Source: Candidatus Latescibacterota bacterium
GTDB taxonomy: Bacteria; Latescibacterota; UBA2968; GCA-2709665
Direction: 5' to 3'
Length of the DNA stretch: 64,000 bases
Assembly: GCA_965222075.1 (NCBI GenBank)
Contig: OZ244937.1
Location: 3,104,001 to 3,168,000 of the forward strand
The notes beneath the pieces are model-generated. The model was not told where the DNA came from. It searched no databases and was given only the letters and a program-made list of their open reading frames with translations. The position numbers and the translations under genes were made by a program. Positions 1-64,000 of the stretch are shown here, in pieces (positions within the stretch are counted from its first letter, which is position 1; every line of letters begins with the position of its first letter).

Positions 1-123
1 TCACAGACAGGCGCGGCAAAAGAGACGGCTTCTCTTCCATTCATCCTTCCTTTCCAGTTCCTCATCGGTCTGTTTTAAATTCAGACGCATGAGATCCTGG
101 ATAAGATGCATCGGTGGTTGCTT

Positions 124-1806
124 TCACCTGTCAAAGTACGGATGCTTCGCCACCGGCGGATGGGGGACCTCGCCCCTCGGCTTCTGAAGGGTCACATCCT
201 CAAAGAGCAACGACGGCACAACAAAAGAAACAACGCCACTGTGTATCCCCGAGGCGCTTCGTGCCCTGAACGGCGCGGTGTAGACCGTCTGATTCTTAGA
301 CGCGGCCACGATCTCTTTGAATGTCGACTCGGTGATATCCGACAGCCCCGCATTCCGGATCAGCTCCTCGCGCCCGTCCGGGAAGACCTTGTAAGCAAGG
401 ATAAGGTTCCCCACCCGTGCTCCTCTCCGGCTGAGGCCGCGCACCCTCAAGGCCGGGTTGCCGATGCGCCGTACGACGATTCCATACTTCTTCTTACGCT
501 TCTTGACCAGTTTGAGGAACGCCTTCACCATCTTCTTGTCGCTGTATCCTTTTTTTGCGGTCACAAAAAGATTGCTCGGCACGGCGTTCGGCCCGCGCCG
601 GCTCCCCGTGCTCTTCACAATCCCGGAGACCGGGTTACGCGTTGTAAGCAACGTGTTCAGTATCCCGTTCTCTACAAGCGCCGTCCTGCGCGCACGCACG
701 CCTTCATCGTCCACCCTGGCCCCTCCGACAAGCCGGCTCTTTTTGTACTCGCTCACTGTGGGTGCGTCCACAACGCTTAGAAACTCCGGCAGCACCCGTG
801 CGCCGATCTTGTCTAAGAAGGGATTCCTGCCCTGCGAGGGGCCCCGGCCGCCCCCCGAGATCGGTGCGCGCGAAGCCAGCAGCCTCGGCGCAAAAATCCG
901 GCCAAACAGCGCCGCTGCCGCCTGCCTCTCGAAAAGCACCGGGCCGTTGTACGAATCCACAACCGGCGCAGCCCGGAGGCTGGCCAGCCGCGCCCCCATC
1001 TCCTCAATACGGGCCCTGAGCGCCTCCCTGTTGGGAAGGTCGTCCATCGAGCGCCCGTAGGCCGCCACGAAGTCCTCCAGCGGCATCCCATCCGGCGCCT
1101 GTGTGCCCGCAAGCGCTGTGAAAGTGACAGAAGGCCTGATGCGGGTAAAGGATGTGCCCTCACTATTCAGATAGCGGGTATGGACGTTATCCACACTCAA
1201 ACGAACCGTAGACGTAAAAACATCCGGCATCTCTTTGAAAAGCGCAGAAAGGTCGCGCACCAGCGCCTCCGCTTCGGCTATGTCCACCTCCACGGGCGCA
1301 GCCTCGTCGGTAATCGACGTGGGGGCCTCCCGGCTGAAGTCGGAGATCTCCTCGATGCGCGTCCGGTGCTGTAACTCGGCCTGTTTCCTGGACAGGTCTT
1401 CCACCGCCTGTTTGTACGCGCCGTCGGTGGCCAGCCAGATCTGTCTCCTCAGCTCCTTGTAGTCATCGTCCAAAGGAAGCCGGGCCCTTCCTCCAAATCT
1501 CCTGACACGGAAGTTGGTATTGTCAAAGTCGTAGTCTCCCACCCGCACCTCCACATTCAGGGAACGCCCCCTGCCTTTGCTGCTGCCCAGCAGCGAACCG
1601 AAACTGGCCGACGCGCTTGCGCCCCAGCTCTCCTCCACGCGGTAGGCCATAAAATAGGGCCTCTCCAGCTGCTCGAGCTGGAGTTTGTCCATCGAACGCG
1701 CAAGCTCGTCGCGCATCGCCTTCATCACGACATCCTCTTCGGCGTATACGTATATCGACGTAAAAAGGGCCAGAACGCCCATCAAAGCACAAATCGCGGA
1801 TCGCAT
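124..1806 (-). CDS. TldE/PmbA-like metalloprotease subunit with N-terminal signal peptide
   Basis: TldD/PmbA-like motifs (VRVGDYDFDNT, YNGPVLFE, DDEGVRA, LVENGILNTLL, EELIR) but no HExxxH. Start chosen at MRSAICALMGVLALF (alternative 1821). Paralog of the adjacent gene. Confidence 0.8.
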   Translation of the reverse strand: MRSAICALMGVLALFTSIYVYAEEDVVMKAMRDELARSMDKLQLEQLERPYFMAYRVEESWGASASASFGSLLGSSKGRGRSLNVEVRVGDYDFDNTNFRVRRFGGRARLPLDDDYKELRRQIWLATDGAYKQAVEDLSRKQAELQHRTRIEEISDFSREAPTSITDEAAPVEVDIAEAEALVRDLSALFKEMPDVFTSTVRLSVDNVHTRYLNSEGTSFTRIRPSVTFTALAGTQAPDGMPLEDFVAAYGRSMDDLPNREALRARIEEMGARLASLRAAPVVDSYNGPVLFERQAAAALFGRIFAPRLLASRAPISGGGRGPSQGRNPFLDKIGARVLPEFLSVVDAPTVSEYKKSRLVGGARVDDEGVRARRTALVENGILNTLLTTRNPVSGIVKSTGSRRGPNAVPSNLFVTAKKGYSDKKMVKAFLKLVKKRKKKYGIVVRRIGNPALRVRGLSRRGARVGNLILAYKVFPDGREELIRNAGLSDITESTFKEIVAASKNQTVYTAPFRARSASGIHSGVVSFVVPSLLFEDVTLQKPRGEVPHPPVAKHPYFDR

Positions 1807-1828
1807 CACATCTCTCTTCATCCCGGGG

Positions 1829-3523
1829 TTATTGTTGATCCTCAAAGGGCGGGGGAAGCACCGGCGGCCGCGCCTGGGACTTCTCCTTCTTCTGCACCTC
1901 GATCTGAGAGATGAGAATACCGGGCGACACCGCCGAAACCGGGACACCCCCCGATTCCGCGCCGCAGATCCCGTTGAAAACCTCGGCCTCATTGTCTGCC
2001 GTAGCAATCTGACTGAAGGCAGTAAGAGGCGTCCCAATCAGGTCCACGCCGCGCACCAGTTCCTCCTGCCCATCGGGGGTGATGCGATAGACCATGATCG
2101 GCAGCACATTGAAGGCGTTTGGAATCGTTCGCCCTGTAATCGTGAACCCCCCCTGGATGTCTTCAAAGAGAAGCCCGAACGGCTTGTTCTCACGCTTCAA
2201 CTGCGCAGTGAGCATCTCCTTCAGGTCCGCCCGCGACACCGATTCAGACACCTCCACAACCAGGTTCGACTGGCGCGCCACCGGCGCATACCCCGGCTGT
2301 CTTCGGCCGTGGCCGTTCGAGTTGGGGAATCCCTCGATGGGTGACCGGGACATCAAAAAGCGTTTGAACACGCCCGCCTCGATCACATCCACCCGCCTCG
2401 CCTTGACCCCCTGGTTGTCGTACCGGTATGCCCCAACCAGATCCGTCGTACCCAACCGATCCAGGGTCGGATCGAAAGAGACCGAAAAGGCCTCGGGCAG
2501 GACCTTCTCGTTCACCTTTTTCTTGAACGTCTGCCCCTCTTCCTCGCTCTTCTGCCGGTGCCCCTCGATGCGGTGTCCGAAGACCTCGTGGAAAAAGACC
2601 CCGCTGGCCCTGCCCGAAAGAATCGCCGGCCCGGTGGAGGGCTCAACAATCGGCGCGCTGCGGAGGGCCTGCAGGTCCCCAATCATCCGCTCCACCGCCT
2701 CAAGCACCGCCTCATCCCCTGGAAGGCCTTCGGGTGTTAAAGCAAAAAACGACTCGTAGCGCGGAAGCTCCATACCGTCATCCGCCTTTGTGATGGCGGA
2801 GAGGATGAGGCGATAGTGCGTTTGCGACGTCTGGATCTCCGCCCCTTCACTGTCCACAAACCACCGCATCTCCGCCGTCGCGCTGATCGATGCGCTGGCA
2901 TGGTAGATATCGCCGTACCCGGCAAAAGGCGTCGTGTACTTCCTGACCTTCTCCTCCCACGCACCGCGGTCCACGGCGATCTGCAGGGGCGCCTCCACGT
3001 AGGTTTCGGGCGCCTCCCGGGAAAAATCGTCCGACCGGTCTTCCTGCTCAACGGTCACCTGCACATTGGTCTTCACCCGGGTCAGCTGCTCCACCGCGCG
3101 CTTGTATCTCTGGTCGGTGTGAAACCAGAGGACGCCCCGGATCGCGTCGGAATCGTCACCTAAGGGAATCTGAACAAAGGCGTACCGCCTGCCAAAGCGG
3201 CGAGACCGGCCGCGCACGGGATGGGTATTGTCCATGGCATAGGCGCCCACCCTTATGTCGATGTCCAGCTGGCGGCGGCGGTTCTCACCGCTGTAGATGA
3301 GCGTGCCAAAAGACCCGGAAGCCCCCGCCGAGTGAAGTTCCGTGACTTCATAGCTGAGATAATAGGGCGGCGTCGGCTGCTCTCCCAGAACCCCGAGCGA
3401 CCGGGAGAGCTCCTGCTTCATCGCCTGGAGCACCGGCGAACGGTCTGCATCCTGCGCCCTCGCAGCGCCGACCGGGGCGACAAGCAGGGCTGTGCAGATC
3501 CCGAATACACGATATAATCGCAT
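1829..3523 (-). CDS. tldD: TldD-family metalloprotease with signal peptide
   Basis: FFHEVFGHRIEGH zinc motif and C-terminal GICGAESGGVPVS Cys ligand. GGAGG RBS before ATG 3523. Signal peptide ending ARA-Q. Confidence 0.85.
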   Translation of the reverse strand: MRLYRVFGICTALLVAPVGAARAQDADRSPVLQAMKQELSRSLGVLGEQPTPPYYLSYEVTELHSAGASGSFGTLIYSGENRRRQLDIDIRVGAYAMDNTHPVRGRSRRFGRRYAFVQIPLGDDSDAIRGVLWFHTDQRYKRAVEQLTRVKTNVQVTVEQEDRSDDFSREAPETYVEAPLQIAVDRGAWEEKVRKYTTPFAGYGDIYHASASISATAEMRWFVDSEGAEIQTSQTHYRLILSAITKADDGMELPRYESFFALTPEGLPGDEAVLEAVERMIGDLQALRSAPIVEPSTGPAILSGRASGVFFHEVFGHRIEGHRQKSEEEGQTFKKKVNEKVLPEAFSVSFDPTLDRLGTTDLVGAYRYDNQGVKARRVDVIEAGVFKRFLMSRSPIEGFPNSNGHGRRQPGYAPVARQSNLVVEVSESVSRADLKEMLTAQLKRENKPFGLLFEDIQGGFTITGRTIPNAFNVLPIMVYRITPDGQEELVRGVDLIGTPLTAFSQIATADNEAEVFNGICGAESGGVPVSAVSPGILISQIEVQKKEKSQARPPVLPPPFEDQQ

Positions 3524-3624
3524 CAAACATCCTCCATCGCTTAGCCCGAACAATCAACACAGTGGAATTGAAGAAATATACGACATGGCAACCCTTCTCC
3601 AAAGGGAATTTTTGTGCCCACCTT

Positions 3625-3651
3625 CTTGCCTGCGCGCAGCGCGCAAGCAGG
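3625..3651. repeat. CCTGC...GCAGG palindromic element
   Basis: CTTGCCTGCGCGC A GCGCGCAAGCAGG. Same family as 15316-15355, 52166-52294 and a truncated arm at positions 3-12. Confidence 0.6.
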
Positions 3652-3700
3652 TCCCCCGGCCCCTACCTGCCGCATCCACAGGATGCCCCGTAATTTTTAG

Positions 3701-3729
3701 TTGACCTTCTGAAATTCCCAAACTATGTT
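3701..3729 (+). promoter_or_regulatory. putative sigma70 promoter of copA
   Basis: TTGACC-N17-TATGTT upstream of copA. Confidence 0.4.
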
Positions 3730-3843
3730 ATGGGGTCAACACCCAGGCGCACAGACGCGCCAGGGCGCCCGATAGAGACCCCGAAAGCCGCGAAAGGCCT
3801 ACGAATACGACGCCCTCTGCACGCAAAGGCCAAAAGACGACAG

Positions 3844-6306
3844 ATGTCCGAAACCGCTGAAAAGCCCAAAACCGTCCGCCTCAGCCTCCCCATCTCCGGC
3901 ATGTCCTGCGCCGCATGCGCCTCCCGCATCGAAAAGGGCCTGCAGGAGGTCCCCGGCGTGGCCGAGGCAGTCGTCAACTTCGGCGTGGAGCAGGCCACAG
4001 TCGCCTACGATCCGAAGCGGGTCGGCGTCGAACAGCTCGCCGAAAAGATCGGCGTCCTCGGCTACGATGTCCGGGGGGATGAGGTCACCCTCTCGGTGAA
4101 AGGCATGTCCTGCGCCGCATGCGTCTCCCGTGTGGAATATGCCCTAAGAGCGATCCCCGGCGTCATCAAGGCGAATGTTAACTTTGCCACCCACCAGGCA
4201 ACCGTCCGCTACCTCAACATCGACGTGGACGCCCTGAAGCAGTCCGTGGCCGACGCCGGCTATGAGGCATCGATGGTTGAGGAAGAGCAGGTATCGGAAG
4301 ATCGGGAACGGGCCGACCGCCGGGCCGAATACCGGGCCGTTCGCCTCCGCTTCGTCGTGGGCGGCGTCCTCTCTGCCCTCATCATGGGTGTCGGCATGGT
4401 CCATACCCTCCTGGGCGTTGACCTCCCCACGCGGGAGATCCACCTCCTCCTCTTCCTGCTTGCAACCCCCGTCCAGTTCTGGTGCGGATGGCGGTTCCTG
4501 AAAGGCTTCCAGACCGCGCTTTGGCATGCCACGGCCGACATGAACAGCCTCATCGCCGTGGGCACCCTCGCCGCCTACGGCTACAGCACAGCCCTCACCT
4601 TTGCGCCCCGCGCCGTTGCCGAAGTCGGCCAGGCCCTGCACGTCTACTTCGACACCTCGGCCATGATAATCACCCTCATTCTCCTTGGCCGGATGCTGGA
4701 GGCCAGGGCTAAGGGGCGCACCTCCGACGCCATCCGCAAACTGATGGACCTCCGCCCCCAGACCGCCCGCCTCATCCGGGATGACCAGACCCTTGTGGTC
4801 CCCGTTGAAGAAGTCGCCGTGGGAGACCTCCTCCGCGTCCGCCCGGGAGAAAAAATTCCCGTGGACGGCGCCCTCTACCAGGGCCGTTCCACAGTGGACG
4901 AATCGATGGTCACCGGCGAGAGCATCCCCGTGAAAAAAGGCCCCAACAGCCAGGTCACCGGCGGCACCCTTAACAAAACCGGAACCTTCACCTTTCGGGC
5001 CACCCAGGTCGGGTCGGAAACCGTCCTGGCCCGCATCGTCCAGATGGTCCGGCAGGCCCAGGGGTCCCGTGCCCCCATCCAGCGCCTCGCCGACCGGGTT
5101 GCGGGCATCTTCGTGCCCATCGTCTTCGGCATCGCCCTCCTCACCTTCCTTCTCTGGTACACCCTCGGCCCGCAGCCCCCGCTTGCTGCGGGCCTCCTCA
5201 ACGCCGTCGCCGTCCTCATCATCGCCTGCCCCTGCGCAATGGGCCTGGCCACCCCCACCGCCATCATGGTCGGCACCGGCCGGGGCGCCGAATTCGGCGT
5301 CCTCATTAAAGGGGGCGACGTCCTGGAAACCGCCTGCCGGCTCGACACGGTCGTCTTAGACAAAACCGGCACCCTCACCACCGGCGCGCCCGCCGTCACC
5401 GACCTCATCCCCGCCGACGGCTTCAGCGAAAAGGACCTGCTTGTGCTGGCCGCCTCGGCCGAACAGGCCTCGGAGCACCCCCTCGGTGAGGCCATCCTCA
5501 AAGCGGCGGGCGAACAAAACCTCTCCCTGCGGGAGGCGCAGGCATTCGAAGCCTTCCCCGGAGAGGGCATCGCCGCAGAAATCGCAGGGGTCACCCTACT
5601 CCTGGGCAACCGGCGGCTGATGGAAAATCAGGAAGTTCTTCTGGACGGATGGGCAGGACAGGCAAAGCGGCTTGAAAGAGAAGGAAAAACCACCGTATTC
5701 ATCGCAGCCGACGGCCGGCCGGCGGGGCTTATCGGCATCGCCGACACCCTCAAGCCGGGGGCCGCAGACGCAGTGGCCGACCTCCACGGCCTGGGCCTGA
5801 AAGTCGCCCTGGTCACCGGCGACAACGCCCGAACCGCAGAGGCGGTCGCCCGGATCGTCGGCATCGACCGGGTGCTGTCCGAAGTCATGCCGGAAGGGAA
5901 AGCCGACCGGATCGCGGAGCTTCAGGCCGGGCGAAAAGGGGTCGGCATGGTAGGCGATGGCATCAACGACGCCCCCGCCTTAGCCCGGGCCGACGTCGGC
6001 ATCGCCATCGGCACCGGCGCAGACATCGCCAAAGAAAGCGCAGACATCACCCTCATCTCCGGAGATCTGAGCGGCATCGGCGCGGCGGTGCGGCTCTCTA
6101 AGAAGACCATGCGAGTCATTCGCCAGAACCTCTTCTGGGCATTTGCCTACAACACCCTCCTCATCCCCATCGCCGCTGTGGGCCTTCTCAACCCCCTTGG
6201 CGGCCCCATGCTCGCAGCGGCGGCCATGGCCTTCAGCTCCGTCTCCGTCCTCTCCAACTCCCTCCGGCTGCGGCGGTTCGATCCAACTCAGCGCCGGTTC
6301 GCATAA
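3844..6306 (+). CDS. copA: Cu(I)-translocating P1B-type ATPase
   Basis: Two GMSCAAC HMA domains, [25 protein letters not shown], and YN and MxxSS transmembrane ligands. Confidence 0.93.
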
Positions 6307-7409
6307 TTCAAAATCCCCTTCACAATCCGTTCGGCGCTCCGCTGCCGGTTCTTGTGAAACCGCAGCCTGTAGGCCTCGCCCCTGTCGTGCATATTGTGGA
6401 CCTCAACCAAGATCTCGGCATACGCCCGGTTGTTCCGGAGCACCCCCAAGTTGCGCCCCATGATCTGTGCGGGGAGATCGGGATGGTGCAGGGCCTTCTG
6501 CATCACCTGCGCGAACTTTCGGGAACGTTTATCGACCTTCCCCCTCCGGTTCAAATAGATCGCCAGCGGTCCCTTGGGCCGCCCCGGGCTGTTGTCTGCA
6601 TGCAGCGAAACAAAAAGGCTCTTCCCCTTCCGGGCGCCCTTGAAATGCCGGTTGGCAATCCTGACCCGTTGTAAGAGATTGTTCCCGCCGGGACGGACGG
6701 AGCCCGAACGCCTCTGGTTCCTCTTCGCGTCGTTGTAAACCTCGTTCTGCTCGTGCACGAAGGTCACGCTCGCCCGGAAGTTGTCGCGTATGAGGTGGTT
6801 GGGGCTGATCACCGTCAGCTCCACCTCCGCGCCCTTCAGCCGCAGAAGTTCGTATACCCGCAGCGCAATATCGTAGACATACTCGTCCTCAACCACGTAG
6901 ACCGAACGCTCCACCCCGTCCTTATTCGATACAATCGCCCCCGGATCGATGCCCCCATGCCCGGGATCAACCACCACCTTCCAGCCCTTCAGCGGCAGCC
7001 GCCTGCCCCGGTTTTGGGCCAGCCTGGCACGGATCTCTGCGTCGAACGCCTGCAATAGCGCACGGGCGTTCTGGTAATCCTTGATCGGTCGAAACCGGGA
7101 AGGCTCGATATACTTCCGGCTCTGCTGTGCAGCCACCCTCGGTTTATAAAAATAATAAGGACCGTTCTCGGCCTTTATCTCCTTGAGCCTGGGCCCCAAA
7201 CGCAGCACCTGTCCCGGATAGACCCGGTCGCTCCGGAGCCGGTTGAGCCGCTTGATCTCCTTTACGCTCACCTGGAACAGGCGGGCAATCGACCAGAGGG
7301 AATCCCCCTTCCGGACCTCGTACGTCAGAGAAAGCCCAAGCGGCTCCCCCAGGGTAAACAGGACCAGAAAAAGCCCGACACAGACCTGGAAAATGCGGTG
7401 TAAGGTCAT
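6288..7409 (-). CDS. LysM-domain N-acetylmuramoyl-L-alanine amidase (Amidase_3)
   Basis: Signal or anchor helix, LysM ([13 protein letters not shown]...VYPGQVL), [23 protein letters not shown]. Confidence 0.85.
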
Positions 7410-7477
7410 AGATTTAAAAACTGAAGGAGGATAAATTTTGGGGGGATTTGGCCTTGTGGTTGACCACAGCCGCGGAA

Positions 7478-7536
7478 CCCCGGGTACAAACGGTGCAGCA
7501 CCCGAACGCATGATGCCTCTGAGTTCGCAGTCGTGG
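7478..7536 (-). repeat. copy A of a dispersed non-coding element (homolog at 41129-41188)
   Basis: Manual alignment gives 43/60 identical columns with copy B. Lies in the amidase 5' region. Confidence 0.6.
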
Positions 7537-7662
7537 CCAATCGTCTTCAGGCGGCACCGAAGGGGCACGGTGCAAAGCCGGAAAAGACCCTTGAACATGC
7601 CAAAACATAGGGACTTTGGGGGAAAAAGGCAAGAGAAAGCGGCCAGACCGTATCCTGAACCG

Positions 7663-7704
7663 GTTGGTCCTTTTCACCGCTCAAGTTGGTGTTTTCCACC
7701 AACT
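7663..7704. promoter_or_regulatory. tandem palindromic enhancer (UAS) sites for a PspF-like activator
   Basis: Perfect AGTTGGTG-N5-CACCAACT (7684-7704) and a degenerate GTTGGTC-N5-CACCGCT 22 bp upstream, about 100-140 bp before a sigma54 promoter. Confidence 0.7.
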
Positions 7705-7799
7705 CTCTCATTTAAACGAGCTTGAACGAGCCCAATTTTCTTCTACATAAGTCTTATAAGAACAATTTCTTATATAAATATCTCCTGTTCATCAAAAAC

Positions 7800-7816
7800 C
7801 CGGCACGCCCCTTGCA
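7800..7816 (+). promoter_or_regulatory. sigma54 (-24/-12) promoter of the pspA operon
   Basis: CCGGCACGCCCCTTGCA gives GG(7802-03)-N10-GC(7814-15). Preceded by an AT-rich, IHF-like tract at about 7735-7785. Confidence 0.85.
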
Positions 7817-7874
7817 GAGAAGACGGCTGGAAGCTGCCGTTTCACGTTTCACAAAAAAGAGAGGAGCCACACCG

Positions 7875-8552
7875 ATGGCCAAAGGAATCTTTTCAAGAAT
7901 GGCGGACATCATCAAAGCCAACATCAACGACCTCCTGAATCGGGCGGAAGACCCGGAAAAGATGATCCGCCAGATGATCCTCGAAATGGAGGAGGCCGTC
8001 AACAAGGCGACCGCGTCCGTCGGCACCGCCGTGGCCAACGAGAAGCGGCTGGAGCGCCAGTGCCTCGAGAAAAAGGACCAGATCAAGGCCTGGCAGAAAA
8101 AGGCCGAACTCGCCGTCCAGGACGGAGAAGACGACCTGGCCCGGCGGGCGCTGGAACGGAAAGCGGCCCTGGAAGAGGCCGCCAAAGACTTGAGCGCCGC
8201 CCTCGACGAAAGCCAGCGGACCTCCAAACAGCTCAAACAGCAGCTCATGCAGCTCAAGGCCAAACTGGACGAAGCCCGCACCCGCCAGGGCGCCCTCATC
8301 GCCCGGCGCAAAGCCGCAGAAGCCCGCAAGCAGATCGCCAAAGGCCTCTCCGGCGTGGGTGACGATGCCTTCTCCAGCTTCGAGCGGTTCCGCCAGCGGG
8401 TTGAAACCGAAGAGGCCGAAGCCGAAGCCCACCAGGAAATCGCCGGTTCCGAGCCTTCGCTGGAAGACGCCTTCACCAAACTCGAACGGAAGAGCACGGT
8501 GGAAGAGGAACTTGAAGTCCTCAAGAAAAAACTGGGCCGGACCGATGCGTGA
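7875..8552 (+). CDS. pspA: phage shock protein A (PspA/IM30, ESCRT-III superfamily)
   Basis: MAKGIFSRMADIIKANINDLLNRAEDPEKM N-terminus, GEDDLARRALERK, coiled coils, GAGGAG RBS. Confidence 0.95.
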   Translation: MAKGIFSRMADIIKANINDLLNRAEDPEKMIRQMILEMEEAVNKATASVGTAVANEKRLERQCLEKKDQIKAWQKKAELAVQDGEDDLARRALERKAALEEAAKDLSAALDESQRTSKQLKQQLMQLKAKLDEARTRQGALIARRKAAEARKQIAKGLSGVGDDAFSSFERFRQRVETEEAEAEAHQEIAGSEPSLEDAFTKLERKSTVEEELEVLKKKLGRTDA

Positions 8553-8762
8553 CGTCCAGAAAATCTTAGACGAAATCGCCTGCTCAAACTCGCCCGGGAA
8601 AAGGGCGGCAGCCTCACCGTCCTCGAAGCCGCCACCGATGCCCGCATGACCGTAGAAAAGGCCGAGGAGATCCTCCGAGAACTGGCCGCCCGGGGCCACG
8701 CCGAGGTCCGCGTCTCCGAGTCGGGCCTCATCGTCTACTACTTCCCGGTGCACGAACTCTGA
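8545..8762 (+). CDS. small winged-helix protein with a broken reading frame (frameshift or readthrough needed)
   Basis: Frame 8553-8762 encodes ...RLLKLAREKGGSLTVLEAATDARMTVEKAEEILRELAARGHAEVRVSESGLIVYYFPVHEL*. ATG 8545 (MRDVQKILDEI) joins it only with a -1 shift. Not in the ORF track. Confidence 0.6.
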
Positions 8763-8781
8763 AACCTCAGGGAGGGCTGTC

Positions 8782-8991
8782 ATGATCGAAGTCGGATTTG
8801 GAGTTGCGCTGATCATCCTCGCTGTTGCGATCCTCAAATACGTGGAGCGACGCTACAAAGGCGCCATCCCCAGCGATGCCGAAGAACGGCTCATGGCCCG
8901 AATGGCCGAACTCGAACGACGCCTCACAGACATCCAGGACGTCATGATCACCATCGACGAAAAAATGAGCAGGAGCAATCCGGAGGAATGA
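8782..8991 (+). CDS. PspB-like single-TM coiled-coil protein
   Basis: GGAGG RBS, N-terminal TM, C-terminal RMAELERRLTDIQDVMITIDEK coiled coil, downstream of pspA. Confidence 0.75.
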   Translation: MIEVGFGVALIILAVAILKYVERRYKGAIPSDAEERLMARMAELERRLTDIQDVMITIDEKMSRSNPEE

Positions 8992-9117
8992 TCTTCAGTG
9001 ACGCCGAAAAACGGCTCATTGGCCTGGATAGACGAACTCGAACGCATGCTCACAGACATCCAGGACGTCATGATCACCATCGACAATAAAATGAGCAGGC
9101 CCAAAGTGGAAATTTAA
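8988..9117 (+). pseudogene. partial tandem duplicate of the PspB-like gene (coiled coil only, 1-bp insertion)
   Basis: 8997-9099 repeats 8872-8973, with ATG GCC changed to ATTG GCC. A TTG-started 32-aa peptide (9019-9117) is possible. Confidence 0.65.
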
Positions 9118-9150
9118 ACCGTTCACCCAAACCCACAGGGAGGAAAATAA

Positions 9151-9408
9151 ATGATAGGCTGGATCCTGGAACTGATGATCGGCTTCTCTCTGATCATCGT
9201 CGTAAGCGGAACAGTAAGCTACGTTCACCTGAGGCTGAAACGCGCCTCGAAGGGAGTGAATCCGGACCGGGCCAAGCGGATGGAAGCCCGGCTGGACACC
9301 CTGGAACAGAGGTTGACCGATATTCAGGACATTATCATCGCCATCGACGAGAAGCTGAACCGGGCAGACTACCGACCGCCATCTCCGGTCCAAACAGACA
9401 AAGGATAA
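9151..9408 (+). CDS. PspB-like single-TM coiled-coil protein, paralog
   Basis: GGAGG RBS, TM helix, LEQRLTDIQDIIIAIDEKL matching 8782-8991. Confidence 0.75.
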   Translation: MIGWILELMIGFSLIIVVSGTVSYVHLRLKRASKGVNPDRAKRMEARLDTLEQRLTDIQDIIIAIDEKLNRADYRPPSPVQTDKG

Positions 9409-9412
9409 CGCC

Positions 9413-9592
9413 ATGCTCTCCAAAATCCTCGGCATCATCTTGATCGTCATCGGGGGTTCCCTGGCCCTCGGTGTCCTGTTTCAACTGATCGGCTCAATTG
9501 TCGGACTGCTCTGGGCCATGATCAAACTGGCCATACCGCTGGTCCTCCTCTACGTCGGCTACCGGCTGCTCACACGGGAACCGGATTATTAA
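9413..9592 (+). CDS. 59-aa two-TM membrane protein (PspG/LiaI-like)
   Basis: MLSKILGIILIVIGGSLALGVLFQLIGSIVGLLWAMIKLAIPLVLLYVGYRLLTREPDY*, with AAGGA RBS. Fills the operon gap and is below the ORF-track cutoff. Confidence 0.75.
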   Translation: MLSKILGIILIVIGGSLALGVLFQLIGSIVGLLWAMIKLAIPLVLLYVGYRLLTREPDY

Positions 9593-9604
9593 AGGGGTTG
9601 AAAA

Positions 9605-10186
9605 ATGCCACAAACAGAAGACCGCGTCCTGATCCGTCGGGTGCTGGCGGGAGATCACTCAGCTTTTGACACCCTCTACAAGACCCACCATCCACAGGTC
9701 TACGCCATGATCGCCCGTCGCGTCTCCGACAGAGACCTCACAGAAGACCTGGTCCAGACCACCTTCCTGCGCGCCTTCCGTTCCCTTAACACCTACCGGG
9801 GCGACGCGGCCTTCTCCACCTGGCTGACTCAGATCGCCTTAAACGTCTTCAAATCTCACCTCCGGGCGCAGCGGGTGCGGCAGACCTGGGTACACGAAAC
9901 CGAAGACCCCGAACGGGCGACCGGAATCGACCGGGAGCCGGCCCCCTGTGAAAATCCCGAACAGGTGATGCAGCAGAAAGAACGCCGAAAACTCGTCATA
10001 CAGGGCATCCGGTCTCTGCCTGCGCGTTACCGCAAAGCGGTCTGGCTGCGCTACATCAAGGACTGGTCCTACGAAGAAATCACGCAGGCGCTCCAGGTGC
10101 CGATGGGCACGGTCAAAACCCGGCTCTGCCGGGGGCGCCGGCAGTTGAAAGGGGAATTTCGCAAACTGGGCCTCCAGGCAGTATAG
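9605..10186 (+). CDS. ECF RNA polymerase sigma factor
   Basis: EDLVQTTFLRAFRSL, FSTWLTQIALN, SYEEI...PMGTVKTRLCRGR (regions 2 and 4). Confidence 0.92.
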   Translation: MPQTEDRVLIRRVLAGDHSAFDTLYKTHHPQVYAMIARRVSDRDLTEDLVQTTFLRAFRSLNTYRGDAAFSTWLTQIALNVFKSHLRAQRVRQTWVHETEDPERATGIDREPAPCENPEQVMQQKERRKLVIQGIRSLPARYRKAVWLRYIKDWSYEEITQALQVPMGTVKTRLCRGRRQLKGEFRKLGLQAV

Positions 10187-10199
10187 CGGTAGATAGACC

Positions 10200-10229
10200 T
10201 TGACAATCGGGCGGTATTATACATATCAT
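10200..10229 (+). promoter_or_regulatory. putative sigma70 promoter for nfeD-flotillin
   Basis: TTGACA-N18-TATCAT, followed by an AAGGAGG RBS. Confidence 0.5.
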
Positions 10230-10255
10230 GTCGGCCCGGACGAAAGGAGGCAGCC

Positions 10256-10861
10256 ATGGAAGCCTGGTGGACAAACCTGACCACGTTGAACCAGATCCTC
10301 TACCTCGTGGCGATCTTTTTCAGCACGCTCTTCGCCTGGCAGTTTGCGGCGGCCCTGCTCGGCCTGGGAGGGGGCGCCGATGTGGGCGGGGGCGACGCGA
10401 CCGCAGGGGATGCCGGACCGGAGATCGACGACATGGTCCAGGACGCAAGCGTGGCCGCCTTCAAACTCCTGTCGGTCCGTTCCATCATCGCATTTGGCAT
10501 GCTCTTCGGCTGGGCCGGCGCGCTCTACCTCCAGTCGGGCACCGAGGTGGAAAGCGCGCTCCTCTACAGCCTGGTCTGGGGGGCCGCCGCGATGGTCGCC
10601 GTGGCCTATTTTTACCACGGCATTCAGCAGCTCACCGAGACCGGCAACCCCAAGCTGGAGACCTGCGTCGGCGCGTCGGGTGAGGTCTACATCGACATCC
10701 CCGAAAACGGGATCGGGCAGATCCGCGTGGTGGAAAGCGGCGCGGTCTCCTACGTATCCGCCCGGGGGAAAAACGGCGCCCCGATCCCGAACAAGACTCC
10801 GGTATGGGTACGGCGGGTAATCGATGGGACCACGCTCGAGGTCGAACAAATCGAACCCTGA
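10256..10861 (+). CDS. NfeD-like (YuaF/YqiJ-type) membrane protein with C-terminal OB fold
   Basis: Three TM segments, VGASGEVYIDIPENGIGQI OB-fold, directly upstream of flotillin. Confidence 0.85.
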   Translation: MEAWWTNLTTLNQILYLVAIFFSTLFAWQFAAALLGLGGGADVGGGDATAGDAGPEIDDMVQDASVAAFKLLSVRSIIAFGMLFGWAGALYLQSGTEVESALLYSLVWGAAAMVAVAYFYHGIQQLTETGNPKLETCVGASGEVYIDIPENGIGQIRVVESGAVSYVSARGKNGAPIPNKTPVWVRRVIDGTTLEVEQIEP

Positions 10862-10897
10862 ACCCGAAAGCCAACCCACCCCTCAAAGGAGGCTCAT

Positions 10898-12442
10898 ATG
10901 CCAAATCCGATGATCCTGACGATGATTTTAGTCGCGGTCGTGTTTCTGCTGTTCCTGACCTTCATCTCCAGGTACAAGCGCTGCCCGTCCAACAATATCC
11001 TGGTGATCTACGGCAAAACAGGGAGTGGTGCGGCCAAGTGCGTGCACGGAGGCGCGGCCTTCGTCCTGCCCCTGTTGCAGGACTACAAATACCTGGACTT
11101 GGAGCCGTTCGTCGTGCCCATCGACTTAGACAATGCGCTCTCCCAGGAAAACATCCGGGTGTCCGTGCCCACAACGGTCACTGCCGCCGTCTCGAACCAG
11201 CAGGGCATCATGCAAAACGCCGCGGTCCGCCTCCTGGGCCTGTCGCACGACCAGATCCAGAGCCAGGCGCAGGACATCATCCTGGGCCAGATGCGGGCCG
11301 TGATTGCAACAATGGAGATCGAAGAGATCAACCAGGACCGGCAGGCCTTTATGGGCAAGGTCAACGAGGCGGTCTCCACCGAGATGGAAAAAATCGGTCT
11401 GGCCGTGATCAACGTGAACATCAAAGACATCGAGGACGAAAGCGGATATATCAAAGCCCTCGGCCAGAAAGCGGCGGCCGAAGCAATCAACCAGGCGGCC
11501 ATCGACGTGGCCGAGCAGGAGAAAATGGGCAAGGTGGGGGTGGCCGAGCGGGAAAGGGACCAGCGCACGGATGTGGCCGCTGCGAACGCGGCCGCTGAAA
11601 TCGGTGAATCCCAGGCCGCCCGGGACCGGCGTCAGAGGGTCGCCGCCCTCGAATCCGAAGCCGAAATCGGTGAATCCCAGGCCGCCCGGGACCGGCGCCA
11701 GAGTGTCTCCTCTCTGGATGCGGAAGCGGTCCAGGCCGAGGCCGAGGCCGAATCCAAGAAGGCCGGCTACATGGCCCAGCAGAGGGTGGCCGAGGAGGTT
11801 GCCCGGCAAAAAGGGCAGGAGGCCGCAAAGGCCGCAGACGGCGCCATCCGGGTCGCGCAGGAACGGGCGGAGAAAGAGGCCGAGGAAGCCCGGGCGCTGC
11901 GCGAAGAAGCGCGTCTGAAAGCCGAAATCGTCGTACACGCCGAAGCGGAAAAACAGAAGCTGGTGGTACAGTCCGAGGCCGAGAAAACGCAGAAAACCCT
12001 GGTGGCAGAAGGGGAGGCCGCCGCCATCCTGGCCCAGAAGCAAGCCGAAGCCCAGGGCACGCAGGCCATCCTGGATGCGAAGGCCGAAGGTTACAGAGAG
12101 CTGGTGGCCGCATGCGGCGGAAAAGATCAGGCTGCCGCAGCCTTCCTCATCATCGAGCGGCTCACCGAGGTGGCGGGCATCCAGGCCGAGGCCATTCAGA
12201 ACCTGCCTTTGGAGAAGGTGATGGTCTGGGACGGCGGCAATGAACAGGGCGGCCTGTCCAACCTGGGCCAGCGCCTGATGGGCACCATCCCCCCGATGCA
12301 CGATCTGGCCCGGCTGGCCGGCCTGGAGCTCCCTGAATTCCTCGGCAGAATGACGGGAAGCAGCGAGCAGCAGACGCACACGTCCGACAGCGGCGGTGGC
12401 GGTACAGCGGAGGCGGGGGGCCAGACCGGGCCGTCCACTTAA
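10898..12442 (+). CDS. flotillin-family SPFH protein (FloT/YqiK-like)
   Basis: N-terminal TM, RYKRCPSNNILVIYG, SPFH domain, AEA-rich flotillin coiled coil, IPPMHDL tail. Confidence 0.92.
   Translation: MPNPMILTMILVAVVFLLFLTFISRYKRCPSNNILVIYGKTGSGAAKCVHGGAAFVLPLLQDYKYLDLEPFVVPIDLDNALSQENIRVSVPTTVTAAVSNQQGIMQNAAVRLLGLSHDQIQSQAQDIILGQMRAVIATMEIEEINQDRQAFMGKVNEAVSTEMEKIGLAVINVNIKDIEDESGYIKALGQKAAAEAINQAAIDVAEQEKMGKVGVAERERDQRTDVAAANAAAEIGESQAARDRRQRVAALESEAEIGESQAARDRRQSVSSLDAEAVQAEAEAESKKAGYMAQQRVAEEVARQKGQEAAKAADGAIRVAQERAEKEAEEARALREEARLKAEIVVHAEAEKQKLVVQSEAEKTQKTLVAEGEAAAILAQKQAEAQGTQAILDAKAEGYRELVAACGGKDQAAAAFLIIERLTEVAGIQAEAIQNLPLEKVMVWDGGNEQGGLSNLGQRLMGTIPPMHDLARLAGLELPEFLGRMTGSSEQQTHTSDSGGGGTAEAGGQTGPST
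11597..11728 (+). repeat. 66-bp in-frame tandem duplication within flotillin
   Basis: EIGESQAARDRRQRVAALESEA followed by EIGESQAARDRRQSVSSLDAEA. Confidence 0.85.
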
Positions 12443-12447
12443 AAGGG

Positions 12448-13815
12448 GTGATTCCTTTGGAAAAAACCCGGGTCCAGGACGCCGACCTCTGCTTCAAAAC
12501 CGGCCTGCGTGCCCTCAAACAGGATAAAAGGGCGGAGGCCCGGCAGGCCTTCGAGGGCGCTGTCGAGCTGCACCCGGACCATCTCAACGCCCGGTTCCAA
12601 CTCGCCCTCCTCTACGCCCGGGGCGGCGCGCCCGGTTCTGCGGGCCGGCAGAAAGCCGTAGCGGCCCTGCAGCACATCCTCGGCGTTGCCGGCCGGGGCG
12701 TGCCCTGTGCGAACCTGGACCGGGTCTGCTTCCTGTTGGGCAGCTTTCTGGACGACACACCCGAAAACCGGGGGAAGGCCATCGCAATCTACCGTCGGGG
12801 GCTCGACGCAGACCCCCTCTTTGCCCCGGGGCACAACAACCTGGGTGTCCTGCTGATGCAATCGGGCCAGACCATCCCGGCCCTGGGCGCCTTTAAAATC
12901 GCCCTCCACTTGGAGCCCGATTACACCCTCCCCTACCAGAACCTGGCCCGCCTCCTCTTCGACCACATGAGCCCTGCCCAGATGGAGCGGGAATACACCT
13001 CCATCATCGAAGAATTTGGCGTTCAGGCACCCCTGGTCCTCTCCAGGCTCTCCCTCGAACTCATCGATCTGGGCCGGGCGCAGGTCTATGAGAGCCTCTA
13101 CACCCGGGGCCACCAGATCAAGAACCTCATGGGCGTGGTCGGCAGCCGGATGCGCCGGCTGATCCGAGAATCGTCGCCCGATGAGAAAGGCCTCGACGAC
13201 CTCAAAGACATTGCCCGCGAACAGGAACGGGTCTACGACCAGTGGGTCGCCTACCTCCGCTCTATGAAACAGCACCCCATGAACCCCACGCTGGTGGAGA
13301 TCCCCCAGCTGGTCCGGAAAGCAAGCGAAAAGGTCGTCACCCGGAAAGGAAGAAAGACCCTCCGCTTCGCATCAGAAGCCCATGTTCCCCAGGTCAAGGC
13401 AGACCCCGGCATGCTCCGCGAGGCTGTCACCAACCTCATCCTCAACGCCCTCGAAGCCGTCGGAGAGGATGGAAAGGTCACCCTTCAGACCGGCTACGAT
13501 CCCAAACGCGCCTCGGTCTACGTCGAAGTGGAGGACAACGGCCCGGGTATCTCCAAACCCCTCCAGGTCCGGATCTTCGACCCCGGATACTCCACCAAAG
13601 AAAAGGGGAACGGCTACGGCCTCAGCATCTGCGCCCGGATCGTCTCGGCCCACCGCGGTAACCTCCGGGTAATGAGCCGGCCCGGCGCCGGCGCCGTCTT
13701 TCGGATTGACCTGCCGGTCGACTTCGAACTCGCCTCCGAAGAGGAGAGCATCGGCCTCCAGGGCGCCCCGCTGCAAACCGCGCGTCACCCCCTCGCCGAG
13801 GAGTTCATCAAGTGA
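12448..13815 (+). CDS. soluble TPR-repeat sensor histidine kinase
   Basis: TPR motifs (HNNLGVLL, PYQNLA), H-box GHQIKN, NLILNALEA, DNGPGI, FDPGYSTK, GNGYGL. No TM segment. Confidence 0.88.
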   Translation: MIPLEKTRVQDADLCFKTGLRALKQDKRAEARQAFEGAVELHPDHLNARFQLALLYARGGAPGSAGRQKAVAALQHILGVAGRGVPCANLDRVCFLLGSFLDDTPENRGKAIAIYRRGLDADPLFAPGHNNLGVLLMQSGQTIPALGAFKIALHLEPDYTLPYQNLARLLFDHMSPAQMEREYTSIIEEFGVQAPLVLSRLSLELIDLGRAQVYESLYTRGHQIKNLMGVVGSRMRRLIRESSPDEKGLDDLKDIAREQERVYDQWVAYLRSMKQHPMNPTLVEIPQLVRKASEKVVTRKGRKTLRFASEAHVPQVKADPGMLREAVTNLILNALEAVGEDGKVTLQTGYDPKRASVYVEVEDNGPGISKPLQVRIFDPGYSTKEKGNGYGLSICARIVSAHRGNLRVMSRPGAGAVFRIDLPVDFELASEEESIGLQGAPLQTARHPLAEEFIK

Positions 13816-15218
13816 AGGCGCACATCCTCATCGCCGACGACCAGCCCGAAATCCTGGACATGCTCACCCGCAGCCTCCAGGCCGACGGCCGGACCGTTCA
13901 GGCCTTTCCCTCCAGCGCCAACGCGCTTGGCTATCTGCAAAAACACGCCCCGGCAGTCGACATGGCCATCCTCGACCTCGACTTTGGCCCCGGCGAACCC
14001 GACGGCCTGGAAACCCTCCGGCAGATGCGGCAAGAAGCGCCCGACCTGCCCGTAATCATCCTTACCGGCAAAGGCACCGTGGAAACCGCCGTAGCTGCCC
14101 TGCGCCTGGGCGCGGCCGACTTCATTGAAAAAGACTTCTACATCGAAGACAGGCTTGAACTCAGCCTGGAAAAACTCGACCGGATGCTCTCTGTCCTCCG
14201 GGAAAATGCCCGGCTGCGGGCCGAAGTGGACGACCTCGACCGGGAAAACCGGTTCTACCGGGCCGAATTCGGAAAGCGCTACCAGGTCATCAGCGTCAGT
14301 CCCCAGATGCAGCAGATCATGCAGCAGGCCGAGCGCATCGCCTCCATCCCCCGCCCCGTCCTCATCCTGGGCGAACGGGGCACCGGCAAAGAACTGGTGG
14401 CCGCCGCGGTCCACTACGGGGGCGTGCGCAAAGACCGCCCCTTTGTCAAAGTCAACTGCGCGGCCCTCTCCGCCACCCTCTTGGAAAGCGAACTCTTCGG
14501 GCACGAAAAAGGGGCCTTCACCGGTGCGGTCGAGGCCCGCCCGGGCCGGTTCGAGGCCGCCAACGGGGGCACCCTCTTCTTAGACGAAATCGCCAGCACC
14601 ACCCCCGAGTTTCAGCAGAACATCCTGCGCGCCATCGAATACCAGGAAGTACAGCGGGTCGGCGCTGCCGCGCCGGTACCGGTGGACGTGCGCATCATCG
14701 CCGCTACGAATGCCGACCTCGAACGGGAAATGGCCGAAGGCCGCTTCCGGGAGGACCTCTACGACCGCCTCCGGTTCGAAATCATCCGCATCCCCCCCCT
14801 CCGGCAGCGCCGGGAAGACATCCAGCCCTTAGCAGAGTTTTTCGCCGAACAGATCCTCCAGGAAGTCCCCGGCCTTGTACGCCGTCCCTTTTCAAACGCC
14901 GCCACAAAACGGCTGCTCGCTTACGGCTGGCCGGGCAACGTGCGCGACCTCAAATTCGCCGTGGAGCGGGCCGCCTGCATGGTCGCCGGCCCCGCCATCG
15001 AACCCGACGACCTGCCTCCCGAAATCGCCTCGGGCGCATTCGAACCCTCCGGTGAGGGATTTGAAGCGCAGACGAGGGCCTTTGAACTGGGCTTGCTCCG
15101 CCAGGCCCTGCACGCCACCGCCTGGAACCAGCGGCAGGCCGCCGCCCAATTGAAACTCAGCTACGACCAGTTCCGCCACCGCTACCGGAAATACGACCTG
15201 GACCGGGAAAAGCCGTAG
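13812..15218 (+). CDS. sigma54-dependent response regulator, REC fused to PspF-like AAA+/HTH
   Basis: REC (IADD, ILDL, IEK), [44 protein letters not shown] overlap with the kinase. Confidence 0.92.
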
Positions 15219-15247
15219 CGACACCCAAACGGCCACCACCTTCCACA

Positions 15248-15279
15248 GGCCCGAGCATTCGGGCCATTTTATTGTTTTT
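15248..15279 (+). terminator. intrinsic terminator ending the Psp/two-component locus
   Basis: GGCCCGA-GCAT-TCGGGCC hairpin followed by ATTTTATTGTTTTT. Confidence 0.7.
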
Positions 15280-15315
15280 CGGTAAACACGGGGGGGCGAC
15301 CCGAACGCGGCGCAT

Positions 15316-15355
15316 CCTGCCTGCCTGCGCCGGGCTGTGCTCGGCAGGCAGGCAG
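15316..15355. repeat. CCTGC...GCAGG palindromic element
   Basis: CTGCCTGCCTGC...GCAGGCAGGCAG inverted repeat. Confidence 0.7.
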
Positions 15356-15504
15356 AACCGATTCGATCAACTCCGATAAGGTCTTGTCGTCCGCTTTGGT
15401 CTCGACTGCGGCAAAACGCGCCATCTGCGCACCAGAACCTGACCAACCCATCCGGTTTTATTCGCATTGGAGATGAAGAACAGGCGAAACAACAAGGAGG
15501 CCCC

Positions 15505-16257
15505 ATGAACATCGTCGTATTCGGCGCAGCCGGCTGGACGGGACGGGCCGTGCTGGCCAACCTGGCCGGCAGGCACCATGTCCGCGCATTCGACCGCGGC
15601 CCCGAGGCCTGGGAATCGTGGAAAGATATCGAGGGAGCGTGGGAAGGCGAAATCGTCCACGGCGACATTGCCGACTTCAACGCCGTCCACAACGCCATCG
15701 AAGGAATGGACGCCGTCATTCATACGGCCGTCTACTACAGCGGCGATATCGAAGATAAAAACCCCTTCCTCATCAACCTCAAAGGCCTGTGGAACGTCCT
15801 GGAATCCGCCCACCGGCACGGCCTCAACCGGGCCGTTCACATCGGCTCCTGCCAGACCGTGCACCCCAAAGGCATCTTCTTTACCGCCGACGTCAGACGC
15901 CCGGACGGCGGACTCTACGCCGTCTGCAAGCGCCTGCAGGAGGAGATGTGCCGCCAATTCCACGATGCCTTCGACATGCGCATCGTCGTCCTCCGCCCCC
16001 AGTACATCGTAGACAGCCGCCTGGGAATCGACAAGTACAGGAAAAAAATGGGGTCGGAGGAAATGCCGCTCCGTGAAGGCTGGGTCTGCCGGCACGACTT
16101 AGCCGAAGCCTGCCGGCTCGCGGTCGAGTCTGAAACCGTCGACTTCGACATCTTTCACATCGTCGGCACGCCCGAGTCCGACAGAACCTGCAACGCCGCC
16201 CACTCGCGGGAGGCGCTGGGGCTGACATACAGAGGCAACCTGGAACAGTATCGATAG
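15505..16257 (+). CDS. NAD-dependent epimerase/dehydratase (uronate dehydrogenase-like extended SDR)
   Basis: GAAGWTG, YAVCK (YxxxK), AAGGAGG RBS. Confidence 0.85.
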   Translation: MNIVVFGAAGWTGRAVLANLAGRHHVRAFDRGPEAWESWKDIEGAWEGEIVHGDIADFNAVHNAIEGMDAVIHTAVYYSGDIEDKNPFLINLKGLWNVLESAHRHGLNRAVHIGSCQTVHPKGIFFTADVRRPDGGLYAVCKRLQEEMCRQFHDAFDMRIVVLRPQYIVDSRLGIDKYRKKMGSEEMPLREGWVCRHDLAEACRLAVESETVDFDIFHIVGTPESDRTCNAAHSREALGLTYRGNLEQYR

Positions 16258-16328
16258 CCATGATGGGTAGATTTCAAGCTTGAGCGTAGAACCGAACGCT
16301 CTGTTGGCCACGCTTAATGAGGTCCGCC

Positions 16329-17438
16329 ATGGCCTACGAACAGATTGATCATCGTCGCATCGCCCTCAAACCCCTGTCGGACAGACAGAGTAAGTTCTCC
16401 GTCGACGAAATTCTCGTCGACCCGGACGCTCCTGCCCCCGATCCGGGACCGCTGGCGGACAGTCTTCAGCGCATTGCCGAACAAATACGCATTGCCCGTC
16501 AGCGAGGCGCCGCTGTGATGCTGGCCTACGGAGCCCACCTGATCAAGAACGGCCTGGGACCTACGGTGAGCCGCATGCTGGAGGCAGGCTGGATCACCCA
16601 CCTGGCCACCAATGGAGCCGGTACCATTCACGACTGGGAATACGCCTTCCAGGGACGCTCCGAAGAAGACGTCCGGGCCAATGTGGCCCAGGGGTGTTTC
16701 GGCACCTGGGACGAGACCGGCCGCTACATCCACCTGGCCGTGCTCACCGGCGCTTTGCAGGGCATGGGCTACGGCGAGGCCCTGGGCAAATTCATCTGCG
16801 AGGACGGCTGCGACATCCCCCAGAACAACGAACTGACGTCCGCCCTGAGCGCCTGGGTCCGCAACCCGGCCGATGCCCCGACCATGCCGGCCTACGCCGA
16901 GCTGCTCCAGGCCATGGCGCGCTTTGCCATCCCCCCCGGCCGCTGCCGGGTCGAGCACCCCTACAAGGACGCTTCGCTCACAGCACAGGCCTACCGTCTG
17001 CGCGTTCCCCTCACCGTACATCCGGGCATTGGCTACGACATTATCCACAACCACCACCTGGCCAACGGAGCGGTCACAGGCCGTGGAGCCGACATCGACT
17101 ATCGCGTCTTCGCAGAGGGCGTGCTCAATTTGGATGGGGGGGTTTTTCTCTCGGTAGGCTCGGCCATCATGGCGCCCCAGGTCTTCGAAAAGGCCATGTC
17201 GCTGGCCAACAATCTGCGCCTGCAGCAAGGTGAGAACATCGTGCGGCCTTTCATCGTCGTCAACGACCTCTCACAGGTAGACTGGGACTGGTCCAAAGGC
17301 GAACCGCCCAAAGACGATCCGGCCTACTACCTCAGATTCTGCAAGTCGTTCAGCCGCATGGGCGGAGAAATGACCTATATAGGTGGGGACAACCGTATCT
17401 TCCTTCACAACCTGTACCATATCTTGAAAAATACATAA
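16329..17438 (+). CDS. deoxyhypusine synthase-like (GSU2086-type) protein
   Basis: GAHLIKNGL, ATNGAGTIHD, HPGIGYDIIH, GSAIMAPQVFEKA. Alternative start 16317. Confidence 0.65.
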   Translation: MAYEQIDHRRIALKPLSDRQSKFSVDEILVDPDAPAPDPGPLADSLQRIAEQIRIARQRGAAVMLAYGAHLIKNGLGPTVSRMLEAGWITHLATNGAGTIHDWEYAFQGRSEEDVRANVAQGCFGTWDETGRYIHLAVLTGALQGMGYGEALGKFICEDGCDIPQNNELTSALSAWVRNPADAPTMPAYAELLQAMARFAIPPGRCRVEHPYKDASLTAQAYRLRVPLTVHPGIGYDIIHNHHLANGAVTGRGADIDYRVFAEGVLNLDGGVFLSVGSAIMAPQVFEKAMSLANNLRLQQGENIVRPFIVVNDLSQVDWDWSKGEPPKDDPAYYLRFCKSFSRMGGEMTYIGGDNRIFLHNLYHILKNT

Positions 17439-17440
17439 AG

Positions 17441-17611
17441 ATGAGCAACGAAAATCCCAACAGCGCTGCCGGGAACCACATCGCACGCTACGACCTGCAC
17501 CTCCACGCTCCGCCCTATCCGCACGTCACAGACGTGGTCGTCGTGAAGGCCAACGCGTTGGTGCGGGTAATGGCCTATCGTCTGGAACACGGCGAGGGAA
17601 TACCTATCTAA
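17441..17611 (+). pseudogene. 56-aa ORF, possible collapsed remnant of a PHP/metal-hydrolase gene
   Basis: MSNENPNSAAGNHIARYDLHLHAPP...*. DLHLH motif; spacing to both neighbours is operon-like. Confidence 0.3.
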
Positions 17612-17621
17612 CGAGGCTCTC

Positions 17622-18794
17622 ATGGACGCCGCTCTGGAACGGCTCTTCCTCATCCACTACCATGAAATCGGCCTGAAAGGCAAGAACCGGAGCCGGTTTG
17701 AGAACCAGCTCCTGCGCAACATCGAGCACGCCCTCAAAGGCGTTTCCTGTGGAGCCGCGCGCCGCATCACCGGTCGCCTCCTCCTGGAACTCGCCCCCGA
17801 CACCCCTCTCGGCATCGTTCAGGAGCGCCTGGCCGGGGTCTTTGGCATCGCCAACTTCTCGGAGGCTGTCCGCGTCCCCTCTACCATCGAAGCCATCCGG
17901 GAGGCCGCCTGGGCAGTTGTCCGGAAAGCCCGCTTCGCCTCCTTCAAAATCGCCACGAAACGCGCCGACAAATCCTTTCCACTGAACTCGAACGAAATCA
18001 ACTGCGACGTGGGCGCCTACATCGAGACCCGCTCGCAGGCCCAGGTCAAAATGGAGCGTCCCGACCTCACCTGCTTCATCGAACTCTCCCACCAGGGGAC
18101 TTTCATCTACACCCAAAAAACCCCGGGGCCGGGCGGCCTGCCCGTGGGCGTCAACGAACGGGCCGTCAGCCTCCTCTCCTCCGGCATTGACTCCCCGGTG
18201 GCCTCCTACCGGATCATGAAGCGGGGCGTGCGGCTCGCCTTCGTCCACTTCCACAGCCAGCCCTACACGAACCGCAACTCCCAGCGAAACACGGAAGAAC
18301 TCGTCCGCCTCCTCACCCGCTACCAGTTCAAGTCCACCCTCTACCTGGTCCCCTTCGTCGAAACCCAGCGGCGCATCATGACCGGCGCCCTCCCCGGCTA
18401 CCGTGTTATCCTCTACCGCCGCGCCATGTTCCGCATCGCCGAGGCGGTCGCCCTCAGGGAAGGCGCCCAGGCCCTGGTTACCGGCGAAAACGTGGGCCAG
18501 GTCGCCTCCCAGACCCTCTCCAACCTCCGGGCCATCGAAGCGGTCACCGCCCTCCCGGTCCTGCGACCCCTATCCGGCGACAACAAAGAGGAGATCATCG
18601 CCGAAGCCAGGCGCATCGGCACCTACGAAACCTCCACCGAACCCTACGAAGACTGCTGCACCGCCTTTGTCCCCAAACACCCCGAAACCCGCGCCGACCT
18701 GGAAACCGCGCAGGACATCGAGTCCCACCTCGACCTGGGTGCCCTCATCGAACAGACCCTGAACGCGACGGAGGTGAAGCGGTTCAAGCTGTAG
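17622..18794 (+). CDS. thiI: tRNA 4-thiouridine synthase (no rhodanese domain)
   Basis: HYHEIGLKGKNR, THUMP domain, SSGIDSPVA PP-loop, GQVASQTLSNL, EDCC. Confidence 0.95.
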   Translation: MDAALERLFLIHYHEIGLKGKNRSRFENQLLRNIEHALKGVSCGAARRITGRLLLELAPDTPLGIVQERLAGVFGIANFSEAVRVPSTIEAIREAAWAVVRKARFASFKIATKRADKSFPLNSNEINCDVGAYIETRSQAQVKMERPDLTCFIELSHQGTFIYTQKTPGPGGLPVGVNERAVSLLSSGIDSPVASYRIMKRGVRLAFVHFHSQPYTNRNSQRNTEELVRLLTRYQFKSTLYLVPFVETQRRIMTGALPGYRVILYRRAMFRIAEAVALREGAQALVTGENVGQVASQTLSNLRAIEAVTALPVLRPLSGDNKEEIIAEARRIGTYETSTEPYEDCCTAFVPKHPETRADLETAQDIESHLDLGALIEQTLNATEVKRFKL

Positions 18795-19689
18795 CCTGAT
18801 TCCCCCCGCCGTACCGCTCAAATATCGCATCCAACAAATGCCGGATCGCCGGCCCGAAGTAGCGCCCCCCTCGCCACGCCACGCCGACCTCCCGGGAAAA
18901 GGCCACCCCCTCCACCCTCACCGCTCGCAGCGCCCCCGACGCAAGCGACTCCCTCACCGTCAGCGCGGGCAGAAAGGAGATTCCCACCCCCACCTCCACC
19001 AGCTTCCGCATCGCCTCCGGGCTGCGCATCTCCATCACCACCCCGGGTGACACCCCCGCCTCTGCGAACCGCTCGTCCACAATCTTCCGGGAGACCGAAT
19101 CGGCGTGGAAAAGGATCAGCGGCTCCTGCACCACCTCCGCCAGCGTCACCGATGCGCAATCGGCAAACCGGTGCGCTGCTCCCACCACCAGCGGCATCGA
19201 ATCCCTGTAGATCGAAACCGTCTGCACCTTGGGGTGGCTGAACGGCAGCGAAATCACCGCAAACTCCGACCGGTTCAGCAGCAAATCCTCCACCAGGTAC
19301 CGGGAAGGCGCCACCTGCACCGAAAGCGCCACCTCGGGATACGCCCGCATATAAGCCTTCAAAATATCGGGCAAAAGATAGGTCACCGCCGCATCGATCG
19401 CCCCAAACTGGAAACCCTCTCCCGGCAGCACATCTCTCCGTTTCAGCTTCTCCTCCGCCTCCTCCACAAGGTCCTGGATCTGCATGCCGTAGCTCACCAG
19501 CGCCCGCCCCTCCATCGTCAGCGAAACGTGCCGGCTCCCCCGGTTGAACAGCCGCACCCCCAGCGTCCGTTCCAACCCCCCGACCCCGCTGCTCACCGTC
19601 GGCTGGGTCACGTGCATCTCCCGCGCGGCCCTGCTGAAACTCCCCGTGCGGGCCACCGCTAAGAAATAGCGAAGATGGTGCAGATTCAT
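18784..19689 (-). CDS. LysR-family transcriptional regulator
   Basis: LHHLRYFLAVARTGSFSRAAREMHVTQPTVS HTH plus substrate-binding domain. Confidence 0.93.
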   Translation of the reverse strand: MNLHHLRYFLAVARTGSFSRAAREMHVTQPTVSSGVGGLERTLGVRLFNRGSRHVSLTMEGRALVSYGMQIQDLVEEAEEKLKRRDVLPGEGFQFGAIDAAVTYLLPDILKAYMRAYPEVALSVQVAPSRYLVEDLLLNRSEFAVISLPFSHPKVQTVSIYRDSMPLVVGAAHRFADCASVTLAEVVQEPLILFHADSVSRKIVDERFAEAGVSPGVVMEMRSPEAMRKLVEVGVGISFLPALTVRESLASGALRAVRVEGVAFSREVGVAWRGGRYFGPAIRHLLDAIFERYGGGNQATA

Positions 19690-19705
19690 CCCCATCACCC
19701 CCTTT

Positions 19706-19722
19706 TATAGATAATTTCTATA
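19706..19722. promoter_or_regulatory. LysR binding box in the divergent promoter
   Basis: TATAGA-TAATT-TCTATA palindrome (ATAG-N7-CTAT, T-N11-A) in an AT-rich intergenic region. Confidence 0.7.
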
Positions 19723-19825
19723 TATAATATAATAAATATTTACTTGATTAATACATAAATTCTTCTATTTTTATCCCTGCAAATCGGCAAAAGCGCAAAT
19801 CCGCCATTTTTCACAGGAGATTCGC

Positions 19826-20923
19826 ATGAGCAGGAGAAAAAAAGTTCGGGTCGCCATCATCGGCGTGGGCAACTGCGCCTCCTCTCTCGTCCAGGGCGTG
19901 CACTACTACAAAGACGCGGACAAGGACGCCTTTGTGCCGGGCCTGATGCACGTCGACCTGGGCGGCTATCACGTCAGCGACATCGAGTTTTCTGCCGCAT
20001 TCGACGTCGGTAAAGAAAAGGTGGGCAAAGACCTCGGCGAAGCCATCTTTGCCCACCCGAACAACACCGTCAAATTCGCAGACGTCCCCCACTTAGACGT
20101 TTCCGTCCAGCGCGGCATGACCCACGACGGCCTGGGCAAATACCTCTCCGAAGTGATCGAAAAGGCCGAACCGCCCACCGTCGACGTGGCCGAAATCCTC
20201 AAAGCCACGAAGACCGACGTGGTGGTCAGCTACCTCCCTGTGGGCAGCGAAGAGGCCACCAAATGGTACGTCGAACAGATCCTGCAGGCCGGGTGTGGTT
20301 TTATCAACTGCATCCCCGTCTTCATCGCCAGCGCCGGCTACTGGCCCGAACGCTTCGAAAAGCGGGGCCTGCCCATCATCGGCGACGACATCAAATCCCA
20401 GGTCGGCGCCACCATCGCACACCGCGTGCTCACCCGGCTCTTCCGCGAGCGGGGCGTTAAACTCCTGCGCACCTACCAGCTCAACTTCGGCGGCAACACC
20501 GACTTCTACAACATGCTGGAGCGCTCCCGGCTCGAATCAAAAAAGATCAGCAAGACCAACGCCGTCACCTCCCAACTCGACCACGACCTGGGCGAGGGCA
20601 ATGTCCACGTGGGCCCTTCCGACCACGTCCCCTGGCTGGAAGACCGGAAATGGTGCCACATCCGCATGGAAGGGGAGACCTTTGGCGGCGTGCCCCTCAA
20701 CCTCGAACTCAAACTCGAAGTCTGGGACTCGCCCAACTCCGCCGGCGTGGTCATCGATGCGGTCCGCTGCTGCAAGCTCGCCCTCAACCACGGCCTCAAA
20801 GGCCCGCTGCTGGCCCCCTCCTCCTACTTCATGAAAACCCCGCCGCAGCAGTTCAGCGACGACCAGGCCCGGGAAATGGTGGAAGACTTCATCCTCCAGT
20901 ATGGCCGGAACGGCAGGGCGTGA
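19826..20923 (+). CDS. ino1: inositol-3-phosphate synthase
   Basis: [60 protein letters not shown]. Confidence 0.96.
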
Positions 20924-20988
20924 TAAAAAGCATGCACCGAAAGAGACGCAGAGAACGCGGAGAAAGACCAAAAACGCGGACAACACAA

Positions 20989-21022
20989 AAACGGACGGTC
21001 GACCGTGGTCAACCGTCCGTTT
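20989..21022. terminator. bidirectional hairpin between convergent ino1 and DegT genes
   Basis: AAACGGACGGTCGAC-CGTG-GTCAACCGTCCGTTT. Confidence 0.65.
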
Positions 21023-21042
21023 GGTTTCGTAAGCTTCACGAT

Positions 21043-22305
21043 CTACTTCAGCTCTCCCGCCTGTGTCACCACCTTCCGGAACGCTTCGGCGTGCTCTTTG
21101 ATAATCTCCGGGCGGTAGTGCTTGAACCATGGGATGGAATACACCTGCTCCGTCATCCGCTCCGTCACCGGCAGGCTGCCCTCTCCCTGCCGCACGTCCT
21201 GATCCGAATGGGCGATACGCGTCGGCTTGCCGTCGCCGTATACATCCGCGTCGTTTAAAACCGGATGCAGGTGCAGCAGCAGGTTCGCCCCCGGGCCGGT
21301 CGACGTCCCTTCCGCCCGAACCGCCTCGCAGAACTTCTGCACGCTCAGCCCGTCCAGTTCTTCTGGAACGTAGAGCCCGTGCGCCGCGTACCACCCCCCC
21401 ATCGTACTCCCCGAATCCTTCGGGGGCCGGTGCGCCTTGATCCCCGGCGCGCCCTCCAGCAGATCCCAGAAATAGTTCATCGCCTTCTGGATCTCCTCCA
21501 TCCGCTCCTGATAGTGCCTAAGCTGAACCCGACCGACTGCGGATGAAAGCTGGTGCATCCGGTACTTGAATCCCCCCAGCGGCAGCCCGGAAAATTTCTT
21601 CAGCTCCGGATCTTCGATCTGCCCTGTGCGCTCGTAGTGCCCAAACGCCGCCGCACGCTCGTAAATCTTTTTATCATTTGTAATCAGCATCCCCGCTTCG
21701 CCGATCGCCAGAGACTTGCCCGACATACAGGACATCGCACCCACATGCCCGATCGTGCCCACCAGCCGGCCCTTGTAGAGCGCCCCGTGCGCGTGCGACA
21801 CATCCTCGATCACCTTGATCCCGCGCGCATTGGCGATCTCCATAATCGGGTCCATATCGGTTGGATGCCCCAGATAGTGCACCACCATAATCGCCTTGGT
21901 CCTGTCCGTAATCTTGCGCTCCATATCCTCGGCATCCAGCGTCAGCGTATCCGGGTCCATATCCGCGAAAACGATCGTAGCCCCCAGGTTCATTGCCTGT
22001 AGCACGGACGCCCAGAAGGTCATGCTCTGGCAGATAATCTCGTCTCCCACGCCTATCCCGCACCCGAACATCGCCGTATGCAGCGAAGCCGTACCCGTAT
22101 TGTGCGCCAGCGCGTACTTCATATCGTGCCACTCTGCATATTCCTTCTCAAACGCCACCGTTACATCCGTCCCGGACATCGCCCCCCGGCGCAGCACCTC
22201 TAACGCGGCCTCTTCGTCCTCCTGGGTGATAATCGGCCACTTGAACATATCCCCCGGATCGGTCTTCACCGCCTTGGGCCCACCCAGAATCGCCAGCTTA
22301 TCCAT
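21043..22305 (-). CDS. DegT/DnrJ/EryC1/StrS PLP-dependent aminotransferase
   Basis: LAILGGP N-terminus, GTASLH, IEDVSHAHGA, SGKSLAIGEAG (PLP Lys). Confidence 0.92.
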   Translation of the reverse strand: MDKLAILGGPKAVKTDPGDMFKWPIITQEDEEAALEVLRRGAMSGTDVTVAFEKEYAEWHDMKYALAHNTGTASLHTAMFGCGIGVGDEIICQSMTFWASVLQAMNLGATIVFADMDPDTLTLDAEDMERKITDRTKAIMVVHYLGHPTDMDPIMEIANARGIKVIEDVSHAHGALYKGRLVGTIGHVGAMSCMSGKSLAIGEAGMLITNDKKIYERAAAFGHYERTGQIEDPELKKFSGLPLGGFKYRMHQLSSAVGRVQLRHYQERMEEIQKAMNYFWDLLEGAPGIKAHRPPKDSGSTMGGWYAAHGLYVPEELDGLSVQKFCEAVRAEGTSTGPGANLLLHLHPVLNDADVYGDGKPTRIAHSDQDVRQGEGSLPVTERMTEQVYSIPWFKHYRPEIIKEHAEAFRKVVTQAGELK

Positions 22306-22482
22306 CCTCCTGACCTCCTTCGGAATCAGCCATACTTCTATGTCGGGTTGTGCGCAAAGAATCTCCTCGCGCCGATCAGAAACGCCATCTTTTTTTAATA
22401 TACCTCATTTCAAAGCCCGTACGCCAGCAAAAAGGCCCCGGAGGGTGATCTTCCGGAGCCTCGACCGATCTCTGCGCTGCGC

Positions 22483-23751
22483 TCACGCATCAAAATACGA
22501 CTTCCGGCTCGCGTGCGGCGGGGTGCGGTCCCGTTCAGCACGGCCTGCAATCGTCATCGCAACGCCCATCGGCGCCGGCTCTACATCCTCCCGGCGGTTG
22601 TTAAACGTCGTTGCCCCCCACCGTGACCCCACCGCAACCAGGTCGAACCGCGAAAACCGCTCTGCCTGCGGGTCGAACGAAAGATATCCCAGCAGCTTCG
22701 CGTCAAATCCCCGCTCGCGGATAATACAGCACATCTCCCCCCGTTTGTAAACCGACTCACGGGGCGGAAACGTACACCAGTCCTTCTCCTCGCACAAAAA
22801 CGCGTGTCCGGAAACCTTCAGATCCACCCCCTCCGGCGTCACACCGGTCACCGTCAACCACATCTCCACATCACAAAGCGCCTCAGGAGGCCAGGGGGCC
22901 GTCTCCCCCCGCACGCTGTCGACCAGGTGAAACCGGACCAGCCGCCGGGTGACCTCTCCCGGCATTGGAAAGGAATCGCCCACCGCCGCATCGGGCGGTA
23001 CAATCAAGCGCATCTCCTCCCGCGTGAGCCAGACGTAATCCTGGTTGTGGGAATCCAGAAAGATCTCCGGCCGAAAATCCACCTGCCGGGACAGGTCCCG
23101 AACGCCCAGGTGGAGCACCAGACCGTCCTCCGGATACGCCCAGGCAAACCGGGTATCCGGCCCTTCCACCTCTCCGATCCGGAAGCACCCGTGCTGCGTC
23201 CCTCGACGCTCCCAGTTCTCCAGCGCCTGTTCCATCATCTCCAAAAGCTGATCCGGGTCGCGCACGTGGCGGGAGCCCAGCAGCTCTCCCTCCGTCGTCG
23301 TCACAAACTGCCCCTGGTGGCACTCCCCGTGCTCCGTATCGGCCATCCGGGCGCTGGCCTCCTCAAACGAGAGGCCAAATCGGCCCTGCCAGGAGACCAG
23401 GCGTAAAAACCTCCCCTCCTCGTCGTCCTGTCGCTGCAGGTGGCTGATATTGGCCGCAACGGGAACAAACTTCTCGTTTAAAAGCCCGATCACGCGCGGA
23501 TCGGAAAATGTGAGCGCACGGCCCACAACCCCGTTGTTTCAGACACACCCAAGCGGGTGCCCGTTCATCGCCCAGATGAACAGCGGCTTCTCCAGCTCGG
23601 CCGCCTGCTGACGCCCCTCCCAGAGATGGCCGATCCAGGGCACCTCCGTCCACCGCTCCTTGTCTGCGCGGGGCCGGCAGGCCTCGAACAGCTCCTCAAA
23701 CGTCTCCGCCCTCAGCGCGGGCGGGGGATTCACTATCTCTTCGGTAACCAT
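22483..23751 (-). CDS. putative selenoprotein, thioredoxin-like fold, CxU motif (in-frame UGA at 23541-23539)
   Basis: ORFs 23539-23805 and 22483-23526 are in the same frame: KPLFIWAMNGHPLGCV-UGA-NNGVVGRALTFSDPRVIGLLNEKFVPV. Hairpin immediately 3' of the UGA. Confidence 0.8.
23503..23532 (-). other. candidate bacterial SECIS hairpin
   Basis: GGGG-U-UGUGGGC-CGUGC-GCUCACA-UU-UUCC. Apical loop starts 19 nt after UGA with G at loop position 2. Confidence 0.6.
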
Positions 23752-24035
23752 ACACATCTCTCCCTTGTTGAGAGTGGGATAAAGCCTCCAGGGTGTGGTT
23801 TTCAAATATAACCCCGAACTCTTTCAAGAGGTTAGAAAGGTTTTGCAGAGTGGGTTACACCCTATTGATAAGAAAAAAAGGGGCCGATAGCAAGAAAAAT
23901 TTCTTCAAAGCGGCGATCCTCTCCGGCCCCCTCCCTTTGGGCTTGATTTCACAGGAAAGTTTGCGTATTCATTGGGGGTTTTAACGACAGCTTCTAAAAC
24001 GCAACGGGGCAAAAGCCACCTTCCGAGGTCCGGAT

Positions 24036-25604
24036 ATGACATCTGAAACTCCGCTGTCCAAACAACAGATCGCCGATGGCCTGAAAGCCCTCGGCCTCTC
24101 CCGGGGGGCCATCCTGATGGTCCATGCGTCTCTCAGCAGCCTGGGGGAAGTCGATGGCGGGGCCGGCGCCCTCATCGACGCCCTGCTGGAGGCCCTCGGA
24201 CCGGAAGGCACCCTCCTGATGCCCACCCATCCGGCCCGTGACGGGCGCACCTTCCACCCCGACGCGATCCCCTCCGACATGGGGACCATCACCGAAACCT
24301 TCCGCCTGCGTCCCGGCGTGCTGCGCAGCCGCCACCCCTACCATCCGGTAGCAGCGATCGGTGCCCGGGCCGAGGAGATGCTGCGCGACCACGAGCAGAG
24401 CGCGGTCCCCGACGGCCCGGAAACCCCCTACGGCCGCCTCATTGCCCTGGACGGCCGGGTGCTGCACATCGGCTGCGACCTGAACACGCTCACCCTGCTC
24501 CACACCGTGGAAGCGGAACTGGACCTGCCCTACCTGCGGGAGTTGGAGATGAAATACGTGGATGCCCAGGGAAAGGTCCGCACCCTGCAGATCAAACGCT
24601 GTCCCGGCGGGCACCGGGGCGGCGTCTGGAAATTCGACCGCTTATTCCGAGAAGAGGGCGCCATGTCCCTCGGACGGATCGAACGCGCGGTCTGCCGGTT
24701 GATCTCTGCGCCGGAAGCAGCGGCGGTCATGCGCCGGGAAATGGCCCGGGACCCCGCCTTTGCCTTAGACGACAACCCCCACTGCGCCGACTGCGTCCGC
24801 TTCCGGAGCAAAATCGGGCCCCGTTCCCAAACCAGGCGAAAACCGCGTGTGCAGATCAACAACAAGGCCGGCCGCCTGGCCCGTGAGGACTTCCGGCTCA
24901 CCGCCCCCCTCTGGGCCGTCGCCCGGAATCCTGAGCAGGCCCTGGACCTGATTCGGGAGGAAGGCATCGCGCACGTAGAGCTGCACACAGAACATCTACC
25001 CGAACCGGACGGCCTTAACAGGCAGCTCACGGACCGGGGGATGGACATCGCCGTCCTGCGCACCGACCTCGGCCCGCCCGATGTAATCGCCGAACAAGCA
25101 GCCCGGCTAAAGGTCGCCTGTCTGCACGTCGGCGCCCCAAACCGAACCGAAATGAACCATCCCCAACTCGTAGACGCACTCTGCGCCCTGGCCCAAGCGG
25201 CTGGCGGCCGGGGAATCACCGCGCTTTTGGGCAACCGGCCGGACAGCCTCGCAGAAACCGCGGAGGAACTGGCTGCGCTCGTAAAAGAGGTCGGCTCGCC
25301 AAACCTGAAGGCGAGCTACAACCCGGCCCATATCGCGTGGTCCGGAGGCAGTCCTTTCTACGGTGGACTCTACAAAGGACCGCTGCGCCGCAACCTGCGC
25401 CACGTGGATCTACAAGATGTGGTCGTCGCCGACAGAAGGGGGGTCACACCCGGCATGGGCAATGCCGAAATCATAGAAATCATCTCCAATCTGCGCTGCC
25501 GAAGCTTTGATGGATTCCTGTGTCTCTGGCCGCTGCCAAAGCAGGGGGATGAGGGATTTCGGGAAGCGGCGAGAGGCTTCCGGGAGATCATGGAGCGCAT
25601 CTGA
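24036..25604 (+). CDS. AAC(3)-family N-acetyltransferase fused to a xylose-isomerase-like TIM barrel
   Basis: MVHASLSSLG, GTLLMPT, RSRHP, TLLHTVE; HCADC linker; C-terminal YNPAH, HVDLQD, PGMGN. Confidence 0.8.
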   Translation: MTSETPLSKQQIADGLKALGLSRGAILMVHASLSSLGEVDGGAGALIDALLEALGPEGTLLMPTHPARDGRTFHPDAIPSDMGTITETFRLRPGVLRSRHPYHPVAAIGARAEEMLRDHEQSAVPDGPETPYGRLIALDGRVLHIGCDLNTLTLLHTVEAELDLPYLRELEMKYVDAQGKVRTLQIKRCPGGHRGGVWKFDRLFREEGAMSLGRIERAVCRLISAPEAAAVMRREMARDPAFALDDNPHCADCVRFRSKIGPRSQTRRKPRVQINNKAGRLAREDFRLTAPLWAVARNPEQALDLIREEGIAHVELHTEHLPEPDGLNRQLTDRGMDIAVLRTDLGPPDVIAEQAARLKVACLHVGAPNRTEMNHPQLVDALCALAQAAGGRGITALLGNRPDSLAETAEELAALVKEVGSPNLKASYNPAHIAWSGGSPFYGGLYKGPLRRNLRHVDLQDVVVADRRGVTPGMGNAEIIEIISNLRCRSFDGFLCLWPLPKQGDEGFREAARGFREIMERI

Positions 25605-25694
25605 TTCCACCGCAGAATACAGACAACCGGGGTCAAAGTGCTGTTGACACAGGTCTCGCTCCGCCCTAACTTGGGTGGAAAAAGGAGATCGATC

Positions 25695-26753
25695 ATGACC
25701 AAAAGGCTCGAAGCGCCTGTCAGATGCGCCGTCATCGGGTACGGCGCCGCCCACATCTTTGGCAGGGCGCACGGCAGATGGATCGATGCAACGCCCAACC
25801 TGGAATGGGTCGCGGTATGCGACATAGACTCCGAGCGGCTCAGGGTCGCAACAGACGAGTTTCCGCACCTGAAAACCTGCTCCAGCGTTACGGATCTGCT
25901 TGAAAGGGCCGAGGTCGACATGGTCTCGGTGATCACGCCGCACCACACACACGCGCCTATTGCGCTTGAATGTATCCGCGCAGGCAAGCACGTCATCGTA
26001 GACAAGGCCATGTGTCTGAGCGTGGCCGAAGCCACCGCGATGATCGAAGAGGCCGAGAAACAAAACGCCATGCTGGCCGTCTTTCACGGCCGCCGGCACG
26101 ACGGCAACTACCGCGCCATCCAGGAAACCGTCCGCAGCGGCCTCATCGGCGACCTGTTTCACATCGAACTCACCGCCGGAGGATATCGGAAGCCCCGGGA
26201 CTGGTGGTACAGCAAGAAGGCCCTCGGCGGAGGCGCCTTTTATTACTGGGGGCCCCACGCCGTCGACTGGGTGCTCAACCTCGTCCAGGACAGCGTAAGC
26301 GGTGTAACCGGCTTTTACCACAAACTCGTCTGGGACGACGTGGACATCGAAGACCAGACCCGGGCGATCCTGCGCTTTGAAAACGGCGCCGTGGCCGACA
26401 TCACCTATTCGCACATCGCCGCGGCCGGCAAACCGGCGTGGAGAATTCTGGGCACGAAGGGCGCGATTGTCGATACCGGAACCGACGGAGCCAAGGGCTA
26501 CCAGGAGCAAATCGTCGGCCCGCCGGGTGGAAGCTTTCAGGCAATCACAATCGAAAACGACAAACGCCGTGAAACGACCGTACCCTACAAGGATTCCGAC
26601 TGGCTCACCTACTATATCGAAATTGCAGAGCACCTTCTAAACGGCGGCCCCATACCCGTCACCGGAGAAGAGGGCCGGAGAACCATCGCAGTATTCGAAG
26701 CCGCCGAACGGTCCTCCCGGACCGGCAAAACCGAACCTGTGGAATATGAGTGA
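25695..26753 (+). CDS. Gfo/Idh/MocA oxidoreductase
   Basis: AVIGYG, ITPHHTH, GKHVIVDK, GGGAFYYWGPH. Confidence 0.9.
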   Translation: MTKRLEAPVRCAVIGYGAAHIFGRAHGRWIDATPNLEWVAVCDIDSERLRVATDEFPHLKTCSSVTDLLERAEVDMVSVITPHHTHAPIALECIRAGKHVIVDKAMCLSVAEATAMIEEAEKQNAMLAVFHGRRHDGNYRAIQETVRSGLIGDLFHIELTAGGYRKPRDWWYSKKALGGGAFYYWGPHAVDWVLNLVQDSVSGVTGFYHKLVWDDVDIEDQTRAILRFENGAVADITYSHIAAAGKPAWRILGTKGAIVDTGTDGAKGYQEQIVGPPGGSFQAITIENDKRRETTVPYKDSDWLTYYIEIAEHLLNGGPIPVTGEEGRRTIAVFEAAERSSRTGKTEPVEYE

Positions 26754-28179
26754 ATCGCCTCACCTCTGCTCCTTGAAAGTGAACAGCGCCATGCCTGAAC
26801 ATCTCGATACCGAAGAACTTATAGAAGCCTCCCGACACCTCTGGCAGAACTATTTCCCAGGCAAGCAACCGGCCAAACACCCCGGCGTGCTGGTCCGCGG
26901 CGAAGGCCTCTATGTCTACGACGCCGATGGCAACCGCTATCTCGACACCTTCGCGTCCCTCCTCACCACCCTGTGCGGGCACGGCCGGCCCGAGGTGGTC
27001 AAAGCCGTCAAAGATCAGATGGAGAAACTGTCCTACTTCCCGGGGGGCCAGAACTTCATCATGGAACCTACGGTGAGACTGGCGAAGGTGCTCGCCGAAA
27101 TCACCCCCGGGGACCTCTCCGTCACGTTCTTCGTAAACGACGGTTCGGAGGCCTGCGAAGCGGCCATCAAAATGGCCCGCCAGTACTTCTGGACAAAGGG
27201 GGAAAAGACCCGCCAGAAAATCATCTTCCGCCGCTACTCCTACCACGGCGCAACCCTCGGCGCCCTCTCCGCTACCGGCCTGCCCGCCATGCGGGAGCCC
27301 TTCGAGCCGCTCCTGCCCGGCTTCACGCACGTCATGCCCGCGTGGTGCTACCGGTGTGAACTCGACCTGCACCCTGCTTCGTGCGGTGTGGCCTGTCTGA
27401 AGAACCTGGAAGCTACGGTCCAGTGGGAAGGTCCGGATTCTGTCGCAGCCATCATCATGGACCCCATCCCAGGCTCGAACACCGGCTTCCCGCTGCCCCC
27501 GGACGGCTACATCGAGGGCGTGCGTGAGCTGTGCGACCGGTACGGCATCCTCTTAATCTTCGACGAGATCCAGGTCGGCTTCGGCCGCACCGGCAAGATG
27601 TTCTGCTGCGAAAACTGGGGCGTAACGCCCGACATCATGGCCGTCGCAAAAGGCTTCTCCGGCGGCTACCTCCCCCTGGGCGCCGCCATTGCCACAGACC
27701 GGATCGCGGAAGCCTTCCGCGCGTCCGGCTCCGGATTCCGGCACGTCCATACCTACTCAGGCCACGCCGTGGCCTGCGCCGCCGCCCTGGCCAACATCGA
27801 AATCATCCGGAAGGAAGGCCTGGTCCAAAAGGCGGCCGCGTTGGGAGCCTATCTGAAGCCGAAACTGGAGGAGCTTTACAAATACCCGATCGTGGGCGAC
27901 GTACGCGGCATCGGCACCCTCTGGGCGGTCGAACTGGTGGCGAACCGTGAGACCCGCGCGCCCTTCTCTCCGCCGGGCCGCGCAGGTTCATTCATCGGCA
28001 GCGCCTGCTGGGAATCCGGCATCATCCTCCGCAACAACGGCGACATCCTCGTCATAGCGCCCGCGCTCATCATGACGGACGAGCAGGCGGATGAAATGAC
28101 CGGCATGCTGGACAGCGCTATTGCGGAAGCCATGAAACGTTGTACGGCCGATAACGGCACACTGCAGTGGTCTGAATAG
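26746..28179 (+). CDS. class III PLP aminotransferase (omega-amino acid/BioA-like)
   Basis: GSEACEAAIK, SYHGAT, FDEIQVGFGRTG, PDIMAVAKGFSGGYLP, HTYSGH. Confidence 0.92.
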   Translation: MSESPHLCSLKVNSAMPEHLDTEELIEASRHLWQNYFPGKQPAKHPGVLVRGEGLYVYDADGNRYLDTFASLLTTLCGHGRPEVVKAVKDQMEKLSYFPGGQNFIMEPTVRLAKVLAEITPGDLSVTFFVNDGSEACEAAIKMARQYFWTKGEKTRQKIIFRRYSYHGATLGALSATGLPAMREPFEPLLPGFTHVMPAWCYRCELDLHPASCGVACLKNLEATVQWEGPDSVAAIIMDPIPGSNTGFPLPPDGYIEGVRELCDRYGILLIFDEIQVGFGRTGKMFCCENWGVTPDIMAVAKGFSGGYLPLGAAIATDRIAEAFRASGSGFRHVHTYSGHAVACAAALANIEIIRKEGLVQKAAALGAYLKPKLEELYKYPIVGDVRGIGTLWAVELVANRETRAPFSPPGRAGSFIGSACWESGIILRNNGDILVIAPALIMTDEQADEMTGMLDSAIAEAMKRCTADNGTLQWSE

Positions 28180-28221
28180 CGGACGCTGAATTGCGCCAGA
28201 GGGCGAGGAGGGCGTGTTCGC

Positions 28222-28938
28222 ATGCAACAGGATTTTGAATCGAAGGTCCACCTGCTCAAAGATTCCACATATCCCGGCAGGGGGATCATTATCGGTCAGA
28301 CGCCCGGTTCAAGGCAATTTGTCCAGGTTTACTGGATTATGGGGAGAAGTGAGAAGAGCAGGAACAGGGTTTTTGTCGCGGAGGGTGCGTCTGTAAAGAC
28401 GGACCTGGTTGATCGATCGAAGGCAGAAGATGCATCGTTGATTCTTTACTATCCGGTCAAAGTGATCAACAGCTGTCATATTGTGACCAACGGCGACCAA
28501 ACGGATACGATCTACGAATCGATTCGGGATGAAAGCTTGTTTGAAGCGGCTTTAAATACCCGGTCGTTCGAACCGGATGCGCCGAATTTTACGCCGAGGA
28601 TATCGGGTCTGGTTGACCTGGACGACGATCAGAACGCATATCAACTTTGTGTCATCAAAACGATTTCAAACAGACCGGATTATTGCACACGGCAATATTT
28701 CAATTACGAGACAGCAGTTCCGGGAATCGGTCACTGTATCACGACATACAAAGACGATGGAAGCCCCCTTCCCTCGTTTTGCGGAGAGCCATTTACCGTG
28801 GAGCTGTTTGACGATATTGGGGCTACGGCCGATTTTTATTGGGACGTTTTGAATGAGGACAACAGGGTGTCACTGCTTGTCAAATTTATAGATGCTGAGA
28901 CAGGAGAGCAGGAACTCAAGATCGTCAATAAATATTGA
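28222..28938 (+). CDS. IMP cyclohydrolase-like protein (PurO-type Ntn fold)
   Basis: YPGRGIIIG, YWIMGRSEKSRNR, VTNGDQTD, FEPDAPNFTPRISG. Confidence 0.85.
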   Translation: MQQDFESKVHLLKDSTYPGRGIIIGQTPGSRQFVQVYWIMGRSEKSRNRVFVAEGASVKTDLVDRSKAEDASLILYYPVKVINSCHIVTNGDQTDTIYESIRDESLFEAALNTRSFEPDAPNFTPRISGLVDLDDDQNAYQLCVIKTISNRPDYCTRQYFNYETAVPGIGHCITTYKDDGSPLPSFCGEPFTVELFDDIGATADFYWDVLNEDNRVSLLVKFIDAETGEQELKIVNKY

Positions 28939-28970
28939 GTTCTGTCCTATTGGGAAGACGGAGATTGTGT

Positions 28971-29753
28971 ATGGCCATCGTGATTAAGTCTGAATCCGAA
29001 GTCGAGGCGATGCGGCAGAGCGGGAAGGCGGCGTCGGTTTTACTGCAAAGGGTCGGGGAGGCCGTCGGGCCCGGTGTTTCGACTTACGATCTGGATCGGA
29101 TTTCACGCAGGACGATCAAGGAGCTGGGGGGTGTTTCTTCGTTTTTGGGCTATCGACCTGCAGGGCACGATTCGTATCCGGCTACGGTATGCGCTTCGAT
29201 CAACGAGGAGGTCGTTCACGGTATCCCGAGCAGAAAACGGGTTCTGAACGAGGGGGATATTGTGGGGATTGATGTGGCGATTCGCCTGGGGGGGTATCAC
29301 GGGGACAATGCGTTCACGTTTCCCATCGGCAAGATCTCACCGGAAGCACAGAAGCTGGTGGATGTGACCCGGGCATCGCTCTACAAAGCGATTGAGGCGG
29401 CAAAGCCGGGCAACCGGCTGGGGGACATTGGCTTTGCGGTGCAGAGCTACGTGGAGACGCATGGGTTTTCGGTCGTTCGGGAGCTCTGCGGCCACGGGAT
29501 TGGACAGAAGATGTGGGAGCAGCCCCAGGTTGTGAACTACGGAACGTCCGGTAAAGGCACCCGGTTAAAACCCGGGATGGTACTTGCGATTGAACCCATG
29601 GTCTGCGTGGACACTCACGAGGTGATCTTCTTGGATGATGGCTGGACGTCCATTTCGGCGGACCGGAGTTTGTCCGCACATTTTGAACACACCGTTGCGA
29701 TTCTCTCCGACGGACCGGAGATTCTGACTTACAGCGACCTCTGGGAGGGGTAG
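28971..29753 (+). CDS. map: methionine aminopeptidase type I
   Basis: SINEEVVHGIP, GDIVGID, GDNA, CGHGIG, AIEPM, SAHFEHT. Confidence 0.96.
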   Translation: MAIVIKSESEVEAMRQSGKAASVLLQRVGEAVGPGVSTYDLDRISRRTIKELGGVSSFLGYRPAGHDSYPATVCASINEEVVHGIPSRKRVLNEGDIVGIDVAIRLGGYHGDNAFTFPIGKISPEAQKLVDVTRASLYKAIEAAKPGNRLGDIGFAVQSYVETHGFSVVRELCGHGIGQKMWEQPQVVNYGTSGKGTRLKPGMVLAIEPMVCVDTHEVIFLDDGWTSISADRSLSAHFEHTVAILSDGPEILTYSDLWEG

Positions 29754-29767
29754 AGGCGGTCTGAGAC

Positions 29768-30493
29768 ATGGGTGGAACATTCAAACGGTTCTGGCCCCAT
29801 ATAGTGTGCGCGGCAATTGCGCTGGGGCTGTGGGGTACGCCGGTGGTGAAGCCGTTCCGGGTATACATGGTGATGATCCACGAGATGGGCCATGCCGGGG
29901 CCACGATTTTGACGGGGGGAGAGGTCCTGGAGATGCGGACCAACTGGAACGAGTCGGGGCATACGACGAGCCGGGGGGGATCTTTCACGGTGACCAGTTC
30001 GGCAGGCTACGTGGGATCGGCGTTCCTGGGGGCGTTTGTGATTTATGCGGGGAACTGGGCGCTGCTGCAGCGCATCCTGCTGGCGGGAATTGGGGGCCTG
30101 AGTCTGGGGATGACGCTTCTTTATACCCCTGCGGTGGGGGTGGATTTCGTTGTCGGTGTTTTAAGCGGGGGGTTGCTGCTGCTTGTTGCGGGTCGATATC
30201 CGAGGATAGCGGAGGTGGCTGCGACCTGGATGGGGGTGATGCTCTGTCTGTACAGTCTGCACGATTTTCGGACGGATCTGTGGATGTATCCGGAGAAGAC
30301 GGATGCGGGCATACTCGCCCGGCACTGGGGGCTGCCGGTTCTGGCCTATCCGATTGCGTTTTTCTGGGCGGCCATTTCGATTGCCGCCATGTACCTGGCC
30401 ATGCGGGCTGTGGAACGACGGGGTAGACGGCTGGAGACGCAAGCAGAACAGGGGGACGCTGTTGAGGAGGGGGAAGGGCTCGGTTTAGAGTAG
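29768..30493 (+). CDS. M50B-like membrane metallopeptidase
   Basis: IHEMGH motif, SAGYVG, multiple TMs, TDA motif. Confidence 0.85.
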   Translation: MGGTFKRFWPHIVCAAIALGLWGTPVVKPFRVYMVMIHEMGHAGATILTGGEVLEMRTNWNESGHTTSRGGSFTVTSSAGYVGSAFLGAFVIYAGNWALLQRILLAGIGGLSLGMTLLYTPAVGVDFVVGVLSGGLLLLVAGRYPRIAEVAATWMGVMLCLYSLHDFRTDLWMYPEKTDAGILARHWGLPVLAYPIAFFWAAISIAAMYLAMRAVERRGRRLETQAEQGDAVEEGEGLGLE

Positions 30494-30513
30494 GGGCGAC
30501 CGGCCGGTCGCCC
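30490..30513 (+). repeat. GTAG-type REP palindrome
   Basis: GTAG-GGGCGACCGG-CCGGTCGCCC. Confidence 0.65.
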
Positions 30514-30631
30514 GGGCGCTGTATTATCCGATGATTCCGTACGGCAACGACCTGGAGTAAAGATCCAATCTTCAGTTTACCTCGGGACAACCGGGCAACG
30601 GTCCTGCCCTGTTATCCGGTAGGGATAATCC

Positions 30632-33600
30632 GTGTCAACCACACCCAGCGCACCAGACGCACTCATTGTTTCCGGCGACGACCGTGTTCAGAAAATTCTG
30701 GCGCAGGAAGATGCCGTTGTTGTGCCCGCCTATGCGTTTTTCCTGGATGGTTTCGTGAAAGATACGTTTACCGAATATGCCAATCCCTCGATCTACCGTC
30801 CGCCATCGGTTTGCAGCGCCCGCCTGGTGAGTACCCTGCGGGATATGTACCAGTTTAAAGAGACCGGCACATACTATTTCGGCTTTACGATGTATGCCGA
30901 CGCCGGATATGACGAGCCGGTTGAGGTCTGGGTCGGCCACGAACAGGTTGCGCTGGCCCGGCATCCCGACCCGGATAATCGGGTGCATCTTTTTGTGGCG
31001 CCCAAACCAATTGGTTTTCAGGGCGGTGAGCTCAAACGCCTGATCACCGGGAAAACAGACGGTCCGTGTCGGATTGAAAATGTGGTTCTTCTCAAGAAAC
31101 GACCCCGGCCGACGCCGCCCGAATTGACCGTTCTTTCCCCCCATGTGGACGTCCGCCACGATAACGGCAAAGCCTGTGCCTATATTACGTGGATGACCAG
31201 CCGGCCCGCGTCGGGACGGTTGCGCTGGGGCAGCGGCAAGAGGCTGTCCAGGACCGTTGAGATGGCCGGTCCGCTGGCCAACCACGAAGTGGTTCTGGAA
31301 GGTCTGGACCTGAACAAGTCGTACCGGTTTGAGCTGGATCTGACCGGGCGTGTGGAGGGGCTCAAAGCTGCATATGCCGGAGTGTTCAAGACGGATCTTA
31401 CAGCGCCTTCAAGCCGGGTGAAAAAGGGGCGCGTTCCGATTCGGCTGCGTCGACCCGGCAATGGGCTGTGGCCGGTTTCTGTGGGTGTGCCCTTTCCAAA
31501 AGGTGCGCTGGGCAGCGAGGATGAGATTCGGCTGGTGGATAAGCGTGGGGCAGAGGTGGGACTTCAGGCGCGCAGTCTTGCGCGGTGGGAGGATGGCTCG
31601 GTGCGCTGGGCGCTGCTGGATTTTCAGGCGGACGGAAAGCATGAGTATACCGCTGAATACGGCAGTGAGGTTTCCCGTTCTGTGCCTGGTGATAGGCTGG
31701 AGGTGTCGGAGTCGGAGACGTCGGTTGTGGTGACGACCGGGCCGCTGCGCGTGGAATTTCCGAAGGGCCGGGTGGTATTTCCGGGTGTGGTGTGGGTGAA
31801 ACGGACAGACGGGTCGTATCGCAAGCTATCGGGACCCTCTGCCGGGGTGCGTCTGACCGGGGCCGATGGATCGGTGTATGGATCGGGCAAGCCGGAGGCG
31901 GTGGTGGTGGAAGAGGCCGGTTCTGAGCGGGTGTGCGTGCGTGTGGAGGCGGTCCACCGGCTGCGCAGCCGGTCGTTGTTCCACTCGATTTTGCGCGTGC
32001 ATCTATTCCGGGGCAGCGGGGCGATCCGGGTGCTGCACACGTTTGAGAATGACCGTGTGGAGGAGATGTTTACCTGCATCCGGGAATTGAGCCTGCGGTC
32101 GGACTTCAAGGTGGGAGGCGCTTTGCAGGGCCGGGTGGGCCGGCGCCGGGTGGAGGGACTCAAGGCTGGGGGGGTGGTACTGCACCAGGGACTGGACAAC
32201 CGGTATGTTGTGAGACGGGGAGGGGCGGAGATCGCGAGAGGGCGCCGTGCGGAGGGCAGTGTGGCGTTGCGTGGGGATAGGGGCGGTGTGAGCCTGGTGG
32301 TGCGGGATTTCTGGCAGAATTATCCAAAGGGTGTGGCGGTGGATGAGAAGGGGATAACGGTGGGGATCTGTCCGGCGCTGGATGAGGCGGATTATCCGCG
32401 TGGAGGGGAACTGGAGGATCGGTTGTATTATTATTTGCTGGATGGGGTGTATAAGTTCAAGGCGGGGGTTTCCCGTACGCACGAGATGTGGTTTCACATT
32501 CGGTCAAAAGGCGATGCGCCAGAGGGTTTTGCGGCGTCGGTGCAGCGTCCGCCGCTGTATGGTATGTCGCTTGCAGCGTTCAATAAAAGCCGGGCGCTTA
32601 CCCGGCTGCCCGAAAAAGAAAAATCTCCGTTTCCGCCGTATGAAACGTGGGTTGAGACCGTACGCGGCGTTTATGCCGAAGATCGAGAGAAATCCCGCGC
32701 TTATGGGATGCTCAATTACGGGGATTGGTTCGGAGAGCGCGTTTATAACTGGGGGAATATGGAGTATGATACGCCCTGGTGTTTTTTGCAGGAGTATCTC
32801 AGGGGGGGGCATTCGGATTTTTATACCTGGGCCGAGGAGGCTGCGCGACATCTTGTGGATGTGGATACCGTCCACCATACCGACGAGCCCGACAATTTGG
32901 GGTCGCAGTATATTCACTCCGTCGGCCACGTGGGCAATTATTATCCCGATGGGTACCGGGAGCGCGCCATTTTCGCCGGCCGCTGGAGTGTTTCCCATAC
33001 CTGGGTGGAAGGTCTTTTTCTTTACCATCTTCTCACGGGCGATGCCAGGGCTCTGGAAAGCGCAATGCAGACGAGCAATTTGCTGGTTGGGAATATGCTC
33101 AACGACTATGATTTCACGAACTGTCGCAATTGCGGGTGGCACCTGATTCATCTGGCCGCCGCGTACAAAGCCACCGGCCGACGCGTGTATCTGAATGCCG
33201 CCCGTACGATCGTGGATCGCGTGCTGGAGCGGCAAAAGCCCTCCGGCGGATGGGAACGGCTTATGGTTCCCGGACACTGTTTCTGTTATCCGCTCCGGCA
33301 TATGGGCAATGCCGGGTTTATGGTTGGCGTGTTGATGGCGGGGTTGCGTCGGTTCTACGAAGCGACGGGTGAAAAACGCGTTCGAGATGCGATTGTCCAT
33401 GCCGCTACGTTTTGCATCGATGATATGTGGGTGCCCGAAAACCGGGCGTTCCGGTACACGTCGTGTCCCAAATCTTCGGTGGGGCGGTCCGCCGATATGG
33501 CCATTCTCAAAGGAATTGCTTTTGCCTACGATGTTTCCGGGAATGAACGGCTGAGGGAGGTTCTTTTCGAGGGGGTCCGGTCCGCTATGGCCCAGCGGGA

Positions 33601-33694
33601 GACGCGGGCGCACCGGGGCGTGGGTAAGAGCATTGGTATGCCGATGCGCGGAGCTTACCAGGTTCTTGTGGATCTGCCGGAACGGTCGGTGTGA
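30632..33694 (+). CDS. large exo-rhamnogalacturonan lyase-like (PL26/YetA-like) protein with Fn3-like and unknown N-terminal domains
   Basis: WPVSVGVPFPKG, ARWEDGSVRWALLDF, VRDFWQNYPK, YGMLNYGDW, NMEYD, ARHLVDVD, SHTWVEGL. Confidence 0.65.
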   Translation: MSTTPSAPDALIVSGDDRVQKILAQEDAVVVPAYAFFLDGFVKDTFTEYANPSIYRPPSVCSARLVSTLRDMYQFKETGTYYFGFTMYADAGYDEPVEVWVGHEQVALARHPDPDNRVHLFVAPKPIGFQGGELKRLITGKTDGPCRIENVVLLKKRPRPTPPELTVLSPHVDVRHDNGKACAYITWMTSRPASGRLRWGSGKRLSRTVEMAGPLANHEVVLEGLDLNKSYRFELDLTGRVEGLKAAYAGVFKTDLTAPSSRVKKGRVPIRLRRPGNGLWPVSVGVPFPKGALGSEDEIRLVDKRGAEVGLQARSLARWEDGSVRWALLDFQADGKHEYTAEYGSEVSRSVPGDRLEVSESETSVVVTTGPLRVEFPKGRVVFPGVVWVKRTDGSYRKLSGPSAGVRLTGADGSVYGSGKPEAVVVEEAGSERVCVRVEAVHRLRSRSLFHSILRVHLFRGSGAIRVLHTFENDRVEEMFTCIRELSLRSDFKVGGALQGRVGRRRVEGLKAGGVVLHQGLDNRYVVRRGGAEIARGRRAEGSVALRGDRGGVSLVVRDFWQNYPKGVAVDEKGITVGICPALDEADYPRGGELEDRLYYYLLDGVYKFKAGVSRTHEMWFHIRSKGDAPEGFAASVQRPPLYGMSLAAFNKSRALTRLPEKEKSPFPPYETWVETVRGVYAEDREKSRAYGMLNYGDWFGERVYNWGNMEYDTPWCFLQEYLRGGHSDFYTWAEEAARHLVDVDTVHHTDEPDNLGSQYIHSVGHVGNYYPDGYRERAIFAGRWSVSHTWVEGLFLYHLLTGDARALESAMQTSNLLVGNMLNDYDFTNCRNCGWHLIHLAAAYKATGRRVYLNAARTIVDRVLERQKPSGGWERLMVPGHCFCYPLRHMGNAGFMVGVLMAGLRRFYEATGEKRVRDAIVHAATFCIDDMWVPENRAFRYTSCPKSSVGRSADMAILKGIAFAYDVSGNERLREVLFEGVRSAMAQRETRAHRGVGKSIGMPMRGAYQVLVDLPERSV

Positions 33695-33882
33695 GGGGTG
33701 ATGTTTGGAAGCAGATCATACGTCCCGGGATCTTATGTCACCGAACCTGTTGTGAGCAGCCATACCTTGAAGCATCTGATGGCTGCTGTTGCCACGTACC
33801 GGATTTTGCGGATGCTCCGGAAGCGACATCCCGAACAAGCTGTACAGATCGTTAACTGAAGTCCGGGTCAAAGGAGGACGGT

Positions 33883-35136
33883 GTGGCGAAGGTACCGAAA
33901 AAAACGGATCTGGCGATGTACGGGGGCAGGCCGGTGCACAGCAGGCCGTGGCGGAGTGGGCCATTTCATTTTTCGGCGGAGATTGAGGCCTTGAAGAAGG
34001 TGCTCTCCGGGCCGGCGCTACCGCTGGCGCGGGGACAGTCGGTGATGGCCTACCGGGAGGCGTTGCAGGAACTTTACGGGATGAAGTATGCGATACCGAC
34101 AAGTTCGGGGACCGCGGCCATCCACGTGGCCTTAGCCGCCGCGGATGTGGGCGCAGGAGACGAGGTGATTGTGAGTCCACTGACCGACTACGGGAGTGTT
34201 GCCGGAATTTTTCAGCTGAATGCGATTCCGGTGTTTGCCGATGTGCAGGCGGACGGGATGCTGATGGATGTAAATGCGATCACGGAGCGGATCACGCCCC
34301 ACACGCGGGTGATTATGCCGGTGCACAACGGGGGATATGCGGTGGATATGCCGGTTCTGATGAAGCTGGCCAGAAAACACAAGATTACGGTTTTAGAGGA
34401 CTGCGCCCAGGCGCACCTGGCGTCGATTGGAGGAAAATACCTGGGCACGTTTGGACACCTGGGGGCGTGGAGTACGAACGAGAGCAAGCATATGAAGTCA
34501 GGGGAGGGGGGGTTTGTGCTGACGAACAACCGAAAGGTGGCGGAGAGGGCGGATCTGTTTTCGGACAAGTGCTATCCCCGGTTTCCCGGTGCGCCAAAGA
34601 CGCCTGCGTTTCCGGCGGTGAACGTGCGGTTGAGCGATGTGAATGCGGCCCTGGCACTCTGTCAGCTGAAGCGGCTGCCGAAGTGGACCGAGCGCCGGCA
34701 GGCGTTCGGAGAAGCGTTATTGGAAGGGATCGAAGGAGTTCCGGGCCTGTGGGCGCACCCGCAGCCGGGTGGGTCGGCGCCGAATTACTGGTGGACAATG
34801 TTCGGGGTGGATCAAGAGGCGCTGGGGGTGGATGCAGCGGCGTTTTCCGAGATGGTTCGCGCAGAAGGCATCCCGGCCGGGGCCGGGCGCGAGCCGAACG
34901 TGCTGAAATGGGAAATCTTCCGCCGGTTGAACCGGGACCCGAAGGCGTTCAGGAGCTACCGGCCGGGACGGTTGAAAAAAGGGGCTTTTTCGCTGGATTC
35001 GGTCCCAAATGCGAGAACATTTGGAAGGCGTATTGTGACGGTCCGGATGAGCCAGCACAATACGGTGGGGGAGGCGAGGGCTGCGGCACGTGCCGTGCGG
35101 AAGGTGGTGGGTGCGCTGCTGGGCCAAAAAGTGTAA
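33883..35136 (+). CDS. DegT/DnrJ/EryC1/StrS aminotransferase
   Basis: SSGTAAIH, LEDCAQAH, SKHMKSGEGG. GTG start with AGGAGG RBS. Confidence 0.9.
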   Translation: MAKVPKKTDLAMYGGRPVHSRPWRSGPFHFSAEIEALKKVLSGPALPLARGQSVMAYREALQELYGMKYAIPTSSGTAAIHVALAAADVGAGDEVIVSPLTDYGSVAGIFQLNAIPVFADVQADGMLMDVNAITERITPHTRVIMPVHNGGYAVDMPVLMKLARKHKITVLEDCAQAHLASIGGKYLGTFGHLGAWSTNESKHMKSGEGGFVLTNNRKVAERADLFSDKCYPRFPGAPKTPAFPAVNVRLSDVNAALALCQLKRLPKWTERRQAFGEALLEGIEGVPGLWAHPQPGGSAPNYWWTMFGVDQEALGVDAAAFSEMVRAEGIPAGAGREPNVLKWEIFRRLNRDPKAFRSYRPGRLKKGAFSLDSVPNARTFGRRIVTVRMSQHNTVGEARAAARAVRKVVGALLGQKV

Positions 35137-35169
35137 GAAGCTGTTTTGATATCCTGACGGAGCCGGTTT

Positions 35170-35916
35170 ATGCATACGAGCAAAGTGCTGAAATCTTCGG
35201 ACTTTCAATTCAGGCGGTTGGGTGAGAATGGGGCCGTTGACGTTGATTTCGATTCACTCTGCCCAAATTATCATCGGCTGGACCGGACGGGCGTAGTCTC
35301 TCCCCGTCTGGAAGACGGCGTGCTCAATGCAGGGTATGCGATTCTGGCGCAGACGACGGCTTTTTACGATGTTCTGCGTTCTAAGATGGACGACTTTTTC
35401 GAGTACCCCCAACATCTCGCGTTTCTGGATGTGAACGATGAGGGGGTGAATACCCGATGTGGACGGCTGGACGGACGGACGGCGATGGGAGGGCCGTGGA
35501 GCAGTCTGGATGTCTGGCCCCAATCGAACTGGATTTCGGCGTCCGGGACGGTTTCGGGGATGCTTCATAAGGTGTATGATCTGCACGTCAACCGGCTGCT
35601 CTGGCCGGAGGATTTTATGCCGGGGCCGGACGAAGCGACCCTGCCCTCTTACGTGTGCCGGAGGATGCTGAAGACGAGGCTGAAGGGCGTTACCTATTAC
35701 AATGCGTCGGCTCCCAACGTGGAGGTGCGGGTTACACAGCCCGTGGAAGATATCGTCCGGACGAGTATCGGACGGCTGCCCGGAGGGGAAGGGGAGCCCC
35801 GAGGGGTTATTGAGCCGGCAGACGGCGATTTTCTGTATGTTGAGCGTTATCGCCAGGTCGGTGTTGATGAATTTCTGGAGACAGTGGACGGCTGCTTTGA
35901 TCCTGCGTCTCAGTGA
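35170..35916 (+). CDS. hypothetical protein
   Basis: 248-aa ORF with coding-like codon usage, in operon position; no recognised motif. Confidence 0.7.
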   Translation: MHTSKVLKSSDFQFRRLGENGAVDVDFDSLCPNYHRLDRTGVVSPRLEDGVLNAGYAILAQTTAFYDVLRSKMDDFFEYPQHLAFLDVNDEGVNTRCGRLDGRTAMGGPWSSLDVWPQSNWISASGTVSGMLHKVYDLHVNRLLWPEDFMPGPDEATLPSYVCRRMLKTRLKGVTYYNASAPNVEVRVTQPVEDIVRTSIGRLPGGEGEPRGVIEPADGDFLYVERYRQVGVDEFLETVDGCFDPASQ

Positions 35917-36030
35917 GACGGAATCGGCAAGGTGGAAATGCTCAGAACCTTCGTCCCCTCCCGGATCAGGGGCATCCACCTGATCCCGTGAAAAAGTGTC
36001 CGAACCATTCATGAAATTGCGAGGTGCATA

Positions 36031-37383
36031 TTGGCCGGAGGTCCGTTGTTGGAACTGCTGGCTGCCCGTGTCGCTTCGGGTCAGCCGCTGAGGGTGGGGC
36101 TGATTGGGGCGGGTAAATTCGGGACGATGTTTTTAAGCCAGGCCCGGCGCGTGGCGGGGCTGCACGTGCTGGGGGTGGCCGACCTGTCGCTGGAACGGGC
36201 GCGTGAGGCGCTGATCCGGGCTGAGTGGCCGCCGGAGCAGTTTGCAGCGGGCGGTTTTGTTCAGGCGCTTGAAACCGGTTCCACCTGTCTCACAGACGAC
36301 GGTGAGGCGCTGATCCGGGCCGACGGCCTGGATGCCATGATTGAGGCGACGGGCAATCCGGCTGCGGGGATCGGCTACGCGCTGAAGGCGTTTGAGAACG
36401 GGCGGCACGTGGTCATGGTCAATGTGGAGGCCGATGTGTTGGCCGGGCCGCTCTTAGCCGAACGGGCCGCTGCTGCCGGTGTGGTCTACAGTCTGGCCTA
36501 CGGCGACCAGCCGGCCCTGATCTGCGAACTGGCCGAGTGGGCCCGGGCCAGTGGTTTTGAGGTGGTTTGTGCGGGCAAGGGGACCAAATATCTGCCGGCC
36601 TACCATGCGTCTACGCCCGATACGGTCTGGGAACACTACGGGTTCAGCCGGGAGCGGGTAGCGGAGTTGAACGCCCGGATGTTTAACGCTTTCTTAGACG
36701 GCACCAAGTCGGCGATTGAAATGGCGGCGGTGGCAAATGCAACCGGTTTGTCGCCCCAGCCGGAGGGGCTGGGGTTTCCGCCCTGCGGGGTGGAGGAGCT
36801 GGCAAGTATCTGCAGGCCCGGCAGCGACGGGGGGCAGCTTGCGCACAAAGGGACGGTCGAGGTGGTGTCCAGCTTGAAACGGGACGGAGGCGCCGTTGAT
36901 CGGGACCTGCGCTGGGGGGTCTACGTTGTGATTGAAGCGCCGGGGGACTACATCAGCCAATGTTTTTCCGAATACGGGCTGCCCGTCGATTCTACCGGGC
37001 GTTATGCGGCAATGTACAGGCCCTATCACCTGGTGGGCATGGAACTGACGGTGGGTGTGCTCAGGGTGGGCTTGCGGGGTGAGGCAACCGGGTTTCCGGT
37101 CGAGTTCCGGGCGGATGTTGCTGCAACGGCCAAAAGGGACCTGTCAGCGGGTGAGGTACTGGACGGAGAGGGGGGATTTTGTGTCTACGGCAGGCTGATG
37201 CCGGCCGGGGCTGCGCTGAAGGAGGGCACGCTGCCCATCGGTCTGGCGCACCATGTGAAGCTGAAGCACAGTGTGGCGGCGGGTCAGCCTGTTCGGTGGG
37301 ATGACGTCGAATACAATGAGGCAGATCCGGTGGTTCGCTTTCGTCGCCGGATGGAGCAGCGTATGGCGGAGGGGCAGGGATGA
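36031..37383 (+). CDS. homoserine dehydrogenase-like NAD(P) oxidoreductase with C-terminal SAF domain
   Basis: VGLIGAGKFG, NVEAD, GDQP, DGTKSAIEMAAVANA, AKRDLSAGEVLDGEGG. TTG start after GAGG. Confidence 0.88.
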   Translation: MAGGPLLELLAARVASGQPLRVGLIGAGKFGTMFLSQARRVAGLHVLGVADLSLERAREALIRAEWPPEQFAAGGFVQALETGSTCLTDDGEALIRADGLDAMIEATGNPAAGIGYALKAFENGRHVVMVNVEADVLAGPLLAERAAAAGVVYSLAYGDQPALICELAEWARASGFEVVCAGKGTKYLPAYHASTPDTVWEHYGFSRERVAELNARMFNAFLDGTKSAIEMAAVANATGLSPQPEGLGFPPCGVEELASICRPGSDGGQLAHKGTVEVVSSLKRDGGAVDRDLRWGVYVVIEAPGDYISQCFSEYGLPVDSTGRYAAMYRPYHLVGMELTVGVLRVGLRGEATGFPVEFRADVAATAKRDLSAGEVLDGEGGFCVYGRLMPAGAALKEGTLPIGLAHHVKLKHSVAAGQPVRWDDVEYNEADPVVRFRRRMEQRMAEGQG

Positions 37384-37423
37384 GAACGGGTGCCGAAGGC
37401 AACGGGCGACCGGTTTAAGCGAC

Positions 37424-37454
37424 TGCCGTCAGAGGTGAATTCTGACGGCATTTT
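37424..37454 (+). terminator. intrinsic terminator
   Basis: TGCCGTCAGA-N7-TCTGACGGCA followed by TTTT. Confidence 0.75.
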
Positions 37455-37547
37455 CTCTGGTCGTTTTCTACGCGTCCCAGGTTGCGGTATTCCATCGGGA
37501 TCTCCTTCTATTTGGAACCACCGATGAACAGGTAGAGGGGGTTAGGT

Positions 37548-38531
37548 TCATTCCATCGGATATCTCAGCCCCCACTGCTCACGGATCTGGTCGAGGGTTC
37601 CCATAATAGCAAGGGTTTCGTCCAGGGGCATGGTAGCGCTTTCTTTTTTGCCTTCCTGCAGGCAGCGCATGGCTTCGGCGGCTTCGCAGGTGTAGCCGTT
37701 GCCGTCGTAGGGGAGTTCGAGGGTTTGCTCACTGCCGCCTGTTGTGAGGGTGGCGGCCGTGGCGCGCCAGAAGGAGGGGTGGATCCGGATAGCGCCTTTA
37801 GAGCCGAGGATCTGTGCGCTCTGGGGCGTGCCGGCCCGGATGGTGCTGTAGAGGAGGGCGAGCTGGCCCTGGTCGTATGCGAAGAGGATGCCCGACTGTT
37901 CATCGATGTCGGTCTCTCCAATGTGGGCGAGGCTGGCGATCCGCGACGGCTGTCGGCCAAAGACCATGGAGGCAAAAGAGACGGTGTAGACGCCCAAGTC
38001 GAGGAGGGCCCCGCCTCCCAGGTCGGGGTTGAAAAGCCGGGATTCGGGGTTAAACCCGGCCCGGCCTCCGAAGTCGGCGGTGACCACCTGGACGTCGCCG
38101 ATGGCGCCTTCGAAGAGCCAGTCGCGGACTTTTGCGATGATAGGGAGGAAGCGGGTCCACATGGCTTCCATGAGGAAGAGGTCTTTTTCCCGGGCCAGAG
38201 CGATGACTTCTCCGGCTTCCCGGCGGTTGATGGTGAAGGGCTTTTCACAGAGGACGGCTTTGCCGTCGTTCAGGCAGAGGATGCTGTTTTCCCTGTGGAA
38301 GGTGTGGGGCGTGGCCACGTAGATGATGTCGACGTCGGGGTCGTTTGCCAGGGCATCGTACCTGGCGTGGCGGTTGGGGACGTTGAATTCATCGGCGAAG
38401 GCATGTGCCGTATCGGCTGCCCGGGAGCCGACGGCAGTCAGGTCGGCATCCGGGAGAGCGGAGAGGCCCTCGGCGAATTTCCGGGCGATTTTGCCGGTGC
38501 CGAGGATGCCCCAGCGGGTTCGGACGTTCAT
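37548..38531 (-). CDS. Gfo/Idh/MocA oxidoreductase (dihydrodiol/D-xylose dehydrogenase-like)
   Basis: WGILGTGKIA, VATPH, VLCEKP, EAMWTRF, GGGALLDLGVY. Confidence 0.92.
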   Translation of the reverse strand: MNVRTRWGILGTGKIARKFAEGLSALPDADLTAVGSRAADTAHAFADEFNVPNRHARYDALANDPDVDIIYVATPHTFHRENSILCLNDGKAVLCEKPFTINRREAGEVIALAREKDLFLMEAMWTRFLPIIAKVRDWLFEGAIGDVQVVTADFGGRAGFNPESRLFNPDLGGGALLDLGVYTVSFASMVFGRQPSRIASLAHIGETDIDEQSGILFAYDQGQLALLYSTIRAGTPQSAQILGSKGAIRIHPSFWRATAATLTTGGSEQTLELPYDGNGYTCEAAEAMRCLQEGKKESATMPLDETLAIMGTLDQIREQWGLRYPME

Positions 38532-38549
38532 CCAGGTTCTCCTCTTGTC

Positions 38550-38577
38550 GTTGGGGCACGGCATGCCGTGCCCTTAC
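38550..38577 (-). repeat. GTAG-type REP palindrome
   Basis: Minus strand GTAAGGGCACGGCATGCCGTGCCCCAAC. Confidence 0.7.
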
Positions 38578-38617
38578 AATATCCTGGGTAGTCGCAAGAC
38601 TTAGCGAGAGGACCATT

Positions 38618-40447
38618 TTACCCGGCCGATGGCAGAACCCCCGGCAGGATCGCTTCCAGTTGCTTTAGGGGGTCTTCGAGGCTGCGGATGGCTTCGACCC
38701 AGAAGTCGGGGGCTTCGAGGTCGCGGCCGATGCTGTGGCGGGCCACGTTTTCGGCGGTGTCGCTGCCGGTGAGGCGGAGGAATGCCTCGTACCTGGGGAG
38801 AAAGTCCGGGCCCTCTTTCTGGAACATGGCGAAGAGCCCCCGGCTTAAGAGGAAGCCGAAGGTATAAGGGAAGTTGTAGAAGGTGAGGCCGGTGATGTAG
38901 AAGTGGAGCTTGGAGGCCCAGAAGTAAGGGTCTTCAGCGCCTTCCTGGAGGACGTCGCCGAAGATGCGCTGTTGGGTTTCAACCATCAGGTCCTTGAGGC
39001 GGCTGACGCTCAGTTCGCCGCTGGCCCGCTCACCGTAGAGGGCCTTTTCAAATTCGTAGCGCACGGGGATGTCCATCAGGAAAATGGCGCCGTGGCCGAT
39101 TTCCATGTCCAGGGTGAGGGCCTTTTGGGCGTCGCTGATGTCGGGATCTCCCAGGATGCCCTCCGTGAGGATCATTTCGCCAAAGGTAGAGGCCGATTCC
39201 GCCAGGGTCATCGGGTAGTCTTCCGCGTAGGGACGCAGGTCGCGCAGGACGTGGCTGTGGAAGGCATGGCCCGCTTCGTGGGCCAGGGTGCGCACGTCGC
39301 CCAGGGTGTTGTTGTAGGTCATAAAGATGCGGGACTCCCGGGTAAGCAGCGAGCCGGTGCAGAATCCCCCCGGGCGCTTGCCCGAACGGGGCTCCCAGTC
39401 GATCCAGTTCTGGTCGTACATACGTTGAGTGAACTCCCCAAGCGCCGGATAGGCCCGGGTGAAGGCGGTCTGTACAAGGGCTTTGCTCCGGTCCCAGGAG
39501 AGGGGCTTCTGGTCGGGGAGCGAGAGGGGCGCGCCCAGGTCGTACCAGGCGATGCGGTCGGCGCTTAGGGTTCTGGCCTTGAGACGGAGGATGCGCCGGG
39601 GGAGATCGAGTTCGGAAAAGATGGCTTCGAACATGGCGTCCAGGGTCTTCTGCGTGATGGCGGCCTGGAAAAGGGCGATTTCCAGGAAGTGGGGGACGTC
39701 CCGGCAGCGGTACAGGGTCAGGCGCGTGCCCGAGATGGCATTGATCGCGGCTGCGGCCACGTCTTCGACGGTCTGCCAGGCGGCGTTTCCGCCTTCAAAG
39801 GCCGCCCGGCGGACACGGCGGTTCGGGTTTTCCATGAGCGACCGGCGCTGTGAGATGGGGAGGCGCTCCCGGCGCCCGTCGGGATAGTCCATGTCGAATT
39901 CGAGCTTTCCGGAGAGGGTGTCGTAGAGGCGGCCCCAGGCATGGATGCCGTCCACGCCCAGATCGGCGGCCAGGGCCTCCCGGTCGGCATCCATCGTATA
40001 GCGCGCTTCCTGGCGCATCCGGCTGAGGAAGTACCCGGCACCCTCGAATGCCTTCCGGCCGGCGAAGGCCTCGAAGAGGTCGTCCGGGATTTCTTTGAGG
40101 GCCCGGAGCTGGTGGACGCCGAGTTTGGAGAATTCGGCCCACATCCGCGCCAGGGCGCCCTCTTCCCTGAGGTAGGCCTCGTTGCGCGCATCAGCGGCGG
40201 TGAGACACCCGGTGTAGGAACTGAGGTGCGAGAGACGGGTGAGGATGTCTTCGCTTTTGATGAAGACGGCTTCCCATTCGGCCTGGTTGCTCTCTTCTAA
40301 GGGCGCGAGGCTGCCTGCGGTTTCCAGGAGCACCCCGATGTCCTTTTGGAGGGCGTCTTTGAACTGCACCATTTCCGGCCCGTTAAATTCCGGGAAGTAG
40401 CTGGTGAGGTCCCAATTCATGACCTGGTCTGAGGGTGTTTCTGCCAT
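38618..40447 (-). CDS. M3B oligoendopeptidase (PepF-like)
   Basis: GKRPGGFC, TLAHEAGHAFH, LAESASTFGE, FYNFPYTFG. Confidence 0.92.
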   Translation of the reverse strand: MAETPSDQVMNWDLTSYFPEFNGPEMVQFKDALQKDIGVLLETAGSLAPLEESNQAEWEAVFIKSEDILTRLSHLSSYTGCLTAADARNEAYLREEGALARMWAEFSKLGVHQLRALKEIPDDLFEAFAGRKAFEGAGYFLSRMRQEARYTMDADREALAADLGVDGIHAWGRLYDTLSGKLEFDMDYPDGRRERLPISQRRSLMENPNRRVRRAAFEGGNAAWQTVEDVAAAAINAISGTRLTLYRCRDVPHFLEIALFQAAITQKTLDAMFEAIFSELDLPRRILRLKARTLSADRIAWYDLGAPLSLPDQKPLSWDRSKALVQTAFTRAYPALGEFTQRMYDQNWIDWEPRSGKRPGGFCTGSLLTRESRIFMTYNNTLGDVRTLAHEAGHAFHSHVLRDLRPYAEDYPMTLAESASTFGEMILTEGILGDPDISDAQKALTLDMEIGHGAIFLMDIPVRYEFEKALYGERASGELSVSRLKDLMVETQQRIFGDVLQEGAEDPYFWASKLHFYITGLTFYNFPYTFGFLLSRGLFAMFQKEGPDFLPRYEAFLRLTGSDTAENVARHSIGRDLEAPDFWVEAIRSLEDPLKQLEAILPGVLPSAG

Positions 40448-40550
40448 TTGTCTCTCCCTTTGGGTGCAGCGGAAATCTCGCTGCCGCACTGTTTACATTT
40501 GACCTGCATGCTTCCTTTATGTGCCCTCTCCTGTGCTCCTTCCAGGCCGT

Positions 40551-41045
40551 TTACACATGTTTCTTAGGATAATCGAAAAAGACAACAGTTCCCCCCCCTT
40601 CCGAGATCTCTTTCCAGGAATCGATATCGAAGTCGATACAAAAGATACCGCAGGTGGGGATGTTTTCGACCCGGTAGTGGGTCAGGTGTTCCACCAGCAT
40701 GGTAATTCCGGGGTTGTGCCCGTACATCATCACGTGGTGAACGGCGTCGTCGATATTGCGGATCACGTCGAGCAGATCGGATATCCCCGCCGCATAGATG
40801 GACGCGTCGGCAACGATTTTTTTTACCGGAAAGTCGAGTTCCTTCGCGATGATTTCGGCAGTTTTCAAGGCCCTTTTTGCGGGGCTGGAGATCATGAGAT
40901 CTGGCTTGGATTCGTGTTTTTTCAGGCGCTTTCCCATAAACGGGGCGTCTCTTTTCCCGCGTTTGTTCAATGGTCTCTCGAAGTCGGTCAGCTCCGGATG
41001 CTTCCAGCTGGATTTTGCATGTCGGATTAGATACAGCCGTTTCAT
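40551..41045 (-). CDS. sixA: phosphohistidine phosphatase SixA family
   Basis: LIRHAKS, RPLNKRG, SSPAKRA, GHNPG. Confidence 0.88.
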   Translation of the reverse strand: MKRLYLIRHAKSSWKHPELTDFERPLNKRGKRDAPFMGKRLKKHESKPDLMISSPAKRALKTAEIIAKELDFPVKKIVADASIYAAGISDLLDVIRNIDDAVHHVMMYGHNPGITMLVEHLTHYRVENIPTCGIFCIDFDIDSWKEISEGGGTVVFFDYPKKHV

Positions 41046-41128
41046 CTGTTATCCGTCCTTTCGCCTGCTACCGGGTGTGTCTGAAAAATTTTCGGAATTC
41101 GGCCCTGCGTAAAGCCCGAACAGCGATG

Positions 41129-41188
41129 CCCCGGGTACAATCAGGCGCAGAGCCCGTACGCCTGCTGCCCCTTCGATCACGGGTGTGG
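41129..41188 (-). repeat. copy B of a dispersed structured non-coding element (homolog at 7478-7536)
   Basis: Outer stem AUGCCUCUGGGU/ACCCGGGGCAU and inner hairpin CAGGCGUA/UGCGCCUG. Lies in the sixA 5' region. Confidence 0.6.
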
Positions 41189-41256
41189 AAGACCCAGAGG
41201 CATTGGCCGGGGGCTGTAGAATATATAGGCGGAAGGGGGCTGGGACCCCGCATGAT

Positions 41257-43104
41257 TTACCAGCCCAGCGCATATCCGATCTGCCCCCTGGGCGAGACCC
41301 CACCCGAGATCACGCCGCTTTCCCGGTTGTAGTGGATGCCCATCGCCTTCCCCACCGCCCAATCGCCTGTCAGCATAACTTCGTGTCCGCGCCGCTCCAA
41401 CTCTGCGATCACCTCACGCGGCACCCGCCCCTCCGCCACCATCCGTCCCGGAAAGGATGCACGGGGGTGGAAGGAGGAGGAAAAGTGGGCCGAGGAGGAG
41501 ACAGCCGGCCCGTAAAAGGAGGAGGGGAAGTGGGCCGAGTAGACCGTCGGCGCGTCCAGGGCCTCCTGCACGTTCATCCCGAAGATGGCATAATTCAGGA
41601 AAAACTGCAGCGTGATCTGGTCCTGTGTATCGCCCCCCGGCGTCCCAAACGCCATAAACGGCTCGCCGTTTCGGGTGACCAGCGACGGCGTCAGCGTCGT
41701 CCGGGGCCGCTTGCGCGGCTCAAGCGCATTGGGACGCTCCGGGTTCAGGTAGAATATCTGCCCCCGGCTGCCCAGGGGAAACCCCAGCCCCTTGATCACC
41801 GGAGAAGAGCCCAGCCACCCACCGCTGGGGGTGGCCGCCACCATATTCCCCTCTGCATCCACCGCATTCAGGTGGGTCGTATCGCTCGTATGGGCATGGC
41901 CCGCCCCCAGGTCCTGCACCTGCCGGGCATCCACGTGCAGCGCCTGGCGGTTGTCCTCGGCCACATCTGCCATGGCATAGCCCGGCATCCCGTTGCCCAC
42001 ATCCCCCGGCCGCATCTCCAACGACGCCTCCTGCCCGACGAGGCCGCGCCGATCTGCATTGTACGCCTCGGAAAGCAACACGTCGAAGGGCACCCGGTCG
42101 AACGCCGGATCGCCGTAATACGCCTCCCGGTCGGCAAAGGCCAGCTTGGCGCACTCGATCACCGTATGGAGGTAATCCGCTGAGTTGTGCCCCATCCCCT
42201 TGAGATCGAACCCCTTCAGGAGGGCCAGTTGCTGAAGGAAGACCGGCCCCTGCGTCCAGGACGAACACTTGTGCACCTCAAGCCCCTCGAAGGTGTAGGA
42301 GACCGGCTCCTCCACCTCCGCATGCCACCCTGCCATATCCTCGCAGGAAAGCAGACCGGTGTGGGCCCTGCCGCTGGCATCTTCAACCGGGTTCTGTGTG
42401 ATGAACGCAACAATCCGCTCGGCAATCTCACCCTTGTAAAAGACATCCCGGGCCGCCTCAATCCCTGCCACACGCCCCTTTTTCCTCGCCTCCGCCTCTG
42501 CGCGGCACACCCTCCGGAGCACACCGGCCCAGTCCGGATTCCGAATCACCTCACCCACCTCCGGGACGCGTCCTCCAGGACAGTAGACCTCACCGGTGGT
42601 CGGGTAACGCTCGGTAAACTGCTTCAAGCTCCCCTTCAGGCTCTCGTGCAGTCCCTCGTAGACCGGAAACCCCTGCTCGGCCAGCTCGATGGCAGGCTGG
42701 AGAATCTCAGCAAACGATTTGGAACCAAAGCGGGCCACGGCCGTCGCCCAGGTGTCCACCACCGCCGGCACGCAGGCCGGCAGGTACCCGTCTCCCGGAA
42801 TCAGATCGATGCCCTGCTCCCGACACCACGCGATCGTAAAGGCCGCAGGAGAACACCCCATCCCGCTGACGGCATACGCCTTCTGCTCCTTTCCCGAATA
42901 GATCAGCGCAGGCACCTCCCCCCCGATGCCGTTGCTTTGAGGCTCCAGCAGGTTCAGACAGAAACACATCGCCGCGGCCGCATCGACCGCGTTGCCCCCC
43001 TGCTCCATGATTCGAAAGCCGGCGGCCGTGGCCAGATAGTGTCCCGAAGTGACAACGCCCCGCCGGCCCATGATAACGGGACGGGTGGTGAATGTTGACA
43101 TCAT
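41257..43104 (-). CDS. ggt: gamma-glutamyltransferase family protein
   Basis: GGNAVDAA, NGIGGE, KLAFADREAYYGDP, DTTHLNAVD (Thr nucleophile), GTPGGD. Confidence 0.9.
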   Translation of the reverse strand: MMSTFTTRPVIMGRRGVVTSGHYLATAAGFRIMEQGGNAVDAAAAMCFCLNLLEPQSNGIGGEVPALIYSGKEQKAYAVSGMGCSPAAFTIAWCREQGIDLIPGDGYLPACVPAVVDTWATAVARFGSKSFAEILQPAIELAEQGFPVYEGLHESLKGSLKQFTERYPTTGEVYCPGGRVPEVGEVIRNPDWAGVLRRVCRAEAEARKKGRVAGIEAARDVFYKGEIAERIVAFITQNPVEDASGRAHTGLLSCEDMAGWHAEVEEPVSYTFEGLEVHKCSSWTQGPVFLQQLALLKGFDLKGMGHNSADYLHTVIECAKLAFADREAYYGDPAFDRVPFDVLLSEAYNADRRGLVGQEASLEMRPGDVGNGMPGYAMADVAEDNRQALHVDARQVQDLGAGHAHTSDTTHLNAVDAEGNMVAATPSGGWLGSSPVIKGLGFPLGSRGQIFYLNPERPNALEPRKRPRTTLTPSLVTRNGEPFMAFGTPGGDTQDQITLQFFLNYAIFGMNVQEALDAPTVYSAHFPSSFYGPAVSSSAHFSSSFHPRASFPGRMVAEGRVPREVIAELERRGHEVMLTGDWAVGKAMGIHYNRESGVISGGVSPRGQIGYALGW

Positions 43105-43120
43105 ACATCTCCTTCATCCA

Positions 43121-43462
43121 TCAGGTTAGCAGGGCTATCACTGCTTCGCGCTCCGCAACCTCAACGATGAGTTGTGCGTATTTCTCTTGCTCCAGGTCGA
43201 TGACGACGGCCTTATTCGGATTTGACACATCCCAAAACAGCCATTTTCCGTCGCGATAGAATGTCCCCGCGGTTATCACCCCCGGCAGCCATGTTCCCAG
43301 AAGCCTAATTCCCTTCCACCATCGCCTTACGACCTTATCGTCAATACGCGCACCCAGGATGTGCGCTCGTGGTATGTCGAGCCGCCCCTTGAACGCCCAC
43401 AGCTTGTGGAGCCCCACGACCTCGAAAAGAACACGGTTGGATTCTTGTGTAACCGCTACCAT
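43121..43462 (-). CDS. small hypothetical protein (PH-like beta fold)
   Basis: GLHKLWAFK, GTWLPGVITAGTFY, FWDV pattern; GAGG RBS. Confidence 0.7.
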   Translation of the reverse strand: MVAVTQESNRVLFEVVGLHKLWAFKGRLDIPRAHILGARIDDKVVRRWWKGIRLLGTWLPGVITAGTFYRDGKWLFWDVSNPNKAVVIDLEQEKYAQLIVEVAEREAVIALLT

Positions 43463-43614
43463 ATCAACCTCATTCGATTCGGAGTCTCGGATGATTGCTT
43501 CCGGATGAGCATCCGCTCCGGAAAATGGGTCGGTGCTGACGCCGTGTAGCGTCCTGCTTTGGCGACAGAAGCGCCGCGACCCTTGTCAGGTTCCGCAAAG
43601 TTTCCAGTTTTTCT

Positions 43615-44580
43615 TTAAGGTACGCGCATAAGCGCTCTTATCGCTTCGACGATGTCTTCCTTTTGTGGAATGCAGGCGTCCTCCAGGGGCGCGCTGTAGG
43701 GCATCGGGGTGTTCAATCCGCCGAGGACTTTCGCGGGGGCCCGGAAGTGTTCAAAACCCTGTTCGACGACCTGGCGGACGATCTCGGCGCCCATCCCGCC
43801 CCGGGAGGGCGCGTCGTGGACCACAAGGAGGCGGCCTGTTTTCTGGACGGACTGCACGATGGTTTCAACGTCTAAGGGGACCAGGGTTCGCGGGTCGACG
43901 ACCTCAACGTCGATCTCGTTGTCGAGGTCATCGGCTGCTTCCAGCGCTTTGTGGACGGCGAAGGAGGTGGCGACGACGGTGATGTCGCCACCCTCCCGCT
44001 TGACGTCGGCCTGGCCCAGGGGGACGAGCCACTCGCCGTCGGGCACCGGCTGTGCGATGGAGCGCACCAGGCGGTGTTCGATGTAGACGACGGGGCCGTC
44101 CTCCCGGATGCTGGATTTCATCAGGCCTTTTGCATCGGCAGGAGTTGAGGGCATAACGACTTTCAGGCCGGGGGTGTGGACAAACCAGCTCTCTAAGCTC
44201 TGGCTGTGATGGCCGGCCTCTCTGGTGCCGCCACCGCCCGGGGTGCGGATAACCATGGGCACCTTGATCTGGCCGCCCGACATGAGGTGAATTTTTGCGG
44301 CCTGGTTGACGATTGGGTCCATGCATACGGTGACGAAATCGCAGTACATGATGACCGCCACCGGGCGTAACCCGGACATCGCTGCGCCGACTGCGATCCC
44401 TGTGAAGCCGGATTCCGAGATCGGGGTCTGCCAGATCCGCCTTTCGCGGAACTGGTCCCAAAGGTTTTTCCGGTCTCTGACGGGACCGATGTCCTCCCCG
44501 ATGGAGAAGACGGTTTCGTCCCGGGCCATTTCTTCCCGGAGGGCCTCGCTTACTGCATCGCCGTAGGTCAATTCGCGCAT
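43615..44580 (-). CDS. 2-oxoacid/acetoin dehydrogenase E1 beta subunit
   Basis: GEDI, TPISESGFTG, HHSQSLE, DPRTLVPLD. Confidence 0.92.
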   Translation of the reverse strand: MRELTYGDAVSEALREEMARDETVFSIGEDIGPVRDRKNLWDQFRERRIWQTPISESGFTGIAVGAAMSGLRPVAVIMYCDFVTVCMDPIVNQAAKIHLMSGGQIKVPMVIRTPGGGGTREAGHHSQSLESWFVHTPGLKVVMPSTPADAKGLMKSSIREDGPVVYIEHRLVRSIAQPVPDGEWLVPLGQADVKREGGDITVVATSFAVHKALEAADDLDNEIDVEVVDPRTLVPLDVETIVQSVQKTGRLLVVHDAPSRGGMGAEIVRQVVEQGFEHFRAPAKVLGGLNTPMPYSAPLEDACIPQKEDIVEAIRALMRVP

Positions 44581-44627
44581 GGTTTTTTCTCGCTGTTTGT
44601 GCGGTTCCCCGCAGGGGTAGCCCTGCC

Positions 44628-45632
44628 TTACAATGCCACGCCAGGCGTTATCGGCAGGTCACGGAATTCGGGGAATGCGCTTTGCTTGCCAAAGGCTTCG
44701 GCTTCTGCGACTTCTGCGATCACTTCCTCTTTCATGGCTTCCTGTTCGTGGGAAGCCATGTGTCCGTCGTCGATGAGCTTTTTTTCGAACATTGTGATGG
44801 GGTCACGCTTCAACCAGGCAATGAGCTCTTCAGGGTTGTTGTGCGCTTTTCCCTGGGCGGTGTGCGCGCCAAAGCGGTAGGTTTTGCTCTCGATCAACGT
44901 GGCGCCGTCGCCCGCCCGGGCACGGGCCGCGGCTTCGGAGACAGTGTCGTAAACGGCGAGCACGTCCTGGCCGTCTACGGCTTTGCCCGGGATGCCGTAA
45001 GCGGACGCCCTGTGGGCGATGTCCGGTATGGAGAGGGTGATGGTCGAAGGGGTCGAGGCGGCGTAGAGGTTGTTCTCACACAGGAAGATGGCGGGGAGGT
45101 TCCAGAGGGCCGCCATGTTCAGGGTTTCGTGGAAAGTACCCTGGTTGGCGGCACCTTCGCTGAAAAAGGCCACGGCGACCTGTTTCGTGCCCCGGTAGAG
45201 GGCGGAGAAGGCCGCGCCCGCGGCGAGGGGGATCTGGCCGCCGACGATGCCGTTGCCGCCCAGCAGCCCAAGTTCGGCGCTGAAGAGGTGCATGGAGCCG
45301 CCGCACCCGCCGCAGTAACCGGTCTTCCGGCCCATCAGTTCCGCCATCATCGGCTTCAGGTCCGCGCCCTTTGCAATGGCGTGGCCGTGCCCGCGGTGGG
45401 TGCTGGTGACGTAGTCGTCCTCTTCCAGGGCCGCACAGGTGCCCACCGAGGTCGCCTCCTGCCCGATGGAGAGGTGCAGGGCGCCTTCGATGACGCCTTT
45501 GCTTCGGGCGGTGTCCAGGTCGTCCTTCTGGAGCCGGTACTGGTAGTCGTAGAGGGTTCGAACCTTTTCCTCGAAGTAGCGGATGCGATACATGAGGCGG
45601 AGCATTTGGGTGAGCTTTTCTGGATCGGGCAT
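44628..45632 (-). CDS. 2-oxoacid/acetoin dehydrogenase E1 alpha subunit
   Basis: HLSIGQEA, STHRGHGH, GGSMH, NGIVGG, variant ThDP motif SEGA...ENN. Confidence 0.92.
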   Translation of the reverse strand: MPDPEKLTQMLRLMYRIRYFEEKVRTLYDYQYRLQKDDLDTARSKGVIEGALHLSIGQEATSVGTCAALEEDDYVTSTHRGHGHAIAKGADLKPMMAELMGRKTGYCGGCGGSMHLFSAELGLLGGNGIVGGQIPLAAGAAFSALYRGTKQVAVAFFSEGAANQGTFHETLNMAALWNLPAIFLCENNLYAASTPSTITLSIPDIAHRASAYGIPGKAVDGQDVLAVYDTVSEAAARARAGDGATLIESKTYRFGAHTAQGKAHNNPEELIAWLKRDPITMFEKKLIDDGHMASHEQEAMKEEVIAEVAEAEAFGKQSAFPEFRDLPITPGVAL

Positions 45633-45741
45633 GGGATGTATTCTCCTTACCTGGTGACTTTAACTCTCCAAGCTGCGAGCTTCGGAATCTGAATAGAAAC
45701 TGCGTCCTGGTATGATTTTAATGGATACGGACGCCTGCGTT

Positions 45742-46578
45742 TTACTCCAATGCCCTGAAAAAATCCCGGAACCGTACCGTTTCAGAAAGGGTATCACACT
45801 CGTTGCAGTGCTCCCAGTCGATCCATATATACTCGATCCCGATCCACCCGCAGTATCCGCTGGCCTTCAGGGTTTTGAACGCCCGCCTGTAATCAATCAT
45901 ATTGCGGTCAAACGACGTCTGCAATCGGCCCCTTCGGGCGCCGCGAACATGAAAATGGCTGGCATATTTCACAAGCGGCTCCACCGCCAGGTCCGGCAGC
46001 CCCAGCCGTGTAAAATGTGTATAATCCAGCGTCAATGTCAACCCGGGAACGGCCTGCACAAGCCGCTCCGTTGACTTCGGGCGGGGTACCAGAGACCCCA
46101 CATGGGCCTCAATACCAAATACAATATCGCACGCACCGGCCTGCGCCACTCGCCAGTTCAACTCATCCACCGCCCGGGCAAACGAATCCGAACGCGGCTC
46201 TCCCTCAACATGTACACCCGGCAGTGTGGTCACATGGTTACACCCGCACTCGGCGGCATATTCCAGTGTCTTCAAAAACCACTCCCGTGCCTTGCGCCGC
46301 CGGGATCTCTGCGGATGGTTGATTGCATACGGCTTGAAATCCATTGCCATTTGCAAAAACACATCCGCCGGTTGGAGACTCAGATCGTCCAGCTTTTTTT
46401 TTAACCGCCGAGCGGACCGCCGCACATTCTGAAATTCCCGTGACGGCCACAGGTGCGACCGCTCCTCGAACAGACCGATATCCACCCCCTCGAACCCCAG
46501 CATCGACACAAGCTGAAGCGACCCATCGTGTGGCAGCAGAGGAAACGTAAAATCGGCACATGCGAGCCTGGCTTTCAT
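45742..46578 (-). CDS. sugar phosphate isomerase/epimerase (TIM barrel)
   Basis: GIEAH, LDYTH, HFHVR, GIEY. ATGA coupling to the upstream SDR. Confidence 0.85.
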   Translation of the reverse strand: MKARLACADFTFPLLPHDGSLQLVSMLGFEGVDIGLFEERSHLWPSREFQNVRRSARRLKKKLDDLSLQPADVFLQMAMDFKPYAINHPQRSRRRKAREWFLKTLEYAAECGCNHVTTLPGVHVEGEPRSDSFARAVDELNWRVAQAGACDIVFGIEAHVGSLVPRPKSTERLVQAVPGLTLTLDYTHFTRLGLPDLAVEPLVKYASHFHVRGARRGRLQTSFDRNMIDYRRAFKTLKASGYCGWIGIEYIWIDWEHCNECDTLSETVRFRDFFRALE

Positions 46579-47384
46579 AGCTCCTCCGCAAACCGTGTTG
46601 GCCCCGAAGTCGCCCACTCCGCAGCCGTCATATACCCCCCATCAACCACCAGCGACGTGCCCGTAATCCCCGCGGAATCCTCACAGCAAAAATAAAGCGC
46701 CGCCCGGGCGATATCTGCCGGCATAAGCGCGACTCCCATCGGCACGCGGCGCAGGCGCTCGGCCAGTGTAGCCTCCGGGTCGGCTGTTGTATTCAGGTGA
46801 AACCGTAACATCGGCGTATCCGTAATGCCCGGACAGATGCAATTGCAGCGCAGCCCATCCACAGCATAATCCAGCGCAATAGACCGGCTCAACCCCAGCA
46901 CCGCATGCTTTGACGTCGTATAAGCCGGCGTGCCGGCCTGCCCGATGAAACTGCCCACCGATCCGATATTCACCATATAACTGCGTTTCTGTTTTCGCAG
47001 ATGCGCAATCCCATGTTTGACCGAGAAGAAAATCGACTTGAGATTCACCCCCATCAACCGGTCCCACTCCTGCTCGGAATACGCGTGCAGCGGCGCCACA
47101 TGCACAATGCCGGCGCAATTCACAATGGCCTGTAAGGCGCCAAAATGTACTGCTGTTGCTTCAATAGATTCCCGCACCTGGTCTTCCTGCGCCACATCAC
47201 ACGCCAGAAAAACCGCCTCACCGCCCTGGTCGGTTATGCGGCCCACCACCTGCCGGCCGCGCTCGACCTGAACATCCACAACCGCAACCCGTCCGCCCTC
47301 GGCGGCAAACAGTTCGGCCGAGGCTTCTCCCATGCCAGACGCTGCGCCGCTGATCCAGACCACCTGCCCTTGCAATCGGCCCAT
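46575..47384 (-). CDS. short-chain dehydrogenase/reductase
   Basis: SGAASGMG, NCAG, YTTSK, NCICPG, VDGG. Confidence 0.92.
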   Translation of the reverse strand: MGRLQGQVVWISGAASGMGEASAELFAAEGGRVAVVDVQVERGRQVVGRITDQGGEAVFLACDVAQEDQVRESIEATAVHFGALQAIVNCAGIVHVAPLHAYSEQEWDRLMGVNLKSIFFSVKHGIAHLRKQKRSYMVNIGSVGSFIGQAGTPAYTTSKHAVLGLSRSIALDYAVDGLRCNCICPGITDTPMLRFHLNTTADPEATLAERLRRVPMGVALMPADIARAALYFCCEDSAGITGTSLVVDGGYMTAAEWATSGPTRFAEEL

Positions 47385-47388
47385 AATT

Positions 47389-48858
47389 TTACTCCGTCTT
47401 TCTGATCCGTACAACAAGATCGTGCTGAAAGGCCGGTACGTCCACACGCTGCTGCTTACCCCCCTCAACCCGAACCGCCGGAGAAGAGACGCCGCCCACA
47501 GGTGAAAAACACAACACCTCAAAATGGCCCGGTAGCAAATCAAACCGGAGCGCCCCACAGATCGGCTCGCCGCATCCCTGCTCCTCCCGCTCCCGGCCAT
47601 CGGCCAGGTAAATACAATAATCCTCACCTTCAACCCCAAACACCGCTACAACCGCATGCTCCGGCTGCTCCTGAACCCAGCCTGTGATCGGCCGTGCATT
47701 TACCAGATCGATTGAATGCATAAACCCCGCCAGATGCCCCATCCATTTCCGGATGCCTTTCCGGGATGCCGGTGTGCCCGCCTCAAGATACGGCACAATA
47801 GAAAAATCGATCATATCGTAATGCGCCCCGGAAAACAGCGACATCCAGGCCCGCTTGCGATGCACCGTCCAGCCCTCAACTTCCTTGTACTGCGTGGCCA
47901 CATTATCCTCATCGTAATTCAGCGGTTTGGGCCGTTTGTAGGTCTCCAGCGCAAAATCACGCAGTGCCCGCAACTTGAGCTGCCTGGACATGAACTCACC
48001 CATATCGTAACTTTGGCCTTCACATATCGTATTCGGCAACGGATGAATATTCACAACATCAAAATCCATGTGATCAAACGAACCGTCGCAGGGCTGGTCA
48101 AACGGCCGGATCATCATTGCCTCCTGCCCGGCGATCAAATGCCGGTTCGGCATCTCCTTTTCCAGATCGCGGATCAACCTGATAAACTGAGCTTGCCAGG
48201 CATTTACTTCCTCTGCACCCGGCAGATCCTCATCTCCTCCGGAGAAATGGCACGGCTCGTTGCAAATCTCGTAGATCACATTCCCATAACCGTTGGTCTG
48301 CTCCACAATGCGCTGTGCATGCGCCCGCTGCCACCTGAGCAGCTGCTCGTGCCGGCATGTCATATAATCCTGCCACCGGAACGGAGGGGACTCCATCGTA
48401 ATATTATTGGCCGGATTCAACGGATTGAGCGCCCAGACCTCATCCTTGTACGTATTGCTGAAAAGCACCACCTCTACAACAATTCCGTACTCCTCTGCAA
48501 CAGACAAAAACCTGTGCAACCGGTCGAAAAATTCCGTATTCCATTGCGCCAGATCGTACCGGGGCTGCCCGTCCAGCGCAGTGCCGGGCCCTGTCCTCTG
48601 GAACGGCGCAATATAATCGGGCGACTCCGGTTTGCAGGTCGAATACGGATTCACCGGCGTCTGCAACTCCCTGAACAACGTAAACAACCGCGTCAGCGTC
48701 TGGCCTCTTTCGGCGGCATCAGCCAGGTAGCGTTCAAACCGAAATGGCCGGTTCATCACCGCCCCGTAATGCTCGGTAGCACACACCAGCACCGTCGGCT
48801 TACCGCGATACTCAAAAATCTTCTTATTCTCCGGATGAATACGGATAACCTCAGACAT
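47389..48858 (-). CDS. GH5-like (clan GH-A) glycoside hydrolase-related protein
   Basis: FFDRLHRF, VIYEICNEP acid/base motif, KPLNYDE, C-terminal beta domain. Confidence 0.65.
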   Translation of the reverse strand: MSEVIRIHPENKKIFEYRGKPTVLVCATEHYGAVMNRPFRFERYLADAAERGQTLTRLFTLFRELQTPVNPYSTCKPESPDYIAPFQRTGPGTALDGQPRYDLAQWNTEFFDRLHRFLSVAEEYGIVVEVVLFSNTYKDEVWALNPLNPANNITMESPPFRWQDYMTCRHEQLLRWQRAHAQRIVEQTNGYGNVIYEICNEPCHFSGGDEDLPGAEEVNAWQAQFIRLIRDLEKEMPNRHLIAGQEAMMIRPFDQPCDGSFDHMDFDVVNIHPLPNTICEGQSYDMGEFMSRQLKLRALRDFALETYKRPKPLNYDEDNVATQYKEVEGWTVHRKRAWMSLFSGAHYDMIDFSIVPYLEAGTPASRKGIRKWMGHLAGFMHSIDLVNARPITGWVQEQPEHAVVAVFGVEGEDYCIYLADGREREEQGCGEPICGALRFDLLPGHFEVLCFSPVGGVSSPAVRVEGGKQQRVDVPAFQHDLVVRIRKTE

Positions 48859-48875
48859 ATCTCCCGATCGTCTTT

Positions 48876-49985
48876 TTATCTGAGTGAAACAGGCTCCAGA
48901 CCGTCCGCCTGCCGCTGCCTGTTCACCTCATCAATCCGCCAGGGCACCACCGACCTGTCTGCTCGAAATCGGTCGTAATACCCCCCTTCGTACCGCGCAA
49001 TCGGCATCAGCGTCCGCTTCGACCGCACCGCTTTCAGCGCTTCCATGTCCAGGACCTCTCCACTTGCCGGATTGACCACCTCGATCTCCTCGATCCGATT
49101 TGTCCCCAGCCCCCGGCCGGCCGCGAATGCCAGATAGGGCGTAACCGCCGGATCCAGTCCCATCAGATACGTCCCCACCGCATCCACGTGCACCTCGTTC
49201 TCCCCCATCAGTGTCCACCCCAGCGGATAGTTCTCCCCCTCGTTGAACGCCGTCCCGTCCCGCCCGATCAGGCCGTCAACCATGCACAGCCGCGGGATAT
49301 TCAGGGCCCGTAGCGCAGCTACCAGATCGCACAGCTTGTGGTAAAACCGGTCTTCAAACAGGCTCAGCCCGCTTTCGGTAAGCCGCCAGATCCCCTCCTC
49401 CAGCGGTTTGTCCACCTCCTGAATATTGCACAGATGCCGCTCCGGCCTGGCCAGGATCCCCATCAAATTTTTGACCGCCAGCGTCGTACAGCCCAGGTTG
49501 TGGCATTTGGCCAGGGGCACGTTCAAGAAAAACGCGCAATCCGTCACCTCCCGGTAAATTGGATACGCCTCATATACCACCCCTCCGGGCGCCGCCACGG
49601 ACCGGCTCTCCGCCTCGTTCAACGCCGACAGCGAGACCCCGCGCCCGGCCGCCATCTGCGCGTACCCCGCCCCCTCCCACGTATGCCCGTGGTCCGGCTG
49701 CTCGCCCGACTGGCCGTCTCCCACCACCAACCGCTCTGCATCCACGCCCGCCTCCACCAGCGCGTCGACCATTCCCGCCAGAAATCCCGGATGCGTGACG
49801 ATCCGCTTTTCCGGAGGATAAAGCACCGTCGCATTCGGCTTCAGCAGGATTTTTCCCTCCACAGGCAGGGGCAGGTCCACCCGGTTCAATGCGTCATAAG
49901 CAAGCTCTCGGTAATGTTCAAAAGGGGCTTCCGCGCGATCGATCTTGGTGCGGTGCAGATAAACCCGATCCGCCTGTATCTTCAT
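48876..49985 (-). CDS. DUF362 domain protein
   Basis: ILLKPN, THP, PLAKCH, TLAVKNLMG, DAVG..LMG. Confidence 0.85.
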   Translation of the reverse strand: MKIQADRVYLHRTKIDRAEAPFEHYRELAYDALNRVDLPLPVEGKILLKPNATVLYPPEKRIVTHPGFLAGMVDALVEAGVDAERLVVGDGQSGEQPDHGHTWEGAGYAQMAAGRGVSLSALNEAESRSVAAPGGVVYEAYPIYREVTDCAFFLNVPLAKCHNLGCTTLAVKNLMGILARPERHLCNIQEVDKPLEEGIWRLTESGLSLFEDRFYHKLCDLVAALRALNIPRLCMVDGLIGRDGTAFNEGENYPLGWTLMGENEVHVDAVGTYLMGLDPAVTPYLAFAAGRGLGTNRIEEIEVVNPASGEVLDMEALKAVRSKRTLMPIARYEGGYYDRFRADRSVVPWRIDEVNRQRQADGLEPVSLR

Positions 49986-50114
49986 CCTGACCTCCATTCA
50001 ATAGGGTGTAACGCACGATCCAGTGGCTCGGTAAGTCTGCGCTCATACCAAACAGTCTGCGAGGTGGTCAAAAAGATCGGGTCTGTTCATAACACAAGCC
50101 GCAATGAACATGCA

Positions 50115-50238
50115 TCAGGAAATAGATTTCCCAAAATGCTTTGCAAAAGTTAAAAAGTCCGGAAAATTGACCTGCCCATCCTGGTTTAAGTCATAGATCG
50201 AGACAAAACAGTATCCCGATATATCTGGCGAACACCAT
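50115..50238 (-). pseudogene. collapsed secreted-protein gene: signal-peptide start fused out of frame to a dockerin/EF-hand-like C-terminus
   Basis: ATG 50238 gives MVFARYIGILFCL; another frame gives IYDLNQDGQVNFPDFLTFAKHFGKSIS* ending at 50115. Confidence 0.6.
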
Positions 50239-50241
50239 CTC

Positions 50242-51269
50242 TTACCCTTTCTTGTCGAACTTTCCCTCAAGAACCTGAATGCCTTTTTCAAGCACCGGGT
50301 CGCCTGTGTCAGAGGGGTCGGATGGGTAAGCTGACTGCAATATCGGGTGGAATACCAATGCCTTCATAGCTTATCATATCCACGGTAAAGACCTTTGACA
50401 CCGTGAGTTGATACGTCCACCCATTGGGCAGTTGGCCTTTCTTGGGGAGTCCAAGAGCACCTGCGGTGGGACTTCCAACGACCGTGACATGCGGGCGTTG
50501 TCTAAGCGCCAGGACAAAGCCTTCGGCCGCACTCGCGGTATATTTTCCAACGAGCAAGACAATGGGTCTGGTATATTGCCGCTCCCCTGCAGGCCCTGTT
50601 TGGAGTTCAAAAAGAGGCGTGAAGTCAGACCGATCCGGGGCGTTTGCGAAATTGTTCATAGCCATATACGTGTGTTGTATCCATAAAACGGGCCATGACA
50701 GCTCTGGCTATTTGTACCACACCACCAGGGTTCAGTCTCAGATCGACGATGATGCCAGGAGTGTTATGCAGCTGCTCCAAGACAGCATCAATGTCGCGTT
50801 CCCAGCTTTTAACGGACGACCTGGTTGAAAATCCAGGAATCCGGATATATCCGATATGATGATCCCGGATAATACCATAGAAGATACGGCCCTGTTCATG
50901 AATCTTTTCAAACTTAATCCTGATGGTTGTATTTCTTTCGACACCGCTGGTCCCTGATGGAAACGTGGCGAATGGAGAAACAAGAGCGACATGTCCATCG
51001 TTGAGATGTTCCAACATGGCAGTCAGGATGTCAAAAAGCTCCTGTGGGGTAGTCCGGGCCGCAATAGAAGGACGATGAACCCTGTAAAGCGCATCCCAGT
51101 CAATATTCTTGATCTCAAACGATGCGTAAAAGTCATTGAATTCCCGCCAGAAGATTTCAAAGTTGCGTTCGGGAGACGGGTCAAAATCGCCGCCTATGAT
51201 CGACTTTCCACATGAAAACTGAAGCACACAGGTTGTAACGATCCATAGCGCACGTAAGCAGATTTTCAT
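50242..51269 (-). pseudogene. S41 family lipoprotein peptidase with two frameshifts
   Basis: Lipobox LQFSC, NFEIFW, DGHV, IVDLRLNPGG, TASAAE, EGIGIPPD. Frameshifts near 50644 and 50325; the third frame gives DPVLEKGIQVL...*. Confidence 0.85.
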
Positions 51270-51270
51270 A

Positions 51271-52059
51271 TCACTTGACCTTGAAAGCGAAGCCGAGCAG
51301 CAGATGATGCGTGAACATTGAGGCCGTGCGTTTGTACCGCCGCGCTCGCTGGAAGTCCACCACGATAGAGCGTGTATAATTTTATGGACGATCAATAGCC
51401 GATTTGCATATTGAAGCCGGATATTGAAATGCGCAAAACGGTTCCAAAAGACAAAATCTCCATCGAGTAAACTCTCCTCATTGGATACGATGCCAATTGA
51501 GTGTGGCAGGTAAAAGCGATATGATATTGCTGCCGGTATATGCTCTGAGATGGTGCCGTGTGTTGAAACGAAAGTCACCAACGATTGCAAGACTCAGGCT
51601 GAAATCCATATCCCCAATAGGCGGGGAATGTATAGGTGGAGAAACATATTCTTTAACATAAAATCCCGCTGATATGCCCCCCATGATGCCCAACTTCACC
51701 TTCTCCTCGAAATATGATGCCAGATAACGGCCATATAACCCCTCAACCTGAACGTACGTTATATTTACACTTGTCTCGGAAGCGTATAGTTTACCACGAC
51801 CGAGTGTGAAAAAAGAAGCCCAAAGGCTTTTTGGTGTTTCGGTTAGTGAGAGTCCGGCGAGCGATCGCGGCTGACCGTCGTACCGAAGGTAGGAACCCAA
51901 TTCATCCTTCAGGTAGAATTGCGATAGACCTGCTGCGATCCCATACCATTCCTCACTTTTTTTCTCCTTTTTGGCACGCTTGTTTTCTTCCTCCTTTTCT
52001 TGACCAAAGGCATCCACTCCCCCAAGCACCAGACATAAGACGATCAGTGTTCTGATCAT
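51271..52059 (-). pseudogene. outer-membrane beta-barrel-like protein, multiply frameshifted
   Basis: Signal peptide, KDELGSYLRYDG. Coding-like segments continue in other frames to HHLLLGFAFKVK* at 51271, 1 bp before the S41 start. Confidence 0.6.
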
Positions 52060-52165
52060 GTTTTCTACCTGCCAGAGCGATAGCACTTCAGATAATTATT
52101 CTGAGTTTACGCAGCCTTTGGCATGATGTCTTCAGCAGCGGCATAATCGCCCAGGGTTTGCCGTA

Positions 52166-52294
52166 CCTGCCTGCCTGTGCGTGCTGTCTCACCTGCCTGC
52201 GCGGCGCACCGCGCTGCAGGCAGGCGCACGCAGACAGGCTTTCGGTGTCGCACCTGTCAGGCAGGCCGAGCTCGACTCGGCAGGCAGCAGACAG
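52166..52294. repeat. nested CCTGC...GCAGG/CAGACAGG palindromic elements
   Basis: Inner CCTGCCTGC...GCAGGCAGG (52192-52224) inside CTGCCTGTGCGTG...CACGCAGACAGG, with further outer arms. Confidence 0.75.
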
Positions 52295-52333
52295 AGCACC
52301 CGGAGGCGTGATCTATTTTTCAGATTCTTTTCC

Positions 52334-54751
52334 TCACCCCTGAATTCCTCTGGTCTCACCAGGAGCGATCCGTTCGGTTCCTCCTTCTCCTTCGCCGCTT
52401 GCGATTTCCACCTGTGCGTCGCCGTCTCCGATATTGGTCACATAAGTCGCGCCGTCCGGAACAGCGTCCACCCGGATGTCGCCCTCGACCCGGAGGGTGC
52501 GGACAGCCTCGAGGAGGCAGGCGGTTTGGCCGTTGAGAGTGACGGTGCAACGCAGGGTGTCTCCGGCAGCCTCGACGGTTGCGCCGGAGTAGATCGGTAA
52601 TTTTTCCGGGCGGGACAGACTGAAGGCACAGGCACGGCGGTTTGCCTCGAAGTTGGCCGCCGCGAGATAGCCGTCGGCGGCAAGGGCAGCGCTGTTCTGG
52701 GCACCCGACAGGGCGTGGAAGCCGGTTGAGGCGGTGTCATCGTGAGATTGTTCAGGGGTGAGCAGGGCGGTCAGGCGGCCGGCCTCATCGCCGGTGTTGA
52801 GCGATTTCGGTTCCTGCTGGCGAGAAAGGATGAGGTCGTCGGCGATGGCGCGGTAGGGTTTGTAGTAATGGCGGTTGTGGTAGACTGCCTGTCCGGCGCC
52901 TGTGAAGTGGATGCCCAGGCGGTTGTCGATGTTGAGCCAGGCGGGTTGTCCAAGCGTGTCAACGATATCGTCGCTTTCGGCATCGCCGTGCCAGCCTTTG
53001 TAGTCGGTCGACCCATCGGGACGGTAGAGACTACGGACGCCCCGGCAGTTGGGGGCAAGCAATGGGAAGGTTTCGTTGGTAATGCGGAGGAAGCCCTGGT
53101 CAAGGGATTCGAGGGTGAGGTCCTCCAGTGCGACGAAGCGTTCGAAGGAGAGGACGCGCCCGTCGGGAAGGCTGGCGAAGAGGACCTGCTGGCGAAGGGT
53201 CTCCTGGCAGCGGTCCATAACCAGGGCGGCGGCGAAGCTGTGGCCGTATTCGGTGACGGTGACCTTCTTGAGACGGTGGCTGTCGGGGCGGTCCTGGACA
53301 ACCGGGACGCCCAGATAGGTGTCGGAGCAGGGGGCGATGGTGTAGATGCCTTCTTTTGTGAGGGGTAAGGCCATGATGGCGTTTCGCCAGGCGAAGGAGG
53401 TCTGGCCGTTTTTATGCCTGTGGTGGACGAATCCGGCATGCGGAAAGGTGCGCACGCCGGCGAGGCGGTCTTCGAGTTCGGCTTCGGGGAGGGGGTCGGG
53501 TCCGGACCCGAAGAGGCGGTGGAAGAGGTAGAGGTGGGCGACGGAGCGGATGTTGGTTTCCCGCATGATGAGGGGGTCCTGCTGGCCGTGCGCTTTCATG
53601 GCCAGGTCGCGGTCGAAGAGTCTGCCGTTGTTGCCTTCCATCCGGAGTTCGCCGCAGCGGAGACCCCGGCGCTGGAGCGCGGCGGCGGCGGGATCGTTGA
53701 AGAAGACGGCGGCGATGGCGTGGGAGGTCTCTGTTCCGACGGTGGGGAGGTAGGGCCAGTCCATGCCCTGAACGGCCTGGGCGTAGCCCCCGCCGTCGGT
53801 GAGGGATTTGAGGTTTTCGTAGACGCGCTTGCGGTTCCAGAAGAGCTCGGAGGGGAGGTCCCTGCCCCAGAGTTTGTAGTGGGAGCCGACGCTCATGAGG
53901 GACCGGACGCCGGAGCCGGTATAGTTGGGATGAACCATGCCGTGGTTCTCCGCCCAGTAGTCGGGCAGCGCGGTGAAGGTTTTGAAGGCGAGCTCCCCGG
54001 CGGTAGCATCGCCGACGGGACCGTGATCCTTTGCGTCCTGGGGAGCGGCGCAGGTGGAATACATCCAGCGGTGCGTCAGTGCCTCCCAGTCGGACGCATT
54101 TTCGTGGCGGGAGAGGAAGAGGAAGCAGGAGGTGAGGCCCATAGAGGTCCAGGCGTTTTCTTCCATCTGGGTGTCCACGTAGATGCCGCTTTTGGGGGGC
54201 ATGTCGCCGAAGCGCAACGCATAGTCTTCGTGGATGCGGGCCATCATCATCCAGGTTTCCTCGTTGATGTGGTCGCGCAGGAGAAGGCAGATGCGGGCCA
54301 TGCTGGCGATGCCGCTGCCGCACTGGCTTTCGCAGAAAAAGCCCCTGCCGCGCTCGCCCCATTTGGTGCTGCAATTCTCCGGGCGCCCGAGGCCGGTGGC
54401 GGGCCGGACACAGTCTTCAGGACCGGTGTCGTGGGTGAAGCAGAGGTAGCGGAGACCCTTGATGGCCATCTCCCGGAGGTCGGATCTGGAGACGCCGACG
54501 GCCTGTTCGTCGTATTCGGGGGAGACGCTGGCTAAGGCAAAGGCCTCGGCGGGGGCGTTGGTTTCGTTGCCGTACCAGTGGCAGCCGCTGAAGAAGTGCC
54601 CGCAGCCGGGGCGGTCTGGCCAGTCGGCGAAGTATTCGACGCCGACGGGGATCCACGCTTCGAGCATGCGAAGGTAGCGCCGGCTCAGGTCGTTTTCCCC
54701 GGACGGAAGGTAAGCGGTCTTAAGGTCGGTGGTGTCGTCGATTGTGACCAT
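52334..54751 (-). CDS. large hypothetical protein (probable alpha/alpha-toroid plus beta-supersandwich, lyase-like)
   Basis: About 805 aa, AAGGAG RBS, DTQMEENAW and ENHGMVHPNY motifs, WLNIDNRLG. Confidence 0.65.
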   Translation of the reverse strand: MVTIDDTTDLKTAYLPSGENDLSRRYLRMLEAWIPVGVEYFADWPDRPGCGHFFSGCHWYGNETNAPAEAFALASVSPEYDEQAVGVSRSDLREMAIKGLRYLCFTHDTGPEDCVRPATGLGRPENCSTKWGERGRGFFCESQCGSGIASMARICLLLRDHINEETWMMMARIHEDYALRFGDMPPKSGIYVDTQMEENAWTSMGLTSCFLFLSRHENASDWEALTHRWMYSTCAAPQDAKDHGPVGDATAGELAFKTFTALPDYWAENHGMVHPNYTGSGVRSLMSVGSHYKLWGRDLPSELFWNRKRVYENLKSLTDGGGYAQAVQGMDWPYLPTVGTETSHAIAAVFFNDPAAAALQRRGLRCGELRMEGNNGRLFDRDLAMKAHGQQDPLIMRETNIRSVAHLYLFHRLFGSGPDPLPEAELEDRLAGVRTFPHAGFVHHRHKNGQTSFAWRNAIMALPLTKEGIYTIAPCSDTYLGVPVVQDRPDSHRLKKVTVTEYGHSFAAALVMDRCQETLRQQVLFASLPDGRVLSFERFVALEDLTLESLDQGFLRITNETFPLLAPNCRGVRSLYRPDGSTDYKGWHGDAESDDIVDTLGQPAWLNIDNRLGIHFTGAGQAVYHNRHYYKPYRAIADDLILSRQQEPKSLNTGDEAGRLTALLTPEQSHDDTASTGFHALSGAQNSAALAADGYLAAANFEANRRACAFSLSRPEKLPIYSGATVEAAGDTLRCTVTLNGQTACLLEAVRTLRVEGDIRVDAVPDGATYVTNIGDGDAQVEIASGEGEGGTERIAPGETRGIQG

Positions 54752-54790
54752 TGAGGAAGTCTCCTTTAGGGTGGATAGATACGCAAATAC

Positions 54791-54874
54791 AACCACCGAT
54801 GAACACCGATTTCAATTGGGGATTGGAGATTGGGGATTGGATGCTTTTTAATCCGCATTCCGAAATCCCCAATT
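54791..54874. repeat. intergenic short-unit repeats (AACCACCGATGAACACCGAT plus inverted heptamer arrays)
   Basis: (ATTGGRG)x3-4 facing AATCCGC/ATTCCGA/AATCCCC. AACCACCGATG also at 37516 and 109-119 (minus). Confidence 0.6.
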
Positions 54875-54885
54875 TTTCGAGGGTC

Positions 54886-57579
54886 CTAAAATATCGTGAC
54901 GTTGGCAATTTCAAAGCGGTTCTGCCCGGTCCACGACCGGCCTGGGAAGAAGGTATGCCTGCTCGTGCCGTCCGGGGCGATTTCAAAGCCGGGGTCGTCG
55001 GAGAGGAGAAGCACAGTACGGCCTTCCCGATCAGATACACCTGCGATTTCATAGCCATAGGTGAACCCCGCGCCGTCCGTTACAATAACCGTTAACCCTT
55101 TGAGCCGGGCGCCGGGCGGGAGCGGACAATCCACGGCCAGCCCGTCCACCGCATCTCCTCGCGCTTTTCTCAGTACTTCCACGATCCCTCCGGAGACCAT
55201 ACCTTCGTCCATCAGCCGGTGGGGGCCTTTTTCCAGGACCGTGCCTCCCACCAGGGTCATTCGCTCGACGGTTCCGTTTCGTTCGCGTATGAAGCCGATC
55301 CGGCCCTGGAGGAGGATGTCGCCTGTGTGCAGGGGGTGATCGCCGGAGGCGCAGAGGAGATGGTCCGTTCGATCGCCGAAGGTGATTTTGAGGGCGACAT
55401 CGTTCGGGTCCGGAAGGGGGAGGCGCTCGACCGAGGTGAGGAAGGGACGATCCTCGAAAGGTTCCAGGATGCTGACAAAGGCGCTGGAGAGGTCCTTTCC
55501 CTCGCGGCGCTGGATGAGGGTGGGCATGGTGAAGTCGTCCAGCTTGCCTTCATTTTCCCCGGCACGGCGGACCGAGGGGACGGCGCCAAATAGAAGATGG
55601 GCGTCCGGCTCAGAGAGGCCGTGGACTTTTACGGCGGCCTCCGGGGCTGCCTCGCTGGTAAAGGTGGCGGTCCACGGGCCGGCGGGCGAGGCGCGTTCGA
55701 TGTTTCGCACGTAGGCGTAGGCGATGTTGTGGCCTTGCGCATCGCCGGGGACGTTTTCGCCGGTTGGGAGGCGGAAGGTGACGCCGGGCGGAAGGAGCGT
55801 ATCCCCATACCTGGTCTTTGACAGGTCGGTTTCGATCGCGCCGTCGTGGTTTGCGTCTCCAACCAGGGTGTATTCGTGCCGTTTGCCGCCCCTGACGCGG
55901 AAGAGGTCCACCACGTATGCGTCCTCCGGGGAGACGCCGATGAGGAGCAGCATCCGCCGGTAGGTCTGCGTGATGCCGGGGTAGGCGCGCGCTCCGCCGG
56001 CCTCGACGGCCTGGAAGTTCCCGTCTCCAGGGATGTAGAGGAGCAGGTTGCCGTCGGAGGGGCGTTTCTCGGACCCGTGCGTCTGGTTCTGCCCGTCTAC
56101 CATGACCGTGCTGTGCGAGAGGGTGCAGGCGGCCCATTCTCTGTGTTTGGTCCAGGTGTAGCCGATGTCGGAGAGGCGCTCGTTTCCGTGTGAGAAGAGG
56201 GTGATGCTCAACAGATCAGCGTGCGCGTGGCCATAGGCGCCGGAGAAGTGGAGGTGGGCCTGCACCTGGTGGGGACCGCGCCCCCGGCCGAGCCAGGCGT
56301 GGCCGACGCCCGGCAGCAGGTGCGGGCCGGTGGACGCCGTGGGGTCCCGCTGCTCCCACGCCCAGGCATCGTGAATGGGGACGACCCGGCCGTTGGGATA
56401 GCGGAGGATGCAGGGGATCAGCCGGGCTTTTTCGAGGATGGGGAACTGTGCCGGGAGATCGAGGTTGTCGAAGCGTTCCCCGGTTTCCGGGTGGGTGTAG
56501 CCGGGGGGGTCGCTGTAGCCGTTGAGGAGTTCGAAGAGAGGGCCCAGGCCGTCGAGGGTCATGGTGTGGTAGGAGACGGTGCCCTCGCGCCACATGCCGT
56601 CGACGAAGAACTGTTTTTTGATGATTCTGCCGGTCCAGTCCACGGCCTCGTGGATGTATGCCGGGTCGTTCAGCACGCGGCCGGCGACGATCAGCCCGCG
56701 CAGGATATAGGGGTCGGCGTTGCTCAACTGCTGCGGATAGGCGCGGACGAAGGCGATGCTGGCCCGGAAGAGGTCCTCTTCGATCCGGCGTTTTGTCTCG
56801 GCCTCCAGCGCTTCGCTGTCGCGGATGAGGTCGTAGGCCCGGATGAGGGGGGTGGGGATGTCGGAATAGGTCCAGAAGGAGAGTTTGGCGGCCCGGTAGT
56901 TGGAGACCGGGTAGGGGAATCCGTGATCACCGGGGAAGATGACTTTTTGCTGGAAGGGCATGTCGTAGTGGACGCAGTAGCCGGGGTAGACGTCGGCGAA
57001 CCGTTTCAGAATGAGGGCGGCGCGGTGAGCGTAAGATGCGTCTTGGGTGAGAAAATAGAGTTGGGCCAGATCCCAGGCGGCGTTCATAAAATAGTCCTGG
57101 GCGACCTGCCAGCCTTTGGCCTGGAAATAGTGGCGGTAGCCTCCCTTCGGGTCAAAGGCGGACAGAGAATGCGGGAGCGGGGTCGGGGGCGAGTCCGGCG
57201 CCTCCCAGTAGGGGTATTCCTGTATTTCGCCAAGCGGGTTTGTGACGCAAAGGACGCCGGTTTCCGGGTAGGTCTCGCCGGGATAGCGCATCCCGCAGAA
57301 GCGGCAGAAGGTTTCGTCCGGGCGTTCGATGCTCCAGGTGATCTGGTTTTCCTCCGCGCCGTTTTCGCAGTTGGGACATCCCACGAAGCGGAATCCGGAG
57401 CGGTCCGGGATGAGACGTAAGAGTTCCGGCTCTGAGAGCACCAGCACGGGCTTGAGCTTATTGAGCAGCGGCTCGATGTCACCCTCGTCCACCGTCGGGG
57501 AGATGGCCGGACCCGGGGCGGCCTCAAGGAGGGTGGGAAGAAGAAGGACCAGCACGAGCAAGAAGATGTAGGTGAGCAT
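54886..57579 (-). CDS. secreted heparinase II/III-like protein
   Basis: Signal peptide, two CxxC motifs, DGMWREGTVSYH, HAHADLLSI, DIGY, SHSTVMVDG, YRR, YVVDLFRVRGG. Confidence 0.8.
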   Translation of the reverse strand: MLTYIFLLVLVLLLPTLLEAAPGPAISPTVDEGDIEPLLNKLKPVLVLSEPELLRLIPDRSGFRFVGCPNCENGAEENQITWSIERPDETFCRFCGMRYPGETYPETGVLCVTNPLGEIQEYPYWEAPDSPPTPLPHSLSAFDPKGGYRHYFQAKGWQVAQDYFMNAAWDLAQLYFLTQDASYAHRAALILKRFADVYPGYCVHYDMPFQQKVIFPGDHGFPYPVSNYRAAKLSFWTYSDIPTPLIRAYDLIRDSEALEAETKRRIEEDLFRASIAFVRAYPQQLSNADPYILRGLIVAGRVLNDPAYIHEAVDWTGRIIKKQFFVDGMWREGTVSYHTMTLDGLGPLFELLNGYSDPPGYTHPETGERFDNLDLPAQFPILEKARLIPCILRYPNGRVVPIHDAWAWEQRDPTASTGPHLLPGVGHAWLGRGRGPHQVQAHLHFSGAYGHAHADLLSITLFSHGNERLSDIGYTWTKHREWAACTLSHSTVMVDGQNQTHGSEKRPSDGNLLLYIPGDGNFQAVEAGGARAYPGITQTYRRMLLLIGVSPEDAYVVDLFRVRGGKRHEYTLVGDANHDGAIETDLSKTRYGDTLLPPGVTFRLPTGENVPGDAQGHNIAYAYVRNIERASPAGPWTATFTSEAAPEAAVKVHGLSEPDAHLLFGAVPSVRRAGENEGKLDDFTMPTLIQRREGKDLSSAFVSILEPFEDRPFLTSVERLPLPDPNDVALKITFGDRTDHLLCASGDHPLHTGDILLQGRIGFIRERNGTVERMTLVGGTVLEKGPHRLMDEGMVSGGIVEVLRKARGDAVDGLAVDCPLPPGARLKGLTVIVTDGAGFTYGYEIAGVSDREGRTVLLLSDDPGFEIAPDGTSRHTFFPGRSWTGQNRFEIANVTIF

Positions 57580-57643
57580 GGATGGTGCTTTCTGGTCGAG
57601 GTTAAGTGTTCACCCTATATTCGCTTCCAGACCGGATCGCCCG

Positions 57644-58417
57644 CTATGCACCTTGCGGCCTCGGGTGGACCTGCCAGTTATCGTTCGGGTCCCCGCCACA
57701 GCAGAGGACGGCCCACTTTTTGCGGCCGAGGGTGGGCACGAGATCGGTGCCGGCGTAGGTTGCGGTGAAGCCGCCCCGGGGTCTGTCGGCAGTCCGGTTG
57801 GGGGGCGAGGCATGGATGAGCAGGTCTGAGAAGAAGACGGCCTGGCCGGGTTTGAGTTCGATGGGGACCGCTTCGCCGTAGCGTCCGGCGTCGGGGATGT
57901 GGTGGCCGGCTTCCTCGCACTCGATGACCCCCAGCTTGTGCGATCCGGGGATGAACCCCATGCAGCCGTTTTCAATAAAAGCCTCGTCAATGGCAAGCCA
58001 GACGAGTGCACATCTCGCGTCCATCGGGTTGAAGGTGGCATCCTGGTGGTAGACGGTTCTGCTGCTGCTGTTGGGGTCCGGTTCCTTGCGGATGTACTGG
58101 CTGGTGTGACAAATGACGTTGGGGCCGAGGAGGTCTTTCAGGTAATCCGTGGTGACCGGGTGGGTGACGATGTCGTAGAGTTCGGGGATTTCGTGGTGGA
58201 AGGCCTGGAACTGGTCGTAGCTGGTGAGCCTTTTCCTGGATCTGGAGAAAAAGTCCTGGATCTCTTCGAGTTCACTGCCTTCAAAGAGGGGAACCCCTGT
58301 GATGTATCCCTGTTCGTTGTAGCAACCGATCTGTTCGCGTGTGAAGTGTCGAGACGCTTCACGGACAATGGGATGAAAGGTGAGGTCCGGGTCCAGGTCG
58401 GGGTACATGGATTTCAT
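57644..58417 (-). CDS. phytanoyl-CoA dioxygenase (PhyH) family Fe(II)/2OG oxygenase
   Basis: HQD, WLAID, ENGCMGFIPGSH, IHASPPN..R. Confidence 0.9.
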   Translation of the reverse strand: MKSMYPDLDPDLTFHPIVREASRHFTREQIGCYNEQGYITGVPLFEGSELEEIQDFFSRSRKRLTSYDQFQAFHHEIPELYDIVTHPVTTDYLKDLLGPNVICHTSQYIRKEPDPNSSSRTVYHQDATFNPMDARCALVWLAIDEAFIENGCMGFIPGSHKLGVIECEEAGHHIPDAGRYGEAVPIELKPGQAVFFSDLLIHASPPNRTADRPRGGFTATYAGTDLVPTLGRKKWAVLCCGGDPNDNWQVHPRPQGA

Positions 58418-58546
58418 GGGTGTGGTCTCCTCCGGTTATGCTACGCGCTAACCTTCTTCCCCGTGCGGATGCCGGTTACCGCGGGACCGTTGCGGTGCCG
58501 GCCATGAATGTGTTCAGCATGGTATTTCCTCAGTTGAAGACAACCC

Positions 58547-59359
58547 CTATACCAAGACCTCCAATCCCAGGATTTTTGCGGCGGTGCGATGGCTGATGTC
58601 TTCGCAGGTTTCCTTGTCTACGGGGAGGACCGCGCGTTTTACCAGAGCGGCGCCGGGGTAGGAGAAGGGGACGTGGGTGCCGAAGATGAGGTGGTTTGCG
58701 CCTCCCTGTTCGACAAGATAGGTCAGGTCTTTCATGCGGGTGATGTCTCCGTGCAGGACGTAGTGCACTTCGGCCAGGGAGAGGTCCACGTACCAGGGGT
58801 GGTCTCGAATGTCCGCCCGCTGCCACAGCGGGGTGTGGACAATGCCCCGGGCGTTGGGGACGACGATGGTGGTATCGGGGAAAGCGGCGATCAGGTTGGC
58901 GACGCCGTTTAAATCGACGACCTTGCCGGGGTCCATCCAGTGGCGCTCCCGGGCATCTTCCATCCGGTGGGGGATGAAGACGGGCAGGTTGCGTTCGCCG
59001 CAGGCACCGACGAGTTTGCGGCCTTCGGGTCCGTCTACCTGATAGTTATGGTACTGCGGGAAGAGGCGCACACCTGCCATGCCAAGTTCCTCGTGGCAGG
59101 TTTTTAGATCGTCTTCCCATTTGGGGTATGTGGGGTTGATCGTCGCCATCGGCACCAGGCGGCCCTCGAAAGGGACGACGGCTTCGGCCAGGTTCTCGTT
59201 GGCGGGCTGCACGTTGCGGTGGAAGATCGCCTCGATTTGCGAGACGGCCGCGCTGTCGATGCCGGAGCGGTCGAGCCGGTCGACGAGTGCTTGGGGGGTG
59301 TTGTCTTTCAGGGAGCGGAAAGGCCAGCTTCCCAGCCAGGCGTTGATATCGAAGATCAT
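58547..59359 (-). CDS. amidohydrolase_2 family protein
   Basis: IFDINAWLG.WPF, GVRLFPQYH, LIFGT; partly degenerate metal site. Confidence 0.8.
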   Translation of the reverse strand: MIFDINAWLGSWPFRSLKDNTPQALVDRLDRSGIDSAAVSQIEAIFHRNVQPANENLAEAVVPFEGRLVPMATINPTYPKWEDDLKTCHEELGMAGVRLFPQYHNYQVDGPEGRKLVGACGERNLPVFIPHRMEDARERHWMDPGKVVDLNGVANLIAAFPDTTIVVPNARGIVHTPLWQRADIRDHPWYVDLSLAEVHYVLHGDITRMKDLTYLVEQGGANHLIFGTHVPFSYPGAALVKRAVLPVDKETCEDISHRTAAKILGLEVLV

Positions 59360-59870
59360 GGTGCGACTCCTTCCCTTTTGGAGGCCAGCGGCGTTTCGCC
59401 CTGCGCGGCGAGGATGCGTTGGACATTGCCCCGAAAGATGAGGTCTTTTTCCGCTTCGGTAAGGGCGGCGTCTAAGACCTTGCCGACGCTGCCGGACATG
59501 ATGCCGTCGGTGCCGAAGAGGACGCGCTCGGCGCCCAGTTCAGCAGCGGCGAACTCGATCTGCCCATCGTCCAGGTTGCTGCCGCTGGTGTCGATGTAGA
59601 CGTTGGGCGAGGCGTCCCTCATGGCGCGCAGAACGGAGTCGTTGTGTTCACGCACCTCTTCGACCGGGGCTTTGCGGCCGCCGCCGATGGGACGGGAACA
59701 CCAGAATTCCGTGATGCCCAGCATGGGACGGGAACACCAGAATTCCGTTCTCCGGAGGCGACGAGGTGGTCGCTGGAGATCTCTTCGTGCGATCGATCCG
59801 GAAAGGGCCGGACGTGACAGTGCATATCGATTTTCGGACGGCGAAGCCCGGCTTCGATGTCAAGGATCAT
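59356..59870 (-). pseudogene. amidohydrolase_2 pseudogene (duplication frameshift plus internal deletion)
   Basis: KIDMHCH N-terminus. A 26-bp repeat (59687-59712 and 59723-59748) shifts the frame, and NDSVLRAM joins directly to PNVYIDTSG...VLFGTD. Confidence 0.8.
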
Positions 59871-59904
59871 GCAGCTGCGCTCCTTATAAATGGACAATAA
59901 CAGG

Positions 59905-61665
59905 TTATCCTCGATCCCACGGGAAGGTGAATGTGGGCTGGTTTGCATATCGGTTCATTTTGATTGTGATGCGGCTGCCTGCGCCGGGGGCGAGGCGGAG
60001 GGTGAAGGTGGGGTGGTTCAAGACGCGGTCCCGGCTGTCGGCGGTTACGCCGGTGAACTGGTGTTCGGCATAGGCGCCGCCCTGGACGATGAGCGTACGC
60101 TCGTGGACGGAATTGATGTTTACAAGGGTGAGGGTGACGTCGGTGTCGGTGAGGGTTTCGACGAGGGCGGCGACGTCTTCGGGTATGCCGGCGCGGCGGT
60201 TGAGGGGGTCGAAGTAGCGCACCCGACAGTGCAGGGGTTCGCCATGGCGGGGGGTGAGGCCGCCCAGCATCAACTGGGTGAGACAGCTGTTGATGGCGGG
60301 ATTGAAGCGCAGGCTGTCGTCCGACATCCGGGTGTCCGGGGTGCTGGCGTCCTGACGGATGCCTTCCACTTTTCGGCGGACCGTTTCAAACTCCTGTTGA
60401 AGGGCTTCAACCGGGTAGTCCGGGTGCTTGCCTTCGAGGTAACCGATCCATCCGGTCTGCGGCAAATATTTGAGGTCGCCACGGTCCATGGACCAGTAGT
60501 AGACGTCCAGCGCGCCCTGGCTGTAGGGCTGCGGTGTATAGCTGTACCAGCCCTCATCGCCGTACATGTGGGGATACATCTCCCGGCCGTTGATTGTTTT
60601 TTTGTTGGCGTTGATCGTGTCGAGCATGGTGCGCCAGGCGTCCACGTAGCGCCGGTCGCCGGTGAGGAGGAGGGCATTGCCGAAACCGGCGACGCCCCGT
60701 TGGATGGTGTTGCGGTCGGACAGTTCGCCGGTTTGCGGGACGACGACGGTGAAGCCCCAGCCGTAGCAACCGCCATACCACTTGCCGCCGCACTCGCCGC
60801 CGATGGTGCCGTCTAAGCCGATGTTGGAGGGGAGGATGCCGTTGTTGGCCGCGGCCCTCTCGGCCCAGGCGTCCACGTATTCTAAGAGCCAGTCCCTGTA
60901 CTTGACCTCGCCGGCGAGCATGTAGGCGTTGAGCGCTAAGGTGGTGGCGGCGAGATTGGAGGGGTGATCGCCGACAATGTCGGTGTATTCCTCGAAGTGG
61001 GCGAGCATTTCGTCGAAGTTGCGCTCGCCGTGCGCAGGCTTGAACCTCCCCTCGATTTCGATGGGATCGCCTGCCCAGTCTAAGGCGGTGGCTTTGCGCA
61101 GGAGGGGGCCGCGGCTGCCGTTGAACATGCTGCGGATAATTTTGTGCTGGGGATCGTAGTTGGCGGCCTGGGGGTCTTCGTCCATGTAAAAGCCGGCATA
61201 ACGCCGCACCCGCTGCTGAAATTTGAGGTCGCAGGGATCCGACAGGCCCTGCAAGTTGAAGACGGTGAGGGTCTCGCCGTGGTGGAACCAGTCGAACATA
61301 ACGGGGAACTCTTTGTAGTACATCCCGTCGCGGGCGAGGGGGACCTCCACGGTTTTGGCTTCCGTGTACTGGAGGAGGTGCCCCTCCCAGGCCTGTTTGT
61401 ACATGCGCAGAATGCTGTCCGGCGCGCCCAGGGCGTGGAGGATCGGCCAGCCGGTGAGGTTTTCGATGGCGTCATCCGGACCATCGTTCCCCCCCCAGCG
61501 GGGGACACACATCAGGTACCCACGCCCGTCGAAATACCGGTCGTAGAAAACCTCACACGCCCGGCTCTGCGCCCGGATAAGCTCTCGCTGCAAAAGCGCC
61601 CAATCCGGCGGCGGGGTCGGCGTGTCGATTGAAAGGGTAAACGGGTTGGTGTTCGGCTTTTCCAC
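59905..61665 (-). CDS. hypothetical protein, probable alpha/alpha-barrel carbohydrate-active enzyme
   Basis: 586-aa ORF, GTG start after GGAGG, aromatic-rich (DGPDDAIE, DWFHHGE, WYGGCYGW), VRYFDP..RRAG.PEDVAALV tail. Confidence 0.7.
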   Translation of the reverse strand: MEKPNTNPFTLSIDTPTPPPDWALLQRELIRAQSRACEVFYDRYFDGRGYLMCVPRWGGNDGPDDAIENLTGWPILHALGAPDSILRMYKQAWEGHLLQYTEAKTVEVPLARDGMYYKEFPVMFDWFHHGETLTVFNLQGLSDPCDLKFQQRVRRYAGFYMDEDPQAANYDPQHKIIRSMFNGSRGPLLRKATALDWAGDPIEIEGRFKPAHGERNFDEMLAHFEEYTDIVGDHPSNLAATTLALNAYMLAGEVKYRDWLLEYVDAWAERAAANNGILPSNIGLDGTIGGECGGKWYGGCYGWGFTVVVPQTGELSDRNTIQRGVAGFGNALLLTGDRRYVDAWRTMLDTINANKKTINGREMYPHMYGDEGWYSYTPQPYSQGALDVYYWSMDRGDLKYLPQTGWIGYLEGKHPDYPVEALQQEFETVRRKVEGIRQDASTPDTRMSDDSLRFNPAINSCLTQLMLGGLTPRHGEPLHCRVRYFDPLNRRAGIPEDVAALVETLTDTDVTLTLVNINSVHERTLIVQGGAYAEHQFTGVTADSRDRVLNHPTFTLRLAPGAGSRITIKMNRYANQPTFTFPWDRG

Positions 61666-61844
61666 AGGTCTGATTCCTCCGATTGGTTTTCACGCCATTG
61701 TTGCGACGCGTTTTCTCCTCCAGGCGCTCACCACATGCCACCATTGCACGTCAGTACGCTCCGGGGGATGAGGGCCTGCACCGCCAGCGCAGCCAACAGG
61801 GCTTTCATATACCCGCCCCGGTGAGGAACGCGGTGAGCTTGTCC

Positions 61845-63461
61845 CTACGGCGCCTGTTTGGCCAGGGCTTCCAGGCCGTGTTCCAGCTCGTTTTCCTCCA
61901 CAGTGACGTTCGCGTCAACCGAGATCACGGCGGCGTCTCCGCAGTCGGTGAAAGCGTTTTTCTCCACCCTACCCGACCCGGCCAGAAAGAGAATGCCGCA
62001 CCGGGGATGGCCGTCGAAGCGGCAGCGGTCTATCCGGATGTTCTCTCCGCCGCGGATCACGACGCCTGCAGCCTCGGGTCCCTCGGCCGGATTTTTACGG
62101 GCCATGGTGAGGCGGCAGAGGCGGACGGCGTCTCCTTCGACGATGAAGGCAGGCCGTTTTCCGGCGACGAGGATGCGGGTGGAGCCTTCGTCGCCGATGA
62201 GGGTCAGGCCGGGGGAGACGTGGATCGGTTCAGCTATTTCGTAGGTCCAGGGCGGGAGGAAGACGATGCCGCCGGATGCGACCGAGGCGATGGCATCTCT
62301 GATCGCCTGTGCGCTTTCATCGGCGACAATGACGTCCGCCTGGCTCCGGCTCGGAGGGAGGTCGAGGGTTTCGCCGTCGATGACGATGTTCCGGCCGGCC
62401 CTGATTTCGTAGGGGATTTCGACGTTTTCGAGCACGTTGTCCTCAAAGACCATGTCGTGGGCCTCGGAGTCCTCGATATAGTTGCTGTTGTGAATGCCGG
62501 GACGGATGTTGCAGAACCGGCGCACGTTCCGGAAGAGGTTGTCGTGGATGCGTCCCGAGCCGTCCGAGATGGAGAGGCCGGTGTGCTGGTTTTCCACGAA
62601 GTTGTAAGCGATTTCGATCTCTCCGGACATGCCCGGGTGGGTGTCTAAGGCGCCGACACGGTAGGTTTCGTCGTCTCCGTGGATGTAGCAGTAGAGGCAT
62701 TTGTACATGGTCCCCGCGCCGTTGGAGGCAATGGCGTGCCGATTCTGCTCCAGTTCCGAGTCGGTAACGACGGCCTGTCCGCCGCTGCCGACCATCACAC
62801 CGTAGCCGTAACCGTTTTGGGTGTTGTGGTGGTCGTAGACGTATTCGACAGTGGTTTCACCCTTTTCGGTAACGCCGATGGCGTAGTGACCGAAGCCGGA
62901 GATTTCGATGTGGTCAATCCGGCATCCCCTGTATCCGTTTGTAACGTGGATGCCTTTCGACGCGTTCTGCACCATCCGGACGGTGGTGGGCCCCTGCAGG
63001 CGGAACTGCGTGAATCGGATGCTGTCTCCCTCGGTGAGGAAAACAGGGTTGTTCTGCACCGTGTAGAGGTGCGTGGCCCGCCCGGCACCGTGGATCGTGA
63101 GGTTGTCGGGTACGGGTACGGTTTCATCGAGCCGGTAGACGCCGGGTGGAATGTAGACGACGCCTCCGCCCTTTTCGGCGGCCTCGGCAACGGCCTTCCG
63201 GAACGCTCCGGAGGCGTCCGGCGGATAGGCGTCATAGGGGGCGTCCCGTTTGCCGGGAGCGTCTACGGTTGCGGCGGGGGATTCGACGGTAAGCTCCGTA
63301 TCGCTCGGCCCGACGGGTCCCCGGGGGCCATAGCCTGCCGGGATCGGGTGCGTTCCTCGCCCGGACCGGGTTCGGAAGGGTTCGGCCTGGGCGGTCGAAA
63401 ACAGGGTGAACAGCAGCCCCGCCGCCGTGAGGGCCATCAACAGGATGTCCGTAAACAGCAT
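61845..63461 (-). CDS. secreted right-handed beta-helix (pectate lyase-like) protein
   Basis: Signal peptide, GGGVVYIPPGVYRL cap, Asn-ladder repeats, second cap GGIVFLPPWTYEI. Confidence 0.8.
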   Translation of the reverse strand: MLFTDILLMALTAAGLLFTLFSTAQAEPFRTRSGRGTHPIPAGYGPRGPVGPSDTELTVESPAATVDAPGKRDAPYDAYPPDASGAFRKAVAEAAEKGGGVVYIPPGVYRLDETVPVPDNLTIHGAGRATHLYTVQNNPVFLTEGDSIRFTQFRLQGPTTVRMVQNASKGIHVTNGYRGCRIDHIEISGFGHYAIGVTEKGETTVEYVYDHHNTQNGYGYGVMVGSGGQAVVTDSELEQNRHAIASNGAGTMYKCLYCYIHGDDETYRVGALDTHPGMSGEIEIAYNFVENQHTGLSISDGSGRIHDNLFRNVRRFCNIRPGIHNSNYIEDSEAHDMVFEDNVLENVEIPYEIRAGRNIVIDGETLDLPPSRSQADVIVADESAQAIRDAIASVASGGIVFLPPWTYEIAEPIHVSPGLTLIGDEGSTRILVAGKRPAFIVEGDAVRLCRLTMARKNPAEGPEAAGVVIRGGENIRIDRCRFDGHPRCGILFLAGSGRVEKNAFTDCGDAAVISVDANVTVEENELEHGLEALAKQAP

Positions 63462-63516
63462 CGCGTTTTCCTTTCTACAAGGCCATGTAAGGGGGTAAAT
63501 ACGTGGTGTTTGGGAT

Positions 63517-64000
63517 TTACTGCGTAAATGCCTCACGGGCGTCCTCCCAATCGCCGCCGACCGGGCACATCTGCCCGCCGCCGGTCACGCCCCGGTCGCG
63601 GCCGTCTTTGTCGGGATCCACGTGTTGGACAAACCAGTCTTCGAGTGTCTGTTTCATGTCTGCGATGCGGGCGGCCTGGTTAGGATCGTCGATCCGGTTG
63701 TTCCGTTCGTCAGGGTCTTTGACCAGGTTGTAGAGTTCGTGGGGGCCGTCGGGATAGCGATGGATGTATTTCCACTCCGCGGTGCGAACCATTCGGACGG
63801 GGCCGTATTCGTCGTAGACGACCACGTTTTCCCGGGCGGTGTCCGCTTTGCCCAGAAGAGCGGGGAGGAAGCTTTGCCCCGGGAGATTGCGGCCTTCCGG
63901 AAGGGGCAGGTCCAGGTAATCCAGGAGGGTGGGCATAAAGTCGTAGGCGCTGACCATGGCGGGCTGGACACAGCCTTCGGGGATCTTACCGGGGTGGCTC
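63517..64000 (-). CDS. sulfatase, C-terminal part (5' end outside the window)
   Basis: VSAYDFMPTLLD, LPGQSF, MVRTAEWKYI, ELYNLVKDPDERNN. Confidence 0.88.
   Translation of the reverse strand, partial: SHPGKIPEGCVQPAMVSAYDFMPTLLDYLDLPLPEGRNLPGQSFLPALLGKADTARENVVVYDEYGPVRMVRTAEWKYIHRYPDGPHELYNLVKDPDERNNRIDDPNQAARIADMKQTLEDWFVQHVDPDKDGRDRGVTGGGQMCPVGGDWEDAREAFTQ

Follow-up and report, generated by a model that had tools for sequence, protein, structure and literature searches.

A phage-shock-type locus of Candidatus Latescibacterota that probably couples a phosphorelay-controlled sigma-54 promoter to an acquired ECF and flotillin module

Can parts of several known membrane-stress responses, encoded side by side in the uncultured Candidatus Latescibacterota, act as one regulatory system? 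Psp/IM30 proteins are bacterial relatives of ESCRT-III, and to our knowledge only a few model species have revealed how membrane damage is sensed ahead of them. A sequence-only reading of the window (the whole 64,000-nucleotide stretch of DNA analyzed here) had proposed that such schemes are merged into a single cascade running from a kinase through an activator and a sigma-54 operon to an ECF sigma factor. Our results are best explained by a lineage-specific membrane-stress system of the phage-shock type in Candidatus Latescibacterota, with a regulatory input unlike that of Escherichia coli, and we consider it probable that this is a phosphorelay-controlled, sigma-54-dependent Psp system that acquired an ECF and flotillin module. 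All parts of the locus are codirectional on the plus strand, from the dyads (from 7665) to the terminator (15278), as follows.

7665..7679, +, putative upstream activator site 1, dyad TGGT-N7-ACCG (sequence and conservation)
7687..7701, +, putative upstream activator site 2, perfect dyad TGGTG-N5-CACCA (sequence and conservation)
7802..7816, +, sigma-54 promoter GGCACG-N4-TTGCA (GG 7802-7803, GC 7814-7815; GG-N10-GC)
7875..8552, +, pspA, 225 aa (PF04012, E 2e-46, above cutoff)
8545..8762, +, remnant of gene W (membrane-anchored winged-helix protein), broken and frameshifted
8782..8991, +, B1, intact, N-terminal TM helix and conserved cytoplasmic helix (RLTDIQD..I.IDEK)
8991..9117, +, B2, partial duplicate of the B1 3′ half, no TM segment, 1-nt register shift
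9151..9408, +, B3, second intact B-family gene, 85 aa
9413..9592, +, two-TM hairpin protein (2TM), 59 aa, directly 5′ of the ECF gene (14-sequence alignment, hydropathy)
9605..10186, +, ECF-type sigma factor, 193 aa (Sigma70_r2 4.8e-17, r4_2 1.9e-15)
10200..10229, +, putative sigma-70-like promoter TTGACA-18-TATCAT 5′ of nfeD (11/12 consensus positions)
10256..10861, +, NfeD/YqiJ-like membrane protein, 3 TM and C-terminal beta domain (subthreshold support)
10898..12442, +, flotillin-type SPFH protein, 514 aa, N-terminal TM anchor (Band_7 3.3e-27, hydropathy)
12448..13815, +, soluble histidine kinase (HK) with TPR repeats, H-box (H222) and HATPase_c (8e-23; TPR families)
13812..15218, +, REC-AAA+(GAFTGA)-HTH_8 sigma-54 activator (RR), PspF-like (Sigma54_activat 9.9e-65)
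15248..15278, +, intrinsic terminator, 7-bp GC stem (hairpin 15248-15265) and T-rich tail

Almost every part that the sequence-only reading had listed was recovered at the coordinates given; the exceptions are a winged-helix ORF, the three PspB-like genes (of which two are intact), and NfeD, whose support is subthreshold. The assignments of pspA, the two-TM peptide, the ECF sigma factor, the flotillin, the TPR kinase, and the receiver-domain PspF-like activator are borne out by the evidence in the list, as is the terminator by its stem and T run. Spacers within the window are at most 70 nt, and start and stop codons overlap at pspA/W and at HK/RR. The earlier proposal had been staked on gene order in relatives, and the order pspA-W-(B)-ECF-(NfeD-Flot)-HK-RR was conserved, on one strand, in all 34 loci that reach the activator, from a set of 37 related loci of which 3 were left out as too short to reach it; NfeD-flotillin was found in 32 of the 34. 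In a sister family (5 loci), the locus consists of pspA, W, B, kinase, and activator only, without 2TM-ECF and without NfeD-flotillin, which indicates that the latter genes were inserted later. Since two genera additionally carry the ECF gene without flotillin, the modules are separable. The locus is a layered evolutionary assembly, and it is in this stepwise sense that the proposed merger of schemes stands; a single-transcript cascade is not supported.

The enhancer sites and sigma-54 promoter proposed upstream of pspA proved to be both conserved and rare. The GG-N10-GC of the promoter is kept in 17/17 orthologous upstream regions and in 5/5 sister-family loci (22/22 altogether). Site 2 follows site 1 by 22 bp and lies ~100 bp 5′ of the promoter; the TGG..CC columns of site 1 are conserved in all 17 aligned orthologous upstream regions, and equivalent TGGC-N7-GCCA dyads are present in all 5 sister-family loci. 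Promoter and both dyads stand 5′ of pspA in 22/22 loci while the flanking sequence diverges, and 21 of these loci also contain the kinase-activator pair (the exception is L025). A genome-wide scan for a sigma-54-like promoter with at least two dyads returned this locus and one other place only (1925319, minus strand). In the paralogue pspA2, one similar dyad is accompanied by a TGGCAC-N5-TTGT element, and the two are conserved in one relative; rpoN is present in the genome (442 bits versus a cutoff of 277). From the usual -24/-12 spacing, transcription of pspA is predicted to start near 7827. Co-conservation of the promoter and activator-type dyads with the kinase-activator pair at the class level suggests that the dyads are this activator's sites.

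PspA shares 40% identity with its E. coli counterpart, N-terminal helix included, scores 186 bits against TIGR02977 (below the equivalog cutoff of 243), and has orthologues at 70 to 95% identity in 30 relatives. The next gene had been read as a winged-helix ORF, but it is the remnant of a conserved membrane protein, W, which when intact in relatives has ~213 aa with two TM segments and a winged helix and is translationally coupled to pspA. Here W carries a frameshifting 250-bp deletion and a 39-bp deletion, so that the winged-helix part is out of frame with the first 11 codons, and the winged-helix frame has no start codon before 8646. The broken structure recurs without an indel in DNA contigs from two other studies, and W is a pseudogene in this genome. 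Given its coupling to pspA in relatives, its loss here may have left this genome with a partly degenerate system.

Of the three genes taken for PspB-like, two are intact small genes (B1 and B3) and the third is a frameshifted partial duplicate, with spacings of 126 and 125 nt for the direct repeats D1 and D2. Their likeness to PspB did not hold: PF06667 had no match in the locus at an E of ≤10 and matched 1 of 24 B-family members (E 0.022), and hhalign of the B family against 12 enterobacterial PspB sequences gave a probability of 10.5% with a shallow PspB profile. With the Pfam, family-wide, and profile tests all failing, we reject the B genes as PspB. The family has 373 members at an E of ≤0.001, with a Pfam domain in none of the best 120. 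PspC had been reported as absent, and the best genome-wide match to PF04024 (E 0.275) agrees; none exceeded the cutoff and none lay in the locus.

The two-TM protein matched no Pfam family, and its best Atlas match (0.83) yielded none either. The ECF sigma factor has sigma-70 regions 2 and 4 only; among NCBIfam models it scores highest against RpoE and SigW, below the cutoff of each. It has three paralogues in the same genome (49 to 58% identity) and no orthologue above 38% identity in the sister family. As the sequence-only reading had remarked, no anti-sigma factor is visible: none of the 11 locus products has an anti-sigma Pfam domain, and the ECF gene is flanked by the two-TM and NfeD-like genes. 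An anti-sigma factor could be encoded elsewhere or could be one of the small proteins of the locus.

The assignment of the gene directly 5′ of the flotillin gene to NfeD, whose C-terminal domain is an OB fold, has subthreshold support. The Pfam NfeD family matches 8/13 orthologues, all below cutoff (best E 0.011; window protein E 0.062), and the protein has no sequence match in PDB. Its structural model is of low confidence (pLDDT 61; 40 to 56 in the beta domain), but a Foldseek search with it placed NfeD proteins at ranks 1 to 3, 6, and 25, the top three at E values of 1.7e-3 to 2.4e-2, and its Atlas neighbors belong to NfeD_TM or YqiJ families. The flotillin scores 135 bits against the FloT model, below the cutoff of 700. 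Upstream of nfeD, an element TTGAC(A/G/T)-17/18-T(A/G)TCA(T/C) is kept, by eye, in 7 same-family sequences, while another family has a different element, TTGC(T/G)TT. Because of this conserved sigma-70-like promoter, the run is probably not one transcript, contrary to the cascade first proposed, and regulation of the ECF part may be separate from that of the flotillin part.

In the reading that we favor, the soluble TPR kinase would phosphorylate the receiver-domain PspF-like activator, which would bind the two TGG-N9-CCA dyads ~100 to 140 bp upstream and open the sigma-54 promoter of pspA. The transcript would comprise pspA, the genes for small membrane proteins (W, B, and 2TM), and presumably the ECF gene, so that sigma-54 activation would also raise an ECF sigma factor that has no recognizable anti-sigma factor, giving a second output tier through a putative ECF regulon. 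Inspection by eye found no shared ECF-type motif upstream of the ECF gene's own operon or of nfeD-flotillin, and this second tier is therefore hypothetical. The sigma-70-like promoter of nfeD-flotillin-kinase-activator could provide the basal kinase and activator that start the loop, and read-through from the pspA promoter into the kinase-activator pair might add positive feedback. As to the signal, we would guess that what the TPR domain senses is the condition of PspA or else of the membrane proteins W and B.

A rather unlikely alternative is that the locus is a set of neighboring, separately controlled modules: sigma-54 would control pspA and the small genes, the ECF gene would have a promoter of its own, nfeD-flotillin and kinase-activator would be two further units, and there would be no functional sigma-54-to-ECF cascade; conserved order would then reflect shared membrane function and not a regulatory chain. 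The conserved promoter 5′ of nfeD fits this arrangement, as do the stepwise insertion of modules that also occur apart, gaps of 290 to 450 nt 5′ of nfeD and 5′ of the kinase in relatives, which have room for promoters, and a 1.5-kb insertion between the two-TM and ECF genes in one relative (L022). However, only 12 nt separate the two-TM and ECF genes in the window, and 4 nt separate B3 from the two-TM gene; no sigma-70-like promoter or convincing terminator was found in 7816-10186; and order and strand are constant in 34/34 loci. In two runs of one study, RNA-library contigs that match the stretch at ≥99% span the junctions pspA/W, B3/2TM (one contig, which also counts against separate modules), NfeD/Flot, Flot/HK, and HK/RR, although they may include DNA and neither starts, strand, nor a single transcript can be read from them. 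Four RNA libraries labeled sponge metagenome contain parts of the stretch, and two were aligned to it.

A fuller elaboration of the favored reading, which taken as a whole we regard as quite unlikely, is that the phosphorelay replaces PspA-PspF partner switching: the TPR kinase would read the free PspA pool or the cytoplasmic helix of B and drive the PspF-like regulator, the sigma-54 transcript would deliver an ECF sigma factor free of an anti-sigma factor in a sigma-54-to-ECF membrane-repair relay, and W, in relatives, would be a membrane nucleator for the ESCRT-III homologue PspA, an idea modeled on the ESCRT-II winged helices that recruit ESCRT-III.

The kinase and activator together have the features of an NtrC-family pair, with REC, AAA+ (GAFTGA), and HTH_8 in the regulator and H-box and HATPase_c in the kinase. 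The kinase has no hydrophobic segment by hydropathy and no match to Pfam HisKA; its alignment to the NR(II) model starts at residue 220, and G221 and H222 are invariant in 15 sequences. In NtrB, the phosphorylated histidine is H139. The activator has a receiver domain (Response_reg, 5.2e-22) whose acidic pocket and Asp are kept in the translation. Its best NCBIfam model is PspF (TIGR02974; 344 bits, below the cutoff of 443.55), and it shares 44% identity with E. coli PspF across 309 residues (3e-87), with GAFTGA present in the alignment. At the position of W56 in E. coli PspF (YLSSRWQGPF), presumably the PspA-binding determinant, the activator has a lysine. We reject its identification as a classic PspF, which has no N-terminal regulatory domain and is silenced by PspA, given the receiver domain, the score under the TIGR02974 cutoff, and this lysine. 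Control as in E. coli, in which PspA would silence the PspF-like AAA+ domain and leave it under membrane stress with receiver and kinase as secondary input only, is very unlikely, for although PspF is the closest model for the AAA+ and HTH part and both PspF and PspA identities extend to E. coli, the lysine, the intact acidic pocket and Asp, and a cognate NtrB/AtoS-type kinase co-conserved in 34/34 related and 5/5 sister-family loci all count against it.

The sequence-only reading knew of no description of this architecture. In part one exists: PspA adjoins a TM+band-7+flotillin protein and a three-TM YqiJ/YuaF-type (NfeD) protein (PMC11237479) and has band-7/flotillin and NfeD-type neighbors in an Acidobacteriota network (PMC9239133). 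At the core of these contexts, as the main texts present them, is a CesT/Tir-PspA dyad, an AAA+ ATPase, or HTH regulators, and the combination of sigma-54 promoter, REC-PspF activator, TPR kinase, and ECF does not appear in those main texts, supplements aside (PMC11237479, PMC9239133). The PspA-flotillin-NfeD linkage is not new; for the regulatory wiring and for the protein families W and B, we know of no earlier description. Alongside LiaFSR and PspA-PspF partner switching, the locus would represent a third regulatory logic, in which a soluble TPR kinase and a REC-PspF activator act on a sigma-54 promoter. It also shows stepwise recruitment of an ECF sigma factor and a flotillin scaffold into a Psp operon and two uncharacterized families tightly tied to PspA, in a candidate phylum without a cultured member.

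Like E. coli PspF/pspABCDE, the locus has two upstream activator sites, an AT-rich spacer, and a sigma-54 promoter 5′ of pspA, an activator with PspF-type AAA+ and Fis-type HTH domains, and small membrane proteins encoded after pspA. Unlike in E. coli, a receiver domain is part of the activator, which is paired with a cognate soluble TPR kinase, has lysine at the W56 position, and is the last gene of the run, whereas E. coli pspF is divergent; PspB and PspC are absent from the locus, and an ECF sigma factor and NfeD-flotillin lie inside it. A two-tier sigma cascade is known in Pseudomonas syringae, where the sigma-54 enhancer-binding protein HrpR/HrpS drives the ECF sigma factor HrpL, with no anti-sigma factor, to control type III secretion. 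There hrpL is monocistronic, whereas the Latescibacterota ECF gene lies within a multigene run concerned with membrane stress.

In Bacillus subtilis, the ECF sigma factor SigW stands at the top of the response, is encoded elsewhere, and has an anti-sigma factor, RsiW. Its regulon, including pspA-ydjGHI and yuaF-floT, likewise ties PspA genetically to an SPFH protein and membrane adaptors, pairs nfeD-type and flotillin genes, and involves an ECF sigma factor in the response. The Latescibacterota ECF gene, by contrast, lies inside the pspA run, 3′ of the sigma-54 promoter, with no anti-sigma factor seen. YdjI is described as required to bring PspA to the membrane (PMC8581546), and the adaptors W, B, and 2TM are unrelated to YdjG/YdjH as described in PMC11237479. 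LiaRS-liaIH of Bacillota is described as a two-component system that induces a PspA homologue and a small membrane anchor (PMC11237479), and our locus would share two-component control of a PspA homologue with a small membrane protein. In the Lia system, however, the kinase is a membrane protein that works with LiaF, and the regulator is of the REC-HTH type and acts on sigma-A promoters, whereas the Latescibacterota kinase is soluble with TPR repeats and its regulator is a sigma-54 enhancer-binding protein.

The locus is real and strongly conserved. From an ORF reading of the window, it is a closely packed gene run on the forward strand (7660 to 15280), with these main features:

7665 to 7679, + strand: dyad TGGTC-N5-CACCG, 100 to 140 bp upstream of the promoter
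7687 to 7701, + strand: dyad TGGTG-N5-CACCA, 100 to 140 bp upstream of the promoter
7802 to 7816, + strand: sigma-54 promoter GGCACG-N4-TTGCA, predicted from sequence
7875 to 8552, + strand: pspA (Pfam PspA_IM30, E 2e-46)
9605 to 10186, + strand: ECF sigma factor, regions 2 and 4 (best NCBIfam models RpoE and SigW, both below cut-off)
10898 to 12442, + strand: SPFH/flotillin protein (Band_7, E 3.3e-27)
12448 to 13815, + strand: TPR-repeat histidine kinase (HATPase_c, E 8e-23)
13812 to 15218, + strand: REC-AAA+-HTH_8 activator (Sigma54_activat, E 9.9e-65)
15248 to 15278, + strand: terminator, a stem-loop with a T run, closing the gene run

PspA shares 40% identity with its E. coli counterpart, and the activator shares 44% with E. 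coli PspF across 309 residues; PspF is also the activator's top NCBIfam model, at 344 bits, below the cut-off of 443.55. The genome also carries a sigma-54 gene. Hydropathy gave no hydrophobic segments in the kinase, one N-terminal transmembrane (TM) helix in each of the small proteins B1 and B3, two TM helices in a 59-aa peptide, three in the NfeD-like protein, and an N-terminal anchor in the flotillin. An Atlas search with the 59-aa peptide reached a top score of only 0.83, a lead, while Rfam returned no matches at E ≤ 0.1 across 7000 to 15800. A LysM-type amidase-like gene (6288 to 7598, − strand) lies divergent from pspA, and a heavy-metal P-type ATPase-like ORF (3730 to 6306, + strand) lies further upstream; both were named by eye.

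PspA orthologs at 70 to 95% identity were found in all 30 relatives searched. The amidase-like gene adjoins pspA in all 16 loci that we fetched, and 13 of these share the full order: amidase-like gene (− strand), pspA, W (the gene after pspA), one to four B genes, the two-TM peptide gene, ECF, nfeD, flotillin, kinase, activator. Among the exceptions, L024 has neither B nor NfeD-flotillin, L027 has no NfeD-flotillin, and L025 retains just pspA, a B fragment, and the two-TM gene. A W-profile scan of genome contigs returned 37 loci, mostly from Candidatus Latescibacterota with a few titled Gemmatimonadota or "bacterium," many belonging to the same genomes as the 16 fetched loci. The activator was reached in 34 of the 37, and order and strand were kept in every one of these, so the gene order proposed by the sequence-only reading does hold in relatives; NfeD-flotillin was present in 32 of the 34. 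Four relatives' loci (L019, L020, L021, and L028) have an ORF of ~124 aa among the B genes that resembles STAS/anti-sigma antagonists by eye only.

In a phylum-wide scan of 168 genomes, W was matched in 101: full length in 20/21 genomes of the window's family and 30/31 of the family sister to it, and in a shorter form (two TM helices and a winged helix) in 50/76 genomes of a third family. The other eleven families had none (0/39). In the third family, 5/5 loci inspected read pspA-W(short)-B-kinase-activator, an arrangement too tight to hold ECF, NfeD, or flotillin genes, and that family has no ECF ortholog above 38% identity. Since these five loci do without ECF, NfeD, and flotillin, the core would consist of pspA-W-B-kinase-activator plus the sigma-54 promoter. 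Only in the window's order do the two-TM-ECF and NfeD-flotillin genes occupy the space separating B from the kinase. The sequence-only reading had inferred a merger of Psp, ECF-flotillin, and two-component schemes; as judged from these comparisons, the merger appears here in evolutionary form, as an assembly layer by layer.

In the window itself, the locus is partly degenerate. Relatives encode a W of 202 to 223 aa whose start overlaps the pspA stop. This protein begins with a helix and ends in a winged helix, and it also carries a conserved DLATDGSCAMRY motif and two TM helices. The window retains the first 11 codons and the winged-helix part in a different frame; relative to a congener, 250 bp are missing, shifting the frame, as are another 39 bp. 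The winged-helix ORF first read here therefore stands for its winged-helix part but not as an intact gene, being a frameshifted remnant. An assembly error was ruled out, since DNA contigs from two other studies cover 7400 to 8952 and agree with the window, without an indel at W. The wider W family (~150 aa, two TM helices and a winged helix; 990 representatives at E ≤ 0.001) has no Pfam model. Foldseek searches with an AlphaFold2 model of W (pLDDT 72) returned nothing beyond generic winged-helix proteins (top hit E 0.0095, no hit at ≤ 0.001), with ESCRT-II rows below significance.

The three genes initially called PspB-like are better described as two intact genes, B1 and B3, and a partial one, a TM-less duplicate of the 3′ half of B1 with a 1-nt register shift. 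Like PspB, the B proteins place a cytoplasmic helix after a TM helix. Membership in PspB was nevertheless rejected, as the B family fails the Pfam PspB model and profile-profile comparison reached 10.5%, against a shallow PspB profile. At E ≤ 0.001 the family has 373 members, of which the best 120 include none with a Pfam domain or informative name, and loci carry 0 to 5 copies. Its conserved C-terminal helix, which also occurs in fusions with other membrane domains, looks like a portable module. One such fusion, to Pfam TM2 (PF05154, E 5.6e-19), occurs in relative G004 (L014:7085-7441, − strand; 1/24 members), and versions of B with two or three TM helices occur elsewhere among the relatives. 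W and B are two undescribed partner families. Support for the NfeD assignment fell below threshold but was consistent; the NfeD-like profile had no matches among PDB sequences at E ≤ 10. In G004, the NfeD-like gene (L014:5569-6169, − strand) matches in two pieces, residues 1 to 104 and 106 to 200, which suggests a frameshift or stop.

Upstream of pspA, an AT-rich stretch separates the dyads from the predicted promoter. In an alignment of 17 upstream regions, the window's own and 16 orthologous ones, the GG, TGC, and dyad halves were conserved columns in 17/17, and most other columns were variable. A strict regular expression hit just 8/17 regions; the claim of conservation rests on the aligned columns. 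Third-family loci have TGGCAC-N5-TTGC and two TGGC-N7-GCCA dyads in 5/5 cases. A genome scan for sigma-54-like promoters with at least two dyads 40 to 250 bp upstream (from 243 promoter-like and 2763 dyad-like matches) returned the pspA site and one other, at 1925319 (− strand), a result that is not independent because the search patterns were taken from the pspA site itself. The predicted pspA leader contains a tandem CGTTTCA pair (7838 to 7851); sequencing run X9, from another population, carries three copies, plus one additional A right before the pspA start codon.

Genes overlap at pspA/W and kinase/activator, other spacers are 4 to 37 nt, and the ECF/nfeD spacer is 70 nt. The latter holds a sigma-70-like element, TTGACA-18-TATCAT, at 11/12 consensus positions. 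By eye, a like element is conserved in 7/7 same-family sequences, and the other family has a different TTGC(T/G)TT element. Run X9 has an extra T at 10225, within the −10 element. In two runs of a single study, RNA-library contigs match at ≥99% and span five gene junctions; they prove neither single transcripts, starts, nor strand. Neither run covers 10060 to 10240, and two contigs start at 10241 and 10244, just past the −10 element. Contig ends do not establish transcript starts, and the two runs share one study, so these edges are at most a hint. It is likely that two promoters serve the locus: a regulated sigma-54 promoter would drive the genes from pspA to ECF, perhaps reading through beyond them, and a housekeeping-type promoter would drive nfeD-flotillin-kinase-activator, with starts predicted close to 7827 and 10236. 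Inspection by eye upstream of the two-TM gene, nfeD, and the ECF paralogs gave no convincing shared motif for an ECF-type promoter.

The activator has a receiver domain and an NtrB/AtoS-type kinase beside it, and it lacks the tryptophan found at the aligned position in PspF (W56, the PspA-binding determinant); the main switch is therefore most likely a phosphorelay rather than PspA binding. Because the kinase is soluble, with TPR as its sole input domain, it probably senses another protein. Soluble products encoded with it are PspA and the ECF sigma factor, and W and B proteins have conserved cytoplasmic parts; all of these are candidate ligands. Complex prediction for the kinase TPR region (residues 1 to 205) with PspA scored 0.09 against a mark of 0.32, which is evidence neither way. 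At the C terminus of the kinase, the residues A-E-E-F are invariant (13795 to 13812). Acidic C-terminal tails are frequent partners of TPR domains, so the kinase could bind its own tail as an intramolecular ligand. A Pfam scan of the locus products found no recognizable anti-sigma factor, so the simplest reading is that the ECF sigma factor would be governed by its transcription. HrpR/S-HrpL provides a precedent for a sigma-54-to-ECF relay. No ECF targets were found.

Similar elements occur elsewhere in the genome. A 56% identical paralog, pspA2 (G000:C1:2702263-2703250, − strand), is followed by a PhyH-like gene (judged by eye) and preceded by a dyad, GTTGGTGGTTTTTACCA, ~170 nt away and a nearer TGGCAC-N5-TTGT element. 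Both are kept in G004, where the sequence between them differs, so the locus activator may also target pspA2. The ECF sigma factor has three paralogs at 49 to 58% identity, which by eye adjoin ABC-transporter-like genes and small one-TM ORFs, not canonical anti-sigma genes. The 51% identical paralog (G000:C1:3768356-3769021, − strand) is preceded by a TGGCACG-N4-TCGC element and by AGCGGACACTT in two copies, so this genome may place more than one ECF gene under sigma-54 control.

We found no papers on phage shock in Latescibacter. Wiring that joins PspA, sigma-54, a response regulator, ECF, and flotillin is undescribed in the literature found, which includes excerpts of PMC11237479, whose supplements and web app may hold similar cases. 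Parts of this association have precedents in the sections available from each source: PspA is tied to band-7/flotillin and YqiJ/YuaF-type proteins (PMC11237479), the same linkage occurs with NfeD in Acidobacteriota (PMC9239133), and B. subtilis YdjI links PspA to an SPFH protein by experiment (PMC8581546). In those same excerpts, pspA-adjacent two-component systems pair membrane kinases with REC-HTH regulators, and PspF variants carry ACT/PAS domains or none (PMC11237479); the D. vulgaris PspF-like regulator is described as having no N-terminal domain (PMC4641369). The present locus, with its soluble TPR kinase and REC-AAA+-HTH_8 activator, adds a new regulatory variant to the Psp systems.

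Follow-up and report, generated by a model that had tools for sequence, protein, structure and literature searches.

PspF is the textbook example of a sigma54 activator that carries no regulatory domain, and canonical PspF is inhibited directly by PspA. PspA docks on PspF via a patch of three residues, Y51, L52 and W56, of which Y51 was called the primary docking residue in the available part of PMC3791423. L52C and W56 substitutions free E. coli PspF from PspA (PMC3791423; PMC6003685), and a second site on PspF, for PspA's C-terminal domain, has also been reported (PMC6003685). In the Bacillus LiaFSR-LiaIH and actinobacterial PspA/PspC-kinase systems, a pspA-type operon contains or adjoins a two-component pair; in the accessible sections of two surveys, such pairs consist of membrane-bound kinases and REC-wHTH regulators without an AAA+ domain (PMC11237479, PMC9239133). 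The large survey PMC11237479, as far as its available text goes, omitted PspF and two-component systems from detailed analysis, and the available text of PMC9239133 describes PspF-like proteins as hard to assign outside enterobacteria. In open-licence papers and preprints we found no description of a PspF with a receiver domain and a soluble tetratricopeptide repeat (TPR) sensor. The locus analysed here encodes such a pair and, judged from its sequence, is apparently an undescribed Psp variant of poorly known uncultured bacteria, the Latescibacterota. We consider it likely that its core is a phosphorylation-gated activator of pspA that belongs to the PspF clade and is not directly inhibited by PspA.

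The features of the locus within the window, the 64-kb stretch of DNA that was analysed, are listed in Table 1. As in the E. coli Psp system, paired boxes, an AT-rich spacer and a sigma54 promoter precede pspA, and genes for small transmembrane coiled-coil proteins follow it. In contrast to the divergent pspF of E. coli, the regulator genes here come last in the operon and share its strand, and the PspC domain of the E. coli system was not found here. To compare relatives, 80 loci were taken from 111 kinase loci found by a genome scan for the kinase. Of the 80, 65 are titled Latescibacterota, and the loci are related, so conservation counts overstate their independence. Activator and sensor are adjacent in 79 of the 80 loci and pspA precedes the pair in 76, every locus without the adjacency or without pspA being at a contig end. 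Compact loci keep little beyond pspA, the small genes and the sensor-activator pair. When 15 loci were read gene by gene, three were without the tail proteins and three without the 59-aa gene, and the window has a broken winged-helix gene; the missing accessory genes might lie elsewhere in those genomes. PspA was retained in all, and no other operon product is intact in each of the 15. Within the near subgroup, PspA is 77-93% identical to the window protein. In a plasmid search, the best 15 of 754 matches were all generic activators, with identities near 40%.

Table 1. Coordinates of the predicted features of the psp locus in the window.
Feature	Position	Strand	Basis or remark
Distal enhancer box, TGGYG-N5-CRCCA type, predicted activator site	7665..7679	.	
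Proximal enhancer box	7687..7701	.	22 bp from distal box
AT-rich stretch separating enhancer boxes from promoter, probable site of IHF bending	7742..7782	.	
sigma54 -24/-12 promoter of pspA	7800..7816	+	
pspA, PspA/IM30, bacterial ESCRT-III-like effector	7875..8552	+	PF04012 E 2e-46; 76/80 loci
Remnant of two-TM + winged-helix gene	8545..8762	+	frameshifting deletion of ~250 bp near 8576
Small single-TM protein, conserved coiled-coil tail, PspB-like architecture	8782..8991	+	
Truncated duplicate of tail-protein gene	8996..9118	+	86.5% identical to 8871-8973
Second single-TM protein with coiled-coil tail	9151..9408	+	
59-aa two-TM protein	9413..9592	+	family not assigned
ECF sigma factor, accessory	9605..10186	+	46/80 loci
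NfeD-like membrane protein, accessory	10256..10861	+	36/80 loci; weak Pfam match, E 0.062
Flotillin/SPFH protein, accessory	10898..12442	+	36/80 loci
Soluble TPR-DHp-CA sensor	12448..13815	+	profiles, alignment, model, Foldseek
REC-AAA+-HTH sigma54 activator, wider PspF clade	13812..15218	+	domains, residues, trees
Phospho-Asp D55 of activator	13974-13976	+	
Terminator-like hairpin 3' of activator gene	15248..15265	+	consensus match only

The activator combines the layout of one class of regulators with the signatures of another. Pfam detected Response_reg (aa 5-112), Sigma54_activat (160-322) and HTH_8 (423-461) in its product, in agreement with an earlier note on this DNA, which had read from it an N-terminal REC domain and PspF-like motifs. 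All of these motifs are present in the translation, namely GERGTGKE (14370-14393), LRAIEY (14625-14642), ATNADL (14703-14720) and DLYDRLRFE (14754-14780), and the HTH (15126-15176) is of the PspF type. The LRxIEY, ATNADL and DLxDRL motifs, the HTH recognition helix and the AAA+ clade are shared with E. coli and proteobacterial PspF (TIGR02974, PRK11608). GERGT is not universal in the family (GEPGT in 42/80), and GAFTGA, intact in the window activator, is replaced by GAYTGA in at least 16 of the 80 members. The layout, the phospho-site residues and the adjacent DHp-CA protein are shared with NtrC, AtoC and ZraR. As expected of an NtrC-type response regulator, the protein has an intact receiver, GAFTGA, Walker A and B motifs and a sensor gene next to its own. 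Unlike those regulators, it has an AAA+ domain and HTH of the PspF type and a distinct receiver loop after the phospho-Asp. Unlike canonical PspF, it carries an N-terminal regulatory domain and has a cognate sensor. The REC domain was found in 79 of 80 family activators, the frame at the remaining locus (L040) being without a REC start. Residues D9, D10, D55 and T85 are invariant in 79 of the 80 proteins and K107 in all 80. A REC-only alignment placed the phospho-Asp at D55, in place of the D57 of an early MAFFT alignment, both residues being invariant. Canonical PspF (TIGR02974) was the top profile match at 344 bits, which is below its curated cutoff of 443.55 and close to the scores for AtoC (339) and NtrC (338). 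Raw AAA+ identity was 48.4% to E. coli PspF versus 49.2% to AtoC and 49.6% to ZraR. The link to PspF is thus drawn from diagnostic residues, HMM ranking and trees, raw identity to PspF being no higher.

Two of the three residues of the PspA-docking patch are lost in the family. Lys207 (14430-14432) aligned with W56 of E. coli PspF, as the earlier note had also read it. The W56 position is Lys or Arg in the family; Trp was found there in none of the 80 loci and was absent in the 119 readable of 120 database homologs. The L52 position is Gly in 75 of 80 loci, while Y51 is retained in 76. Among nine other E. coli activators only AtoC has Tyr at the Y51 position, and it was present in 10 of 115 REC-bearing relatives.

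The region upstream of pspA points to the gene that the activator controls. The promoter palindromes proposed in the earlier note correspond to the two enhancer boxes of Table 1, and the 64-kb window has no other pair of this kind. With a box consensus drawn up after the window and E. coli sites had been viewed, paired boxes (≤4 mismatches) were found in 74 of 75 pspA upstream regions, compared to 1/600 shuffles and 15/600 random windows. A sigma54 site was present in all 75 full upstream regions, compared to 2/600 shuffles and 15/600 random windows; a sigma54 promoter and paired PspF-type boxes before pspA are as expected for the wider PspF clade. The box spacing is 21-22 bp in the family. 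In the E. coli pspA promoter, where we take the box pair to be the footprinted PspF site, it is 20 bp and the pattern is otherwise the same. In 73 of 75 regions, 83-99 bp separate the GG from the centre of the proximal box, and these distances fall into two classes that differ by roughly a helical turn. The AT content of the intervening tract (mean 0.75) exceeded that of the loci (0.43) in 75 of 75 cases, and the best match in the window tract to what we take to be the IHF consensus has 2 mismatches. Collectively, these sequences suggest that the activator very likely drives the sigma54 promoter of pspA through PspF-like boxes.

The earlier note had called for a phylogeny of the AAA+ domain against PspF, NtrC and AtoC. 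In the trees built here, the activator fell in the PspF clade with support of 99/94 using all columns and 99/95 with the W56 loop excluded. Support was 99 in a 138-row tree that kept 12 family members and excluded any protein that had more than one AAA+ stretch or fewer than 215 aligned residues; follow-up trees and tests used subsets of 56, 42, 30 and 28 rows. The AU test rejected grouping with NtrC, AtoC and ZraR (p 0.0001). The activator lies outside the canonical, W56-bearing PspF subclade, and some of the other REC-bearing PspF relatives are named Myxococcota, with Kofleriaceae as one example outside Latescibacterota, most of the distant ones being without taxonomy in this analysis. The description of the activator in the earlier note as rewired from PspA inhibition was not borne out. 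It implies that a canonical, PspA-inhibited PspF acquired a receiver domain and lost W56, a history that we regard as unlikely. The AU test, run without the W56 loop, rejected nesting of the family inside either canonical PspF subclade (p 0.024 each). W56 requires a single change, limited to the canonical branch, and the presence of the N-terminal domain requires three, which can be read as three losses. In a REC-only tree, the 20 REC domains of the wider PspF-like group fell on one side and 42 others on the other (SH-aLRT 94), and most of the 20 share an extended loop after the phospho-Asp. On the other side of the argument, the basal split between canonical and REC-bearing groups has weak support with all columns (89/88) and no clear support without the W56 loop, the AU test allows the family as sister of all canonical PspF (p 0.48), and a REC-less common ancestor would cost one extra step. 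In addition, two complete-looking proteins of the PspF-like group, P0275 and P0283, have neither the REC domain nor the Trp, and the part of PMC3041696 available to us proposes that the Psp response had PspA and PspF as its ancestral core. Phosphorylation control may be ancestral in the PspF lineage because its REC-bearing members share one receiver lineage. A fuller scenario, which we offer tentatively, is that the lineage started as a phosphorylation-controlled regulator and that the REC-less form of E. coli, inhibited directly by PspA through W56, is a derived short-circuit. Latescibacterota, and perhaps some Myxococcota, would then keep the older circuit, in which a soluble TPR sensor with a swapped catalytic acid responds to the assembly state of either PspA or its membrane recruiters. 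If so, a bacterial ESCRT-III-like protein would be the direct input of a two-component system. The conserved pair of REC-PspF and TPR sensor also gives a testable route by which cis control through a receiver domain could have given way to inhibition in trans by PspA.

The sensor matches the soluble TPR kinase that had been proposed from the DNA. Pfam detected TPRs and HATPase_c, and we assign no transmembrane segment because the best 19-residue hydropathy is only 1.17; this maximum is below 1.6 in 79 of 81 family kinases. DHp and CA folds, phospho-His, N box and G boxes are all present, as in HisKA kinases, in a structure model with a pLDDT of 86.9. The top Foldseek matches of the model were ZraS and HK853, and the best NCBIfam match was AtoS; the ESM Atlas yielded no usable match for the TPR-DHp part. 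The predicted phospho-His222 lies in GHQIKNL (13108-13128), where H+1 is non-acidic and H+4 is Asn, and the N box (13420-13449) contains Glu325, Asn329 and Asn333. His222, both Asn residues and the G boxes vary little or not at all in the family. H+1 is Gln or Arg in 81/81 kinases (Gln, Arg or Lys in 120/120 homologs), in place of the acid of HisKA kinases, and H+4 is Asn in 81/81. An acid occupies N-box position -8 in 80 of the 81 kinases, as Glu in 79 and as Asp in 1, with the remaining one unread; this position is Gln in three of four E. coli HisKA kinases. A non-acidic H+1 in an H-(R/Q)-x-K-N box is shared with HWE/HisKA2 kinases, DrBphP and BumS, which are likewise often soluble. In contrast to HWE/HisKA2 kinases, where Glu replaces the first N-box Asn, the family keeps Asn329 and has its Glu one turn earlier, and its overall fold and similarity are to HisKA kinases (ZraS, AtoS). 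The partners of NtrC, AtoC and ZraR differ from this sensor, which is soluble, has TPRs and has a non-canonical H-box. As judged from these residues, the sensor works either as a kinase of non-canonical type or chiefly as a phosphatase, because the H+1 acid is missing and an acid is found one turn up the N-box helix instead. We suggest that Glu325 probably stands in for the missing acid and so preserves kinase activity. The H-box offers a natural test case for the rule that H+1 is acidic.

We propose that the sensor would set the phosphorylation state of Asp55 of the activator. The phosphorylated activator would then oligomerise on the boxes and open the pspA promoter. The resulting transcript would cover pspA, the genes of the small membrane proteins and, where the locus is compact, probably also the sensor and activator genes. 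The sensor must presumably read a cytoplasm-facing partner, since it has no membrane segment, and would do so through the kinase-proximal TPRs, towards which conservation climbs from 0.39 to 0.81. Our best guess is that free PspA holds the sensor in an off or phosphatase state and that a shift of PspA to damaged membrane releases it. The feedback logic of E. coli would be kept, with a kinase interposed. PspA itself is a possible input, favoured only tentatively; the two-TM winged-helix protein and the tail proteins are each improbable as the input, and something else altogether is slightly less so. A four-chain complex prediction with the sensor TPRs (1-215), PspA (1-150), the winged-helix domain of locus L043 and the tail of the 9151-9408 protein gave 0.00 and 0.00 against a mark of 0.32, which for a job unlike the tool's calibration counts as no answer and speaks neither for nor against any partner. 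LiaRS-type systems pair a membrane kinase with a REC-HTH regulator; here, in contrast, the kinase has no transmembrane segment and the regulator is a sigma54 enhancer-binding ATPase with an AAA+ domain. A conserved REC-PspF with a soluble TPR sensor bridges the PspF and Lia designs. Being small and soluble, the system would be simple to reconstruct in E. coli, where one could ask which cue a cell registers on sensing damage to its membrane.

The chemistry of the sensor step could differ from that proposed. A TPR protein with little or no autokinase activity might dephosphorylate an activator that receives its phosphate from acetyl phosphate or from a different kinase, and stress would stop the phosphatase, much as in BumS or DrBphP; the output would be the same and the chemistry alone would differ. 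We regard this as possible but on balance doubtful. Loss of the H+1 acid impairs HisKA kinases, and the invariably non-acidic H+1 with an invariant H+4 Asn is the phosphatase-competent, kinase-impaired pattern described in the available part of PMC8292422; phosphatase-only sensors are also known (PMC12469816, seen in part). The near-invariance of His222, Asn329, Asn333 and the G boxes argues against it, as does the loss in DrBphP of the N-box Asn that the TPR sensors keep. In addition, the family-wide acid at N-box -8 could serve as a base, by comparison with the N-box Glu that the available text of PMC12148442 gives for HWE/HisKA2 kinases. A further alternative is that phosphorylation turns the activator on while PspA still damps it directly, via the kept Tyr or the reported second site (PMC6003685, seen in part). 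The conservation of a Tyr that is otherwise uncommon in E. coli activators and the unusually strong conservation of PspA are consistent with this. However, the changes of L52 to Gly and W56 to Lys or Arg fall where single changes let E. coli PspF escape (PMC3791423, available part), and the Tyr is rare among REC-bearing relatives, making dual control rather improbable. That an ordinary NtrC-type pair merely lies beside the psp operon and regulates something else is very improbable. The sub-cutoff profile score, its closeness to those of AtoC and NtrC and the raw identities would fit such a pair. In contrast, the linkage with pspA in 76 of 80 loci, which persists in compact loci, the PspF-type HTH and boxes and the rejection of NtrC, AtoC and ZraR kinship all speak against it.

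Several assignments for the remaining operon genes were tried. The tail proteins matched E. coli PspB in hhalign with a probability of 31%; the PspB profile gave no match for either tail protein in the window and was absent among the best 25 of 75 weakly matching families. As PspC homologs they scored a probability of 7%, and the 59-aa protein matched PspG at E 0.5, and both candidates were rejected. A sigma70-like promoter candidate at 10200-10229 (11/12 match) was set aside, as it is not conserved and follows the ECF gene in only 5 of 45 loci. An ESCRT-II reading of the winged-helix protein was also rejected. Its weak SNF8 profile match (E 0.12) and Z of 9.5 to ESCRT-II are not discriminating, because Z-alpha, ArsR, Fur and MarR domains tie with ESCRT-II. 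A winged-helix fold is supported for the domain itself, and in none of the 77 other loci with a match is the frame of this gene closed upstream of the domain.

The genes between 7875 and 15218 all run on one strand, with pspA first and the activator last. A profile built from 50 kinase homologs was searched against a species-level genome set, giving 111 loci of which the best 80 were analysed; by record title these include 65 Latescibacterota, 11 with Gemmatimonad names and one Planctomycetota. Among these 80, the activator directly followed the kinase in 79/80 loci and pspA lay upstream of the pair in 76/80, all misses being at contig ends. The winged-helix gene was detected in 77/80, and NfeD and flotillin in 36/80. 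A second subgroup, with a kinase ~46% identical, retains just pspA, small membrane genes and the sensor-activator pair. Gene presence across the loci and this compact subgroup define the operon core as pspA, the two-TM winged-helix gene, the sensor and the activator. The arrangement is real and is conserved over a phylum-level lineage.

Genes of the pspA operon in the window
Feature	Position	Remark
pspA	7875-8552	
Two-TM winged-helix gene	8545-8762	broken in window
Small TM coiled-coil genes, two	within 8782-9408	after winged-helix gene
59-aa two-TM gene		between small TM coiled-coil genes and ECF sigma factor
ECF sigma factor	9605-10186	
NfeD-like gene, then flotillin gene		between ECF sigma factor and TPR kinase
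TPR kinase (sensor)	12448-13815	
REC-AAA+-HTH activator	13812-15218	overlaps kinase gene
Terminator-like hairpin		after activator gene

The earlier note had described the activator as a PspF-type AAA+ protein with an N-terminal receiver (REC) and without Trp at the position of E. coli PspF W56. All motifs it quoted are present where it placed them, and these three features held. PspF was the best-scoring NCBIfam model, at 344 bits where the cutoff demands 443.55, and AtoC and NtrC scored almost as high; membership of canonical PspF failed. Receiver residues D9, D10, D55 and T85 were invariant in 79/80 proteins and K107 in 80/80 (best 80 of 111 loci); the activator frame of one related locus, L040, is without the receiver part carrying the first four. 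The family also keeps intact Walker A/B motifs, GAFTGA/GAYTGA and the arginine-finger region. From its sequence, the activator would resemble PspF in output and NtrC in input.

The AAA+/HTH part was searched against 50%-cluster representatives, which yielded canonical PspF as well as PspF-like proteins, most of which have a receiver domain; 8/43 scanned non-E. coli proteins scored over the TIGR02974 cutoff for canonical PspF. A tree of 138 rows grouped E. coli PspF with ten W56-bearing relatives, the Latescibacterota family and 18 other non-W56 proteins in a single branch of 41 rows. Support for this branch was 99/94, with a bootstrap not fully settled, and 99/95 after removal of the W56 loop; the canonical subclade and the Latescibacterota family each had 100/99, and the branching order inside the PspF branch was without support. 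AU tests excluding the W56 loop rejected grouping with NtrC/AtoC/ZraR (p 0.0001). They also rejected placing the family within one or other canonical subclade (p 0.024 for each), which tells against the earlier proposal that the activator was rewired from PspA inhibition, and were compatible with the family as sister to all canonical PspF (p 0.48). On the tree, W56 requires one change and possession of the N-terminal domain three. The most economical history starts from a REC-bearing ancestor of the PspF lineage, with the canonical branch later losing REC and gaining W56; we lean only somewhat towards it because the margin is just one step. The accepted history of PspF control is possibly reversed.

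A receiver-only tree placed 20 PspF-like receivers on one side and 42 others on the other (SH-aLRT 94, not starred). An extended loop after the phospho-Asp is common to most of the 20, and several are decayed. Among distant PspF-like proteins from the protein-cluster search, P0257, P0261, P0266, P0272, P0273 and P0282 have lost the acidic pair or the phospho-Asp, and P0275 and P0283 have neither REC nor W56; all are possible intermediates or examples of other control modes. Named relatives of one REC-bearing branch are Kofleriaceae, Myxococcales and Deltaproteobacteria, so the REC-PspF architecture spans phyla.

According to PMC3791423, PspA docks on E. coli PspF via Y51-L52-W56, with Y51 named the primary site, and Y51C, L52C or W56C alone frees PspF from inhibition. 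In the best 80 of 111 loci, Y51 was retained in 76/80, L52 was replaced by Gly in 75/80 and Trp was found at position 56 in 0/80; among 120 database homologs it was found in 0/119 readable. Since L52 and W56 are lost though Y51 is kept, direct inhibition is probably absent, with more caution called for by a second PspA site reported in PMC6003685.

The sensor model (pLDDT 86.9) comprises TPR helices (4-173), a long helix (176-241) with His222, a second DHp helix and a CA domain, and the closest structures were ZraS and HK853. The best hydropathy was <1.6 in 79/81 kinases, the two exceptions lying in a seemingly wrongly extended N-terminus and in the CA region; 4/120 database kinase homologs reach 1.6. 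The number of N-terminal TPRs varies between homologs, and conservation is highest in the last repeat and linker. The H-box, overlooked by the earlier note, is H-(R/Q)-(I/L)-K-N in 81/81 kinases. In HisKA kinases, autophosphorylation depends on an acidic H+1 residue and phosphatase activity on Asn or Thr at H+4 (PMC8292422), and set against these rules the non-acidic H+1 with H+4 Asn points to phosphatase bias. In 80/81 kinases, Glu/Asp stands eight residues ahead of the second N-box Asn, where NtrB, AtoS and ZraS have Gln. This acid is reminiscent of, not identical to, the N-box Glu of HWE/HisKA2 kinases as described in PMC12148442, and may be read as a swapped base. Net kinase function of the sensor is, we judge, reasonably likely.

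Gene-by-gene reading of 15 loci showed the small single-TM coiled-coil-tail proteins and the 59-aa gene each to be absent in three. The winged-helix gene was broken in the window alone, of 78 loci. PspA was the only operon product intact throughout the loci inspected; because the others are missing or broken somewhere, PspA is favoured by exclusion as the candidate sensor input. By analogy with PspA-PspF and LiaF-LiaS, an operon coding for its own activator would also need a brake.

Upstream of pspA, a sigma54 -24/-12 site was found in 75/75 complete regions, window included, compared to 2/600 shuffles and 15/600 random windows from the same loci. Paired TGGYG-N5-CRCCA boxes, 21-22 bp apart with <=4 mismatches, were found in 74/75 compared to 1/600 shuffles and 15/600 random windows; as the consensus was drawn up with these sites already in view and the loci are related, the controls speak for non-randomness and not for independence. 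In 73/75 the centre of the proximal box is 83-99 bp upstream of the GG, with two distance classes that differ by roughly one helical turn; in the window the distance is 108 bp. The enhancer-promoter spacer is AT-rich in 75/75. The same search of the E. coli pspA promoter found a box pair 20 bp apart and 74 bp from the GG, which we take to be the footprinted PspF sites. The activator HTH resembles that of PspF, not those of NtrC or AtoC. The window contains no box pair other than that at 7665-7701; a relaxed sigma54 pattern matched at 32561 (+), 31180 (-) and 60779 (-), with no box pair at these three.

pspA homologs under two-component control have been described for Lia and for Actinobacteria, where the kinases are membrane-bound and the regulators lack AAA+ (PMC11237479, PMC9239133), in contrast to the no-TM sensor and AAA+ activator here. 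PspF of the canonical type, with no N-terminal domain, is also known outside enterobacteria (PMC4641369), and the accessible portion of a 2025 review presents PspF only as the PspA-released form (PMC7619361). No REC-PspF or TPR-kinase Psp system was found in open-licence papers or preprints, although such contexts could be listed in the web application of PMC11237479 or the external data of PMC9239133. The system is apparently an undescribed variant of Psp, built, as far as sequence can tell, from familiar parts.

The two-TM winged-helix gene is the most constant pspA neighbour (intact copy, e.g. L043:717-1223). Its family has no Pfam name, and look-alike clusters occur in Cyanobacteriota, Bacillota, Gemmatimonadota and Myxococcota. 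With a membrane-anchored winged helix next to an ESCRT-III-like protein, a comparison with ESCRT-II suggests itself; a fold search was neutral on it. The small membrane proteins (8782-9408; L002:5492-6966; L022:5558-6651) share one coiled-coil tail motif, joined to differing TM parts and matched 140 times in 81 loci (0-4 per locus, strict pattern); the N-terminus in L002 is presumably TM2-like. These tail proteins form a family that is modular and expanding, with a tendency to lose sequence between the repeats. The small-gene array is interrupted by a gene for a 787-aa signal-peptide protein at L043:1478-3841 and by transposase-like sequence at L041:5764-8328.

The ECF sigma factor gene sits within the sigma54 operon here and in 46 of the best 80 (of 111) loci, usually directly 3' of the 59-aa gene and without an evident anti-sigma factor, and may form a second regulatory tier. 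The flotillin gene has an internal duplication of ~60 bp (11580-11710), two copies of an Ala/Glu-rich repeat. Divergent from pspA lies a LysM and Amidase_3 gene (6288-7598, -), and beyond it a heavy-metal P-type ATPase-like gene (3847-6306, +), syntenic in 41 and 38 of the best 80 (of 111) loci, respectively.

Follow-up and report, generated by a model that had tools for sequence, protein, structure and literature searches.

Described selenoproteins closest to the locus

The prokaryotic selenoproteome was surveyed in a review of May 2026, Table 1 of which lists 119 selenoprotein families or subfamilies, each with a Pfam, NCBIfam, TIGRFAM, cd or PTHR identifier (PMC13188914). The legend to Fig. 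2 of that review sets out a model for the bacterial SECIS element (bSECIS), where a loop of 3–9 nt is carried on a stem of 4–16 bp at 16–37 nt from the UGA, with a G in the first two loop positions and a minimum free energy (MFE) of −7.5 kcal/mol or lower (PMC13188914, Fig. 2 legend). Among eukaryotic selenoproteins, the one that bears on the present case is SELENON. Two papers give SELENON the motif SCUG, place its Sec near the C-terminus, at residue 458 or 462, and put the thioredoxin-like domain behind a transmembrane segment and an EF-hand (PMC12839072, PMC8148124).

The locus described here lies on the minus strand of a 64,000-nt stretch of DNA from Candidatus Latescibacterota bacterium (contig OZ244937.1, positions 3,104,001 to 3,168,000), hereafter called the window; unless stated otherwise, coordinates are positions in this stretch. 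The predicted protein resembles the closest known selenoproteins in having one UGA in frame where a thioredoxin fold has its redox site, a putative SECIS directly 3′ of it, and relatives with Cys; the C-x-U spacing is found in Sec.1 too. It differs from them in its lack of any matching family model: at E ≤ 1 the read-through protein matched no Pfam family, Thioredoxin_7 (PF13899) and Thioredoxin_3 (PF13192) included, and no family of NCBIfam release 20.0, including the VPGUxxT family NF041383. Further differences from the closest known selenoproteins are the length of the family's proteins (~420 aa), an extra beta domain of 237 residues, and the motif G-C-(V/T)-U-N-N-G. Given that the NCBIfam library also holds TIGRFAM-numbered models, the lack of a Pfam or NCBIfam match leads us to conclude that the family is absent from the 119 families of the review's table, with entries defined by cd or PTHR alone standing outside the model comparison. 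A literature search found no described bacterial relative of the family in the available text of the papers.

SELENON and the window protein are alike in that both are selenoproteins with a Cys near Sec in a thioredoxin-like domain (PMC12839072, PMC8148124). The Cys of SELENON directly precedes Sec (SCUG), whereas the window protein reads C-V-U-N-N-G (PMC12839072). The two papers describe SELENON as a type II membrane protein that has an EF-hand and carries Sec near its C-terminus (PMC12839072, PMC8148124), whereas the window protein has Sec at residue 71 of 422, is without a membrane segment or EF-hand, and carries an unrelated-looking C-terminal domain.

A single reading frame containing a UGA codon

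Two minus-strand open reading frames are called at this locus, one of 88 aa at 23805..23539, which terminates in the TGA at 23541..23539, and one of 347 aa at 23526..22483, which begins with GTG. The initial annotation held that these are one frame split only by TGA and four codons, and this was confirmed directly from the sequence: the two ORFs share a frame, and the gap between them consists of the TGA followed by the sense codons AAC AAC GGG GTT. Reading through the TGA gives ...PLFIWAMNGHPLGCV-U-NNGVVGRALTFSDPRVIGLLNEKFVPV..., or over a longer string ...KPLFIWAMNGHPLGCV-U-NNGVVGRALTFSDPRVIGLLNEKFVPV..., with the immediate context WAMNGHPLG-C-V-U-NNG. The assignment of this UGA as Sec71, in the motif G-C-V-U-N-N-G, is based on conservation of the TGA column and on the presence of Sec machinery in the genome. 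The predicted product of about 422 aa is likewise supported, with full-length read-through matches in relatives.

The whole gene extends from 23751 to 22483 on the minus strand, with an ATG at 23751, 422 codons including one UGA, and a terminal TGA at 22485..22483. This ATG is preceded by GGAG at a distance of 8 nt and yields a protein of 422 residues with Sec as codon 71. It is the likely start codon, given the GGAG spacing and the fact that alignments of relatives begin about there. The Shine-Dalgarno-like sequence AAGGGAGAG, read directly from the DNA, lies before it at 23758..23766 (minus strand), and there is a second in-frame ATG at 23757. Beginning 21 nt past the stop codon, a terminator-like hairpin of 11 pairs with a 9-nt loop and a U run at its end was found by folding at 22429..22462 on the minus strand (MFE −23.5 kcal/mol, z −2.46). 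A consensus scan of 22200..24100 for promoters and terminators returned none; the scan has a loop limit of 8 nt, and the loop of this hairpin has 9. The next gene upstream is divergent. With a terminator-like hairpin after the stop and a divergent gene upstream, the selenoprotein gene looks monocistronic.

Conservation of the UGA codon

When 61 genomes around this one were searched in six frames, 42 gave matches, and all 46 matches spanning the Sec column had an in-frame TGA; the alignments extended from residue ~15–34 to ~440 of the 441-residue query. When 32 loci were extracted, translated with TGA as U and aligned, the U fell in one column in all 32, within the consensus FIWAMNG(H/N)P.G(C/S)(V/T)-U-NNG. 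A broader scan, of one genome per species across 185,579 species, yielded 77 loci. The column was alignable in 76 of them and was TGA in 76 of 76, a count drawn from loci of the kind favoured by the scan patterns, P[LM]F[IL]WAMN and [VT]CNNG..., namely those that keep the motif. The sets of 32 and 76 loci overlap. By their MAG labels, the 76 loci come from at least four phyla (Latescibacterota, Gemmatimonadota, Poribacteria, Planctomycetota and one Bacillota), the Planctomycetota loci belonging to Pirellulaceae, Isosphaeraceae and Phycisphaerae. The in-frame TGA is kept down to ~30% protein identity. The initial annotation had looked to homologues with Cys or a conserved TGA at this position, as opposed to homologues divided by TAA, TAG or a frame shift. 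An in-frame TGA was found in 32/32 and 76/76 loci, and Cys in rare relatives that lack Sec.

Across the 76 loci, WAMNG.P.G..U-NNG around Sec is invariant or nearly so. The C-(V/T/S)-U spacing was present in every locus read, with Cys69 itself replaced by S, A or G in five of them (L038, L105, L128, L130 and L131). Since Cys69 is not invariant, a selenenylsulfide between Cys69 and Sec71 cannot, judging from these alignments, be essential throughout the family.

Conservation extends to both sides of the UGA. The 70 residues before it are conserved as protein, with 14 invariant columns in 18 sequences, among them T17, W34, W39, W44, R47, P56, F58, W60, M62, N63, G64, P66 and G68. The NNG directly after Sec is invariant in the same number of sequences, and the four codons between the two ORFs rank with the most highly conserved positions of the protein. 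Searches of protein databases gave 148 matches at E ≤ 0.001; among the 120 matches listed, all were 244–366 aa long with a query coverage of at most 79%, and all were without the part before the UGA. The called starts of the downstream fragments in the family profile search are scattered over profile positions 75–104, leaving no conserved restart.

A SECIS-like hairpin downstream of the UGA

A candidate SECIS hairpin at 23509..23527 (minus strand) was defined by folding, by covariation in relatives and by comparison with the published model. In the window, its stem of 7 bp is formed by 23527..23521 with 23515..23509 and encloses the loop CGUGC at 23520..23516. The loop starts 19 nt after the A of the UGA, leaving 18 nt between the UGA and the loop, and the MFE is −8.3 kcal/mol. 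With its 5-nt loop, a G at loop position 2 followed by U, a stem of 6–7 bp, and this spacing and energy, the window hairpin falls within the bSECIS model. The family median MFE is −7.6 kcal/mol for the 19-nt piece, and some members miss the −7.5 limit. Rfam contributed two chance-level rows only (E 3.4 and 4.3) and no model for the hairpin. The 7-bp SECIS-like stem that had been proposed for the locus is present and fits the bacterial model, with only its inner 6 bp conserved in relatives.

Comparative evidence for this structure came from the alignment of 71 distinct sequences. The inner 6 bp (23526..23521 with 23515..23510; alignment columns 25–30 with 36–41) were paired in 97.7% of 426 cells, and four of the six pairs showed compensatory changes, that is, changes on both sides. 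None of 500 shuffles reached the covariation score, and pairing fell to 21–55% when the partner was slid by 1–3 columns. The loop reads CGUG(C/A/U) in 69 of the 71 sequences and CGGGC in two, and within it Arg is encoded by CGT in 69 of 71. The seventh pair of the window stem is not conserved, being unpaired in 12/25. Changes in the stem go with amino-acid changes, from G..L to R..R or G..S, as would be expected if the RNA constrains the protein. When the 91-nt stretch was folded as a single sequence, it was no better than shuffles (z −0.09); the more-than-chance status of the hairpin therefore comes from the comparison with relatives.

Selenocysteine machinery in the genome

The presence of the Sec genes had been left as a check by the initial annotation, with a genome lacking selABCD counting against a selenoprotein. 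All of selA, selB, selC and selD are present, elsewhere on the same 5.36-Mb contig as the locus. The tRNA-Sec gene scored 74.5 bits against a cut-off of 47, and ARAGORN assigned it the anticodon TCA. Above their curated cut-offs were selB (368.6 bits), selA (566.7 bits) and selD (374.5 bits), the last of which has an in-frame TGA of its own. The genes for selB, selD and tRNA-Sec are clustered at positions 3,959,749–3,962,940 of the contig.

Domains and predicted fold

The read-through protein can be divided into a thioredoxin-fold domain with C69-x-U71 (residues ~30–185; 23197..23664, minus strand) and a beta-rich C-terminal domain of 237 residues (186–422; 22486..23196, minus strand), which has a conserved PP....YF tail at its end. 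A model of the whole protein, built with 18 relatives, had a pLDDT of 81.4 and a pTM of 0.80. In this model a strand at 57–62 (FIWAMN) leads through the loop GHPLGCVU into a helix at 72–81, which places Sec71 at the start of helix 1, the position of the attacking cysteine of a CxxC motif. The predicted arrangement is that of a thioredoxin fold, beta-alpha-beta ... beta-beta-alpha, in which helix 1 bears the reactive residue at its N-terminus. The model agrees with the earlier suggestion that the UGA occupies the redox-motif position of a thioredoxin-like fold.

The best structural matches were of the Thioredoxin_7 / DsbH / AGR / UAS type, led by 3f9u_B (11.6, with 2.7 and 110 in the same row) and followed by 2lst (10.8), AGR3 3ph9 (10.3), DsbH 2ju5 (9.7), 3ira (9.2), 7tkv (9.2) and UAS 2dlx (8.5). 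The fold is shared with Thioredoxin_7, DsbD-gamma, DsbH, AGR and UAS domains (PDB 3f9u, 2ju5, 7tkv, 3ira, 3ph9, 2dlx and 1vrs) at an identity of just 8–18%, and these proteins have CxxC or no redox motif, whereas the window protein has C-x-U. Pfam returned nothing at E ≤ 0.01 for the family domain of 13 full-length relatives, and the sole hit of a PDB profile search was a chance-level match to an unrelated carboxylase (E 0.55). The expectation of a large C-terminal domain without a known relative is supported.

The wider family and relatives without selenocysteine

A profile search of 1.84 billion representatives gave 2950 clusters at E ≤ 0.001 and 375 at E ≤ 1e-30; among the 150 matches listed, most begin right after the Sec column. 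The residue at that column was read in relatives without Sec, using a sample of 14 from this profile search and one from a search among longer proteins, of which 14 span the column and were aligned. Cys was present in 4/14 (P0130, P0162, P0179 and P0194), which on this alignment is the usual pairing of Sec and Cys forms. The other 10/14 had Ser (P0147, P0182, P0271), Ala (P0129, P0152), Asp (P0128, P0233), Gly (P0157), Asn (P0171) or Arg (P0142). NNG disappears together with Sec and is kept only where Sec is kept. Among the relatives seen, Sec forms are far commoner than Cys forms, another respect in which the family differs from the closest known selenoproteins.

Four of the forms without Sec (P0128, P0152, P0179 and P0182) are the C-terminal, outer domain of Ser/Thr kinases and follow a hydrophobic segment, and in P0271 an ECF-type sigma factor region precedes the domain. 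A quick tree of 29 Sec and 14 Sec-less forms, with SH-aLRT support and a midpoint root used for drawing only, put the Sec forms in three well-supported groups. The kinase-linked Sec-less group was sister to the Sec group of Phycisphaerae and Isosphaeraceae (support 99), and a second Sec-less group stood apart (support 100). The Sec label requires at least two changes on this arbitrarily rooted tree, from which the direction of Sec gain or loss is not readable.

Cellular location and genomic context

N-terminal segments were compared in 28 loci. A hydrophobic segment of the signal-peptide type was present in 13/13 Planctomycetota and 3/7 Poribacteria loci, four of these calls being made by eye behind an over-long ORF start. 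Such a segment was absent from 7/7 loci of the Latescibacterota type, from three Poribacteria loci and from the locus labelled Bacillota; one Poribacteria locus was ambiguous. The window gene has an in-frame stop 18 codons upstream of the ATG and no hydrophobic stretch ahead of the domain, and on these grounds its product is probably cytoplasmic, with many relatives predicted to be exported.

The neighbours of the window gene encode a DegT-type aminotransferase, an Antibiotic_NAT domain fused to a xylose-isomerase-like barrel, a Gfo/Idh/MocA oxidoreductase, a class-III aminotransferase and an inositol-1-phosphate synthase. None of these was kept as a neighbour across the family in 76 loci. Among 414 neighbouring ORFs of those loci, the commonest family was the short-chain dehydrogenases (15/76 loci), and other families (GyrA-like, Ldh_2, DUF6785, sulfatase, amidohydrolase, GH109-like) reflected genus-level synteny only. 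No pathway partner could be inferred from the gene neighbourhood in the 76 loci.

Proposed mechanism and alternative explanations

The gene is continuous across the UGA, which is itself conserved, and the hairpin covaries; together with the Sec machinery of the genome and the thioredoxin fold, this strongly supports a hidden selenoprotein. Judging from the comparative sequence data, selenocysteine is almost certainly what the UGA specifies. It is also highly probable that the locus is one gene for a cytoplasmic thioredoxin-fold selenoprotein of 422 residues, with the UGA decoded by way of a SECIS and SelB. By analogy with the canonical parts, the UGA at 23541..23539 would be read as selenocysteine during translation. 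The downstream hairpin would act as a bacterial SECIS that recruits SelB carrying Sec-tRNA(Sec), the latter being made with the genome's own selA, selD and selC. In the finished protein, Sec71 may serve as the nucleophile, and its target may be an oxidised sulfur or peroxide substrate lying between the domains, with the beta domain helping to hold it. Either Cys69 or a thiol from outside would then resolve the selenenyl intermediate, Cys69 being the usual, dispensable resolver. The chances that Sec71 performs redox chemistry of this kind, attack on the substrate followed by resolution by Cys69 or an outside thiol, are about even.

The alternative that survives best accepts that Sec is inserted and departs from the proposed mechanism at the level of function. 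The protein would not be an oxidoreductase; its C-x-U would bind a metal, a metalloid or a selenium or sulfur species, or would sense a ligand. The relatives with neither Sec nor Cys at the site (10/14) retain the fold, and relatives of this sort are found as the outer domains of Ser/Thr kinases and in an ECF-sigma-type fusion. The dispensability of Cys69 in some Sec forms points the same way, as do other C-x-U selenoproteins that are tabulated in PMC13188914 and are not plain oxidoreductases. This alternative is possible, if on the unlikely side, because Sec occupies the nucleophile position of a thioredoxin fold, because the retention of NNG only with Sec points to a tuned active site, and because most known Sec sites are catalytic, according to a general statement in the review (PMC13188914).

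A further proposal concerns ancestry. The initial annotation likened the context of the UGA to eukaryotic selenoprotein N through the string SCUGSGRTLR...LLNESF, and the gene could accordingly be read as a bacterial orthologue of SELENON. This reading is opposed by differences in motif, Sec position and architecture, by the lack of any Pfam match and hence of an EF-hand model, and by the C-terminal beta domain of 237 residues. A search of five Poribacteria genomes with the family profile at E ≤ 1 returned family members only, and the single hit of a profile search among longer proteins was not named SELENON, an absence that weighs little with this kind of search. Orthology with SELENON is improbable on this evidence.

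There is very little to recommend the idea that another amino acid (Trp, Cys or Gly) is placed at the UGA by read-through or suppression, or that the genome has an altered code, with no Sec involved. TGA also serves as the terminal stop of this gene, and under table 11 the remaining ORFs of the window end normally. The genome has a complete Sec machinery, and without Sec there would be no role for a hairpin that covaries and stands at the canonical SECIS distance. That the locus comprises two separate small genes, or a pseudogene created by a nonsense mutation, is scarcely credible: public gene callers do call the downstream part only, but the same in-frame TGA is kept to ~30% identity, the NNG codons lying between the supposed genes are invariant, there is no conserved restart, and the 70 residues ahead of the UGA show conservation at the protein level. 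As far as sequence allows, the comparative data rule out split genes, a pseudogene and non-Sec read-through.

Significance of the family

The selenoprotein reading adds to the bacterial selenoproteome a family that is missing from the May 2026 review, Pfam and NCBIfam. As the genome comparisons indicate, the family is widespread in bacteria and split by gene callers: public annotation cuts every member seen in two, and thousands of sequence clusters are recorded as fragments only. The window itself contributes a signal-less Latescibacterota branch, the count of covariation over 71 sequences, a separate model for the C-terminal domain, and the relatives without Sec in kinases and a sigma-factor fusion.

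A more speculative proposal, which we regard as rather unlikely, is that the family represents an ancient Sec redox module of Planctomycetota, Poribacteria and Latescibacterota, that Sec-less offshoots were recruited as outer sensing domains of Ser/Thr kinases and ECF-sigma regulators, and that the thioredoxin-like domain is the prokaryotic sister of the Sec domain of SELENON. If this were true, a tractable bacterial protein could reveal the chemistry of a human muscle-disease protein.

Across the relatives compared, the family appears to use Sec almost always. Such near-constant use is unusual, and is an argument that selenium has a task here for which sulfur is poorly suited. The occurrence of Sec-less relatives in kinases and sigma-factor fusions, in turn, hints at a sensing role for the fold.

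Selenocysteine machinery and SECIS variants

The genome that carries the selenoprotein gene (window 22483..23751, minus strand) also carries a single minus-strand cluster, outside the window, that contains selB, selD and a tRNA-Sec gene (G000:C1:3959749-3962940). Since selD itself has one in-frame TGA, this organism probably makes its selenophosphate synthetase as a selenoprotein too. Among the 71 distinct SECIS sequences compared across the family, the loop CGUGN is replaced by CGGGC in two, both from Poribacteria MAG loci (L107 and L109). The published bacterial SECIS pattern, as given in its figure legend, also permits a G followed by a G in the loop (PMC13188914).

Paralogues and genomic context

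In several genomes the Sec form has two or three paralogous copies, every one of them with the TGA. The Sec form is found at three places in an 8.1-Mb relative (G004), and at two places each in G029, G043, G054, G056, G063 and G065. One extra copy in G029 appears to be split, with two adjoining matches covering residues 15-189 and 180-435.

The genes flanking the selenoprotein gene (window 19826-28179) resemble a pathway for inositol-derived amino sugars or aminocyclitols, encoding a myo-inositol-1-phosphate synthase, a DegT/DnrJ/EryC1 aminotransferase, a Gfo/Idh/MocA oxidoreductase, a class-III aminotransferase, and a fusion of an aminoglycoside-3-N-acetyltransferase-like domain to a xylose-isomerase-like TIM barrel (window 24036-25604). 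This context is not conserved at the loci of other family members. A ThiI-type tRNA sulfurtransferase gene (THUMP and ThiI domains; window 17622-18794) lies ~4 kb from the selenoprotein gene, a proximity that implies no link.

Sec-less relatives in signalling proteins

Among the Sec-less database relatives P0128, P0152, P0179, P0182 and P0271 are Ser/Thr protein kinases in which the whole two-domain module forms the C-terminal part; one such kinase also has Kelch repeats. A further Sec-less relative, P0271, occurs as a fusion with an ECF-sigma-like protein. In the kinases, the C-terminal Sec-less module is probably extracytoplasmic.
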